64,000 nucleotides of DNA from Sphyrna mokarran (Eukaryota). The position numbers and the translations under genes were made by a program. The DNA is taken from the NCBI GenBank assembly GCA_024679065.1, contig JAGIQG010000004.1:73222001-73286000 (forward strand), read 5' to 3'. Shown one piece after another: positions 1 through 64,000 of the stretch. Positions within the stretch are counted from its first letter, which is position 1. Each line of letters opens with the position of its first letter. The notes under the pieces were generated by a model. That model saw only the letters and a list, made by a program, of their open reading frames with translations, was not told where the DNA came from and did no database searches.

Positions 1-308
1 AGATGCTGGCAATGGTCTCTGCAACTGACAGTGTGAGCCCCAAAGACTATGTTGGCTGCCCAGCAGGATCAGAGCTAAGGGCATCTTTTCAGTGCTGGAG
101 AAGAACTTGGACTCAAAGGATCCATTCGTCATGGTTCACATGGATGAGCAACACCAGTAGGGCTAAAACAGAGGGTATGCGGAGCAAGTGTGAGCAACGA
201 AGAACTACTGAAAAACAGAATCACAAATGGTAATATTCTCTGGATTACTAGCTGAACCACAAGAATCAGGTCAACAAGGTCAGGGTGTTGTAATAAAGGT
301 AGTGAATG

Positions 309-425
309 CTGAAGAAGAGTGACTCTAACTCTGTTTCTCTCCCCCCAGACACGCTGCCAGGCCTGCTGAATTGTTCCAAATTTATTTTTATTTCAGATCT
401 CCAGCATCCACCATGTTTTGCTTTT
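309..425 (+). mobile_element. Penelope-like element (PLE) 3' tail fragment with decayed hammerhead region
   Basis: ctgaagaagag...aactctgtttctctc...gctgccaggcctgctgaa...tttatttcagatctccagcatc; same tail type as 44725-44826, 41648-41747(-) and ~38000-38075(-). Confidence 0.55.
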
Positions 426-454
426 ACTTCAAAGAGTTGAATGAGTGGATAAAT

Positions 455-950
455 ATGGTGCAGTGATAGCATCCGAACACTGGATCAGAAAGTCTGGGTT
501 CGAGTCCTACACTAAGACTTGTTAGCCATAGAACAAGCGTTCAATGCACTTTAATAGGCTGATAATCAGCTCAGAAACATTTCCCCCACTATTCCCCAAA
601 GGTTAACAACCATATGGGTGTAACAATACGCAAGAGAAAAAGAGATAGTGGATGAGTGGAGAAATGGGATTCAATTTATGGGACTTACCTGAACTATATT
701 GGTACCAATGTTTAGGTAAATAGTATAACAAGGACTGTAGGAAGGGCTTTAAGCTAACTAGTTGAGGTATGGAGGGAAGCTGAAAAGAAAGAAAAAGGCA
801 ATAGTGTAGGATAGTGATGGGAGTAATAATAGCCAGAATGTGACAATAAGGAACAAAATGTACAAACATTAAAGTGCAACAGCAAATCAAACGGTAGATA
901 AAGCTTAAAGTAGCAAATGGCTCATGTCCTCCTCCTATTTCCTATGATCT
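455..950 (+). mobile_element. Old tRNA-derived SINE with a CR1-like 3' end
   Basis: A-box-like tggtgcagtgatag, B-box ggttcgagtcc; head resembles the minus-strand copy at ~57300-57490; ends ...cctcctatttcctatgatcttatgat. Confidence 0.4.
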
Positions 951-1861
951 TATGATGACTACTTTAGTGTCTTTGTTGTTCCTTTCACATCAGTTGGGAA
1001 ATACCACAATTTTGGAATTTTCCAAGCACATTATGTGGCTCACAGCAAGATTCAGCAGGAAAGGGAGGATCCCTGCAGTAGTTACTGAATCAGATATGAT
1101 TGATTGCTGGCTCTGTCGACGCAGCAACTGTGCACCTATAGACTCAACTGAGATTGCACACCAGCAACATTAAGCAAATATTTAGGCAGATCAAACTTAT
1201 GCCAAATTGCCTTAGGACCAGGTCCCATTTTTTAGATATCAATTTGTTCTAAATCCTAATTGACACAGTCCTCATGACCTGTGACGTAACTGTGACCAAT
1301 GCAAGTGAAATCTTTGTTGACTATTTATTGACTTCTTCAATTCTGTCATGGGTAAGGGTTAAAATCCAGTTTCACTCAGAGAAAACATATCAAAGCTTAG
1401 TTTGTATATTCTTACAATGAGTTAGGTTCCTGGACAATTTGGCCCAAGGAATAAGCAGAGCATTCAATTCAAATACAAGCACACAGTGTGATTTATTTAG
1501 AAATGTGTATGCGTATTTTTGGAAGTACTATACACAGTGTAGACAATCATTCAAATGTTGTTTCTCTCCTGTCGCTGTTTTGGAAGCATTCCAAATTCAT
1601 GAGTTTAACCTGAGATTTTCAAAGAGTTGTATGATTTAGACCACGAAAGACCAGGCAAACTATACACTGTGATGATTAAAAATGTAACTGAATGAAACAG
1701 GAAATACATAGATATTGTGACAGTACAATTGATGAAAAATTATTTTCTAACATGCAAGATTTTGTTTTCTTTGCTGGGATATGGCAACATTGATTGTCCA
1801 TCCTTAACTGCACATGAGGTGATGCGGCACAGTCTTGAACTACTGCAGTCTGTTGTGGAGA

Positions 1862-2018
1862 TACAGTAAAAAGTCTCACAACACCAGCTTAAAGTCCAAC
1901 AGGTTTATTTGGTATCAAAAGCCACTAGCTTTCGAAGCGCTGTTTCTTCATCAGGTGAACCTATGTTGTGAGACTTCGGACTGTGTTCACCCCAGTCCAA
2001 TGCTGGCATCTGCACATT
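1862..2018. mobile_element. Penelope pseudo-LTR fragments in inverted arrangement
   Basis: aagtctcacaaca (1871-1883) is the reverse complement of tgttgtgagactt (1964-1976); both arms match the terminus of the PLE at 33790-33890. Confidence 0.75.
1922..1958 (-). ncRNA. Minimal type I hammerhead ribozyme motif (PLE-associated)
   Basis: Minus strand: tcac-CTGATGA-a-gaaac-agc-gcttc-GAAA-GCTA-gtgg. Intact core, stem II 4/5 pairs, palindromic AGCT in place of stem III, stem I CAC/GTG, predicted CUA cleavage site. Confidence 0.65.
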
Positions 2019-2334
2019 GTGGAGATACACACAGGAAATGAGTTTCAGGATTTTCACCCAACAACAATATATTTCTGAGCAAGGTGATATGTAATTTGGA
2101 AGGGTATATGAGGTGGAGTTTTCTAGGTTTGCAGTAGCAGACTGGCTTGGCATGCAGGGGAGCTTAATTTGGCTTGAGGCCAAAAATCGATTTTCCAGTG
2201 GTGAATGAACTTTAAAAATGATATTCTCTGGAATTTAGAGGCGGGTCGACTTCCCGACAAATGATGTCAGCTCTTTTGCATGCATCAGCATGTCATGTTC
2301 ACCAAAAGGACAGCTTGCTAGAATTAACCCCCAC

Positions 2335-2486
2335 CCTGAGACATCTGGATAGATACATGAATTGACAGGGAATAGATGGATATGGACCACACAGTGGCAA
2401 GAAAATATTAGATTAGAGTGGCATCTGTGTTGACACATGATTGGTGGGCCAAAGGACCAGTTCCTGTGCTGTGCTGTTCTTTGTTC
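2335..2486 (+). mobile_element. CR1/HER1 LINE 3' tail
   Basis: ctggatagatacatgaa...ggtgggccaaaggaccagttcctgtgctgtgctgttctttgttc. Confidence 0.7.
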
Positions 2487-2739
2487 ACCCTCTCCAAATT
2501 AATTCCCCACCAGCAATATATTAGAACATTCACAACTGCTTGTCAGTAACTTGTAGCTGGCAAGTTTGATTTCTTCAGCGATTAACTCTGAGTTGCTGCT
2601 GCAGTCGAAGCTCTTTGGGGAGCTGCTATGGCTGCAATTTTATGCCCATGTTCACCATGAATGCAAAGGGTGATGAGGGCGTAATAATGTTGCAAGACTC
2701 AGAATACAAGCATCTCGCCAGCGAGGTTTTGTTTTCCAA

Positions 2740-3200
2740 TTCTCCCCACCCTCTGCAATGAGGTTCCCGGTTCAATATCTTTCCGTATAATTAACAGGAT
2801 TACATGCTGTATCATTCCCCACACATTTGGAATTCCCCTCAGCTGATCTGATGTCACACTGGCAACATTTACAACTATGTTATGAAAATGAGAATCAGGT
2901 AAAAGGAAGTTGTAGGAGACGCACAGATAAGTATAGCCCCTTGGGGGAGACGGCAATACACAGGCACTACTATGACACTGCCTGCAACATTGGATTATCT
3001 GGAGAGAAAAGTGGGCTGTGCAGCCTGCAAGCTGTATGCCAATTTCATCCCCTCATCCAGTGCCCTGCACAGAGAATGGAAAATTCTGCCCAGCATGTGC
3101 TTGAACCAGATGATGGCAGCGCACATTGCAGGCAGGAGAACCAAGAGGAGGAGGAGGAGGAAAGGAAGAAGTATTAGTGGGGAAGGGTGGAGTAGTGGCC
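2740..3200 (+). mobile_element. Possible highly decayed PIF/Harbinger transposase C-terminal relic
   Basis: DKYSPL (~GDKGYPL), LDYL...SALH (~CLD...CxLHN), then an acidic EEEEE run; multiple frames, weak similarity. Confidence 0.3.
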
Positions 3201-5139
3201 AGGCAAAAAGTGGCAGATGTGGTGCAGCATGTCCAGCAAGGAAGAGCAACTAGGAAGGGGGGAGCCTGCGCAAATGATGTGCCCAGGCAAGAATAGTACA
3301 GGGTTTCCGGCTGCAGTTTTACATGTGTTGCCCTGACTTTTTAATTTTTACGACAAAGAATGTGTCTTCTGACCCATACCCACCATAACATTCACTATGG
3401 TCTTCATAATGCTTATGTAATAAGCTGAAGAGCATCATATCGCGTGTGATATGTTAGGCTTCAGAACAAGAAAAATCCAGCCTTGGAAGTGGTGGTCAAC
3501 AAACTGTTCACAGAACAATGGCTTTTCACAATCTCCCATCTGGACAAAGAAGCAAGGCAGAAAAGCAGATGAGGAGAGGATGAGAGACACCAATGAGAGT
3601 TTGGCAAAGAAAAACAGAGGAGAATATGGGGAGAACAACCCAAAAAACAGCAGAAACAAGAAAGAATGAGGCTAACTTACGGTGAATAACACCATGGGCA
3701 CCCATTAGGTCTATGCAAGTATTTGAAGTTTACTATTTTTTAATTCCACTTTACCAGTGGAAGTTTAATTTGTTTCATGATTTAACTTAGATCAAATCTT
3801 TTTCCATTCCTATTTAATACTTGAAAGAAATCATTGGACCAAATGAACATATTAATTAGGGGCACGTTAATAACACGACATGAGATGTTTCAAATGTTGC
3901 TTCAGTTTTGTAGTGCCAATCCCTGGCATTAATATGCCCACATTTCATCAGGCCTTCATACATCCAGCCTATATACCAGCAGGTGTGTGAACATTTGTTT
4001 TCCTCTAGAGGATGGCTAAGGAATCAACGGTAATACAGATGACAGCTGCTGCCGAGGCAGAAACCAAGACTAATACAAATTGATTTTGATACCATCATCA
4101 ATCAGTTGCAACCTTATTTCACTCACATCTACCTTCGGATGACATTTGCCTTTCAGGTACGCTGCAGACTTGAGTAATGTTGGATATTTTTTCTTAACCC
4201 AACATGGCAGGTTTATGCACTCTAATAATTGCACAGTAAAGGCAAAGAAATGCAGGCGATATGCTAATTTTATTTTGCTTTCACCGTAAGTGAACATTTG
4301 CTTATTTTGTTTTAATATTTGGTGCAAGATCCTGTTGGCCATATACACTTGACTCAAATTGCAGGCCCAGAACAGGTAGTCTGAAGAATGTACTTTGGTA
4401 ACTTGGCACAAAAGAGAGCGTAAGGAGATTATTTTGATCTTTTCCATTCTATTCTTGCCTGCTATTCTCCTCTTTACTCCAGATTTATTCAACATTGAAA
4501 TTTAAACTCCTCTCCTTGGTAAAAGCTTTGGGCTCAGTGATTAGACTCAGTGATTTCTGTTGTTTGGAGGCTTACGAGTAACTAGTTGGGAATCAAAAGG
4601 GCATCCAGTGTGCGGACACATATTTCTGTCACAAGTCACACTGGAATCCAACTTGGTGAGGGCATTGACTCTTGCACGTTAACACCCACTAGAAGTATGC
4701 AGAACGGATAAATCATGTTGTCAAATCAGTAAGTAATGCTGATTTGACACAAATACTGGAAGTGTCATTTTGGAAATTCACATTTCAGCCAAAATCCTCT
4801 TTTTAACTCACAGAGCTGGACATACATTAAGGAGCAGCAAGAAATTCCACCCACACCAGAGCTATTTAAAACAATCATCAGCTACTTACGGGTTCATTGC
4901 AGATTTATTTATGCTGACTGTTGCTACAATCAACAAGTGTTTAGTGATTTCCATCACCCAATCAAATATAAAACTCTACATGGAGTGATGTTTCAAGACC
5001 TTTTACTGACTTCAGTGCTTCTCCATAAACCAGTTGTGCCCAGATGAGAATGCACTTACAAATATTCTCCTTGGATTAAAGGACAAACAGAGATCACACA
5101 GAATAGAACAAACTGGTGGAAAGGGAAGCAGCAACAGAA

Positions 5140-5330
5140 AATGGAAAAGGACTCCCATCAGGGTAACATGTCCACCCAGTATACTCAGGGAGCAATTCTT
5201 CAATCTGACCTGAGAGGAACACTACTGGGATGTCTACACTTCAAAATAAAGATATCTTCACTGAAATCTGCTACATGCAGCTTTCAACAGATGTGAAGGT
5301 GACCTTGGTGGTGAACAGGCTCCTTCTCCA
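5140..5330 (+). mobile_element. PIF/Harbinger (HARBI1-like) transposase N-terminal relic
   Basis: Frameshifted PPSILREQFFNL..EE..LHFK..DIFTEICYMQ..LSTDVKVTLVVN..GSF, resembling RLRFxKEVVTEICHLL..LPVAVKVTVALNF..GSFQ. Confidence 0.45.
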
Positions 5331-7021
5331 TTGGAGTTATCCTTTAGCTCTTCACTCTATGCTCTATTGAATAATCCAAACTGCCATGAGCATTTTTACA
5401 AGTGTCATACACACAATCCACATAATGTGCCAAGGAAAGAGTAGACAAAATAAAAAAATCTTAATACTGGAGTGAGTAAGTCAACTCTTTCGTTTTAAAC
5501 AAAAATGTTCAGTAATTACTCCAAAAGAACGTCCAAATTCTGAAAAATGATTGGAGACTTGGGGAACCTCCACAGAAGGCAACTGCAATTATGCTCTGCG
5601 TGGTGCCCTTCCTAAAAGTGTACCAGCTGACTTAATGTTAGCACTAAAAGCACTGGAACTTATAAGCTACAAAAGGGCAAAAGATGACACAGCGCCCAAA
5701 AGTACAAGATACAGTTTGTAACTCTCCTCTCAATCACATACCAATGATGTTATGACATTTTCCTGGGATCAACTCTTCTCCTTGTCAGTTAAAGGTACTT
5801 TATGTTTAGATGCCTAGACAATTTCTCTTCAATGATGACTTCAATACAACAAGAAATCCCAAGAGGAAAATCAAGCTTCATTCATTACTGTCTTACTCAC
5901 TGTTGTTGCTGTTACAACTGTCTCCCTAAAGGATTCCCCGACGGACATCTCATACTGTAAGAGATCCAAGCAGGCAGAGGAAAAGAACCTTTCAAATTCT
6001 TTTACAGTCTTTTCATTTTAGGATATGGATGTGTTCCCCTTATTTTTCCTCCCTCCCCGTCCACTTCTCTATATCAGTCTAGTCACGTCTGGCTGCTACT
6101 TGAGCATTTTACTACCAATCCTGAAACTAGTGCTGCCATTTGGTTTGCATTCATGATGAAGTATCCATCTCCATTGTTGTTCCAAGTCATCGATCCTTGC
6201 AATCATTGCTCTGAGAATAGGAACATTTAATCAATTACCCTGTTACTATTAATAATAAATATTATCCTTTTTAGAAAGGCAAAATCTGTCTTTGACCTGA
6301 AGACAATTAACTACCCATGTAGATGAAGAGAATAAGAAAGTGTCTTATTCTCTCAAAAGATTAGTTCCCAACTGGTATGAAGATCTCCCGGCAAGTATGC
6401 CACAAAAAATGATTCAAAAGAATTCAAAATCCATGCAATTAAACTAAAACTAACCTTAGTCTTCAGCTCTGTGATTGGCACCTCCAAGACCCGACAAACC
6501 TTGGGCAAACTGTGCATGTGCATCTGGGAAAGAGCCGCACATGTCAGATTTAGATTTTTTTACGTTGGTAAAGACCATACAGATGATCAACAGGACTTGG
6601 AGCTGAGGATAAAGGCCCCATGCACCTGCACAAAAAGCAAAATCTCAAAAACGGCACAAAAACCCTGGAAGAAGTGAGAAAGAGAATTTTCGTTTTTTAC
6701 AGTGTAGAGACGTACCATGACATATAAAAAGTTGGGAACCCCTACTCTAGAGCTCAAATTAGGATTGACAAAATAGTCTTTGGAAATTAACAAGGACATA
6801 TGTGAGATGTCACAAACATTCATAACTTCTTTCCAACAATAATGAATTCGATGGGATACGAGGACACAGAATGCAGAATTAGTTTGAGACTCAAATACAT
6901 TACATTTTCTGGATTGTCTTTTTAGTATTTGGTGACATTGTGTGGGCTCTTAACTTGTTCTCTGGTGTTTTAATAGGTCTTTTGATGTAGGCCATCAATT
7001 CTACTTGATATTATTGTTATG

Positions 7022-7297
7022 GTCACAGAATCCCTATAATGCAAAAGGAAGCCATTCGGCCCATCAAATCTGCACCAACAACAATTCCACCCAAGCCCTA
7101 TCCCCATAATCCCCCAACACAAAGGAGCAATTTAACACAGCCTGCATACCTTTGGAGTGTGGGAGGAAACTGGAGTATCCAGAGGAAACGGGGGCAGACA
7201 CAGGGAGAATGTGCAAACTCCCCACTGTCACCTGAGGCCAGATTTGAACTTGGGTCCCTGGTACTGTGAGGCAGCAGTGCTAACTACTGTGACACAA
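7022..7297 (-). mobile_element. HE1-type V-SINE
   Basis: tRNA head (gcagcagtgctaactactgtg on +), V-domain tgtgggaggaaactggag...gagaatgtgcaaactcc, HER1-like tail ccattcggcccatc. Confidence 0.9.
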
Positions 7298-7496
7298 TGT
7301 GTGCTTCAAGTATGAAAGGCAAACACACAATGTAGATATATAAAAGTCCAGTTACTCTCAACCATAAAGTATTATACATTGCAAAGAATTACAATTAATT
7401 GGGGTGCTGAAGCAGCAGAACTCGTGAGCAGCTGTAATCATACTTGGATTGCCACTCCGCTCCATTTTATTCATGCTGGAATGCAGATGCACATGA

Positions 7497-8608
7497 AATC
7501 ATAGAAACATACAGTGCAGAAGAGGTCCTTTGACCCATCGAGTCTGCACAGATACATCATATGTACCTTAACCCCTCCCCAATCCCATCTGCCAGCACTT
7601 GGCTCAAAGTCCTGAATGTTACGACGTGTGAAGAGCACATCCCGATACCTTTTAAAGGATACAAGGCAACCCGCTTTTACTACAAGCAGCGCATTTCACA
7701 TTGTCACCACTCTCTGGATAAAAATCACATTTCTCCTAAACCTCTTGCCCTCACTTTGAACCAATGTGCCCTTATGATCGATCCTTCAACTAAGGGAACA
7801 GCTGCTCCTTATCCACTTTGCCCATATCTCTCATAATTGTGGACATCTTGATCAGATTGCCCCTCAGTCTTCGCTGCTCCAACAAAGACAATCCAAGCCT
7901 ATCCAATCTCTCATCATGTTCTATCCCAGGCACTGTCCTGATGAATCTCCTCTGTATCCTTCTGATAATGTGACGGCCAGAACTCCACACAGTATTCTGG
8001 CTGTGGCCTCACCCAAGTTCTAAACAACTTCAACATGACATCTCTGCTTTTGTATCGATGTCTTGATTGAAAAAGATGAGTATCCCATATGTTTTCTTCA
8101 CCACCCTACTATCTTGCCCTTCCGCTTTCAGAGATCTGTGGACTAACATGCCAAGTTCCCTTTGTTCAACAGAAGTTCCAAATGTCATTTCATTCATTGA
8201 GTACTTTCCTGTCAAATTACTCCTTTCAAAGTATATCACATCATACATTTCAGGGTTAAATTCCATTTGCCACTTAACTGCCATTTGACCAATACATCTG
8301 TGTCTTCTTGTAGCCCGAGATATTCTGCCTCACTATTAGCCAGCCGTCCAATCTTTGTGTCATCCACAAATTTACTAATCCTATCCCTCACATAGTCATC
8401 AATATCATTTATATAAATTATGAATAATAGGAGGCCCAACATCAATCCCTATGGTACATCACTGAACACTGGCTTCCAGTCACTAAAGCAGCCTTCGGTT
8501 ATTATCCTCTGTCTCTGACCCAATTTTGAATTCACTTTATCAAATTATCGTGTATCCCATGTGAATTTACCCTCTTTACAAGTCTCTCATGTGGGACTTC
8601 GTCAAAGG
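7497..8608 (-). mobile_element. CR1/HER1 LINE, 5'-truncated RT and 3' UTR
   Basis: Minus ORFs LLFIIYINDID..ISKFVDDTKIG, WQMEFNPE, IQRRFIR..ERLDRLGL..LEQRRLRG. Confidence 0.92.
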
Positions 8609-8717
8609 TGCCACATTTCTTGCCCAATCTTCCAGCTCTAATCTCTTCAGAAAAGTTCAGCAAAACAAGTTCCCTAAGCCTATGGTCAAGTGTAGCAGAG
8701 TCAGAGACTAATCAGTG

Positions 8718-8930
8718 AATCAAAGAATCCCTACAGTGCAGAAGGAGGCTGTTTGGCCAATCGAGCCTGCACTGACAACAATCTCATCCAGGCCCTATCC
8801 CTGCAACCCTGTGCATTTACCCTGTTAACCCAGAGGAAGTTCTCACAGACATGGACAATCAGTTGAGGCCAGGATTGAACCAAGGTCCCAGGCACTGTGA
8901 AGCAGCAGTGCTAACCACTGTGTCACCATG
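8718..8930 (-). mobile_element. HE1-type V-SINE, internally deleted
   Basis: agaatccctacagtgcagaaggaggc tail and gcagcagtgctaaccactgtg head. Confidence 0.85.
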
Positions 8931-9654
8931 TCACACTCCCTTCTTAAGACACCTGCTGCCATTAAGCTGTCAAGTTTAATAATCCAAACCGCTTTGAGAA
9001 GCCAGGGAGAAGACAAGTGTGTACAGTCAGTGCATAGGGAGCAGAGCAGGTTGTAGCATGAGGGGGTAGGATGGGTCAGGAAGAGGTAGAATGGTCAGTC
9101 AGGGTTGGGAACACATTTCGCAGTGTGGGGTGGCTGTGAGGGTAATTGGGAGGGGATGAGAAGGTTATCAGGGGGTCAAGATGATAGTGGTGGTTGGATA
9201 GCTGGGGGAGGTCAGCAGGGTAAATAGAGGACTTAGACTGTCGTTGGGAGTGAGGAGAGTGGTCGGGTATATTTGAAGGGCAAGGCAGTATAGTCAGAAG
9301 CTTCAGTGGGGTTCGAGGGAATCAGTATTATAATTACTTAAAAGTGAGGAGTGGTTTTAAATCTTTTTCTGAATAAGAGCAGTTATTCTAAGAGAGTCAG
9401 AATCATCCAATGTCACTGATTTAAATCTGAATATTGGATGGCTCCCAGTGCAGGATAATTGCTCATCAGAAATGTGAACTACAATCCTTGTGTGTGGGCT
9501 TGCGTGGATCAGGGGTCCCCCAGCGCATTTTATGTGTTCCTCCTGGGTATTCCTTCCCCAGCCCAAGGAGATTACAGATTTTGAGCTTAAGAGCCTGTAC
9601 CATTGAACCATAGAATCCAATTTATGACAGCGAGTTACCAGCTACGTAAAGAAC

Positions 9655-10100
9655 ATAACTGCTTGCAGAATGTGCAGAGCAGGTCTACAAGAATGTTGCC
9701 AGGGTTAGAAAAATGCAGCTACAGGGAAAGATTGATAGATTGGGATTATTTTCCTTGGTATAAAGAAGGCTGAAGCATGACTTGATTGAGGGGATTGAGT
9801 GTACAAAATTGAGGGAAAGAAATAGAATGGACAGGATAAAATTGTTTCCTTGACAGAGAGTTCTAGAATCAGAGAACATAGATTCAAGATAAGCGGCATC
9901 ATGTGTAATTAGGATATGAGAAGTAACATTTTTATGCAGAGGGTAGTAAGTGTCTGGAATTTTCTACTCAAATTGGTGGTGGAAACAGAGACTCTAAACT
10001 CTTGTAAGAAGTACCTGGATAAGCTACAGGGCTGTGAGCTTGGCAATTCCTCCAGAACAATCCTCATGTTCACTCCCTTCAGTCTAGGGATCACAGACTT
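9655..10100 (+). mobile_element. CR1 LINE 3' fragment
   Basis: MRSNIFMQRVVSVWNFL ORF; upstream VQSRSTRMLPG-like sequence. Confidence 0.8.
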
Positions 10101-10329
10101 GAACAGGTGACCAAACAATTAAAGTCATTCACTGCCAGATTTGGCTAGACCACATAAAGCACAAATAAGTTCTGCTCTCATCTCCCAAAATTTATTATTC
10201 CAGAATTAACCTCCTGTTTCTTTTCTCCACTGCAAACCATCTTCTTGAGTCTCACACCCCTGTTATTTCACCCTCACCTCTAAAAAAAATGTGATGAGTT
10301 CATTTTGCCACGAAGATTGAGAACTACTG

Positions 10330-12115
10330 ATCACCTGCCTCTCCCACTTTGCTCCTTCCCCAAGCCCACCTGTGACGTGGCCTTGATTTTACATTTTTAT
10401 TTATTTTCTGTCCTATCTCCCGACAGGCTCCAAGTTCATTTGTCCATAAAGTGCATCTCCTATTCCATCAAATCTGAACCAGAAGTATTGATGCCCTAAC
10501 TTCCCTTTCTCCTTCCATTTTAGCTGATTTTAATAGTTCACTTTCATTAGCTACTACTTACCCCATATCCCCTTCAACTCTGTCTTCAAGATTCTTTTCC
10601 TCAAAAAATAACAACCCTTAACTTTAATACCCTTGCAACTACTATCCCATCTCTGGCCTCCGTTTCTTCTCCAAAGAGCTCAAAAATGTTGTCACCTCCC
10701 AAAATCACTGGCCATCTTTCCCAGAACTCTGTTTTAAAGTTCCAATTCGGTTACTGCTCTTGCCGTAATGTCTAAGTGGTTTTCATCAAACAAATGACAT
10801 CCTGTGTGAATGTGACAAATGCACATTTTCTCTCCGCATCCTTCTCTGTCTACTTGCAGCCTTTGATGCAGTTGACCATGTCATTCTCCTCCAACATCTC
10901 TTCACAGTTATCCAATCGCAAGGGGCTACACTGCCCTGGTTACATTCTTACCTACCCAGTCCTTCCCAGAGAATCATCTACAATGGCTTCTCAGCCTGCT
11001 CCCACATCAATACTTCAGGTCTCTCCCAAGAATCAATCCTGCTGGTTGGAAGGTGTTTACTACTGACCTCCTCCTACTTCTCATCTGTGAGCTGTGTCTT
11101 TGCAGCATTATCTGAAAAGATTATTAGTCTTCATATACACACAAACATCCTTACATTACTAATCATTCCACTGTTTAAAAATTGTTAGTAGCTTATCTAG
11201 CATCTTGCACCTGATGAGCAGAAATATCCACCAACTCAAAAGCCATTGAACTGAATTTTCATTGGCTCATGTGGACTGGTTTGGAGGGAGGAGAAATTCA
11301 AAAATGGATGGGGGGGTTGTGGAGGGGGATGGAATTCATTGGGATAGCTCCACAACACTCATTTCTAACCCACGGGGTTATGAAGGAGGCAGTGTAATGG
11401 TGGCAATGGTTATCCACTCAGCCATGGTGACTAACCAGTTAAACCACCTAAACCCCAACATGAATTGGATTTTCCAGTTGCTGCATGGAACACCCATGGA
11501 GGATGTTGGCTCCTATCTATTTGAAAGGTGAAGCTCAAAAAAAATCGACTACAAGCACAGCAGCGCCCCTTACTATAGAAGGCTTTACTCTTCATGATGA
11601 ACAGTCCTAACACTTTTAGCTCTCTACTTCTTCTGTAACCAGTGACTCAGAATGGATGCATCCTTATGTACATCAGTAGCACTGACCTCTGACAATAGGG
11701 TTGACGATGTGTCACCGCTAGACCACATCCAATTGGCCCTTCAACTTGGGAATCCACTTTAATTGAATGGGGTCTTCATACATAACCATTCATTTGCTTG
11801 TCTCCTCAGAATTACCCTGTAGTCCCCCTGCTGGCATTTGTAGGTTCGCAAACAACATTTCATCCTGAAGACAGGAGAGTACCCAGGAACAGAGATCCTA
11901 TTCAGTATCTCATTCATGGTTACTGTCTCCATCCCTCTTATTGGTACCTTTCTGAGGCTGTTCTCAATCTTTGTGTCCTACATGACCCTGAGATGAGCTT
12001 CCTATCCATGCTTCTGCAATCAAAATCATTATTTGTGTCTCTGTCACTTCGTTACCTCCAGACTTGCATTCTAATACACATTTATTCTAACATGCCTGGC
12101 TAGCCTCTCATACTT
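10330..12115 (+). mobile_element. L2 LINE RT relic, interrupted at ~11260-11940
   Basis: Frameshifted similarity to NYRPISNLPFLSK, FQxG, NDIL..CD, AAFDxVDH.ILL, WxHSYL; resumes ~11950-12110 (FVTSRL-like). Confidence 0.7.
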
Positions 12116-12184
12116 TCATATTTTTCATATTCCACCCAGAATCTATTCTGTTTACCAGTTGGTTGTCAAAGAAAAAAATGGTTC

Positions 12185-12370
12185 AGAGGGAGGCCCTCAA
12201 CTCTTCTTCAAAACAGTAACACAAATCTCTAATATCTACCAGATGGCAGACAGTTTAAAACCTCACCTGAAAGGCTGCACCTCCAACAATGCGGCAATCC
12301 CTCACTACTGTACCAAAGCATCAGTCTAGATTATGTGTTTAATTATCTGGGGTGGGACCTGGAATTCATT
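12185..12370 (-). mobile_element. DeuSINE (SacSINE1-like) fragment
   Basis: Minus strand cacataatctagactgatgc..gagggattgccgcattgttggaggtgcagcctttcaggtgag, matching the Deu-domain region. Confidence 0.65.
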
Positions 12371-13199
12371 CCTCTACTCTTGTCGGGTCTGAATACAAGT
12401 TACAAGAGTATTAGTGGCAATAAATTCAATTTTATTGAATGATGGGTGATGCCATGCTTTTAGACACAAAACACTGAATTCTTTTCATTTAATTATAAAC
12501 ACAATGTTCTGAATATATTTAGCAAATAAAATACATTCAATGAATTACTTTGTAATATATCTGTTGTGTTTTTAATTGGTTTATATAACTGCAGATAAGT
12601 GACTGGCAGAATCAGAATTCAAGATATAAAATGACACTTAATGGAGCATAAAAGCAGCATATAAAAGCAGGAGCCTCCTGTGAGACAAAGCAGACTTGTT
12701 ACAATATATATCGATCATTTCCTGTCACACTTCCATTAAGAAGCCAGAACAGACTCCATCCTTCTAATGAGGTAATGATGGTAATAATATACTTGGTGGA
12801 TAATAGAGACAGATGTCTGAAGTGGAGAAGCATAAATACTTCAGCTAACCTTGGTTTGCATAGCTATAATTTTCTAGTTTAACAGGGCACCTCAACAACT
12901 GTACTTGCATTGATGATCTATTAGAAAGTGAGGTTGATATTCAACACATTTTACTGCTTTCTTTTTGTGATAACTTGACAAATATTTTAACTACCAATAC
13001 TAATGAAATCCACTGGATTTGGCTCAGAATAGTTAATGAGGCCAATCTTCGACTATAGTTAATTTGACGTTGTGATCTCAAATGAACAACCAGTGAACTC
13101 CTTGACATTCACTACAGTGTGTCCCCCGCTCTAGGTCTGACTCTTTTGGAATGAACAGGTTCTTTCAAGACAATTCCCATCACTTCCCATAATAAAAAC

Positions 13200-13895
13200 A
13201 ACAATAACATGCGGGAAAAGGACTGTTAGGAAATGCCAGACAATGACCACTTGCAACAAGAGTGAACCTAACATCACACCTCGACATTCAATGCATTATC
13301 ATCATTGAATCCCTCACTATCAACATCTGGAGGTTACCGTTGACCAGAACTGGATTAGCCATATAAATATTGAGGTCAAAAGATCAGGTTACAGGCTCGG
13401 AATTCTTCAGCGAGTAACTCATTTTCTGACTTCGTAAAGCCTATCCACCATCTGCAAGGCACAAGTCAGAATGCAATGGAATACTCTCCAATTGCATGGA
13501 TGAGTGCAAGTCCAACAACACTCAAGAAGCTTGACACCCTCCAAGATTTGGCAGCCCACTTGATTGGTACCCCTTTCATTCGTCCACCACCAACGAATGT
13601 GGCAACAGTGTGAACTATCTACCAGATGGACCTTCCGAACCAAGACCGCTACTAACTTGAAGGACAAGGGTAGCAGATACCAAAGAACACCACTGGGAAT
13701 TCCCTCCAAGACACTCACCATCCTGACAAGGAAATGTATCCCTGTTTCTTCACTGTCACTGGGTCAAGATTCAAGAACTCCCTCCCTAATAGCACTGTTG
13801 GTTCCCCACTACCTTCTCAAGTGCAACGAGAGATGAACAATAAATGTTGGCCTAGCCACTGAAACCTACATCCTGTCAAGAAAAACAAATTAAAA
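13200..13895 (+). mobile_element. CR1/L2-group LINE (second family), RT C-terminus and 3' tail
   Basis: Similarity to RLGILxRVTH..SLSTIxKAQVR..MEYSPxAWMSAxPTTLKKLD; tail aataaatgttggcctagcca. Confidence 0.85.
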
Positions 13896-14354
13896 AGATA
13901 ATCACAAAGTAATCTTGTATCCCAGATCTTACAATGGCTAGTGATAACAAAATAGTTACCCCATATTTCTCTTGAAAGTAATGAGGTAAAGTTTTTAATT
14001 ACAATTACTTCTTTTCTATAAAACTTCAAATCTAGTTTTTGATTTTGTCCACATGATTATGATTCAACAGTAAAACTATTTTTAATACTGTATTTAGTTT
14101 GAAACAAATGGACAATCAAGCATCAAATGATGCAGCCCAATGTTGAAACTATTACCCAATGGTTTGTAAAAATTAAAAACAAATGGGGGGAAAAAACCTC
14201 TGAGCTGATATTGCATCATTCATATACAATCAAAAATGCTTCTGGGCATAGTACCTCCCAACACCAAAATTATGTAATATCCCTTTTATTACTTCGACAT
14301 CACATAAACCTGCAATAGGTTATCAAAGGCACTGGACAGACAAACAGTAGGAAG

Positions 14355-14510
14355 AAACAAGATTTGCTTTATGTGGCACCTCTTGGGACCTCAAGATGTC
14401 CGAAGGCTTCAGAGTCAATTAACCATTTTTGAAGTGTCGTCACTGTTGTAATTAGGATATAACATAATGTGCTTTGTTTTTGCAATGAATCAATTAGCTG
14501 CCCCTGCAAT
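14355..14510 (-). mobile_element. DeuSINE 3' tail fragment
   Basis: Reverse complement resembles the 41290-41375 tail (acaacagtgac..cttcaaaa..gacatc..gaggt). Confidence 0.5.
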
Positions 14511-14964
14511 GATCTCTAGTTTATGAGCAGCATACTAGATGTATGTTACATTGTTCTGGGCTTCTATTTTGATTTGAATTTTCACCATCTTGTCACCATG
14601 CTTTTTATAACTTATAAAGCATCCTTCCAGAAACGATTTATGCTGCAAGTCTATTATATTTTTGTTTCTATTTGTTGCAATATTGATGTCAACCAAACAA
14701 TAACATAAATATCACAGATCTGTGCATTCTGTGTATTTTATGCAAATTAGTATGGTTACTGGTTACCAGTTTTTATGATCATAAAATCTGACTGTTCTTT
14801 AAATCTATAATATATGAAATAAGATTTTCGGTATTCTTGACAATTCAGGAATTTGTCAAAGAGCAATTAGATAGATACAGTTCCAGATGAGTAACCAAAA
14901 CTCTGCACTCAAATTGAGCAATATAAAAAAGAGTTTGCCCTATGTTGTTTTAATTGGTAGACTT

Positions 14965-16050
14965 TCTTTTATTCATTCAAAGGATGTGGATGTTGCTGGC
15001 TGGGCCAGCAATCATTGTGCAACTCTAATTGTCCTCATGAATATGGTGGTAAACTGATTTCTGGAACCATTGGACTTCACGTGGTGTAGATACACCCACA
15101 GTACTGTGAGGGAGTAAGTACTAGAATTTTAGCCCACTGTCAGTGAAGGAAAGGCAACATAATTCCAAGTCAGGATGTTAAATGGCTTGAAGGGGAATTT
15201 CCATGTGTCTGCTGCCCTTGTCCTTCTAGCTGACAATGGTCATGGGTTAGGAAGTTGCTGCCGAAGGAACCTTGGCGAGTTCCTGCAGTGCACTTCCAGA
15301 TGATACACACTGCTGCTACTGCGCAGTGGTGATGGATGGAGTGAATGTTTGTGGAATGGATGCAAATCAAGCAGGCTGCTTTGTCCCAGTGGTGTCAAGC
15401 TTCTTGAGTGCTGTTGGAGCTGCACTCATTCAGGCAAGGGAAGGCTATTCTATTACACGCCTAATTTATGCCTTGCAGATTGTGGAAAGGCAGGCAGTCA
15501 GAATGTGAGTATTCTGGTCAATAGGATCGTCCAGAGTTTTGATAGTGAATGAGCAGCTTAAGAAGGTTGGGGCTAGGTACTTCCCTGACGAGTTCCTGCA
15601 TGACATCCTGGAATTCAGATGACTGACCTCAAACAACCACAACCATTTTCTGTGTGCTTGGTATATGTCCAACAAGCAGAGAGTTCCCCCACCCGTCTTT
15701 TTCCAATAACTCCAGATTTGCTCGAGCTCCTTGATGTCACACTCAGTCAAATGCAGCCTTTATAACAAGGACAGTCACTCTCACCTTATTTCTGGAGTTC
15801 AACTCTTTTGTCCACATTTGAACCATGGCTATAATGCGATCAAGAGCTGGTGACTCTAGCGGAACCCAAACTGAGCATTAGTAGGATATCACTCACTCAA
15901 TAATATCGCTCAATAATTGTTATTACTGATAATTGATGGGATGGTAATTTACCGGATTGGATTTGTCCCGCTTATTGTGCACAGTACACAAGTGGGCAAT
16001 TTTCCGCATTGCTGGGTAGATGCAAGTGTTGAAGCTGTACTGGAACATTT
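14965..16050 (-). mobile_element. CR1/L2-group LINE (same family as 13200), internally deleted
   Basis: Antisense of MSAAPTALKKLDT and STICKA; tail ttttattcattc..gttgctggctgggccagca. Confidence 0.8.
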
Positions 16051-17118
16051 GGCTCAGATTGCAAAGGACTCTTACAAAGTCACATGACAGAATGAAAGGA
16101 GAGTAGAGTCTTTCAAGCTGACACTGAAATCATCAATATTTGACAATAACCTCATTGTTTCAAGGTTATCCTATTACCAGTCTTCTCTGGCTTAAAGAAT
16201 AATGGGTTGGATCTCGTGGTCCTAAGTGTGCAGGCATTGTCATGGGCAGGATGGAAACATATGGAGGACAGCCGAAATCTCCAAGTGTTTCCATCCTGCC
16301 TAAATTACATGAGCTGAACAGTAGAAGTGGAGAGATTGGTTAACAAGTTTATTGATGCCAGGTTTTGGATGTAAACCGAGATATAAATCAAGTCTGCTAC
16401 TTTGCCAGAAGAGCTGGCCAGAGACACCTGGAACTAGCCTCACCTTCAGAGAGAACGCAGGGTGCTTGGAGGAGGCACCTTGCAATGCTATCACTCAAAT
16501 TTCAGGAACTGAAATAAAAGGGGTTATTGAAAATACTCTTACAAGAAGGTGCCTGTAAATTTTCCATCATGATGCCACCGAAATGTTGCTGGATCAGCTT
16601 TTAGTTGAAGCATCATATTTTCAACCAGAACAGGAAACAATTATACTATGTAAGAATCATTCAGACCATAGATATTTTTTTAGTTCCCTCTGCATCTGTG
16701 CCTCGAATGGTTTCAGAAGTATTTTTTCCGAAAAGCAACACCCAGCAGAGACGTACTTTAAATTTTGACGGACTACCACTCCTGTGAATATCTAACCAAA
16801 AGAGTTAAAAGATTTTTTTAAAATTATATTTCTAGCTGCCAAAAAATCCACTCAGACATTTGTATCAACTTCTAGCTCTTCAGAAACCCCAGAAATTAGC
16901 CTCATTTTAGACTCACAAGTTCCATTTGCAAGGCCCTTTTTTAGTACAAAATTGGGTGACTGTTATCCTTTTTCTCAGAATGTCTCTTTCCAACTAGTTG
17001 TTTCCCATCCTTTGCCTTTCTTATAGGTTTATCTGCAAGTTTACCTTAACCATCAAAACTTCACAGTCATGAATATTTTTACTTCTGGTATAGTTCTCTT
17101 CTGTAGTCTTCACTGAAG

Positions 17119-17797
17119 TGTTAGGGACCAGGTATATTATGAAGTTAGAGTAAACCTCAACTTTATTTTTGGCATTAATGTGAGGATGTAGTGTTTCACT
17201 CCAGGTATGATTCCACTGACACGCTGGGAAGCTTTTACAACAACAAACTTGATTTTTAACAACAGTTTAAATATAATCAATGAATTAGCTCAACTTCTAA
17301 CAACTGAAACACTTAAACATGACAAGATACAATTCTTAAATGCTAATCTATCTCTATTAGCTCCAATTTAAGCAATATTCCTCAAAGACTTAAACCCCCT
17401 TTCAAAATCAACTAGCAAACAGCACATACTTACGTAGTTTTTCCTTGTTACCAATCCTGGAGTCTTTGGACACAATTGGCCTGTGGATACGATAGTTTTG
17501 TCATATGTGAGGATCATGTTACCAATATCCAGTCATATTGAGTTCCTCAGGACCTTCCTCACAAAACACATGAGCATTTGGGTCCCTGATGCTCCTTTAC
17601 TTCTATCAGCTGCTCAGAGTCTGAGTTATCGTTATTCATTTCATTCAATCATGAGAAGTGAACCTTAACAGTTTGCTTGCAATGTCTGTAGGTACTGTTT
17701 TACCATCATGATCTTACCAAGGACATTCCCATGATACTCTCTTTTATAATACATCAAATCTCCTGACTTAAACTCAGTCTCAGATAGATTCATAAAA
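17119..17797. mobile_element. Solo LTR-like repeat
   Basis: Starts TGTTAGGGACCAGGT (compare tcttacaatcaggt at 31383); ends ttcataaaa next to a SINE; no TSD seen. Confidence 0.45.
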
Positions 17798-18217
17798 TCA
17801 TAGAAATCTTACACTGCAGAAGAAGGCCATTCAACCCATCAAGTCTGCACCAATTCTTCGAAAGAGCATCTTACTAATTTCATTGCGGTAACCCCGCACG
17901 TTTACAGTGGCCAATCCCCCTAAACTACATGTCTTGGGACACTAAGAGGCAATTTAGCATGACCAATCCACCATCTAACCTGTACTTCTTTTGGATTGAN
18001 NNNNNNNNNNNNNNNNNNNNNNNNNNNNNNNNNNNNNNNNNNNNNNNNNNNNNNNNNNNNNNNNNNNNNNNNNNNNNNNNNNNNNNNNNNNNNNNNNNNN
18101 NNNNNNNNNNNNNNNNNNNNNNNNNNNNNNNNNNNNNNNNNNNNNNNNNNNNAATCACCCTAGGCCAGATTCGAACATGGATCCCTGGCACTGTGCGGCA
18201 CTGAGTACCATGCTGCC
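17795..18217 (-). mobile_element. HE1-type V-SINE spanning the assembly gap
   Basis: Tail gaagaaggccattcaacccatc left of the gap; head ccctggcactgtgcggcac..ccatgctgccc right of it. Confidence 0.85.
18000..18152. other. Assembly gap (153 N)
   Basis: Run of n. Confidence 1.
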
Positions 18218-18377
18218 CATGGTGCACACACTGCTTCAATGATCTCTTGAGTTTTCTTCCACAGGTCAGCCTTGATGATATTCTATCTCTCTGCATGTAA
18301 CACAGTAAAATGTACAGGAAAAAATAACTTAGTACATTCATGACCAGGAGGAATACTACAAATATACTACAAGGCAA

Positions 18378-19013
18378 TCAAGTCGATAAGGTTGTTAAGA
18401 AGGCATATGGAGTCTTGGCTTTTATTGGTAGGGGGATTGAATTTCGGAGCCGCAATGTCATGTTGCAACTGTACAAAACTCTAGTGCTGCCGCACTTGGA
18501 GTATTGTGTGCAGTTCTGGTCCCCACATTATAAGAAAGATGTGGAGGCATGGGAGAGGGTACAGAGGAGGTTTACCAGGATGTTGCCTGGTATGGAGGGC
18601 AGGTCTTATGAAGAGAGGCTGAGGGATTTCAGGTTGTTTTCGTTAGAAAGGAGGCGGCTAAGAGGAGACCTTATTGAAACATATATGATGATTTAGATAG
18701 GGTGGACAGTGATAGCCTTTTTCCTAGGATGGAGAAAGCTAGCACGAGGGGACATAGCTTTAAATTAAGCGGTGGTAGTTATAGGATGGATGTCAGAGGT
18801 AGGTTCTTTACCCAGAGGGTGGTAAGGGTATGGAATGCCCTGCCTGCTGCAGTTTTAGATGCGCCAAGTTTGGTGGCGTTTAAGAGGTTAGTAGATAAGT
18901 TTATGGATGAAAAGGGAATGGTTTAGGTTAGAGGGTCATTGCTTTTTCTTAATTGGTCGGCGCAACATCGAAGGCCGAAGGGCCTGTTCTGCGCTGTAAT
19001 GTTCTACGTTCTA
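18378..19013 (+). mobile_element. CR1/HER1 LINE 3' end, relatively young
   Basis: QVDKVVKKAYGVLAFIGRGIEFRS..LEYCVQFWSPHY..VQRRFTRMLPG; RGRFFTQRVVRVWNALP; tail ggccgaagggcctgttctgcgctg; CpGs largely retained. Confidence 0.95.
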
Positions 19014-20069
19014 CACAGATGAAATGGCAATTTACGATTTCACCCACAGACTAACTTAAGGAGATTATTTCCACTAACCCACAGCTTATAAATCATTTGC
19101 ATAACCTTTTCATTGCACTGTGGTTGTCAACTTACAGTTCTGACTGAAAACCAGTGTGTTTTTCTCTAGAAACACAGCCAGCTTTTCTCATCAGATCTTC
19201 AGACATTACATCAAAATAAAATTCTGGGGTGAAACTTGTTGGGTGGGATCCAATACAGTCAGTGAGGTCGGTTCTACAGAGATCAGAAAATCCTACACTT
19301 ACTTCCCACCTCCTCCATGTGGTCAATCCAACTGATTTTCATTTCCAAAACCCAGTAATGAATCACGTCAGCATGACATCATGCCATCAGGAGGGAGTAT
19401 TCAGCCCAGCAAGACATTACATTTAAAGCTATATAATGACATTTATATTAATTAAAATTCATGCAGATCAGAAAAGAGAGATCTCAAACCGAGATCACTC
19501 AGCGCAAATCCCATTACGGCTTATCATGAGATACTGCAATCATATTAGGATTTGTACGTGTGACTAATGGATACATTAAATCACACCCATGATGTCTATT
19601 CTGAAAAGTTCTGAAACATAACCACAAAAATATAAAATAGGCATAGCTGAACAAGTTTTAAAACTGCTAATTCATCTGGTTTAAGTGTTTCAAAACTATG
19701 AGAAAAATGACATTAAGAATGTCAGAATTTGTCTTCTCTTAAACTGCAGAGCAGTAATTACACAAGTAACATTTATTGGAAAAATGTGTAAGAAACATGA
19801 AATTTATCAAGATAGGATTTAACACTACAAAATTCAAATATCATTGGGCAATTGTAACTTATGATGGATTTTGACTGGACAGTACAATCTTTTAACAAAA
19901 CGTCCTGCTCATCTTGGAAAGATGAGTAAAATTATCACCATAAAAAGTGATTCAGGATTCTAGCTGGTCAATGTGAGAATAGCACAGTTGATAAGATATG
20001 ACCATTCACTGTGATCATACACATAACAAATGTTATAACATCTTAAATGTCTTCTGTTAGGATGGAAGA

Positions 20070-20412
20070 TCTAGGATTTTGACCTGGCAACAGTGAAAAA
20101 AGAGTAATATATTTCCAAGGCAGGATGGTGAGTGACTTGGACAGGAACCTTCAGGTGATGGTTTTCCAAAGTATCTACTGCTCTTGTCCTTCTAGATAGT
20201 AGTGGTTGTGGTTTTAGAAGGAGCTGTCTAAGAAACCTTGGTGAGTTTGTCAAGTGTATCTTGTAGATGATACAGATAGCTGCAGCTGTTCATTTACAAG
20301 CTACAATGGAGGAATTGAATACAATGGTGGAAGGGGTAGCAATCAAACAGGCTGCTTTGTCTCAGATAGTGCTAAGCTTCTTGAGTGATGTTAGAGCTGC
20401 ACCTATCCTGGC
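20070..20412 (-). mobile_element. CR1/L2-group LINE fragment (family of 13200)
   Basis: Collinear with 15120-15435 (gtccttctag..aaccttgg..aagcttcttgagtg). Confidence 0.8.
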
Positions 20413-21232
20413 AAATATTTTGGCTGTTCTGCCGTAACTTACCAACCATATATTTTTAAGGTTTTTGTCAAATTCTGTTCTTAAATGTAAAAATATATTT
20501 CTAATGTGTACTCATCAACCTGATAGCACAAATAATAGCCAAGTGGCACATTACTAGACATTAATATCATGCCAAATCTCTTATTAGAGCATTTTTTCAA
20601 CTCTTAACCTTGAGCTGAATTGTAATATGAATGCTGTTATGACCTTCCCTTCAGAGGAAAATAATGTGAAAAATGTATCAGAAAATCTTGCTATGTGCAT
20701 ATCGATAGCTAATTGCATAATACATATACAAAGGGCTTTTTGAGTGGAATCAAGTTTTTGCCTCTGTTTTGACATCTTTTAAAATTGTAGCCTTTTCATT
20801 CCTATAGAATCAGCCAATGGTATCTTTTCTTACCCATGATTGGATTTCTGATATTTAAACAGATTGGCACCACAGTCGGGGCAGTGGGAGGTTGTAATGG
20901 CAAAAATTCATCTGATCTTGATTTCTCAAACTCAGATGAATTAAAAGACAATTAAAAATGGATACAACTGTCTCAAATAAAACCAATAGTTCTTTCAGTA
21001 GCATGTCCTGCTGTGCAGTGAACAACAAACAGAGGCTTCTAGGTTCTTTATTAGAAAGAACTTAGATTTTTTTTCCTGTGGTTATAGATGTTCTTTAAAT
21101 GATTCAGCTTGGGAGTAGAAATTATCATGAGTAATAATAATAGAAAAAAGATTGAGCATATTCATATGCAACCCTCATGTTCACTATTTTAACTGAGGCA
21201 ATAACCCACTCTTTTCCAATGAGTTAGTACTA

Positions 21233-21778
21233 TCACGGTGGCACAGTAGTTAGCACGGCTGCCCTACAATGTTAGGGATCCAGGTTCAATTCCAGCTTTG
21301 GGTGACTGTTTGTGTGGAATTTGCACATTCTCCCTATGTCTAGATGGATTTCCTCCAGGTACTCCAGTTTCCTCCCACAGTCTAAAGATATATGGGTTAA
21401 GTTGACTGGCCATGCTGAATGGCATCTTAATGTCAGGAGGATTAGCAGATAAATACACAAGGTTACAGAGATAGAGACTGGGTTGGTGTTGATGCAGGCT
21501 TGTCTACTAAGTTTTCAGGGGCAGGAGACTCTTCACCAAAATCCCTTTATTTACAATTTCAATAGCAGTACGCAGAGTACCATCAATCAGCAGTCTATCT
21601 TCAGGAGTGCCAGAGAAACTGATATTACTGGTTAAATACAAGGAAAAGACCATGATTGGCCATCAACTGAATCCTTAATCAGGGAGTTCATATTCCAATT
21701 GGTCAACTTCAGTGACCTGATTGAAGTCATGACAGTTCAATGGGCTAGATGGCTTCCTTCCATAGAGATTCTGTGATC
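21233..21778 (+). mobile_element. HE1-type V-SINE split by a solo LTR
   Basis: cacggtggcacagtagttagcac..ggttcaattcc head and V-domain; tail resumes at 21735 (caatgggctagatggc..gattctgtgat). Confidence 0.9.
21501..21734 (-). mobile_element. Solo LTR (234 bp), probably Gypsy
   Basis: TGTC...GACA termini; AATAAA on the minus strand near 21546; interrupts the SINE tail cleanly. Confidence 0.6.
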
Positions 21779-23924
21779 ATCCCAACAGTAGACATGAGAA
21801 TGCCCTATGAACAAGTCAACCATTTTATCATTATAATTGCCAATTATTTCAATTACACAACCACCAACCTACCGCAGCACACTATACTATTACACCAAAA
21901 AGATTAAAAAAACACCCTGTGGTTAACTTAGCTACATTCCTCTTCTCTGTGTGGCAATCGGGCAAGCTCCCACTAATTCCAAGTTACACCGCAACTTAAT
22001 GCTTACAAATGGAAAAAACTCTCTCCTCTCAGGAACAGCTCCCATTTGAAGGAGTGCAAGGAATCTATATTTACTAAACAATCAGTTCAGGAAAGCAATC
22101 CTTTTCAGGGAATATATATGGTTCCCAAATTGTAATCTAGCTCTCTGTTCACTTACTTTACACAAATATAAGGGAAAAGAACATGTTGATATCAACTAAG
22201 ATTTGGATGAACAGCTAGTTATTATGCCTGAAGACCCCTATAATACTTAGATGTCCTGAATTCACAAAGTTAACAGTGCAAAGTTAACAGGGCCTGGTAT
22301 CAATAAACACTAGGGAAGAGGTTACAAAGAGCCATAGGGAGACGAAGGACAGATAGTTCTTGGGACAGTAAACACTGCCTTGTGAACATATGCAAATTGT
22401 TCAATGTAAAACCCAAAACAGACATTGATGGAATGCAGAAAATGCCTTGCTTATGTGAATCAACAAATAGGCATGGTTCTTCAGCTAGTGAGAGTTCTGC
22501 CTCAGAGGACTCTTCTCTGAGATTGTGACTTCACAACACATTGGCTAATAAGCAATCATTCTGGGTATCCTGAGATCATTTTGGATAATAACCTGCTCCA
22601 CAATAATGGGAAGATTGCTTTTCATACTAATGCTGAACATCTGAAATTCAGTTCAGATGCTCCAACCACATTGCTGGCTTGTTAACATCTAGGGAAAACA
22701 GGAATGGGATTAGGCCATTCAATTGGATTCATCCTCAGTTACATTTTTTGAACTTTGTTACGCATATCTTGATAATCCCACCAATCAAAAATGTGGACTT
22801 GATGAACCACGTGTACTGTTCTGAGACAAGTTCTCAGCCTTTCCTTACCATTTTGTGGACATGCTGCTACAAACAGGCCTCAGTTTGCAACACCAGTGCT
22901 GAACATCACCCAATATCAGCTCCAATGAGAATTTACTTCAATACTCATAATAGTTACTCCAAGATATTACTTCCTTGAGTATATGCTGCAGACACCGAAA
23001 TCATGTAAACACTACAGCCTTTCATTTTCTGTCAGAAAATCTTTTTAAGAATAGATTTATTACACAAATCCCAAATCATCAATTCTGATATAAAACATGC
23101 TGGAGACCTCCATTAGCAGATAGAACAGAAGAAAAATGTTGATTTAGTTCTTGAACTTTAGGCTTTGTCTGTGAATTGCCTCCTTAGCCAACTGGACTAC
23201 ATACTTCCATTCATGTGTCTTTTATGATATCAAACAAATTACTGAAAAATTAAAGACTGGGTGGGAGAAGCTTATATTCAAGTAACTATTTAATGTAAAG
23301 CAACATTCATTGCTGCAACATATACCATAGCTATACTTTGCTCAGTTCTAACCTGGTTATTACCTCTTTTGGGTGATCATATCGTTTCAGGTGTTGTGGA
23401 AAATGTACATATTGAGACATACAAGATATCATAATTGTGTAAACCAGATGATCATTTTCTGTCCAATATTCTGTACAATATACAGTGGAAAAAATTATTA
23501 CAATCTTACTGTTCAAATTATAGGGTACAATATACTTTCTGCAAGTCCATAATGGAACATTTGGAATTTGCTCACCACTGTGTGGGCTTGGCAAAAAAAT
23601 GTTATATTGGAAATACTCACCCAAAGATAACAGTAATGTTAAATATGCAAACATAATATGATGACATGGAGAATATCAAAAGCAAGTTGAAAGCAGCACA
23701 CCTTCTGGAGACAAGGAGGTCAGCATAATTTGTTTCAGCTGAGTGAGGGAGATTTCTAGACAACGATCATGTATCACAGGGCTGAGTCATCATTGTGTGT
23801 TCGCAAAGTATACTAGAAGGATTTGTTTTTACTGTGAGGTAAATGCTCCAACTGTTGGAATAGCATACTTGGATTGTGGGGCAAGATAGGATATCTCAGA
23901 ACAGAATAATGTTCCACAACCAGA

Positions 23925-24950
23925 ACACAGGAACAGGAATAAACCATTCAGCTCCTGGAACCTGTTCCACATTCTGTTAGATCATGGCTGAACAGTGCAC
24001 CAACTGAATTTGTCCTCCTCTACTCTGTATCCCTTGATAGCCTTCTCTAACAAAATCTAACTTCAGTCTTGAAAATTTCAAACGACCCAAAACGTACTGA
24101 CTTTTTGAAGAAGGATTTCAAATTACCACTAATCTTTGGGTGAAAGACAAATAGCTTATTTCAATCCTGAATCCTCTCTTGTTCTGGATTAACCCATCAG
24201 AAGATATACCTTCTCTGTGCCTACCCAATTCAATCTCGTCATCATTTTAAAGACATAATGATATGTTACAGATGAGGGATTGTCCAATGAGAAGCTAACT
24301 AAATTGGGCTTATATTTTTGTGCAGTTTAGAAAAATAAGAGGCAATGGCATTATAACTTAGAGAATCCTAAAGGAGCATGATAGCATAGGCAGTGAGAGA
24401 CTGTTCTCGCTGGCTGTAGAATCTAAAACATGGGGACACAGAATCGGGATAAGGGGCTGATCATTTACTGCTATGATGAGGAGAAATTACTTCACTCAAA
24501 AGGTTGTGAACATTTGGAATTCTCTACACCATAAGGTTGGAATGCTCCATTATTGAATATATTTAACGTTGGGATAGACAGATTTTTGGTCTCTCAAAGA
24601 ATTAAGGGATATGGGGAGTAGGCAGGAAAAAGGAGTTGAAGTCCAACGTCAGCCATGATCACACTGAATGGTGCAGCAGGCTCAATAGGTCATGTAGTCC
24701 ATTCCGGCTTCTATTTTTGTGTTCTTGTAGATCATCCTCAAACACCTTAATTCACAGAGTACAAGTCAAGTGTGTGCAAAATGTACTCACAATTTAACTC
24801 CCTCTCCAGTGTTATTCTGCTGAATCTTTCCTGTAATACTTCCAGAGTCAATATATCTTTCTGAAGTTCAATGCCCAAAACTGAATCGGGCTATTTAAGA
24901 CACTGTCCCACCCAATTGATGTATAGCTCCTTATAATGATTCATAGTTAT
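23925..24950 (-). mobile_element. CR1 3' fragment containing a nested opposite-strand CR1
   Basis: Tail aggaataaaccattcagctcc at the left; antisense RT resumes after 24730. Confidence 0.7.
24265..24728 (+). mobile_element. CR1 3' end (nested)
   Basis: MRRNYFTQKVVNIWNSL; tail cagccatgatcacactgaatggtgcagcaggctc. Confidence 0.85.
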
Positions 24951-26076
24951 CCAACTCCACTGGAAATCCTATAATACTTTAGAATTCATCAAAGTCCTTT
25001 GTAGAGACATAAACACATCGTCTACCTGAAAAAGGAAACACAATGCTGCTACAGGGTTTCACAGCCTTAGAAGAATATACCTCAATTCCAAGGATGTTCT
25101 TAAGTGGTTGGAAGTAGCAAAATTGCAGAAGTGAGTTGCTGTGGTGACATTTGTTTATGCTTACTGAGCAGCTGCATTGCACAACAGAAGGGCAAAAAAA
25201 CCAAGAATGTACACATTGGCTTGAAAGGTCTACACTAACATTAACAAGAGTTTCCTTTATGCTGGTTAATGGTCTGAAACTGATTGCTAGCAGCACAGGT
25301 ACTCCTGAAATTGGCCTCACAGTTGGAGCTTTCAGCCGACAGCAAAAACAAATCCTTGTGTACATTTTGCAAAGTCTCTGTGCACTTTAGTCCTACAGTG
25401 TCTTCAAACAGGCACACAATAAGGGCTCAGTCCTGTGAGATGTTTTGTACAAGACAGGAGCCAGGAAATCTCAAGTCAGCTGCCAACTTTCCCCTCCCCC
25501 AAGTGCACTGTTCACAGCTTGCTTTTGAGAAGCTCCATGTCACTGTATTCTCCTAAAGGTTTTGCTTTTCATCAAGACTTCAAGTGAGAGGATTCAATGG
25601 ACTGAGGTAAGACACAGGTTGTACGGAGCATAAACAGCAATATAGATCTTAAATTCTAAGGAATCACAGGTAATATGGTTTAAACTTCCATTTTCATAAA
25701 GCTGGAATTCTCCTCCTCACTCCTTTTCTTTCACCACCTGACAGAAAATTCGTAATACAAAGATACAAGTAAGGAAGGCTGGTGAAGTGGTGCAGCATAT
25801 TCAAAACCCAAAATTCTGCTCCCTGTAGAGCATTAGAAAATACATTTTGCAATTCAAGAACTCAGCATTCAATAATGGTTACATTTTAAACAGCAGCCAG
25901 CACACAACACCAATAGTGTAGGATTCATGCAGCAGTGGCTGTGATGCCTAATGTTTATTCATAATACCTAATCAAATCTGTTAAATTAAAAGTAAATCCA
26001 TTTTCACCATTAAACATCGATTCATAAGAACTGGAGGATTTCAGGCACTTGAGACTGAAAACTAGTAGACGGTGGG

Positions 26077-28480
26077 TGTGATATATTTGTCCTATCTGGC
26101 TCATCCAAGAACTCTGACATACAAATGTGTGCAAAGGAAATGCAATGTGGAGCACGCAACAGAAACAACAGGTATGAGAGAGAACATACCGCAACAAATC
26201 TATGTTTATCGAGAGTTCCGGAATGTCATTCTCCAAATGCACAACACAAATGGTTATGAGGAAGGATAAAATGAATTGTGAGGATACAACCGCTGGCACA
26301 ACACCTGTGAGTATCCTGTTTTAATCAAAGTGTGAAGAAAAAGATATTCACTCAAATGCCTGTCTTTGGGCGAATAAACCCATTTGAGATGTTGAGATAT
26401 TGCCAGACATTGAGGGGCAGAGGCAGTAAAACCTGAATTGGCTGCCAGAAACGGAAATTTAGAAATGCATTAAAAAGAGCAAATAACCCTCAGAAGCAAG
26501 AGCTGTGATTTTGTATTTAAGTGGAACTTAAATTACAAAAAAACAAAGAGTTAGTGCAAAGTTTTTTTAAGAGATCACAGTGCAGTGTTTTGAGTGAAAA
26601 AAGGAAAAAATGCCCCATGGTACTGCAGCGAATTCCTCAAAAGCCACAGTAAACTGAAGAGGTTGAGGTTGCCGGACTAGGATCGGAAAAGAACCTGCAG
26701 GGGTTCCAGGCAGCAGTCCTTGCACTGCAGACAGAGTGGATCCAACGTGTTAAAGAGAAGTCCTCAACCTATTTAAAAGTTGGAAAGTTTTTAAAACAGA
26801 CCCTTGATCTCAAGAACACAGAATCTTCCTGTGAAATCAACAAAAGAAATGGGAACGTTAAAAAGCAGGAGTAAACAAACTCTCCAAATGACCAGAAAAA
26901 GAAGCTGCAGAGATATTGAGAGTGCTTTCCAGTCATCAAAAGGAAATGTTTTGGAGGTTTGGAAGAGAAAAACAGCCAGGATTTGTGCCAAAATTTAAAA
27001 ACTGCCGGAAAGACTTTGAAAATGAGGAGCTGCTGACAACAATACAAAATAATGACAATTTGAAAGCAGCAATGTATTTAAAATGGCAATGCATTTAATG
27101 TGGCAATATACTTAAAGCAGCAACCACAAGATGAAGCAAAACAGCAATGGACAGAAAAATTGGAGAGGAGGGAAACTCTCAAAATAAATGTCCATAAACA
27201 ATGCAAGACTCAGAAGAGGCAATGAAAACGTGGAAAAAGGGGCAATGGAAAACCCCAGAGGGCATTGAAAGACCCCAGACAAGGACACTGAAAGACCTCA
27301 GACACAGGGCAACAAAAACTCCCACAAGACGAGCAACAAGAGAGTTGCAGAATGGAAACAAGTTAACACTTCATCAGGGACAGACTGATGAACAGTGAAG
27401 CCAAATGAGTTTAGCTGAAGTTAAGTGTAGTGGAAATGAAGATTACATTTGTGAAATGTATATGTCCAGTCAGAACATAATGAATTCATCTCAAAAGTAA
27501 CACAGAAATTAGAGACTTCAGAAGAAACTAGAAACCACTGAACATAAAGAGGAACCAGCAAAAATAATTCAAGCTTTAGAGAGGACATTAAACTAATGAC
27601 TGACAGCAAACTTGAAAAAAAATTGCAAAAGTTTACAAAATGGAGTTAAGAAGAAAGAGAACTTTATGAGACAACGTAGAATAAGCTGAACACCACGAAA
27701 AAGCACCAGAAAATAAGCACCAGTCCAGTGAAGAAATGAATCAGAACAACAGTTTGAAGGAAGAAAACTTGAAAGTGGGAAATTAACTGAAGAGGTAAAA
27801 GCATTGAAACGGACAGCAATTCATTCAAAGAAATTGACATCACGTGACACACCAAGACTGTAAAAAAACTATCATGACACAAGACTATACTGTACTGTGC
27901 ATACATTATAATCTAAGATACTCAGAAGAGCACAGCTCAATGTGGGACTGGAGATTGGCACTGCCCACTGAATGATATGTAGGCACATGGTTAGAGAAGT
28001 CTTGGACAGAAATCAGTAACCACAAGTCTGTAAGGAAAAGTTCCATGCAAGACCATATTTGGAACTTTACATAGTTAAACCCAACCAATAAAACATTTAT
28101 CGTTAACAATAGAAGCCTCAAGATCTCATCGATGAGCCAGCGCCTCAACAAATTGTCACTGGTCTATCAGAACACAACACATGCCACAACCAAGACTTCT
28201 TTCACATTACTATGATGAAAAGGCAGCTGCATTCTGCATTCAATCTTCTAAAACTTCAAAAATCCAAGGAGATTTGCAACTATAACAAGCACAAGTGGAA
28301 TGGTGTGAAAGCAAGGCAAAGCACAATGTTTTTCTACCAGTCTTAGCTCAGAATTATTCCTCAGGGGAGAAATGGTTCGTGCCACAGTTCTTGCTCAAAC
28401 CGAACCGGTGTCTTACACAATCTGGACCTCAGATGACATCATCTAGAGGAGCCATGCAGACCATTTCTTTTGGGTGTAAC
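26077..28480 (+). mobile_element. Decayed Ty3/Gypsy element: putative 5' LTR, PBS, gag and integrase fragments
   Basis: TGT..ACA segment 26077-26246; PBS-like tggttatgagga (26251; ~TGGCGACGAGGA); gag start MPVFGRINPFE (~26356); knuckle relic FWRFGREKQP..FKNCRK; integrase YQNTTHATT..MKRQLHSAFNLLK..VLAQNYSSGEKW..ATVLAQTEPVSY..RSHADH. Confidence 0.75.
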
Positions 28481-29099
28481 CAAACAGGCGTGGAAGGAAA
28501 TTTGAGTTAAGAAGGTTCAGAATATAAGTAGCTATGCTTGCTGTACTTTGCAAACATTTAATGTAACTGAACATTTAAGATGTCGTGCAGTTATTAGCAG
28601 TCACGTTCTTTCATTTTTGTGCAGCAAAATTATTTCATTTTCCAACTGCGAACTTCTGTCTTCATTTTTTTCATAACTAAGTTTTTGGATTACAACAAAT
28701 AATAAAAATTTATCTCTACCAAGATCAGCACACTTATCGGAACATTTTTTTTCTCATTTTTGCTGACACAGTCTATTTTTTAATTAAAAGACAGATATAT
28801 AGTTAAGTCATAGCTTGACAGTTCTACAGACTTCATCCACTCTTCACAAGCATTTATTCTTGTCCTAAAAGTTCTCAATTCCCACACTGTGGGTTGCAGC
28901 TTTCCCTACAGCAAAAATAGCATCTGTTTGAAATTAACATGGAGTTCAAATGGCACTACCAAATTGGGGTCCCTGCCTCTGTGAATCATACCCCATCCCT
29001 TTTCTCCTATAGTCAAAAATAGAATGTCGGAAATGGGGGCAGAACTCCGGGTCTGGACTCTGTCTGCGATATTGAACACCCATGGAATCTCCACAATGC

Positions 29100-29872
29100 T
29101 TGTGGAATCTTCAGGAAATCCCAGGCCATGACAGGTTAAATTGCGTACTAAGAAGAATGAAGGGATACATTTTGGTAGGGAGAAAAAGAAGAGGCAATAT
29201 AAAACAAAGGGTACAATTCAAAAGGGGATGCAAAGCGACATGGGGATGTGTGTGCACAAATCATTCAAGGTGGCAGCTCATAAGAAGAGCACAATTAATA
29301 AAGCATTCCGAATTTTGCGCTTTATAAATAGAAGCATAGAGTACAAAAGCATATACGTTATGATGAACCTTCATAAAACTCTGATTCAGCCTTAACTCTT
29401 TCTAGGCATCACACTTTGGGAAGGATGTGAAGGCTAGAGACAGAATGCAGAAAAGATTTATAAAAATTGCTCCAGTGAGTGTCAGTTATCTGAATAAATA
29501 GGGAAAGATGGAGCTGTTCTCCTCACAAGGTCAAGAGGAAACTTGATACAAATCAGAAGGGATCTGATGGAGAGGAATTGTTCCTATTGGTGATAAGGTC
29601 AAGACCCAGAAAACACTGATTTAAGCTGACTAGCGGAAGAACCAAAGACAATATGAGAGGAAGCTTTTTTATGCAACTAGTAATTTGGATCCCAAATGCA
29701 CCGGCTGAGAATGTGGTGACATATTTAATGGAAGCTTTCACAAACAATTTGGATAAGAACCCAAAGAGAAAAAAATTGCAGGCCTACGGGAAAAGAGCTA
29801 ACTCGGTTGCTCTTGAAGACAGCCGAAATGCATGATGCAATGGGCCAAATGGTCCCCTTCTATGCTGCAACC
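29100..29872 (+). mobile_element. CR1 LINE 3' fragment
   Basis: VHKSFKVA..INKAFRILRFINRSIEYKS; MRGSFFMQLVIWIPNAP; tail gggccaaatgg. Confidence 0.85.
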
Positions 29873-30384
29873 AGGGCCTGAGATTGCATCCAGTAAAGAG
29901 GGCACCATGGGAGAAGACCCCCTCTCAACAGGGTGCTGAGGTGAGTCAGACAGGACATGAGGGTGCAGGATTGATTGGTGATAATAAGGGGGGGATGGTC
30001 GCCTGCAGGAAGCTATGGGTCATAGGCTGTCCAATTAAGACAGCCATCTTTGCTACCTAACACTGAGCTTCCAGGCAGGCCATTAAAATAGCGACAGCGA
30101 TGGGAAGATGGCCTTAATTGACTTAGTTAGTCTCTAGGCAGGAAGGCCATTTTCTTCAGCACTGGTAAAATGCATGGCGATGGGAAGATGGCATTCCACA
30201 TTCCCTGCCTTCCCTTTTCATTTTGTGTGTCTCCTCTTAGTAGGTTTTCTAACCACAGAGGGATCACAGCTGTTTTCAATCCTAACCTCACCTGACTGTA
30301 CCACATACATTTTTAATGGATAACTGGTAATAAGGATCAGGAACTTGGACTGATTTTCCCTAACTCAGTGACACAGAGCAGAGC

Positions 30385-31232
30385 ATAGAACATTATAGCG
30401 CAGTACATGCCTTTCAGCCCTCAATGTTGCACCGACCCGTGAAACCAATCTAAAGCCCATCTAATCTACACTATTCCAATATCATCCATATGTTTATCAA
30501 TGACCATTTAAATGCCCTTAATGTGTTGGCAAATCCATTATTGTTGCAGGCAAGGCAACCATGCTCTTACTACTCTCTGAATAAAGAACAACATCTGACA
30601 TCTATCCTACGTCAATCACCCTCGTGCTAGCCATCACCATCTGAGGAAAATGGTTCTCATTGTCCACCCTATTTCATCCTCTGATCATCATATATGCCTC
30701 TATTAAGTTGCCTCTTAACCTTCTTCTCTCTAATAAAAACAGCCTCATGTCCTTTGGCCTTTCCTCATAAGACCTTCGCACCACACCAGAAAACATCCTG
30801 TTAAATCTCCTCTGCACCTTTCCAATGTATCCACATCCTTCCTATAATGCAGCGACCAGGACTGTACACAATACTTCAAATGCAGCTGCATCAGAGTTTT
30901 GTACAGTTGCAACATGACCTCATGGGTCCTAAACTCAATCCCTCTACCAATAAAAACTAACACACTGTACTCCTCCTTAACAAACCTATCAACTTTCAGG
31001 GATATATGCACACAGACATCGAGATCTCTCTGCTCAACCACACTGCCAAGTAACTTACCATTCGTCTAGTAATCTGTATTTCCTGTTAATCCTTGCAAAG
31101 TGAATCACTTCACACTTTTCTGCATTAAACTCCATTTGCCACCTCTCAGCCCAGCTCTGCAGCTTATCTATGTCCCTCTGTAACCTGTAATATCCTTCCA
31201 CACTGTCCACAACTCCACCAACTTTAGTGTCA
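30385..31232 (-). mobile_element. CR1/HER1 LINE 3' fragment
   Basis: DTKVGGVVDS..LQRDIDKLQSWAERWQMEFNAEKC; EQRDL..GRGIEFR..YCVQ. Confidence 0.92.
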
Positions 31233-31382
31233 AATCCATGCAAACCTTGATAACCTATTTTTGCCTTGCCTGAGATCAGCTTACTGAATGCATACTGAGA
31301 TTTTTCTGGTTTGTATGCCTTAGCTAATCACCACTTTAAGCAGGTAAATCATTCAATCACTGAATTTATTAAAAATCCCTTT

Positions 31383-32338
31383 TCTTACAATCAGGTGAGG
31401 AAGGGTCGAATGGCTCTCCTCTATTCCCTCTCCTTATTTGACCGCAACAAGTTTTTTAAAAAAATGGAAAACTTGCTAATTCCATGAATGTTTAATTCTT
31501 TAGCTGCTTTGAAAATAAAACACATGATTAGACATGTTTCTTGAGTTTTTACATGTGCTTAACCAGTCTAAGGAAAATATAAAAAATTCACACACACTGG
31601 GAAGGATAGGTTAAGTAATTTGAAATTTATTAAAATTAAAAGGATACAGCTTTTCAAGGTTGGCTTCAGGCTGCTTTCACTCAGCGGTCCTGTTGCTTTT
31701 AACATTAGGCGGTTTTATGCTGTAGACAAAGAAATTAACTATTCTTCAGGAGTCAGGGCCGCTTTCTTATTAAAATCTCTGTTGGTAGCACCTACACAGT
31801 CAAAATCACCAGGCAGATCTAAAAATTTGCAAGTTGGATGGAGGTGGGGATGGAGATAGAAATAAGGTATCCGCTTAGGATTCTGTTCCTTCAGTGTCTC
31901 AGTAGTTTGTTTTGTTCCATTCTGAATCAAAAACAAATGCTTAAAAACACAAAGTGGATATGGGAGAGGAAGTGATGTGGGGGGTGGTTCTGATATGAGG
32001 GAGATAAGTGAAACATTAACGTGGAGGGCAGGTGTAAAGTCAACATTGGGAGCAGGGAGGCTGAAAGCTTCATTGTGAGATCTGGGGAGAGCACTATGGC
32101 AGCTCAATTTGAATATATTAATAAATGGTCCCACCTCTTCATGGCAGGACACTCGGATATCTCATTACTTCTGCCATTAAAAAGATTTTATGCGAGCAGC
32201 ATTTCAACGATATATTCCACATGTTTAAATCTTTAACTACACCTTGCTGACCTCCCAATAATCCTGGGATATGAGCCTGAAAATGAAGGGTTTGAAATTC
32301 ATACAGCTCTGTCTTCCAACTCTGAATCCATGTCGACA
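31383..32338. mobile_element. Solo LTR-like repeat (~950 bp)
   Basis: tcttacaatcaggtgagg..tttgaccgcaacaag start, ...tgtcgaca end; no TSD seen. Confidence 0.4.
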
Positions 32339-33092
32339 AGCAGTAGGCTAATGGATGGTGGGAGCTCATTAAATTTTCCTGCAGCACAGGACTAAGCACC
32401 CTATCAATTAGTACAAAGGTCGTTGCCGCCAATAAATGAGCATTTCTAGATGCTTTGATTCACTATTTATCCTGTCAGACAGCGAATCGGCCAGCAAACC
32501 CTTCCATGACTTTGCTCTGTTCTTTAAAGGAAATGTGTGAGGATATAAAAACACAAACTCATCATCTGAAAGAACGCTTTGAAAATTTACATGAAGGAAG
32601 CCCCTCGTTAAATCTTTGCTAATTTTTGTAATGCGCATCTTGTTTCAAGTTTGGAATCTGGAATCATTTAAGCAGCTGTTTCTTCAATCAGCAATCAATC
32701 GCTAAGATCAGAAGACAAAAGGTTGAGAGGTTCATTATAGATGTGGGAAGGATAAATGCACAAGCTTCATGATTTTGAAACATTTCATCAAGGTACGCCA
32801 GATTTGAATCAAAAGGAGACATTTCAAACATAGGTAACAAAACCTCTCTGCCTACTTCAAAAACCTCATTATGAACATGCTAAAGGTGGCAAAAAGAAGA
32901 ATCTGAGTTTGCTGCTCTTAATGAATCAGCAATACATTTACACTTCAAAGATTCTTTGCACAGGAGCAAATCCTCTTTCGTTATGGTCTCTCCTCTACGT
33001 TTCTTTACAGTAGTTGAAATCAAGTTTCAAAAATGAATTTGTACGTGGCTCAATTTCCACATATTTTAAACATGGAACTTAAATGTAAAATG

Positions 33093-33895
33093 TGCTTTCA
33101 AATAGCCAAGCAATCTCAAACAGACCATTGTTCACAGCAAACTACCCAGCCTTCAGGAGAACAGCGATCATGATACCACACAACCCTGCCACAGCAACTT
33201 TTACAAGATGTGCCGGATCATCGACATGGATACCAGCATCAAGCACCGTCTACTAGGTACATAGTGCATACTCATGCGACTCGGCCAACGTTGTCCACCT
33301 TCAAAGATGTGGAACATCAGTGAGACCATGCAGACGCCACAGCAACGGATTAGCAGACACTGTGCGACAGTTGCCAGGTAGGAGTGTTCCCTTTTAATTG
33401 GGGAGCACTTCGACAGTCAAGAGCATTCAGCCTCTGATATTCAGGTAAGCATTCTCCAAGACAGCCTTCAAGCCACACGGCAATGCAGAATCACCAAGCA
33501 GAAATTAATAGCCAAGTTCCACAACCATGAAAACGGCCTCAAACAGGATCTTGGTTTCATGTCACACTACAAGTAACCCCTACCATTTCACCTGAGTTTG
33601 CAAAATCTTTCTAATTGTCCTGGCTGGAGACAATTCACACCTCGAATCTGTGATAATCCCTTTCTCTACTAGCACTATCTGTACCTGTAAAGATCTGATT
33701 ACCTGTAAAGATTCACATTCCAACCATTATCTTGCAATGTGTCTTGGTTTATATATGCCGTGTTTGTGAAACATATCTCTCCATTCTTCTGATAAAGGAG
33801 CAGCACTCTGAAAGCTCGTGACTGCAAATAAACCTGTTGGACTTTAATCTATGTTGTGAGACTTCTTATTGTGACCACCCAATCCAACGTTGATA
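33093..33895 (+). mobile_element. Penelope-like element 3' part: GIY-YIG endonuclease relic and pseudo-LTR
   Basis: NLKQTIVHSKLPS..QPCHS..CRII..YSCDSANVV..ISETMQ..GEHF..KLIAKF..NGLKQDLGFMSHYK* (TAA 33574-33576); decayed hammerhead ctgataa..gaaagctc at 33789-33817. Confidence 0.9.
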
Positions 33896-33969
33896 TTTAA
33901 GATCAAGCACAGTAGCTTGGTTGAAGATTTTAGATTACATTTCAGCTTCATTTGAAGCAATTTTTAAAA

Positions 33970-34178
33970 GCCGCATCTTGACCTTTTGGCTAAGATGCAA
34001 ATGAAGTCAAACCTTGGAGGAGGAGTTTTGCCTACTCCAATCAGCTTGGATCATGTCAATCAAGCCTAAGACAGGAGATGAGAGCCCCATCTTGTCAGCT
34101 TGGATCAGGAATGTCTCAACTTGTTGAAACTCTGAATTGGACTTGATTAAATTGAATTGGAATGTAAACAAAAAAAAA
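33970..34178 (+). mobile_element. U2 snRNA-derived retroposed element (SINEU-like or U2-variant retrocopy)
   Basis: gccgcatcttgaccttttggctaagatgcaa vs U2 ATCGCTTCTCGGCCTTTTGGCTAAGATCAA; tcttgtcagcttggatcaggaatgtc vs U2 TCTTATCAGTTTAATATCTGATACGTC; A-rich tail; 5' flank ttttt/aaaa. Confidence 0.7.
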
Positions 34179-35000
34179 CTACTGGCTTGAAATTAGTGGT
34201 CACAGTACTATCACAAAAAAGCTATCTCACAATTATTTATTTTTAAAGATTTCAATTCATTTGGTTTAGTGTCAGAAAAACAGAATTTGCACATCCATGC
34301 CCATTCACCTCCTATGCATTCTGTACATAACAATATAGCTCTATAAAGTTTTGTAAGCAAGATCATTCAAAGTCATTCATTCATAACTTCCTCCATTCTT
34401 GAAAATAAACTGCTCTTACTCCACCCCTATAAAAGTGTCAGTCATCCAAAGCACTGAAAGTAAGAACAGCTTAAACTGCAAGTATTTGATAGCTAATTAT
34501 TTTGTGTAAATAAATAATGGACAAGAGAAAGAGATGTCAATCAAGCATGCCTTCCCTTGGGTGCAGATGTCTGACCCGGCTAATGTATGTCTAGCCTTGG
34601 AGAGGGAAGTGTGTGGAGGATGAGACGGTCTGAGGGGTAAGGGCTAGCAGGCTGTTTATTTATTTCAACGTAACCAGGACAAGGTCCCAGAACAGCAAGG
34701 TAGGCCCTTTTAAACAGTCCACCTCAGCACCTAGCAACAACTCTTTCTAATTCTTTCCAGGTCCAAATCCAGTCAGCTTCTATTAAAAAGCATAAATCCC
34801 ACATTTTCAGGCACTTTCTTCCAAGACACATACACTAATGGGGAAATTTCCTGATTCTGGCTAATCACCTCTAGGATGAAAATCCAATCCACAGTATCAC
34901 AAAATAGATTTGTTAAATGCCCTCTGCATATCCAAATACAGAAGATCATCTGCATTAACATTAGCGACTCTTTCCATTTTTTTATTTAAGAGCTCAAAAA

Positions 35001-35356
35001 GGGAGACAGTGGCATAGTGCTATTGTCACTGCAGTAGGGACCCAGGGTAATGATCTAGGGGCTTGGGATCAAATCCCACCATCGTAGAATGTGAAATCTG
35101 AATTCAATAAATATTTGTAATTGAAAGTCTTTGTGGTCAATTATTGTAAAAACCCATCTGGTTCACTAATGTCTTTTAGGGAAGGAAATCTGCCATCCCT
35201 ATCTGATCTGGCCTACATGTGAGTCCAAGTCCCCAGCAATGTGACTGATCTCTAAATGCCCTCTGAAAATGGTCTAGCTCTGTTCAAGGGAAATTAGGGA
35301 TGGCCAATAAATGCTGGCTCAGCCAGCAACACCCAAATCTCATGAGTGAATTAAAA
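35001..35356 (+). mobile_element. tRNA-derived SINE sharing its 3' tail with the 13200/14965 LINE family
   Basis: A-box tggcatagtg, B-box-like ggatcaaatcc; tail aattagggatggccaataaatgctggctcagccagcaacacccaaatc. Confidence 0.8.
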
Positions 35357-35379
35357 GTAACAAGTTAGTAAAACATAAT

Positions 35380-35845
35380 TTACAAGAATTGTTCCAGGAA
35401 TGAGAAACTTCAGTGGATAGTTTGGAGGGGTTTGGACTGTTGTTTTTAGAGAGAAGGCAGCTAAGAGGAGATTTGATAAAGATGTTAAATATAATGAGTA
35501 GAGTGGAAGATTAAATAGGGAGAAACTGTACCTGCTTATAAAATGATCAAGAATGAGACAGGACAGATTTGAAATGATTGGCAAAAGAAGCAAATGTGAG
35601 AACAAACATTTTCACACAGCCAGTGATTTGGGTCTAGAATGCACTACCTGGAAGAGTGCTGGAAGCAGGTTCAATCGATACATTCAAGAGGACATCAGAT
35701 AATTATTTGAACTGAAACAATGTACAGGGGTGCAGAAAAAGCCAGAAAGAATGCACTAAACCATAATGCTAATTTGGAGAGCTGGTGCAGATACGATAGG
35801 CTAAATTGCATCCTTCTGCACTGCAACAATACTGTAATACTATGA
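35380..35845 (+). mobile_element. CR1 3' end
   Basis: FTRIVPGMRN..LEKAAKRRF-like sequence; tail ccttctgcactg. Confidence 0.75.
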
Positions 35846-36907
35846 TCTTGCCTTTAACAACTCTATGCTGTCTTTATTATTCCATATTGTTTCAAACGAT
35901 CAGTTAATTTTGTCCCAGGTTGCAGCCTGTAAAAATTTCCTCACTTCTATTTGTAATTGCCCGGTTAATCTTTCTCCCCCTTTTCAAACTGGACTGCAAC
36001 ATTTGCAAACATCTGATGTCATCATACATTGAAGGAGAATTTGAAGATCACCGTCAGAACCTCTGGAATTTCTATCCTTACTTTGCTCCATAAACTCAAT
36101 TGCGCCCCAAGCAGACCAGGTAGACTTTCTGTCTTAACGGCTACAAACCTTTTAAGAGCATCCTTTTAATTTATTTTTACCCAATCCAGTATCACTACAA
36201 CCACGTTTTATGCAACTATATTTATAGCATCTTCTCTTGGGAAGAGAGACGTAAAATACTAATTTTGCACCCCTGCCATGATGTCTACCTCCAAAAGAAT
36301 ATTTTCATTTAGGTCTTGAATCGATACACACTTCTTTTCACTATCAGTGCCTTCATAAAATAATTTTGAGTTTCTATTCATGTTAGCCACTAACCTATTC
36401 ATGTACCTCTTTTATTTCCTTTTAAAGATCTCCTCTGCACTTTCTATTTTCAGCTTGGTTCCTGCATTTGTCATAGGTATCCTTTCTCTGTCACATTTTA
36501 GTTTCAAAGAAGTTTTAAGATTCCTAAATCCATTCAGATTACCTCATTGCTGAAAATCTAGTCAGCATCCTGGAATTTTTTTGCTGAAGAGTTCACATGA
36601 CTGACTGAACTAAATCAAGCAATGAAAACTATGCTGAATCACTTTATTAGAACAAAGTAGAAGAGTGCACTTGCATATTGATTGAGACGCTTGACATCAA
36701 TAACACAAATTGGCTATCTCCCGTTCTTGAGTAAAATTAAGAAGGTCACAATGATTAGTTGGTTTTCTCAAGTTTGACTCACAATCATTTAATTCATGAC
36801 TGTGCATTTCCTTCTATTTGCTGTATGTCTATATACCAGTGACCAGGCTATAATGGTAATGTGTGCATTATTTGAGAAGTAGGTACCTGAATTTATTACA
36901 ACACGTT

Positions 36908-37222
36908 CATAGAATCATAGAACGTTAAAATACAGAAGGAAACTATCCAGCCCGTAGTACCAGTTCACAAAACACCAGCTCATGAAAGGACCACCGAATT
37001 ATTCTCCTGCTCTTCAACCAAAGTCTTGCAAATTTTTCAACTACTTACCCATACTGCTTTGAGTTCTAATTGAACTTGCTTTCATCATCCATCCTATCAA
37101 GCAGCACATTCCAGATCATAATAATTTGCCTTTCATCTCATCTCTGCTTTGTTTTAACCAATCATCTTAAATCTCTGTCTCTGGTCCTCAACCTTTCAGC
37201 CAGCGCAAACAGTTTCTCCTTC
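36908..37222 (-). mobile_element. CR1 3' tail fragment
   Basis: catagaatcatagaa..acagaaggaaactatccagcccg start; antisense WNVLLD-like sequence. Confidence 0.65.
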
Positions 37223-37773
37223 CTGTCAGGACTGTAACATCCTAAGGATACAAAGCATTGTGTCAATTCATTATAACATGAGTTGATGAGGGGTAGATCC
37301 TTCTTAACAATTGCAGGGAAACAAGACATACTGTGAAGAACTGGAGAAATTATGATTTACAATGCAGTTTCATTAATGTTGATTTGATACTTTCTTTGTC
37401 TGGGAAATGACATTTATCATTGAATAGGGACATAGTATTCATGTCATCTCTTCCAGATATATGCTTTAAAATGCCTGAAAGGATGTCAGATAAAGGGGCA
37501 AGCAAAATAATTTTACTTGCAACAATCAGACATTTTTTCACTATGTAAAACTATTCTCAAGTGCTGCTGCAATTTTGGACTTTACATATTGAATGCTTTC
37601 TTTTTGAAAGGAATACTGCTATATATATTGAATTATGTTAAACCTAGCCAATCTCCAATAGGTTTATAGGTTTGAGGTAACAGGTTTGAAATGTAATTAT
37701 GATGTTCAGTCTCATTCCAAATCAGGAAACAGTCACAGTATGTACTGTCACAGTTGGGAGATTAGGAAACAAG

Positions 37774-37910
37774 GGGCAAAATTTTACGACTTGTCACAGC
37801 GGGAACAGAGTGGGTTGGGGCTAGAAAACGTGGCAAATTTTTCAAAAACTCCATTGACTTTGGCAGGACCAGAAGATCCTACCAGTGGGAAAAGCCATAA
37901 TATTCCATCC
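37774..37910. mobile_element. Short MITE (Harbinger-type)
   Basis: gggcaaaattttac start; internal ccattgactttggcagg shared in antisense with 46535 and 52829; right TIR degraded. Confidence 0.5.
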
Positions 37911-37997
37911 AGAGAAGGGGGAGCAGGAGGATGAATGACTGCAGGATTCCAGGGCCCAGTGCACACTGAGGGGGAGAGTCCAACAGACGGTGTGAAA

Positions 37998-39990
37998 TAA
38001 AAGCAGGTCAGATCACATCAGGTCACATCTGCAGAAAGAGTTAATGTTTAGGTCAATGACCTTTCATCGGAACTGAGGAAAATAGAAATGTATTAGGTTT
38101 AAGCAAATGAAAGGGGAGAGATCAGGAAGAACAAAAGGAAAGGTCGATAATAGACTGGAAAGCAGGAGAGATTAAATGACAAAAGATTTTATGCTACAAC
38201 AAACACAATGATTCATAATGGATAAAGCAAACATACGATGTGAATGGTTGGATAACAGCTACCCAAATGAAAATGTAAGGAATAACAAAAGAATAAAAAA
38301 TGAATCAGAAAAACAGAACATGAAATGAAGTGAGGAGAAAGATTATGATCTAAAATAGTTGAATCAATGTTGAGTCAAGAAGGTTGTTGAGTCCTGAGCC
38401 AAATAATGAGCTGTTCCTCAACTTAGTGTGGAATTTCATTAGAACACTGCAGCAAGTCAAGGACAGAAAGATCAGAATGGGGACAAGATGGAGGATTGAA
38501 ATGATAAGTGACAGGCAGCTCAAGCTCATGCTTGTGGACTGAATGGTTTTTCCGCAAAGTGGTCACCCAGTCTGTGTATGCTGTCTGTTAGACAGGATTC
38601 AAAATACTGGGACTAAAACACTAATAAAGACTATTAAAACAGAGTGGATTAATTTCAGATCAGAATCACAGACTGCCTTATAAGTATATTTTACAGAGGT
38701 ACTGTTTATGTAGGAACACATATAATCATAGTTATTTAAACATGTATTTCTGAAAGTGTGTTATTGAAAAACCATACATCTTGGTTAATGATTCAGAGTT
38801 CTAAGGCATCATGGAAAGTAGTCAAGTAAAGTGAACTATATTCTTTATAATAATACACTCACAGAAACATAGCTCTTGTCAGCATGTGTTCCAGACTATT
38901 CTCAGGAGTGGAATATTCAGTCAAGAACAAAGCTAGTGATTCCAGACAGCTTAACGAATAGACAAAGCATTACGTCAGACAAGAGAAGCAAGCAACACTG
39001 GCTATGGGAAAGACAGTCAGAAATCACTTACAACCACTGTTCCCATGCTGTCAGAAGATAAATGTAACTGCCGATGTATATGGCATCTGCTAATAATGAT
39101 TCACCTAATGATGACTGGTTCATGTCTGGCTGGGATCTGCCAGGGGGTGGGGAAAATTACTTTTGGAAATTGTATAATTATATTGCCAATGTGTTGAAGT
39201 TCAGAGACATGTCGGAATGCTCAGTACTTTCCTCCCAGTGTACGTTGGTCAATAAAGAATGTCTGTCATCAGGATACTGTCGTCACGAGTCTGTGTGTTA
39301 GTCAAAGTTCAGCTCAATACTTAGTCTCTGGAAAAAGATCTCCAATAGGATTGGTGCTGTGTAGGAGAGTGACTCACCAGATCCCAACAGCAAGGTACAT
39401 CTCCAAGATGGATGAGTGTATTTCTTCATTTACCACCCAGTAGATAGAGGAGTTATGTGGCAGGCTGCTGGAACCGTAAGCTGAGCGATCTGGACACTGG
39501 GGAGAACACCCTATTCTTAGTCCCATAGTTTCCCCAGTGTACCTCATTATGAACAGCAAATAAAGTATACTAAATGGAAACAAATACAGTAAATTGCTGT
39601 TTCACTTGGAAGGAATGTTTGGAGCCTTGGATAGTGAGATGAGATTAAAGGACAGGTTTTGCAACCATTGGACTTGCATAGACAAGCTCTAGGATGAACG
39701 AAAGTCTTTTGATGGTGAGTGAGGAGTGGATCAAGGTGTCACAGAGGGAACAGTCCCAATCTGACTTTTCCATCCTTGGTGTGTTTCAATGAAATTCAGT
39801 ACTAGCTCGAAGAAAAGCATCTCACCTTTTGACGTGGTTATGGCTTTCACACCATAAAGCCTTTTGCCATTTAATCTGTCTTTTCTTTCACCCTATCACA
39901 GACCTTCCCCTTGTGTTTTTCTGCCCTTCTTTCAGCTGTTCAAAACTTATTACATTCATATTTTTCATCAATTCTGCAACATTAAACCGT
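37998..39990 (-). mobile_element. Penelope-like element (second family) with GIY-YIG relic and inverted terminal copy
   Basis: Minus: SLCDTLIHS..CKTCP..IQGSKHSFQVKQQFT..YTGET | HRLGDHFA..LPVTYHFN..EEQLI; 38075-38190 is an inverted copy of 39850-39965. Confidence 0.8.
38586..39527 (+). mobile_element. LTR-like insertion (~940 bp) splitting the PLE endonuclease
   Basis: Starts TGTTAG; AATAAA near 39251; lies exactly between the GET and RLGD motifs; TSD not clean. Confidence 0.5.
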
Positions 39991-41039
39991 TTTCAGATTT
40001 ACAGTATTTTGTTTTGATGCTGGAAGCAATGCATGCATGCTGATGGAAAGACAATGAACAGAGCATAAGGTTGCCTTCTCCATGGATGGTTTCACCAACC
40101 ACCATCTTGAAAAGGAAAGGTGTTACTACATGACCTGCTGACATTGAGACAATTATAAAGATTTCAACAGATCTCGAAGCCCAAGCCAAGCTTAAATGCA
40201 GTTTTAAAACTATTTTTATGGAGTTAACATGGTGCAAGTCTTCATCTTTAATAAGAGTGACACATTTTTGTTTCAATCAACACAATCCTAATTCATAAAA
40301 TAAAACTTTTGAAACTCCAGGTTTTATACACATTGTTTGATTCCCCGGCATATAACAGTTTGTCATTTCCTAAAGCCATGGTTTGTGCCTGGAACCATTC
40401 GGGGAGAATCCAACAAATCAAACACAAAATTTTGATCATATATGGGAATGAAAATGGTATTTCCCCAAATCTGGTTAAGAATGAAATTATACTGCACCTT
40501 TTGCTTGACAGATTAGTCTAGCTCGCTGCTAATTAAATGCATTGACATCCAGTTGTGCAGATATATGACTGGTCTTTTTAATAAATGGTTATTTCAGCCA
40601 ATCACAGATGTTTGCACTACTGAAGCTTGATATTTTCGAGGCCGCACCTCCTTACAAAGTGTGATGATACCTTTGAAAGGTGTCATTCTGTGGACATCAG
40701 CTAGTCACAAGTCTTTTAATCATATACTGCTTTAAGTTCCACATCTCCTTACTATTTTTATTCTTTGTGGCACAGCACTAGCACATTCAGTATTGCATTT
40801 GAATTCAGACTGACAGCAGATTCGGAAACAGCCTGACCTTGAAGTTGTCATGCATTTCAGCATGTGCAGCAAGTAAAGCTTGCTGCAGCACAATCAATTC
40901 CCAAGAGAATTTAAGCTGAAAAAGTGGATTTACAAACTTAACAGTGATGATGTCATTACATCAGGCAGCACTGTAAATAATACCAACTGTGTTGAAGACC
41001 AATTTCTAAGCAGCCAATGTCCTTTTAATTATAGCCCCA

Positions 41040-41375
41040 CTTGCACTGGGGGATATGTTGCCCTGTGTGAAGTGCTGTCCTTCAGATATGACATTAAAGT
41101 GAGAATCTATTTGCTCTCTCTGGTGGACATAAAGGTTCTTCAGGCATTATTTCATTGACAACAGGGCAATCTTCCCAATGTTCTGACTAATTCACCTTTC
41201 AAACAATATCATAAAAACAAAGATCCTGTCATTTATCGCACTGCAATTTATGGAAGGGTGCTGCATGCAAAATGGCTGACATGTCCCACAACAGTGACTG
41301 CACTTCAGAAATACTTAAGTAACTTCCAAGATTTTGGGACATTCTGAGTTCACAAAATGTGTTAAATAAATCTTT
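41040..41375 (+). mobile_element. DeuSINE (SacSINE1-like), Deu domain plus tail
   Basis: gtgctgtccttcagatatgacattaaag..ggtggacataaagg..aaaatggctg..caacagtgactgcacttcag..ttttgggacattctgag. Confidence 0.75.
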
Positions 41376-41647
41376 TTTATTTGTAAAACCTTTAATGTGC
41401 ACAGATAGCCACTCCATGCCACTATCACAATATAGTTGGTTTGAGGAACACCAGGCATTGTGAACAACCAGTGTCACTGCTGCAGCCTTATGGTTTTTGG
41501 TATTAGAAAACACTTCAGCAATGAGAAGGGAGGTCAGTTATACGTGGGATGAAACACTAACCATAGTTAAAACATAATAAACATGTCTCTGACTAAAAAT
41601 GAGGGAGTGAGATTACGAGGCAGTGAAGTTACAGCTAACATTCAACA

Positions 41648-41747
41648 CAAAAACAGAAAATGCTGGAAAATCTCAGCAGGTCTGACAGCATTTGTGGAGA
41701 GAGAATGGAGCTAACGTTTCGAGTTTGGATGACCTTCCATCAGAGCT
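41648..41747 (-). mobile_element. Penelope tail with hammerhead-like motif (core variant CUGAUGG)
   Basis: Minus: agct-ctgatgg-aaggtcatccaaactc-gaaa-cgtt-agct..cacaaatgctgtcagacctgctgagattttccagcattttctgtttt. Confidence 0.8.
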
Positions 41748-42070
41748 CTGTGATGATGGAGGTAGATCAAAAAGCAAATGGCAAGGATTATCTGAACCAG
41801 GTCTGTCACAAGTTTGGGATTATACACAATGACTATGTTGGTCTACAGTACTCTGCAAACAAAGGGAAGACACTTTGGCTGAACTTGAGGAACTGAATCT
41901 CTCAAAGATCAAAGGGATGCTTCTTTAGATTCAAGCTCCAAATCAATTTTCTCACGGAGCCTCATCTCTTACTTCAGGAACAAAGAACACACTAGTCTTT
42001 CCTGCATGTCCGTGTTGACCTGTCAAGTGAGTGCCTACATAGTTCATCTATGGGGGAGGAAACCATTCAG
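41747..42070 (+). pseudogene. MYLIP: Processed pseudogene fragment of the MYLIP (IDOL) E3 ligase FERM domain
   Basis: One frame: [86 protein letters not shown] vs recalled human [91 protein letters not shown]; stops at 41894 and 41993; no introns. Confidence 0.9.
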
Positions 42071-42124
42071 TCTGTCATGTTAATACTGCTCTGCAAGAGT
42101 AAATCTGCCAGCCTGCCAGATCCT

Positions 42125-42900
42125 TGCTCCATTTGCAAATTGCCTTAAAAGGTGCCCGCTGGTTCCCAAACCTTCCAATAATGGGAACAGGTTCTCCCCA
42201 TCTATTTCTCTCCTCACCCCTCATGATTTTGACCTGTAGCAAATCTCCTCTCAACATTCTCTTCTCCAAGAAGAAAAACTCCATCTTCTCCAATCTATCC
42301 ACATAATTAAAACCTTCAATCTCTGGAATAATTCATATTCTTTTCTCTGCCCTTTCTAAAGTGTTCACATCCTTCCTGAAGTGCACTGCTCAGAATTCAA
42401 CATCATACTCAAGCTGAAGTCAAGCCAATGTTTTGTAAATGTTCGTCATAACTTCCTTGCTCTTGTACTCTGTTCTTCAATTCATAAAACCCAAGATTCC
42501 ATTTTGCTTTTTGGCCTCTTTCTCAACCTGCCCTGTCAGCTTCAACAATTTTTGCAGACATACCTTAAGCTTCTCTGCTTCTGCACCACTTTAGAATTGT
42601 TTCCCTTTTATTGCGTCCCCTCATTTTCCCTAGCAAGATTTACCTATTCACTTTTCTACAGTAAATTTTGTCTGTTATGTGTCTGCATATTCAATAAGCC
42701 TGTTTATGTCCCCTTAAGGTCTTGCAGTTTGCGCTTTTTCCAAGTTTTATCTGCAAATTTGGAAAATGTGTCCTGTATACTCAAGTCTACATCATGACCA
42801 TATATCAAGAAAAGCAAAGGTCCTAATACTCCTCACTGAGGAGCATTTTTGTACAGTTTTTTCTGATATGTTTCCTGCCAACTTTGTAAAGAAACAACCA
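42125..42900 (-). mobile_element. CR1 LINE fragment
   Basis: MDRLEKMEFFFLEKRMLRGDL ORF; FADKT-like motif near 42750. Confidence 0.8.
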
Positions 42901-44724
42901 TTTTCCCCTTCAACTCATCAGAGCCAACATCACGTTAACACAACCTCAGACTGAATCAAGCAACAAGTCTCTCGACTTTCATTCTACTATTACATCCTTT
43001 CTTGTTTTCTGATTGAATGAATACTTTAATGATTGTGCCAAATTTCTCAGTCTTTCTGGCATCCTTCTTATTGTGAAAGCAAGCCTTGTCTCTATGTCAT
43101 GCATGCTAATACTTTCCTAGGATCTTCCGAGAAGCAGAATCACTGCGGCTTGTCGCTGTGCACTTTCTTCATCAGCTCACAGGCAGCTTCCAAGTTCTCA
43201 CAACTTCTCATGCAACAACTATTGGCACAAACCAGGGCAAAGATTCTCAGTAACAAAACTTTACATTTAGCTGAGTGGTAGCAATTACAAACTACAGGCA
43301 AGTGTCATGTGATCAGAACCAGCGTGATTAACCATAAAAGATTAAAACATCTATTGAAAGATGGCAAATCTAAATCCAGGTCAGACTGATGGGGGGGAAA
43401 TTATAATCTCTCAGATTGATCTGAGAGCCCTACGTAAAAATGACTTCCAGCTGTCAGAATCTAACATCAAGATTTGTAGCCATAAACTGATGATTCAAAG
43501 AAACTGTGAGTATGATTAGGGAACGAGGAAAACTAACACTGCTGGAGGAGACCATGCCCCCAGTTCGGCTGAATACGCTACTATTTTCATTTCTTCTTTT
43601 GGAGAACAATGTGAAGTCATTGAAGGACTCACATGCTGATTTTATAGTCTGATCGGTCATGTATGATGTGAACAACTATACCAGCCAAAAGGATGGTCAA
43701 GTACAGAGGTTGGGGGAGGGGGCAGTTGCATTTATGGGGTCTCACAGCCCATACAATGAGCATGCCACTCAGATCCACCAAAAGAAAGTACTACTCTAGA
43801 TGTCAATCCATATTTGTGAACAAGAGCTCCAGTCTATGAAGCAGAGTTTGGACTCTCTGATTCCAAGGCAGGAATGCTACCTTTAAACTAAAGGTTCAGT
43901 CCACCAGTTTGGGGGGGAGGCAGAAAAAAAGCCAAATAGTTTTATTTTTGCATACTGTGCTTTTAAACTTTTATTTCAGATACTCGATGACCGACCTCTG
44001 CAGGTCATACCATGTCCTTTATGTTGTTAAAACTATATACCAATGGAAGATTCTTCGGTTCAGATTTATTTTTAAATCACAGCCAGCTGTCAGCACAAAT
44101 GCCAGGATAAATGCCTCATCACAATCGAGAATAAAATGGTGCTAGTCTAAAAATAGCTCGAGGATCAGAGTGCTGACATGGAGTGGGAAATATTCAATTT
44201 CAAAGGGTTGAAATCCCTCTACATGATAAGCACAATAGTTCAACATACAAATAACCTCATCAGCAAACAGTCCACTTTGGTTTTCAATGCAAGCAGATGA
44301 AGAAAATGGATTTCCCTCTGTCGAGTTTTACAATAATTTAGGAAGTGATTTTTCAGTAAAATCACCTGTAAAATTTTCAGGGCATAAACATTTGAAAATG
44401 TTGTGGTATGAAGCAAATATTTTATAATTCCCCTTACTTACTTACTGCAGGACTCATTGAGATATCATAGAGGAAGAACTGTGGAAAAAAATTCAAAGTT
44501 TAGTGAAGGTCTCTTGTAATATTATTTGGCAAAAAATAATTTTCATTGAACTATGCTGATGTTTCTTATGCCTAGTAACCTCCAATAGGATCTACAGTAG
44601 GAAGTAGATGACTTAATATTGCATACTACTGAAATGATCATTTCTCATCTCATTGCAGGCACAGCGACAAAGCGATGACAATATATGATAATATTATTAT
44701 ACTGACAACACAACTCTTCTTCTG

Positions 44725-44826
44725 AACTTTGAGGAAGAAGAGTCATATTTGACTCAAAATATTAACTTGGTCTCTCCAGATGCTGCCAGACCTGTTGATA
44801 TTTTCCAGCATTTTTTGTTTTAATTA
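44725..44826 (+). mobile_element. Penelope tail fragment
   Basis: gaagaagagtcatatttgactcaaaat (stem gagtc/gactc, core decayed)..cagatgctgccagacctg..ttttccagcatttt. Confidence 0.7.
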
Positions 44827-45354
44827 TAAATGGGAACTCCGTTTGTAAGGAAGTTGGGGTCAAGAGCCATTTTTCCTCTAATTTCTCTTTGTTGTGCATG
44901 GCCCACCTGTTGTACTGCATGGTCTCTTTAACATTGCTGTTCCTTGTCCGTGCTCTGTTTGTTCTTCCTTGACTGCATTCTTGATTCCTGTGCAGAGCAG
45001 TGCCTGCACAGCTGAGATTGACATTGGCAATATTTTCTTCCAGGAGGGTGCGATGATGGCAGATGCAAAGAAGAGAAGGACAGTACCCAAAGAGAGAGAA
45101 CCAATACTAATATATTTAAATAAATATCAGGACTGTCCATTGTTGAACATAATTCTTAATTTTATATGCTGTAATATTATACTGCTCCTTGACCTGCTGT
45201 TCTAAGTTAGTCTTCTTGATTAAGATTGGAGTTCAGCTGGAATTTTATACTGCCACCAGAAGTATATTGAAAGGGGGAAGGAGGCATAAAATTGGGTGTC
45301 GCGGTAGCCATGTCCAAAGCCTATGCATAATCAAAAGTTTGTTTAGAAAGAGCA

Positions 45355-45602
45355 GAATCATAGAATCATACAGCGCAGAAGAGGCCTTTTGGGCCATCAA
45401 GCCGCATGTTAGAGACACCTGAACTCCTACTTAATCCCATCTGCCAGCACTTGGAATAGCTCTGAATATTATGATGTGCCAAGTCCATATCCAGATACTT
45501 TTAAAGAACATGATGAACCCACCTCCAGACCGTCACCACTGTTTGGGTAGAAGTGTTTTTCCTCACATCCCCCCTAAACCTGCTGTCCCTCACCTTGAAC
45601 CT
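45355..45602 (-). mobile_element. HER1/CR1 3' tail
   Basis: agaatcatagaatcatacagcgcagaagaggcc..ccagcacttgg; similar to 7497-7760. Confidence 0.8.
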
Positions 45603-46534
45603 ACGCAGTAGGCATTGAGCAGCCTACTTGCCCTTGAGCAAACTGAAGCCTGTAAGTTAGTGATCTCCTTCCCGATTGCTAGGATATCTTCTGTAGCAAG
45701 GGCAGCAATGCCAAGTGCCCAAGCCAAAGGTCTTGACTGCGCCAGTTGGGTTTGCTTCCAGTTTGGACATCTGTGGTATTTCTTCCCCACCACATTCCCC
45801 TACACTGCACTCTCCACCACCACCAGTCAACCCATTCCCCCCATCCCCAACTATACTAGCCCCCTACTCTTCACAAAGGCCTACAAGCCTGCCTCCAGCA
45901 TGAGCCCAGACTCCATATTACTTTCCTTTTCGGGAGAAGTATCTGCAGCCCCCACTGCCAGCAGTACTATTGGGACAGGAAGTAGACTAACCATTTGATT
46001 GGCTGACAGCTTATGGGCGTTGGATGTCATCTCAGATGAGAGCGGAAGGTTCACCTTTAATTAGTTAATGGTCTGAGACCATAATTTATCTGCAAAGTGA
46101 GGCTGTTAAGCAGAAGTCCCAATTTTTATATTGGGACAGGAACCGTACCAACAGAGTAAAATTGAGGTTTAGGGTCTTAATTTTTCTATTCACGAATCAG
46201 CAAGCTACTTAGTCAAACTAGAACTGTAGCCATCTTTATTAAAATTTATATTTATTTACAAAGTTACACATTACAAGAATGCACTTCTAAATCCCAACAG
46301 CCATGGTTTTATTCGACATCTATTTACATGGACTTAAATAAACTTCCAACTTAATGTCCATCAGCAGCACAAAATGAAAAGCAATTAATAAAAAGTTAAA
46401 AGATTTCTATCTCACTTTCAATAAAAAGTTAACGTGCACAACTAAAATTTAAAAGCAAATTAAATCAAAAGCCTCCTTATTCTCTACATGTTTCAGAAAC
46501 ACCTCTCTATAAAGGACTACCCAACAGAAACATG

Positions 46535-46656
46535 TGGCAGGATTTTACGGCCTTACTCATCCCTAAAACATAAAATCTCCCCAAGGTCAATGGATCCACT
46601 GTCCCCTCCTCACCCACACCAACTCCTGTGGCGGGTGGGATGGTAAAGTTCCAGTG
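46535..46656. mobile_element. MITE (Harbinger-type) nested in the copia RT
   Basis: tggcaggattttac...gtaaagttccagtg; ATG TSD at 46532-46534 and 46657-46659. Confidence 0.75.
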
Positions 46657-47320
46657 ATGGTTTTTATCTCGACTCATTTACACTCTCATGAATATGTCGC
46701 CAAAGAAGCCAAAGATATTTGAAAAAGTTTACTTTTGCAGTTATAGGAGAGTCTACTTTAATATCTTTATCACCTAGCTACAAGGACTTCTTCAGTACAA
46801 ACACATCTATGCAACAAAACTATCTGAAAGATTTCATTTATAATGGACTGGTTTCGTGTGTTAAATATTCAATTACCAGAGGTTCAGTAAATTGATTATC
46901 AATTGCGTAAAATTTATCTGATAACTCAGAATGAATACCAACCTCTTTCCAGCTATCTAGTTCCCTTTATCTTGCTTTTTTTATTAGTTTATCCTTACAT
47001 TTATTGGCAGCCACAAAACTTCATCATCAAAAGGACTGCTGCTTCTATTTCTGCTCGGAGACTAGTCTGTGGCCATTGTTCCATTGTACAATCCAATTAA
47101 ACTACAGCCTCTACTTTCACTTTTATGTCTACCAAGATTATAACTGCAGGATCTTCCTCTTCCACTGTCAGATGTTCTCTCTCCAAACAGAATCATTTTC
47201 TCATACAGACATCACTTCCAGACCTACTAAGTTTTTGGACTGTGCTTTCTTATTCTCTGCTCTTTCATCCAATTATATCAATCCATGGGCCTCACTTCTC
47301 AGCCATCATTCTGAACATTC

Positions 47321-47664
47321 ATAGAATCACTGAAACCTTACACAGAAGAAAGAGGCCATTTGGCCCATCAAGTCTGCACCAACTACAATTCCCTCCAGGC
47401 CCCAGCCCCATATCTCTACATATTTACCCGCTTATCTCTCTAACCTAAGCATCTCAGGACATTAAGGGGCAATTTTTAGAATGGCCAATCAACCTAACCA
47501 CACATCTTTGGACAGTGGGAGGAAATTGAAGCACCTGGAGGAAACGCATGCAGACACGAGAAGAACGTACAAACTCTACACAGACAGTGACGCAAGCCGG
47601 GAATCAAACCCAGATCCCTCGAGCTGTGAAGCAGCAATGCTAACCACTATGCTACCATACCATC
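47321..47664 (-). mobile_element. HE1-type V-SINE nested in copia
   Basis: Head, V-domain and tail all present; CATTC TSD at 47316-47320 and 47665-47669. Confidence 0.92.
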
Positions 47665-48270
47665 CATTCGACCAACATTTAAACTTTTCCTGCACAATTG
47701 TTGCATCTGTCCATTCATTCAACTCCCCTGGGATATGTCACCACATACCCATTTTGGGCAACTGGCCTTTGGAAGAGAAAGCGCTATCCTACGTTTCATA
47801 ATTATTCACATTGTCACTACCCAACCTTGGATCTATCACATTCTGTTCCTCAGCACTTTTATCACAAAACACATCAGCTTTTCAGATATAAGATAATTAT
47901 CAGATATTCAGATTCCTGAGTTTTATAATTAATATCAATTAACCCTAATGAATAAACCTTACCAACTTGATTATCATCTTTAATAAGTATCACTTGAGCA
48001 TTATGACATTATTATCTTATCTGTTACCAGTCCTTTTGACCCTTTAGCATTACACTAAACCTGAATTAAACTCTGTGCCAGATGGTCTTACATGATACTC
48101 CAGTGTTCTCTGAATTTCCTCTGAGACATTAGCCTTGATCATTTTCTCCTTGCATGTAAAGCATTCAAATGTGCAGAAAAATGACGCTAGTTGTTTCACA
48201 TTTTAGACTTTCACACAGCGTAGAAGGTAATTTGGGATTTTGCCAATTATTAATTGGTGGGGATTATATC

Positions 48271-48560
48271 AAAGAACAAAGAACAAAACAGCACAGCAAA
48301 CAGGCCCTTTGGCCCAACGAGCCCGCGCCGCCACCCTGTTCCCACCTCTACCCGTGATCCCTGTCTATGTTAACCAAATTTGAGACAATTTAGGGAGAAT
48401 TTGTTTTACCAATTAGCCTAAGAGCACATTTTTGGGATGTGGGAGGAAACCGAAGAAAACCCATGCAAGCATGGGGAGAATGCACAAACTTCCACAGACA
48501 CAGGCCCAAATCCATGTATCCGCACAGCACAGCAATAGTCACTGAGCTGTCGTGTTGCCC
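48271..48560 (-). mobile_element. V-SINE variant (aaagaacaaagaac tail)
   Basis: ggatgtgggaggaaaccg..catggggagaatgcacaaac V-domain; caggccctttggcccaac tail. Confidence 0.75.
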
Positions 48561-48619
48561 ATCAAATGGTCCAGGTCAAGCGTACACTAATGACATGAAG
48601 CATTAGGATACTCTCGAAA

Positions 48620-49103
48620 AAATCCAAGAGCAGCCCTCTCATGACCCATCGCGTGTATGCCCCTTGTTAGACAACAAGGTGGACCAAAGCACCTGTAGGA
48701 TAAAAACAAGTACATCAATATCATTTATTTACACACTTCCCAGGGACTTCCAAGGCTCATGATCCCTATTTTAAATCAGTTTTCTATTCCCATTCTGTTC
48801 ATGTGCCCATCTAAGTATTTCTTAAATAACTCCAGAGTGCCTGCCTCTACCACTTGGCAGCGCATTCCATACCCCCACCACCCTCTGTGTGAAAAAACTC
48901 CCTCTAGCAACCAAATTACACGTTGCCCCCCTCACCCCAAGCCTGTGACCCCTCGTGCTATCTGAGTCCATCCTAGGAAAAAGCTTAACCCTGTTTATTC
49001 TATCTATACCCCTCATAATCTTGTACACCTCTATTAGATCTCCTCTAAGTCTATGTCTTTCTAAGAAAAACAGCCCCAATTTGCCTAACGTCTCCTCATA
49101 ACT
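48620..49103 (-). mobile_element. CR1 3' end nested in the copia integrase
   Basis: SYEETLGKLGLFFLERHRLRGDLIEVYKIMRG..FFTQRVVGVWNALP. Confidence 0.9.
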
Positions 49104-50674
49104 CCTCCAAGTATCTGGAGTAAGTTTTTTGCATGAACCAGTCATGCCAAGGCAGTTTACAATTTATAATCTGGTTGATCAGCTAAAATTTTAGGTAGCA
49201 TTTCTTTGATCACTGCAAGATTCCTTTGACAAAGATTGTTGGTGAAACGGCTTTCAGCGACAGTATTCATGATCATAACGTTCACATTCCCACATACCTC
49301 TGAACTCACAGTTGACAAATTTCCCTCTGCTAATCTGAAACTTGGCTGTTGTCCTAGTCTACTCATGACTTTGTCTAAAATAACCTTAGTTCTGGAACTA
49401 TATTATACTAGAGAGACTAAATTTGGTCACCAGATGGACGAACTGTAGAAAAAAAAAATTCTATCTTTGTCCCATATCCTTCGCCCTGTGGCAACTACCT
49501 CATTTCAACTGTATGTCAATGGAAGGCTTAAAATAGGATGAGGTGTTCATTTATGATACTTTTGACGATTCCACACTTCACATTAGTCTCTTGTTAGTTA
49601 AAATTGTGTACTACGTGTAATTTTGTGCCAAGTGACATTTTTTCCTCTGATTCCTGTTAAATGATGCCAATAGTTTTGTAACACTGCTGAAAAATGTCAA
49701 GTTCAGTGAAAGGATAGCATCATGCCCTGACTGGGTATCAACTGGCTCCCCAAAAATAGTTGTCTAATCATGTGACACGTCAAGCTTTGTGCTTTTTCAT
49801 ATAAGGTTCATTGAATAGCATAGTTATCTCACTAGAGAGTACATCAATACACACAAAATGGCTTTCTCCAACTACTTTACATGGAATTCCAACTATCTAA
49901 AGTTTTCTCAATTTGGTGTCATTGACAAAGATAAAGCTAGTGGTACTTGTATATTCTTTTCTCTTTCATCAACCATCATTACTTCCTCAGTCAAGACAAC
50001 ATCTTCATAAATTTTTTCCACACACTGTCAAAGTATAAGCATGATCTTGCCCTGCAATTAGCTAAGTGCATGGCTAATATATTCATCACAGAACGAAACT
50101 ATTTGTGACCAACATAATTTGTTTGGATTCAGAAATTCTCCATCAGTGTCTGTCATTTTCAGCACCCCATCTCTCCTTTTATTGCAGTTCACTGCATAAT
50201 CACACACCTGAAGTATCTAATACCTCTTTCTTGGGCATCCTTGGGATTTATTTGTCTGTTATTCGTGGTCCATTGCTGCCGGTTGCAATAATAGCCAAAT
50301 TTGCGAAAGGTCCTTTCATGCTCATTCTGCCCATCTTTATTCCTTTAATTGTATTGATACTTATGTTCGGTATCCAGATCATTTTGAAAGTTTTCTATTC
50401 TTTGCGCCACTGAGGAATGCCTCATCTGTTCCATGAAGAAGAACAGTGTTTCCTCAGGAATGTGTTCAAGGCAGAAGACATCTGATCCAATGAGATCTTC
50501 AAAAAGTGAACACCAGTCCACACATCCACTTCATTCTGCTACTGTTCACAGGGTTCTGATTCCAAGAACATCTACGGGTAATCCTAATCCAAAATTTACA
50601 CTTGCTTTGCCATTTTCCACAACATCAACTATGACTGTGGTTTTGTGCTTAGTTTCATACTCTCACCTTTAGAC

Positions 50675-50692
50675 AATTGTCCTCTGCTATTA
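50675..50692 (-). promoter_or_regulatory. Primer-binding-site relic, tRNA-iMet type
   Basis: TAATAGCAGAGGACAATT vs TGGTAGCAGAGGATGGTT, immediately inside the 5' LTR. Confidence 0.7.
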
Positions 50693-50999
50693 TATTCTAT
50701 TCCATAAAATCACTTGGAAAGAATAGAACTGGGCCCAATTTACACATTGCAAGCATGCTTTTCGTAACCCCAACAACCACAGGTCAAGTTTATGCCTATT
50801 TATAAAAAGTCAAGTGTATTTCCAATTAATGCCTATCATTGCATATAAGTAAACACAATTACTATACAATTAATTGTTCACTCACAGTGTTGAGAAATCC
50901 CAGTACACTGTTCCATACCCCAAATCCTCAGCTTCTCAGCTCACTCAAGAGGAAATCAACAGACACAAGACAACACAGTGAGTCTTGTGTGGAGAGTTT

Positions 51000-52530
51000 C
51001 ATCTTTTTAGGCCTGGATTGGGTGCAACCTGGTAGTGATTAGACCAGTGGAGGGAGAACAAGCAACATCATGCATGTGCCTTCCCAGAACAACATAAGGA
51101 CTGGCAAATCACCCATAGCAGGTATCAATGGTGATGTTACAAGAACCTCCAAACATGATTTCATTGGTGGGGGTGACAATTATTCAAGAGAGGGGAGATG
51201 ACCTCGTATAACAGCAATTTGACACATGGTTGAGCATGATGGAAAGGTTTCAGGCTAAGGATTCTGCTCATATCATTGTTGAAAATGATCTGCAAGTGCA
51301 TGTGCACTCACACTGACCAAGGCTTATAGTAATTGTCTCCTGTTGTGTCCCATACAGATCCCATCACCACATGCCCACCCTCCAGTGCCAGAACATCCCT
51401 CAAGTATCAGGTGGAGGAAAAGTTTTCCAAGAAAGCAATCCCAAAGGACCTGGACACATCCATCAACACAGATACTAGTCCTCTGGAGGAAAATAATGCA
51501 TGTTTAGGATTGGTTGTTTGAGTTGATAGGCACAACACCCGAGTGCAGGAAAAGATGTCAGAGTCAGAGACAACTGCGGATATTCCCCCTTGAAGGATGG
51601 AGAGCAGTGATGAAGATGCTTGAATTGGTGCTGATGTAGGGTCTCAGGAGTTATCTTATGGGACACAGTACTTGGATCAACAGCAGCAGATCTGACAGTG
51701 CATCCAGAGGCAATGTGAGCTCATATTCTGAAAGTGGAAGAGTACATCATGGTGGTGAACGTGACTTTGTCTCCAGGGGCTTGACCACATGAGCTCCAAC
51801 CAAACAGAATAACCAATCTCAGAGAGACTTGGGGAGCATCACTTAAAATGCAAGAGCAGAATAGCTCTGTGCAAAGGGTTCAAGGTTCACAAAATAGTCT
51901 GGAATAGTCCATTCAGAGTGGACTATGAGTACTGTGGAATACATGAGAGCTATGCAACCACAACAGGATATTCTCACTGATAGCACAACGAAACCCCTCA
52001 ATGCCTTACAGACAGAATGAGCAGCCTGCCTCCACCTCCTCCAAAGCAACAGCGGGGGTAGAGATAAGCAAAAGATGCCACAGGGATTCTGTGGTGTAAC
52101 ACTTCACATTGTTTAGGAAACCTTTTTCACTGTCTGTAAATACATCATTTAAATTTGAAAATGGATGTGTCTTTATTGGTTTATATTTGCTTGCCACATA
52201 ACATAACCAGCTAAACATAAATGTACATGTTCTTACCAGCATCACTGAAGATGCAATGAGATGTCCATTTCTCTGTTATCTTAACAGTTGTTGGACAGTC
52301 AAGCATGTCCATCATAGTAGAGTCAGGTGCTTGCTAATACTTTTAGTGCTGATAGTAGTCAACCATGCGGTTCGTAACTGCTGTGTGCGCCTTTGCCCTC
52401 ACCAGCCATTCACACAGCTGCAAAATCTGGAAACCCTGAGAATGATGGTGGGAATTTCGGATCAGAATCCTCCACTTATTATTTGTATACCTCCTTAAAG
52501 TCTCCCCAACCCCATGAAAATCCAATCCTC
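51000..52530. mobile_element. Possible decayed Harbinger-type element
   Basis: Ends in a TIR-like gaaaatccaatcc (~52517-52529); GC-richer interior; no convincing protein motif. Confidence 0.25.
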
Positions 52531-52828
52531 TAAAACATTCCCACAATTAATGTTTCTTTCAGTGCTCTGTGCGAAAGCAGACAATGAGGAATAAGATGTG
52601 GGTTTGATTTGAACACGTTCCAAGATTCAAATGAACTTCTATTAACACCGTGATAAGTAATAAGTAATTAGCCAAGATTCACAAGAGCCACCTTCACAGC
52701 CAACAAATATGACTACAAAATGAAAACTTTAAACATCATCTCAGAACGTATAATGACATAGTTTATGTCTCATTTCTCCAAGTCAAGTGAAAAACATGGA
52801 TAGTGCTCATTCTCAAGATAAAGACATT

Positions 52829-52943
52829 GGGTAGAAATTCCCAGCCCCTCCATCCACTGCAAGGTTCTTTTGGCCTGCCAAGGCTAATGGACTTTTGGCT
52901 GGTTCGCCATAAACTGCCACATGGGGGCTAGAAAATCCTGCCC
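52829..52943. mobile_element. MITE (Harbinger-type)
   Basis: GGGTAGAAATTC...GAAAATCCTGCCC TIRs; ATT TSD on both sides. Confidence 0.75.
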
Positions 52944-55627
52944 ATTATGTAAATCAAGCTAACATCTTCAACTGTCACTATTTATTATTAGTTTCCTCCT
53001 TTGTAAGACAGGATATTACAGATCTCTTGCCTGCAGTTTTGACTATTCTATTCACATAGTTATGTGCATCAGAGTTTTGCATCATATCTGATCTACACTA
53101 GCTCCCGTGCAGCTTGGGAATAAAGCTGAATATTCTTCCTCCTGAATCACTGATGTCTGCAGCCATTAAACTGCTACCCATCTATCAGTAGCCCAAAACA
53201 GAAATTCTAATTTGATCCCAGCGAACTGTCATGAATTTTTAGTCAAGCCCAAAACTCAATCACAGAATTTTATACTGCTCAGGTGGATGTGCATCCCAAT
53301 GTCATGGTGCACTCACACAATATTTCAATCAGCAGGCACACATGAGAGTCAGAGCTGCACCCCAGTAATCAAGCAGACAACTTAGCCCATTAAGGGGCTA
53401 CCTGAACACAATTTTCCATGGCCCATCTGCTTTTACAGTTGGCAGGTGCGCTAATTGGCCAGCAGTTTTCAAGTTTTACATGCAACCTCAATCCATGGCA
53501 GGATGAAACGTCAGAGCAAAAAAAGATTTTAAAAGGTGTCTCGGGACAGAGTTTGTGTTTGAACGTGTTGCCTGGATACTCTTTGCATAGATTTTCCATT
53601 GCTATTTATTTGTTGCAGATGTACAGCTCCCTGAAACAAATCAGCAGTAGCCATCTCTTTGAGGGAGCACGTTGGAAGTACCAGCTCACACCCTCCCTTT
53701 TCTCTGTACCCACTCCATGCCCTCCCTCTCCAGCAGTGCAAAGTCTATCCCAGAAAGCACTTCACACTGGCTGCCAGTTAATTGGCCAGCCAGTGTGAAA
53801 TCACTTTTTGGGAGCAGTCTCAGTTAGAAGTATGCTTCACACTTGCTTCCAGGCCTACTGAGTGTACACATACCCAATGGATATAAAGTTGGGGCAATTG
53901 ATTGAATAATGCAGCAGCCCTTTGTCATTCAAAAGCATTGCATTTTCCCATTTGGACCTACTTATCACACAGTGTTCCAAGAGTCCCTTCATCTCCACAA
54001 AATATTCATGACCATCTTTCATCTGGAGATAACAGCTTTAGTGAAGTAGCATCTATGGAAACATGGAATTGTAGATTTGAGCATAACCCATGCCCTTTAG
54101 AGCTTTTCTACCCTGCCCCAAAAACCTTCCGTATACATTCACCCTCCTGCACACCATGCTAATCTGCACCAATGCCCTGAGGGACACCCAGGAACATAGC
54201 CCACTCTCTTTATTAAATGGGAGGGGTAATGAGGTAAAGAGTCAGATCCTAAATGCTACCACCTGTGACAAAATGGACAAAGGTCAATGCAACAATACAA
54301 GTTCCATGAATGTCACCCTCCTAATGTCTGCTGGAGAAGTTAGGCCTGGAATGGCACCCTCTTCCATACACAACCATGTCCTTATATCCAGCCATTCTGC
54401 AGTGAAGAGACCACTAGAGATTGAATGGTTTCACGGTCTTAGCCTGCCCAACTTAGACCTTGTTGGACATACTCCTAGAGAAGGATCATTCATTATCAAT
54501 TGAAGGAACATGTACTTCTCCCTTTGAGAAAATATACAGCCTTCTTCAAAAGGAACACGCAGAGACTTTCCCTAATCAATGTAGGCACCTGTTGAACAAT
54601 TGGTAATTTTCAGATGCTGAATTTGCTGCGCCTTTTGTTTTTTTTTAACTGGATATCCAAGTTTTAGAATAATGCACTCAAAAGAATACAATCATAAATC
54701 TTTCATTATTAACCAAAAGACAACATTCTCAGTAGGTTTCAGTACCAAAAAAATAATCATTCTAACATTTTATATAATCATGATGTCAAATAAAAATATA
54801 AAGTTTTAACCCAAAAAATCTATCATCCAACCACACAGCCCAAGAAAATTCAGACCGTAGAAAACTGCACACAGTTGGTGCAGCATTCTAATTTCCAACT
54901 TTGATCAACGTCATGTGATAAGTGATCGCAGTCTTGGGAACATACATGCCTAAGGAGTGAACAAGGGTACTACCCACTCAATAAAAAACTGTCGTATGCA
55001 AATGAAACAATGCTTTTATGGTTAAAAAAAATTCAATAAAAAAAAAAGATTAAATAAGAGAACCGTCATCTTTAATTCACTGCTGGTTCTTGTTGCTTTC
55101 CCCTCACACTCGATGATAAGCTCCCTACTTCAGCAAAGTCAAATGATTAATTTTATAAATACATGGAAATGGTATTTTCAATGAGCAAATTATCTGTCCT
55201 ACAATTCAAATGCTTAAATTCAGTTAAACACAGCAAGTTAGAAAAGACTACAGATGAATGTATAAACTAGGTGAAACCAACCTGAGAGCTCATTTTAACA
55301 CCCCGCAACCAAACACAAAATGAAGCAACTGAGTCACAAAACAGACGTCACTCCACCAACATCCCCACCAGCCAACTGACACCCTGATATCCCACTCTGT
55401 CCACCAGACGATTGCTGTCCAAGGGGCATGATTGCATCTGGGACTCAATAATGATATTCAAATCAGCCCCATTCCCTTCCTCAGAAAGGTGTGAAGTTGA
55501 TCATGCAAGCTTCACAGTACCAGTTATATCGTAAGAGGCTAGAAACCAGACATGAAGCCTGTTTTCCACCTTTCCCTTACCAGCTGTTACTGACCAACCA
55601 ACAGGACAAGCCGGTAAGATCACCCCC

Positions 55628-55998
55628 ATAGAGTTTCACAGAACAAAAAGAGACCTTTTGGTGCATCATGTTTACCATCAAGCACCATTTCTAATTCCAC
55701 TTTCCAGCACTTTGTCTGTGGCCATGTATGTTACAGCATTTCAAGTATTCATCCAAATGCTGCTTAAATGTTGTAGGGTTTGTGCCTCTACCAACCTTTC
55801 AGGCAATAAGTCCCAGATTCCCATCAACCTCTGGATGAAAAAGTTTCTCCTCAAATCCCCTCTAAAATTCTTTCTTAAATCTGGTTATTGACCCATCTAT
55901 TAAGGGGTAAGGTTCCTTGCTGTCTATCCTGTCAATGTCCCCCATAACTTTGTATACCTCTATCATGTTCCCTCTTAGCCTTCTCTGCTCTTAGGGAA
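55628..55998 (-). mobile_element. CR1/HER1 3' end
   Basis: Antisense LRRNFFIQRLMGIWDLLPE; catagagtttcacag tail. Confidence 0.8.
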
Positions 55999-56004
55999 AA
56001 CAAA

Positions 56005-56980
56005 CAGTAGGCATAAACAGGACATTTTCAAGTTGGCAGTTTATCTAATGTGGTGCTACAAGGGTCAGTGTTAGGACCATGGCTATTTATGATCTATGTT
56101 AATGATTTAGTCAGAGACAAAGAATAATGTGTCTAGGTTTGTTGATGAGGTGTGAAAGCAAGATGTAAGGAGGACACAAAGAGGCTGCCAAGGGATATGG
56201 AAAGACTAAGAGGACAATAAGGTGGCAGATGGAACTTATTGCAACATTAACATATTGTAAAGTAACAGATGTGAGGAAGACTATTCACTTCGGTCATAAG
56301 AAAAGTACAGTATTTTTTTAAACAGTGTGAAACTTTTAAATTTTCATGTTCAGAAAGGCTTAGTTGTATCATGCAAGGAAAATCAAAAACAGCATGCAGC
56401 TACAGCAAACAATTAGCGAAGTAAATAAACGTTGGCCTTTATTGGAATGGGTTTGGAGTACAAGAATAAGGAATTTTTGCTACCACTGTAGAGTGCTTTG
56501 ATGAATCTGTACTGCCTAGGTATGAAAGGTAGGCCTGCATTGAAGACAGTGCAGTAACGATTCACTGGACTTTTAACTGGAATGAGAGAGTTAGCCTGCA
56601 AAGAGGGGCCGAGTAAATTGGGCTCATATTCACTGGCATCTAGAAGAATGAAATACTATCTTATTGAAACATAGATGGTTCAAGAGAGGTTTGACAGAGT
56701 TTCCTAGCTGGAGAATATTATGCAATGAGGAGACACAGTCTCAAGCTAAGGGTTGATCATCATGGACAAATTTCTCTACTCAAAAAGGGTTGTCAATTCT
56801 CCACTGCTGAATCTATTTAAGGGCTGAGGTAGAAAAATTCCTAGTCTCTCAGAATCAAAGACTATGGAGAAATAGGTAAAAAAGTGGAGTTAAGACTGAA
56901 GATCAGCCACAATGATATTGAATGGTGGCATGGGTTTGAAGAGCCTTATCGTCTACTCCTGTTTCTATTCTCCACATTTT
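56005..56980 (+). mobile_element. CR1 RT fragment and tail
   Basis: VLQGSVLGPWLFMIYVNDL..SRFVD..WQME; tail cagccacaatgatattgaatggtgg. Confidence 0.85.
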
Positions 56981-57299
56981 CTGCACCTTGAACATGGAAC
57001 ACTCTGGAGATGAGTTCATATATCGTAGATGTCTGTGTATAAGTCAAGCTTCGAAGCTTCAAACCATTCCTCCAAAAAATTGGGTCATCTCACATCCTAT
57101 GTATTAAAGTGAACCGGGGTCACAATTTTCAAACGTCATCAGCATCCAACTCAAAGTGTGCGCATTTTTTTACACTTCAACACATCTTCACCATACAGCC
57201 CTGATCTCCTGTTTGATTTCTTGTGGCAGTTATGAAGATTATTGTTGTTTATCTTCCTGCACCTGGTGGTGCACAGACAAACTTTCACCTGTTCCCATA

Positions 57300-57490
57300 G
57301 CAGTTTTCTTCTGGAATAGATCACGAGCCTCCCAGTCTGACCGTCTGCCATTGCTGTGTTAGAAGGCTTTTGCAGGTTGATACTCAATTGTTATGAATGC
57401 ACCTTCCTTGGCCATCATGTACTGGGGTGCAACTCCAGCCCGCAGCTTCTGGCTCACAGTCAGGACAGTACCTGCTGCTTCACAAGATCA
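57300..57490 (-). mobile_element. Old tRNA-derived SINE head (family of 455)
   Basis: Minus: gagccagaagctgcgggctggagt..gatggccaaggaaggtgcattcataac. Confidence 0.45.
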
Positions 57491-60362
57491 CTACCCAATT
57501 ACATCAGTAATTAAAACATGCCCTTGTAGGGTGAAAAATTGAGGCTAACTGTGAATCATGATTAGAATGTCATGGCTGAAAAGGAGGAGGGTAGACTTGT
57601 ATGCTGATTATATGTAAAATATATGAATTTTGGAGTGCGAAAAATGGGTTGTTTTGATTTACAGAAGGGACTATTTTAATTTGTAATGGGGCACCTCTGA
57701 GATTCCTATGATTGTTTACATCGCTGAATGCAACTTCCTGTTCCCAGGAAGGATGCACGTAGCTTCTTCTAGCTTTACAAGTCTGCCATAACCATGAAAA
57801 AATGCTGGGAGTTAGCTCAGGAATGCTGTCTCTTGGCATCAGAAAATGGTTGTCTTGACCAACCGGAGAAAATAAAAAGTTATTTTTTCATTTGCTCTGA
57901 GCAACAGCAATGCTAAAACATGCCTGACATTCTCTTCCTGCTTTCTCCCTTCTCCCTGTGCTAAATATTACCACTGTCAGCAGAATAAGTAACACAGCAC
58001 ACTTTTGAAATCTCATTCAAAAATTCCTCCACAATTTGACACACAATTCTTGATAAGTATATCCTATTCATTGCCTGTTCTGGTGGGCACTGAACTTCAG
58101 CAAAAGCATCCACTTACTTCCAATGAAACTATTCTTTCTGGTTTTGAATATTTGAATCTCTTTCACTAGATTCTGTTGCACAGAGGACAAACCAAGTGTT
58201 ATAGGAGCTCGCAATGAGCTCAAGGCTTCAGGACAAGTGTGACTGTGGCACACTGAGTTGTGCAGATTGCCACAGATAACACCATGCCTTGACAGAGCTC
58301 ATTAGCCTACTGTAAAGTAATAGGGTTACTCGAGGTCAACTGAAATGTTTTGAAAAATTTTCCTCATACCTACTTTGAGCAAAAAAACACAATTGGTCAG
58401 TGGACCAAAATCCAGCTTAATTAGTCGAACAAGTGTGTTCCATATTGCCTGACATTTGATAAAGATTCAGCTGGTTGCATGTCTACCAGTTGGCTCAATA
58501 CAGCTTCCATATTTTTCAATTCAGCCTATTTATTGTGGTATTCTCTTAATTACATTAATTACATGGAACAGAAATGCAGCAGAGAGTGTTTATTTGAAAC
58601 TGGAATTGAGACAAATTGTTAGAAAAGTGACACGTGGTATTCCTATACCAGAATGTCGAACACCGTTACCGGATGCTAAGCAAAGCAGGGATGTGTGCTC
58701 ATCCTTTCCATTAATAAATCTATTTAATCAGAAGCACTTCTATGCACAGAATATCAACATCATAACCAGTACACACTCAAAGGCTTTGCCTCAAGGAGAA
58801 CCCTAACATTTATGTAGATCATAATGTAAAATAAAACAAGAGGCGTGATAGCTCTACTTGTTACATCGGCTTGCTGTTGCCCAGCAGATCAAGGGAAGAA
58901 TTAGCAGAGAACACATCAGAGAAGTGGCACCTAGGAAGTTGGAAAAACAAGTTCTGCTACAGTTTGAAGCCAGCTTACCCAAGAACCCTCTTCATTTAAT
59001 TCTTGCTGTACAGGTGATGCATGACTGTTTCTGATGTTCCGGAGACCCCTTACCTTTGTCACTAAATGCTAACATCCCATTTTTTAATAATTTCAAGTTC
59101 AGGAGAAAATTAAATTGAGGGTATGCAGTTGAACTGAAAGAATCACCTGACCTTACAACTGCAGATCCTAGCTCGGCCCTGGCACATTTCAGAGGGTGGA
59201 CAACAGGAGTCTCCAGGGCAACACCTCTCTGAAAAGCTAAAAACAATGATGAATCTTAAGTGGTCCAGTTTGTACTGAAAGATCCCCATCTGACCAAAAA
59301 TCAAGGCCAACAGTTTGCTCTGAGAACCCTTGTTGAAGCATTTCTCTTACGAAGCTTGCTACTTGTGCTTAGCTTTCAAATCAAGTCAAGAGCAGTTAGT
59401 GGAACAAATGCCCATGTCCTTACACTCTACACAACAAATGTCAGACCACTGGTTCAACAGTTAAGAAATCTTCAGGTTCCAACAGCATTCAGTTATCTTT
59501 GTCTATGCTTCGTCTCACAGCCTCCTTACACACATTCTTAACCAGAGTTCAAAAGCAAATGTTCCCATCGAGGAATTTCATATCCACCACTGTCTACAGG
59601 TTCAGGGGAATCTGGGGAGGAGTGGAAATACCTTCCAGCTAAAGTTTTTTATTTGCAGAAAATTTAAGATGTTTGAATTTGTAGAAATGCATTCACCTTA
59701 CTTTAAAAAGCTGGATCATGTTGCCTCTCAAATTAAAAAGATAAATTCATATACGAATTAAGTGCCCAATATTTTGCTAACGATTCCTTCAATGTAACAG
59801 TCAATGAATGCAGATTGAGAATTTATGATTTATGTTGCCTCATTCAGAGGTGTTTCACATTAGAATTGTGGACATAATCAGATCGATATATGCACTTAGC
59901 AACTGGACTTTGGATTTAGTGTTGTTTCACTCTGGGCTGACAGTGCACACTGATTGGAGTCACTTTAGAATGGTCCCTGCCATTCTTGAGACTTTCTCCC
60001 AACTCCCCTACCCGACTTCACTGCTCCTTTTCCCAGCCCTCGCCGCTCCTCTCCCCAACTCTCACCTTTTCCCTTTCCAACCCACAACCCTCGCCATCCC
60101 CAACCTGACTCTCATGGCCAACTTCCCAATCCTCCTTCCCCAATCTTCCTGCTCACCACTTCCCTGACCGATTCCAATCATTCGGATTATCCTGCCTGAA
60201 TTTCCTTGTCACTGGCACCTTCTTGATCCCTGGTTCACAGCAAAGATTCAAGGGAGGAAGTGGCGACCAAAAGACTCAAACAAGAACGTGGTGAGCAGCA
60301 GGGATTGCAGGGAAGCAGTGACTGGGAGAGTGAGGTAGGGGAGCAATGAACAGGAAGGCCGT

Positions 60363-61177
60363 ATGAACAAAGGAATTAAGAGCAGGAATTAAGGGCCACT
60401 CACCCCTTCGAGTTTCTTTTACCAATCAATAAGATCGTGCGGATCTGACTGTAACCTCAACCTCACAATCCTGCCAACCCCCAATAACTTTTCACCTCTT
60501 GTTAATCAAGGATTCATTTGGCTCTGCCTTAAAAATATTCAAAGATTCTGCTTCCACTGCCTTTTAAGAAGAGAGTTCGAGAGACTCAATCCCCAGAGAA
60601 AGAATTTCTCCTCATCTATTTTAAATGAATAACCTCTTATTTTTAAACAGTGAGCCCCTTGTTCTAGATTCTTCAATAAGGGAAAACATCCTCTCTACAT
60701 CCATCGTATCAATATCCCTCAGGATCTTCAAAGTTTTGATCAAGTCCTCTCTTATTCTTCTAAACTTCAAGGATACAAATCTCCTAAGACAATCCACCCA
60801 TTCTAAATATTAGTCTACTCTGAACTTCTCTGAACTGCTTCTAATGCATTTACATCCTTCCTAAAGTACAACAACCAATACTGCACACAATACTCCAGAT
60901 GTGATCTCACCAAAGCTCTGTTCAACTGAAACATAACCTCCCTACTTTTGTAAACAATTGTAATCAGGATAAACTATAATATTCTATTAGCTTTCCTAAT
61001 TATTTGCTGTACTTATATACTAGCCTTTTGCGATTCATGAACTAGGACACCAAGGACCTAACAAGTACCAGAGCTCTGCAGCTCAGAGTTCTGTAATCAC
61101 TCACTATTTAAATCAGAAGCTTCTTTTTTATTCTTCTTGCCAAAATGGACAATTTCTTATTTGCCCTCATTATACTC
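60363..61177 (-). mobile_element. CR1 3' fragment
   Basis: Antisense HLEYCVQYW; tail aggaattaagagcaggaattaagggccactcacccc. Confidence 0.85.
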
Positions 61178-61235
61178 TGGTGAATGGGAGGCTCAGGGGA
61201 AGGGATTGAGTAGGAAAGTCAGGGAGGGAAGCAGC

Positions 61236-61253
61236 GAGAGAGAGAGAGAGAGA
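61236..61253. repeat. (GA)n microsatellite
   Basis: gagagagagagagagaga. Confidence 0.8.
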
Positions 61254-62879
61254 ATGGACTAGAAGGAGAAGGTTGGTTTGTGGAACAGGCAATGAGCGGC
61301 TGATAAGTCAGTAGATTTAGTATACAGTAATTTTTTTATTGTCTCTATTTTAAAAGATGTTTCATTTACTAATACAGGGATTTAGCTGTATTTCAATTTG
61401 CAGGATAGAATGTTTTAATGCTTTTTTATGATGATGAAGCTCCTATAAAACCCAACAACAGGATTTTCATTGCTTTTAGTGGGAAAATGTGATTCGCTTG
61501 AAGTTGTTTCACTTAAAACTGCAATTTTCAGGAATGGCTTGCCATAATAAGGATAGTCAGTTCCTAACATAGCAAAGTCAATCTTATTACAAATGCCAAT
61601 TTACATGCAAAACCTGTTCTGCATTTTGGATAAATCAATCCATCATGCTATAATGTAAGAAAAATAAATAATGTAACTACAATGTCTGCAAAGTACATTT
61701 GAAATATTGATAGTCGCCTAACCAAAGGAACTCAGTTATATTTATCAACAAGACACACAACAGAAAATAACACAGTTTACTATGTTATTACTGTAAACTA
61801 TGTTAACAATAATTAATGTTTACCTTTACAAAAGCCTCACTGACCTCTTAGAAAATTATTTTTTTTCAGCCTAGATTCACTTGTTAAGAAGTTCAGACCA
61901 ATTACCAATAAGACTGAGGTATTTCAGATACGGGCTAGGTACATTACAACAAGGGTAAAAAGGACCAAAGCCAAGACTCTTTTGATGATGAAGGAAGTAC
62001 AGAATACGATGAAACAAAAAAAAAGAGGTAATTCAGCTGAATTCTTCAAGTGAGAATGAGACCAAATACATTGGACTGAGACAGGAAGTTTTGAGGAAAA
62101 TATGACTGCTGGAGACTAAGAAAATAGAATGATAGGTAACATAAAAAGAAACTTAAAAATCAGCCACCAACATTTAACTCGCAGATGATTACTGGGACCG
62201 TTGCAGTTGACTTCCCTGTTGTCACCTCTCTGGGGCCATAGAGTGTCAGCTGCAGGGAAGCCACCTCCATGAAATGAAGGGCTGCTCCAACACCAGCAAA
62301 ATCCTAGCATCCTCATCTATTGACCTTAACTGGAGCTCTTAATACACAAATTAGCTGCCCACTTCTATGAAACATGAAACTATGCCCATAGTGGAATAGT
62401 GACAGGGAGTCAACCCAGTCACAGCTTCCTTCTACTGAACCACTTCCCGCTATTTAACCATATGCCCATCTCTATCTTATCAGCTGACAGCCAGTAAAAT
62501 TCTGCCCTAAGTAGGCACAAACTCAAAAGTGATTTTAAACATAATTGTTATTGTCTGGTCTAATGAGCGAATTTACAGACAGGTTCTTATTAGGTTGTAG
62601 TTTCAATGGACATGGAATAATGGCAGGCACATTGAAGTATGTGAAAATCAACTATGATCTAACTGAATGGCAGTACATGCCCAAGGGAGCCACATTATCA
62701 TGAACTACTGTCATCCTGAGCTTGTATTTCTGAACAAAAGATATTTTTCATGAAATGGAAATGGAATTTTAAAATATATGTAATTAAAACCATCTGTAAA
62801 GTAAAAGTTTGTTTGAATTTACAGAAAATAAAGATTACATTTTTTTTAAATGGAACGTGTATATTAGGACAGAATCATA

Positions 62880-63006
62880 TGCCGGAATTTTACCACCTCG
62901 CCCGGCCAAGGCTTGTAAAATCTCACCGAGGCCAATGAATAATTCCATTTTGCGAGCTTCGCCCATCCCAATTCCAGCCATAGAGTTTTACTTTAAAATT
63001 CTGGCA
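62880..63006. mobile_element. MITE (Harbinger-type) inserted in a CR1 tail
   Basis: TGCCGGAATTTTA / TAAAATTCTGGCA TIRs (12/13); splits agaatcata|gagtttt; TSD not clean. Confidence 0.7.
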
Positions 63007-63330
63007 CAGAGTTTTATAGCACTTGGTCCATAGCTTTGTGTGTCATAGCATTTGAAATGCTCATCAAAATGCTTCTTAAATGTTGTGAGGGCTCCCATCA
63101 CAATCATCTTTCAGGCAGTAAGTCCCAAATTCCCTCTGGATGAAAGTTTTTCCTCAAATCCTCTCTAAACTTCCTGATTCCTCCCTTTAATTTATGCTCC
63201 CTGGTTATTAGGTTTCTTCCTATCACCACTACCGATATCCCTCAAAATGTTGTACACCTTGATGAGGCTCCCCCCTCAGCTTCTCTGCTTTCAGGGGGAA
63301 AAAAGCCTATCTAGCCTTTCTTTGCAGCTG
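63007..63330 (-). mobile_element. CR1/HER1 3' fragment
   Basis: Collinear with 55700-55995. Confidence 0.75.
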
Positions 63331-63790
63331 ACAAATTAGATCCTGGTGTCAAAAAACATTAATTCTTGTCCAGTGAAACAGGTTCTGGTATAGATACTGG
63401 GTGGTCCAATGCATTAGCACTTATTCAATAATGTTTGTCTTTTGCCTCTGGGGCCTGTTCAAACGCTATACGGGAATGAGGTTAAAAGCTTCACTTCAAT
63501 AATAATGGACAAATCTAGGAATCAGACAATCTTAGATGAGTTCCCCATGAATCAAATATTTTCTGAAGGATATCAAGGACAAAAGCCAATTTCTCTGCCA
63601 AGCCCCAAGACGAAGGAAAGGAAGAATCAAATTTATATCTGGACATTCAGCTGTAACTGCATATTAAGGTTATGAGGACAAAATATTATGATTCAACTCC
63701 ACACACGAAATTTAAGTGAAGCAAAGTAGAAAGTATTGATTTCTTCTTCAAGTGGTTGCAAATTTAAGAACCACAGTATTCCAACACCAA

Positions 63791-64000
63791 ATCATAGAAT
63801 TCTACAGTATAGAAGGAGGTCATTTGGCCCTTCGAGTCTGCATCGATCTCAGTCCCAATACCCATTGCCCTGTGCATTTACCCTAGCCAGTCCCCCTACC
63901 ACTGAGGGGCAATTTGGCATGGCTAACCCATCTAACCTGCACATCTTTGGTCTGTGGGAGGAAACTGGAGCACCTGGAAGAAATCCACACAGACACAAAG
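63791..64000 (-). mobile_element. HE1-type V-SINE (runs off the window end)
   Basis: aatcatagaattctacagtatagaaggagg tail; tgtgggaggaaactggagcacctgg V-domain. Confidence 0.9.

Follow-up and report, generated by a model that had tools for sequence, protein, structure and literature searches.

A U2 snRNA-headed, A-tailed retroposon family in the shark Sphyrna mokarran and its link to the Keno site of U2 genes

Short retroposons headed by the 5′ end of a small nuclear RNA are known from crocodilians, and Kojima 2015 (PMC4494074) reports in its text that none was found outside that group. SINEU-1 is described there as shorter than 500 nt and A-tailed, with a head taken from U2, another U2-like segment inside, internal T-runs, recurrent 5′ snRNA additions, tandem insertions and, in some copies, target site duplications (TSDs) of ~10-17 nt; its partner belongs to the Tx1 group, bears snRNA heads itself and shares no 3′ end with it (PMC4494074). 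These traits are paralleled in the shark family reported here, in which the partner is a probable one. The transcription of SINEU was named in the same text as an open question, and a puzzling one because snRNA promoters lie outside the RNA (PMC4494074). No snRNA-headed SINE of a shark or of another non-crocodilian was found in the literature searched, a scope outside which most subscription journals, Repbase and Dfam lay, nor is one mentioned in PMC5786205, PMC5381603 or PMC5499810, as far as the available passages go.

Two further systems insert into U2 genes themselves, namely Keno and Utopia, after both of which U2 is stated to resume at nt 39 (PMC4640811). Keno, as far as it is described in PMC6136364, PMC4640811 and PMC4494074, resembles the shark element in its U2 insertion site, its 3′ flank and its A-tail, but it is an autonomous two-ORF LINE, whereas the element is 314 nt long, non-coding and carries a U2 5′ fragment to dispersed sites. 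Utopia likewise shares the U2 site with downstream U2 from nt 39, but is credited in the text of PMC4640811 with a restriction-like endonuclease and, in reptiles, a 20-bp TSD, whereas the partner LINE found here appears to be of APE type. The Keno-like sequence of this genome is a co-resident LINE and not the element itself.

A third comparison is offered by R2, whose RNA carries 5′ sequence derived from the target and is cut from the co-transcript by a ribozyme. Co-transcription of R2 in 28S rDNA is cited in PMC4494074. R2 and its non-autonomous derivatives use the promoter of the target gene, as is proposed below for the element; they differ in their release by a ribozyme, whereas here the target's own start site would set the 5′ end, and in that most element copies end up outside the target.

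The shark family displays the parts by which SINEU is structurally defined, that is a U2 head, a repeated unit, short length, an A-tail, and TSDs or truncation. It differs in its target, which is a Mariner transposon for SINEU (according to PMC4494074) and the Keno site of U2 here, promoter-linked relics included, and in its antisense arm, since none is described for SINEU-1 in the text of PMC4494074. Its origin may have been independent of crocodilian SINEU-1, -2 and -3, the likeness being drawn on structure.

The window copy and its family

The window analyzed is a stretch of 64,000 nt from Sphyrna mokarran (contig JAGIQG010000004.1, positions 73,222,001 to 73,286,000 of the forward strand). 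A DNA search of the same genome (2.77 Gb) with window positions 33960-34185 as the query returned 2,096 candidates; the 40 of these that were scored matched nearly the whole query, with a non-self identity of 85-91%. An exact 17-mer across the head-body junction was matched 303 times genome-wide and an exact 19-mer of the body 1,109 times, with 0 matches for the reversed-pattern control of either. On contig C1, 6 of 23 junction matches also carry the body 19-mer, and from this overlap about 4,000-4,250 copies were extrapolated, a rough figure and probably a low one because older subfamilies mostly escape both exact patterns. The copy counts and the shared exact junctions bear out the expectation of the preliminary description that this is a multicopy, U2-headed and SINEU-like family instead of a one-off retrocopy. 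The existence of the family is certain, and we have hardly any doubt that it is a U2-headed retroposon family. A CR1 frame from the same genome is 63-70% identical to named elasmobranch proteins and 41-55% to those of birds and turtles, which indirectly favors a shark or ray as host; two high matches bear bacterial names and probably stem from contaminating contigs.

The extent of the element was defined by aligning 30 copies fetched from the genome. All 30 share sequence upstream of position 33970, where the element had been thought to start, so that it extends ~100 nt further upstream and the window copy begins at 33898 (Table 1). The U2 match first noticed near 33970 is genuine, with an exact 15-mer of U2 nt 13-27 at 33982-33996 and 83% identity to U2 3-37 over 33972-34007, but it represents an internal second hairpin and not the element head. 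The adjoining TTTTT/AAAA run, previously read as an L1-type site, recurs, unchanged or nearly so, in each of the 30 aligned copies and is therefore element-internal, not an L1 nick site. The proposed resemblance of 34090-34116 to U2 stem IIa also fell away, as no significant U2 match was obtained there and 13% of shuffles score equally high. By contrast, the reported lack of an Sm site and of stems III/IV was correct, the Sm site and stems II-IV being absent from the unit; the reported lack of GTAGTA holds for the damaged window copy only, and the head of the family has it. The terminal A-run was likewise correctly seen, apart from position 34169, which is a C.

Table 1. Parts of the U2-headed retroposon copy in the window
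Feature	Position	Strand	Remark
Whole U2-headed retroposon copy, subfamily A	33898..34178	+	255 of 281 bases equal the family majority
Remnant of the true U2 head	33898..33914	+	U2 nt 22-31 exact (33898-33907), nt 32-38 decayed
Antisense-arm remnant, consensus nt 51-74	33915..33938	+	predicted pairing with the U2 head in full-length copies
Short hairpin	33945..33958	+	identical across subfamilies A, B and C
T5A4 run, element-internal, no insertion site	33961..33969	+	from the alignment of copies
Second, internal U2 stem-I-like hairpin	33973..33998	+	U2 nt ~7-27, closing stem extended
Element body	33999..34160	+	predicted hairpin series; includes 34090-34116; resembles neither U2 nor the UTRs of the partner LINE
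AATAAA signal position of subfamily A	34161..34166	+	mutated in the window copy
A-tail, 9 A	34170..34178	+	no TSD visible

The window copy is 5′-truncated, beginning at consensus nt 22 (U2 nt 22), has lost 12 nt internally, and its branch-point recognition hexamer is destroyed. Rfam gave no U2 match at E<=10 within window positions 30000-38000, and Pfam gave no match of any kind at curated cut-offs for 13 ORFs of the window. An ordinary U2 pseudogene was rejected as an identification on the missing U2 match in 30000-38000 and on the comparison of the body with sense U2, which was not significant. Directly upstream, at 33093-33870, the copy is adjoined by a decayed multicopy repeat with matches at 64 of 365 other loci; Pfam found nothing in it at curated cut-offs, and we presume that its broken frame resembles a GIY-YIG/Penelope-like element. 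Window positions 18000-18152 are a run of 153 N.

The majority sequence of subfamily A is composed, in order, of U2 nt 1-40, ~65 nt of further sequence, the stem-I-like hairpin, the structured body, AATAAA and the A-tail. Its head is identical to the genome's own U2 at 38 of 38 positions (nt 3-40), and 71 of 122 distinct segments begin at U2 nt 1-7, with 5′ truncation occurring among the others. An A-tail is present in 102 of the 122 segments reaching at least nt 300. TSDs scoring >=9 were recovered for 11 of 71 copies, compared with 2 of 351 mismatched (shuffled) pairs, which leaves 60 of 71 without a TSD at the threshold used; the suggested check for TSDs was thus positive for the family and negative for the window copy. 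No segment of the 122 is more than 96% identical to the consensus, so the family appears to be extinct in this genome.

Three subfamilies, A, B and C, were distinguished, B and C being older than A and C the oldest. A subfamily-B pattern gave 43 matches (control 0), and all 30 that were fetched proved to be family members; B copies are 81-93% identical to their majority sequence and join U2 after nt 37. Among C copies the loop behind the head varies. The tree of near-full-length copies was star-like, with only two small supported groups, and was uninformative.

When a full-length copy was compared with other RNA families, only U2 rose above chance, and one full-length copy exceeds the Rfam U2 cut-off through its head. 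Internal T4-T5 runs lie at nt 15, 76, 97 and 120, and matches resembling A and B boxes are only loose; a classical Pol III SINE was rejected on the U2 identity of the head and on the internal T-runs from nt 15 onward. Words of the full-length copy were met in 20 public runs from 13 studies; no RNA run was among those listed, which speaks neither for nor against expression. Six organisms, one of which may be the source sample, show a share of at least 0.29, more than the 40-nt head alone can supply; three rows with shares <0.2 were left out.

Tandem or inverted pairs of the element were seen at L013, L260, L343, L354, L355 and L357, and at L013 a 17-nt spacer is duplicated on either side of the first copy. 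Separately, the element sequence of L006, L056, L102, L168, L173 and L216 is disrupted or breaks off around nt 48-69, and this part of the antisense arm is possibly an insertion hot spot.

U2 genes, the Keno site and the partner LINE

Four intact U2 genes are clustered on contig C949, all of them free of the element. In U2-embedded copies the 3′ flank is the Keno target sequence as quoted in PMC6136364. A strict pattern of an A-run followed by U2 from nt 39 onward matched a single locus genome-wide, and this locus is the element. A looser pattern (A-run and U2 nt 40-52) matched 13 loci, against 4 matches of its control: five are the element, four are a LINE 3′ end with 23-25 nt of U2, two have upstream sequence of no assigned kind and two are chance matches. 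Among 41 further Rfam U2 loci, three consist of the element with the U2 3′ half, and one (L283) of the LINE 3′ end joined to U2 38-186. The element thus occupies the Keno site (U2 nt ~39) at 8 loci in all, where a rough count expects ~2e-4 by chance; these are 8 among ~4,000 copies, most of which lie elsewhere. Two more copies run into U2 38-48 and then into a second A-run. Overlap at the U2-embedded copies amounts to 2-3 nt at most, with no 20-bp duplication. One of them, L102, continues into a different U2 variant, which means that at least two independent insertions into U2 took place.

A second type of U2 gene, with a 3′ flank of its own, was encountered at L108, L283 and L292, where an A-run precedes it and it is cut at nt 38-40; the Rfam matches include no intact example of this type. 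Three loci (L282, L293 and L304) continue past the end of mature U2 into ~35 nt of gene flank and do not match the promoter. They resemble read-through RNAs, a resemblance that is not decisive: element-free U2 pseudogenes (L046, L284 and L290) also have the 3′ gene flank, so the three loci are possibly targets and not read-through products.

The LINE found at the same U2 site is itself headed by U2 and encodes RT and zf-RVT domains. Its homologs combine APE, RT and zf-RVT, its best PDB match is L1 ORF2p, and a translated fragment together with the homologs suggests that its endonuclease domain is of the APE kind. Target and domain content make it Keno-like, the clade being resolved to the L1/Tx1 group only, and it is apparently a Keno-like family not yet described, whose choice of target is relaxed. 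Its 3′ end has 2,277 candidates in the genome, most copies lying elsewhere than in U2, and 8 of 10 long copies open with a U2 5′ piece, joined at varied points. Variants of the LINE 5′ end at L212-L221 carry U2 up to nt ~35, ~46-52 or ~58 and occur in head-to-tail arrays.

The element lies within ~15 nt downstream of 4 of 30 LINE 3′ ends, and a LINE 3′ end lies directly upstream of 5 of 98 element segments that were sampled without regard to the LINE. At L061 a spacer recurs after the element tail, as with two insertions at one site. When the element body was compared with the 5′ and 3′ UTRs of the LINE, no score exceeded the shuffle maximum, and derivation of the body from a UTR of the partner LINE was rejected on this ground; the pairing of element and LINE therefore rests on the common target and the tandem evidence. 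The LINE 3′ UTR also contains a target-like motif, so that some short U2-like flanks are possibly self-insertions. Mobilization of the element by this LINE family is probable. In the preliminary description, a body matching a Keno or Utopia 3′ end would have spoken against a family of its own. The element does occur at the Keno site, but the 3′ end of the resident Keno-like LINE differs from its body, and the Keno link therefore accounts for the family instead of refuting it.

The same findings bear on the idea that the element arose from an older Keno or Utopia LINE, either by internal deletion or as its 3′ UTR, and is in other words a non-autonomous LINE and not a SINE. It would share its U2 site with both (PMC4640811 and PMC6136364, as far as these describe it), the joining of subfamily B after nt 37 equals the distance quoted for Keno in PMC6136364, and a body that matches neither U2 nor the resident LINE's UTRs could stem from a LINE not found here. 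Against this it counts that neither UTR of the resident U2-headed LINE resembles the element and that no long common upstream sequence is seen in the flanks of the copies inspected, subfamily C included. We regard this origin as improbable.

Antisense arm, fold and editing

Behind the head lies a segment that copies U2 nt ~17-40 in antisense orientation. Subfamily C has this arm as a reverse complement of U2 nt 17-40 that is nearly exact (0 of 1,000 shuffles), whereas an origin of the segment from sense U2 was rejected (p=0.98 and 0.83). In subfamily A, nt 44-74 are predicted to pair with head nt 11-39 and to cover GUAGUA; 25 of 31 positions of the arm can pair (0 of 300 shuffles), whereas plain identity reaches 16 of 31, a value without significance (33 of 300 shuffles). 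On the sense strand the head-arm pairing of subfamily A is worth -27.1 kcal, on the opposite strand -9.9; the predicted duplex of subfamily C is limited to nt 26-35. Against shuffles, the whole fold reaches z -5.2 for A and -6.0 for C. From C through B to A the arm has drifted mainly by A-to-G and C-to-T changes, which preserve G-U pairs. Differences between A and B affect 19 of 92 unpaired and 14 of 166 paired positions, 8 of them pair-breaking, a comparison made on the fold of A with one region gapped, for which a p of 2e-4 is generous. Whether masking is a function under selection we consider an even question; from U2 biology it may be reasoned that masking protects splicing.

The strong predicted structure and the concentration of subfamily differences in unpaired positions (19/92 vs 8/166 pair-breaking) would also be expected if the copies had been retrocopied from a U2-variant snRNA that serves the host cell, and the U2 promoter present at the relic loci described below would suit such a gene. 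Against a host gene, two promoter searches of limited sensitivity found no intact source gene, all copies are at most 96% identical to the consensus, the subfamilies replace one another in succession, the predicted fold buries the functional U2 hexamer, and the unit is without an Sm site and stems II-IV. This origin is the least credible of those weighed here, and extremely improbable.

A further trace of the RNA was found at L303 (G000:C771:54350533-54352650), whose changes comprise 46 A>G versus 6 T>C. Sorted by the 5′ neighbor, A>G affects 11/11 sites after T, 14/20 after A, 9/18 after C and 12/26 after G, which is the same order as the 5′-neighbor preference given for ADAR1 in the text of PMC8038323. 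The copy holds a long G-run, and outside it 38 of 65 A read G. Among the aligned copies such hyper-mutation is confined to this one, the others having <=9 such changes each. L303 is likely an ADAR-edited RNA written back into DNA, which indicates a double-stranded RNA stage including the head. Its head and body are edited while an extra 5′ piece of U2 is not; the head accordingly belonged to the same RNA as the body.

That extra piece recalls another possibility, in which a headless non-autonomous body received its U2 head separately in each copy, when reverse transcription switched templates onto U2 snRNA. Additional U2 5′ pieces, variously joined, do stand upstream of L024, L064, L074, L196 and L303, the U2 heads of the LINE end at varied points, and the loop behind the head is variable in subfamily C. 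This origin conflicts, however, with the one exact 17-nt junction common to 303 copies, with an arm that complements the head in all three subfamilies, and with the joint editing of head and body in L303 that spared the added piece. We find it very improbable as a general account: for A and B it is largely refuted by the fixed junction, while template switching may have had a part in the origin of subfamily C.

Promoter-linked relics and the source of the transcripts

Within the U2 cluster, L117 (C949:17389778) preserves an entire U2 gene unit into which a subfamily-B body has been inserted, with homology to the U2 gene unit both upstream and downstream. A second relic, L168 (C557:766560), is composed of U2 upstream sequence, U2 1-39 and element nt 41-54, followed by a LINE fragment; its junction is A-like and the element is broken at nt 54. 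Their upstream sequences are 80% identical and contain a SINE, which we take to be tRNA-type, inserted at the same spot, so that the two go back to a single U2 gene unit and do not count as independent. In the text of PMC4494074 the proximal sequence element is placed ~60 nt before U2 +1, and both relics retain the stretch at this position; in L117 the SINE insertion sits upstream of it. With 87% identity to the subfamily-B majority, L117 falls in the middle of the range of B copies (81-93%). Near the U2 cluster, L089 has kept only ~37 nt of U2 upstream sequence.

When 70 segments starting at nt <=7 were compared with the 80 nt upstream of U2, only L117 (listed twice) scored high, with 71 against 26 for the next and a median of 14, and among the 30 fetched subfamily-B copies it was again the only one with a U2 promoter. 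The dispersed copies begin near U2 +1 and have no promoter. An intact young source gene was not found in two promoter searches of the genome, whose sensitivity was limited, one of them having missed L117. Promoter-linked copies existed in this genome; that they served as masters is a probable reading, and a copy re-inserted into a U2 gene would look identical to a master. About 1.2 kb downstream of the L168 relic, at G000:C557 ~765,300, lies an exon-like stretch whose letters suggest what is presumably a MutL-type endonuclease motif, and the relic may be located within an intron of the gene holding it.

The relics are also open to the explanation that a SINEU-type family was transcribed from chance upstream promoters or host introns and that its copies in U2 genes are dead ends of the LINE's preference. 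Flanking promoters were proposed in this way for crocodilian SINEU (Kojima 2015, PMC4494074, in the text as available); the promoter-linked loci are decayed and no nearer to the consensus than other copies, and the different U2 variant at L102 shows independent insertion into U2-like targets. Chance promoters would not lead one to expect that 71 of 122 segments pile up at U2 +1 to +7 with no shared upstream extension, nor that two subfamily junction types stand on one paralogous promoter-bearing U2 unit. We consider this explanation unlikely, if less so than the others set aside above.

Judged from the sequences, the mechanism with the best support is transcription from interrupted U2 genes, and it is probably the actual one. 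The reading that we favor, with a similar degree of belief, is that of a retroposon family of U2 nt ~39 whose masters were interrupted U2 genes under the U2 promoter and whose RNA was likely copied by a Keno-like Tx1 LINE. Pol II would start at U2 +1 of the interrupted gene and read through head and body; most of the RNAs would end in poly(A), and some would run into the rest of U2. Proteins of the LINE would reverse-transcribe the element RNA from its A-tail, mostly at relaxed sites. Occasionally an insertion would fall at U2 nt 38/39, where the head would restore the 5′ end of the gene and create a new promoter-linked master. The arm would fold over the head and hide GUAGUA, so that the RNA would avoid acting as a crippled U2, and ADAR would edit the double-stranded element RNA, giving rise to the hyper-edited copy and to the stepwise A-to-G drift of the arm. 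The complete picture of a self-renewing U2-gene parasite, which homes to nt 39, makes promoter-driven masters, masks itself and evolves partly via ADAR edits, is offered tentatively, and we lean slightly against its holding in every part.

The family extends the SINEU class to elasmobranchs and links it to the Keno target site, and with a master inside a U2 gene it offers a concrete and testable answer to the question of SINEU transcription. The antisense arm, which was kept through three subfamilies, may be needed to carry the branch-point reader piece safely, and the hyper-edited L303 would be a genomic record of the RNA stage. Counts of U2 in shark annotations are inflated by such copies. 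If true, the self-renewing U2-gene parasite would be the first case in which a route of transcription has been worked out for snRNA-headed SINEs.
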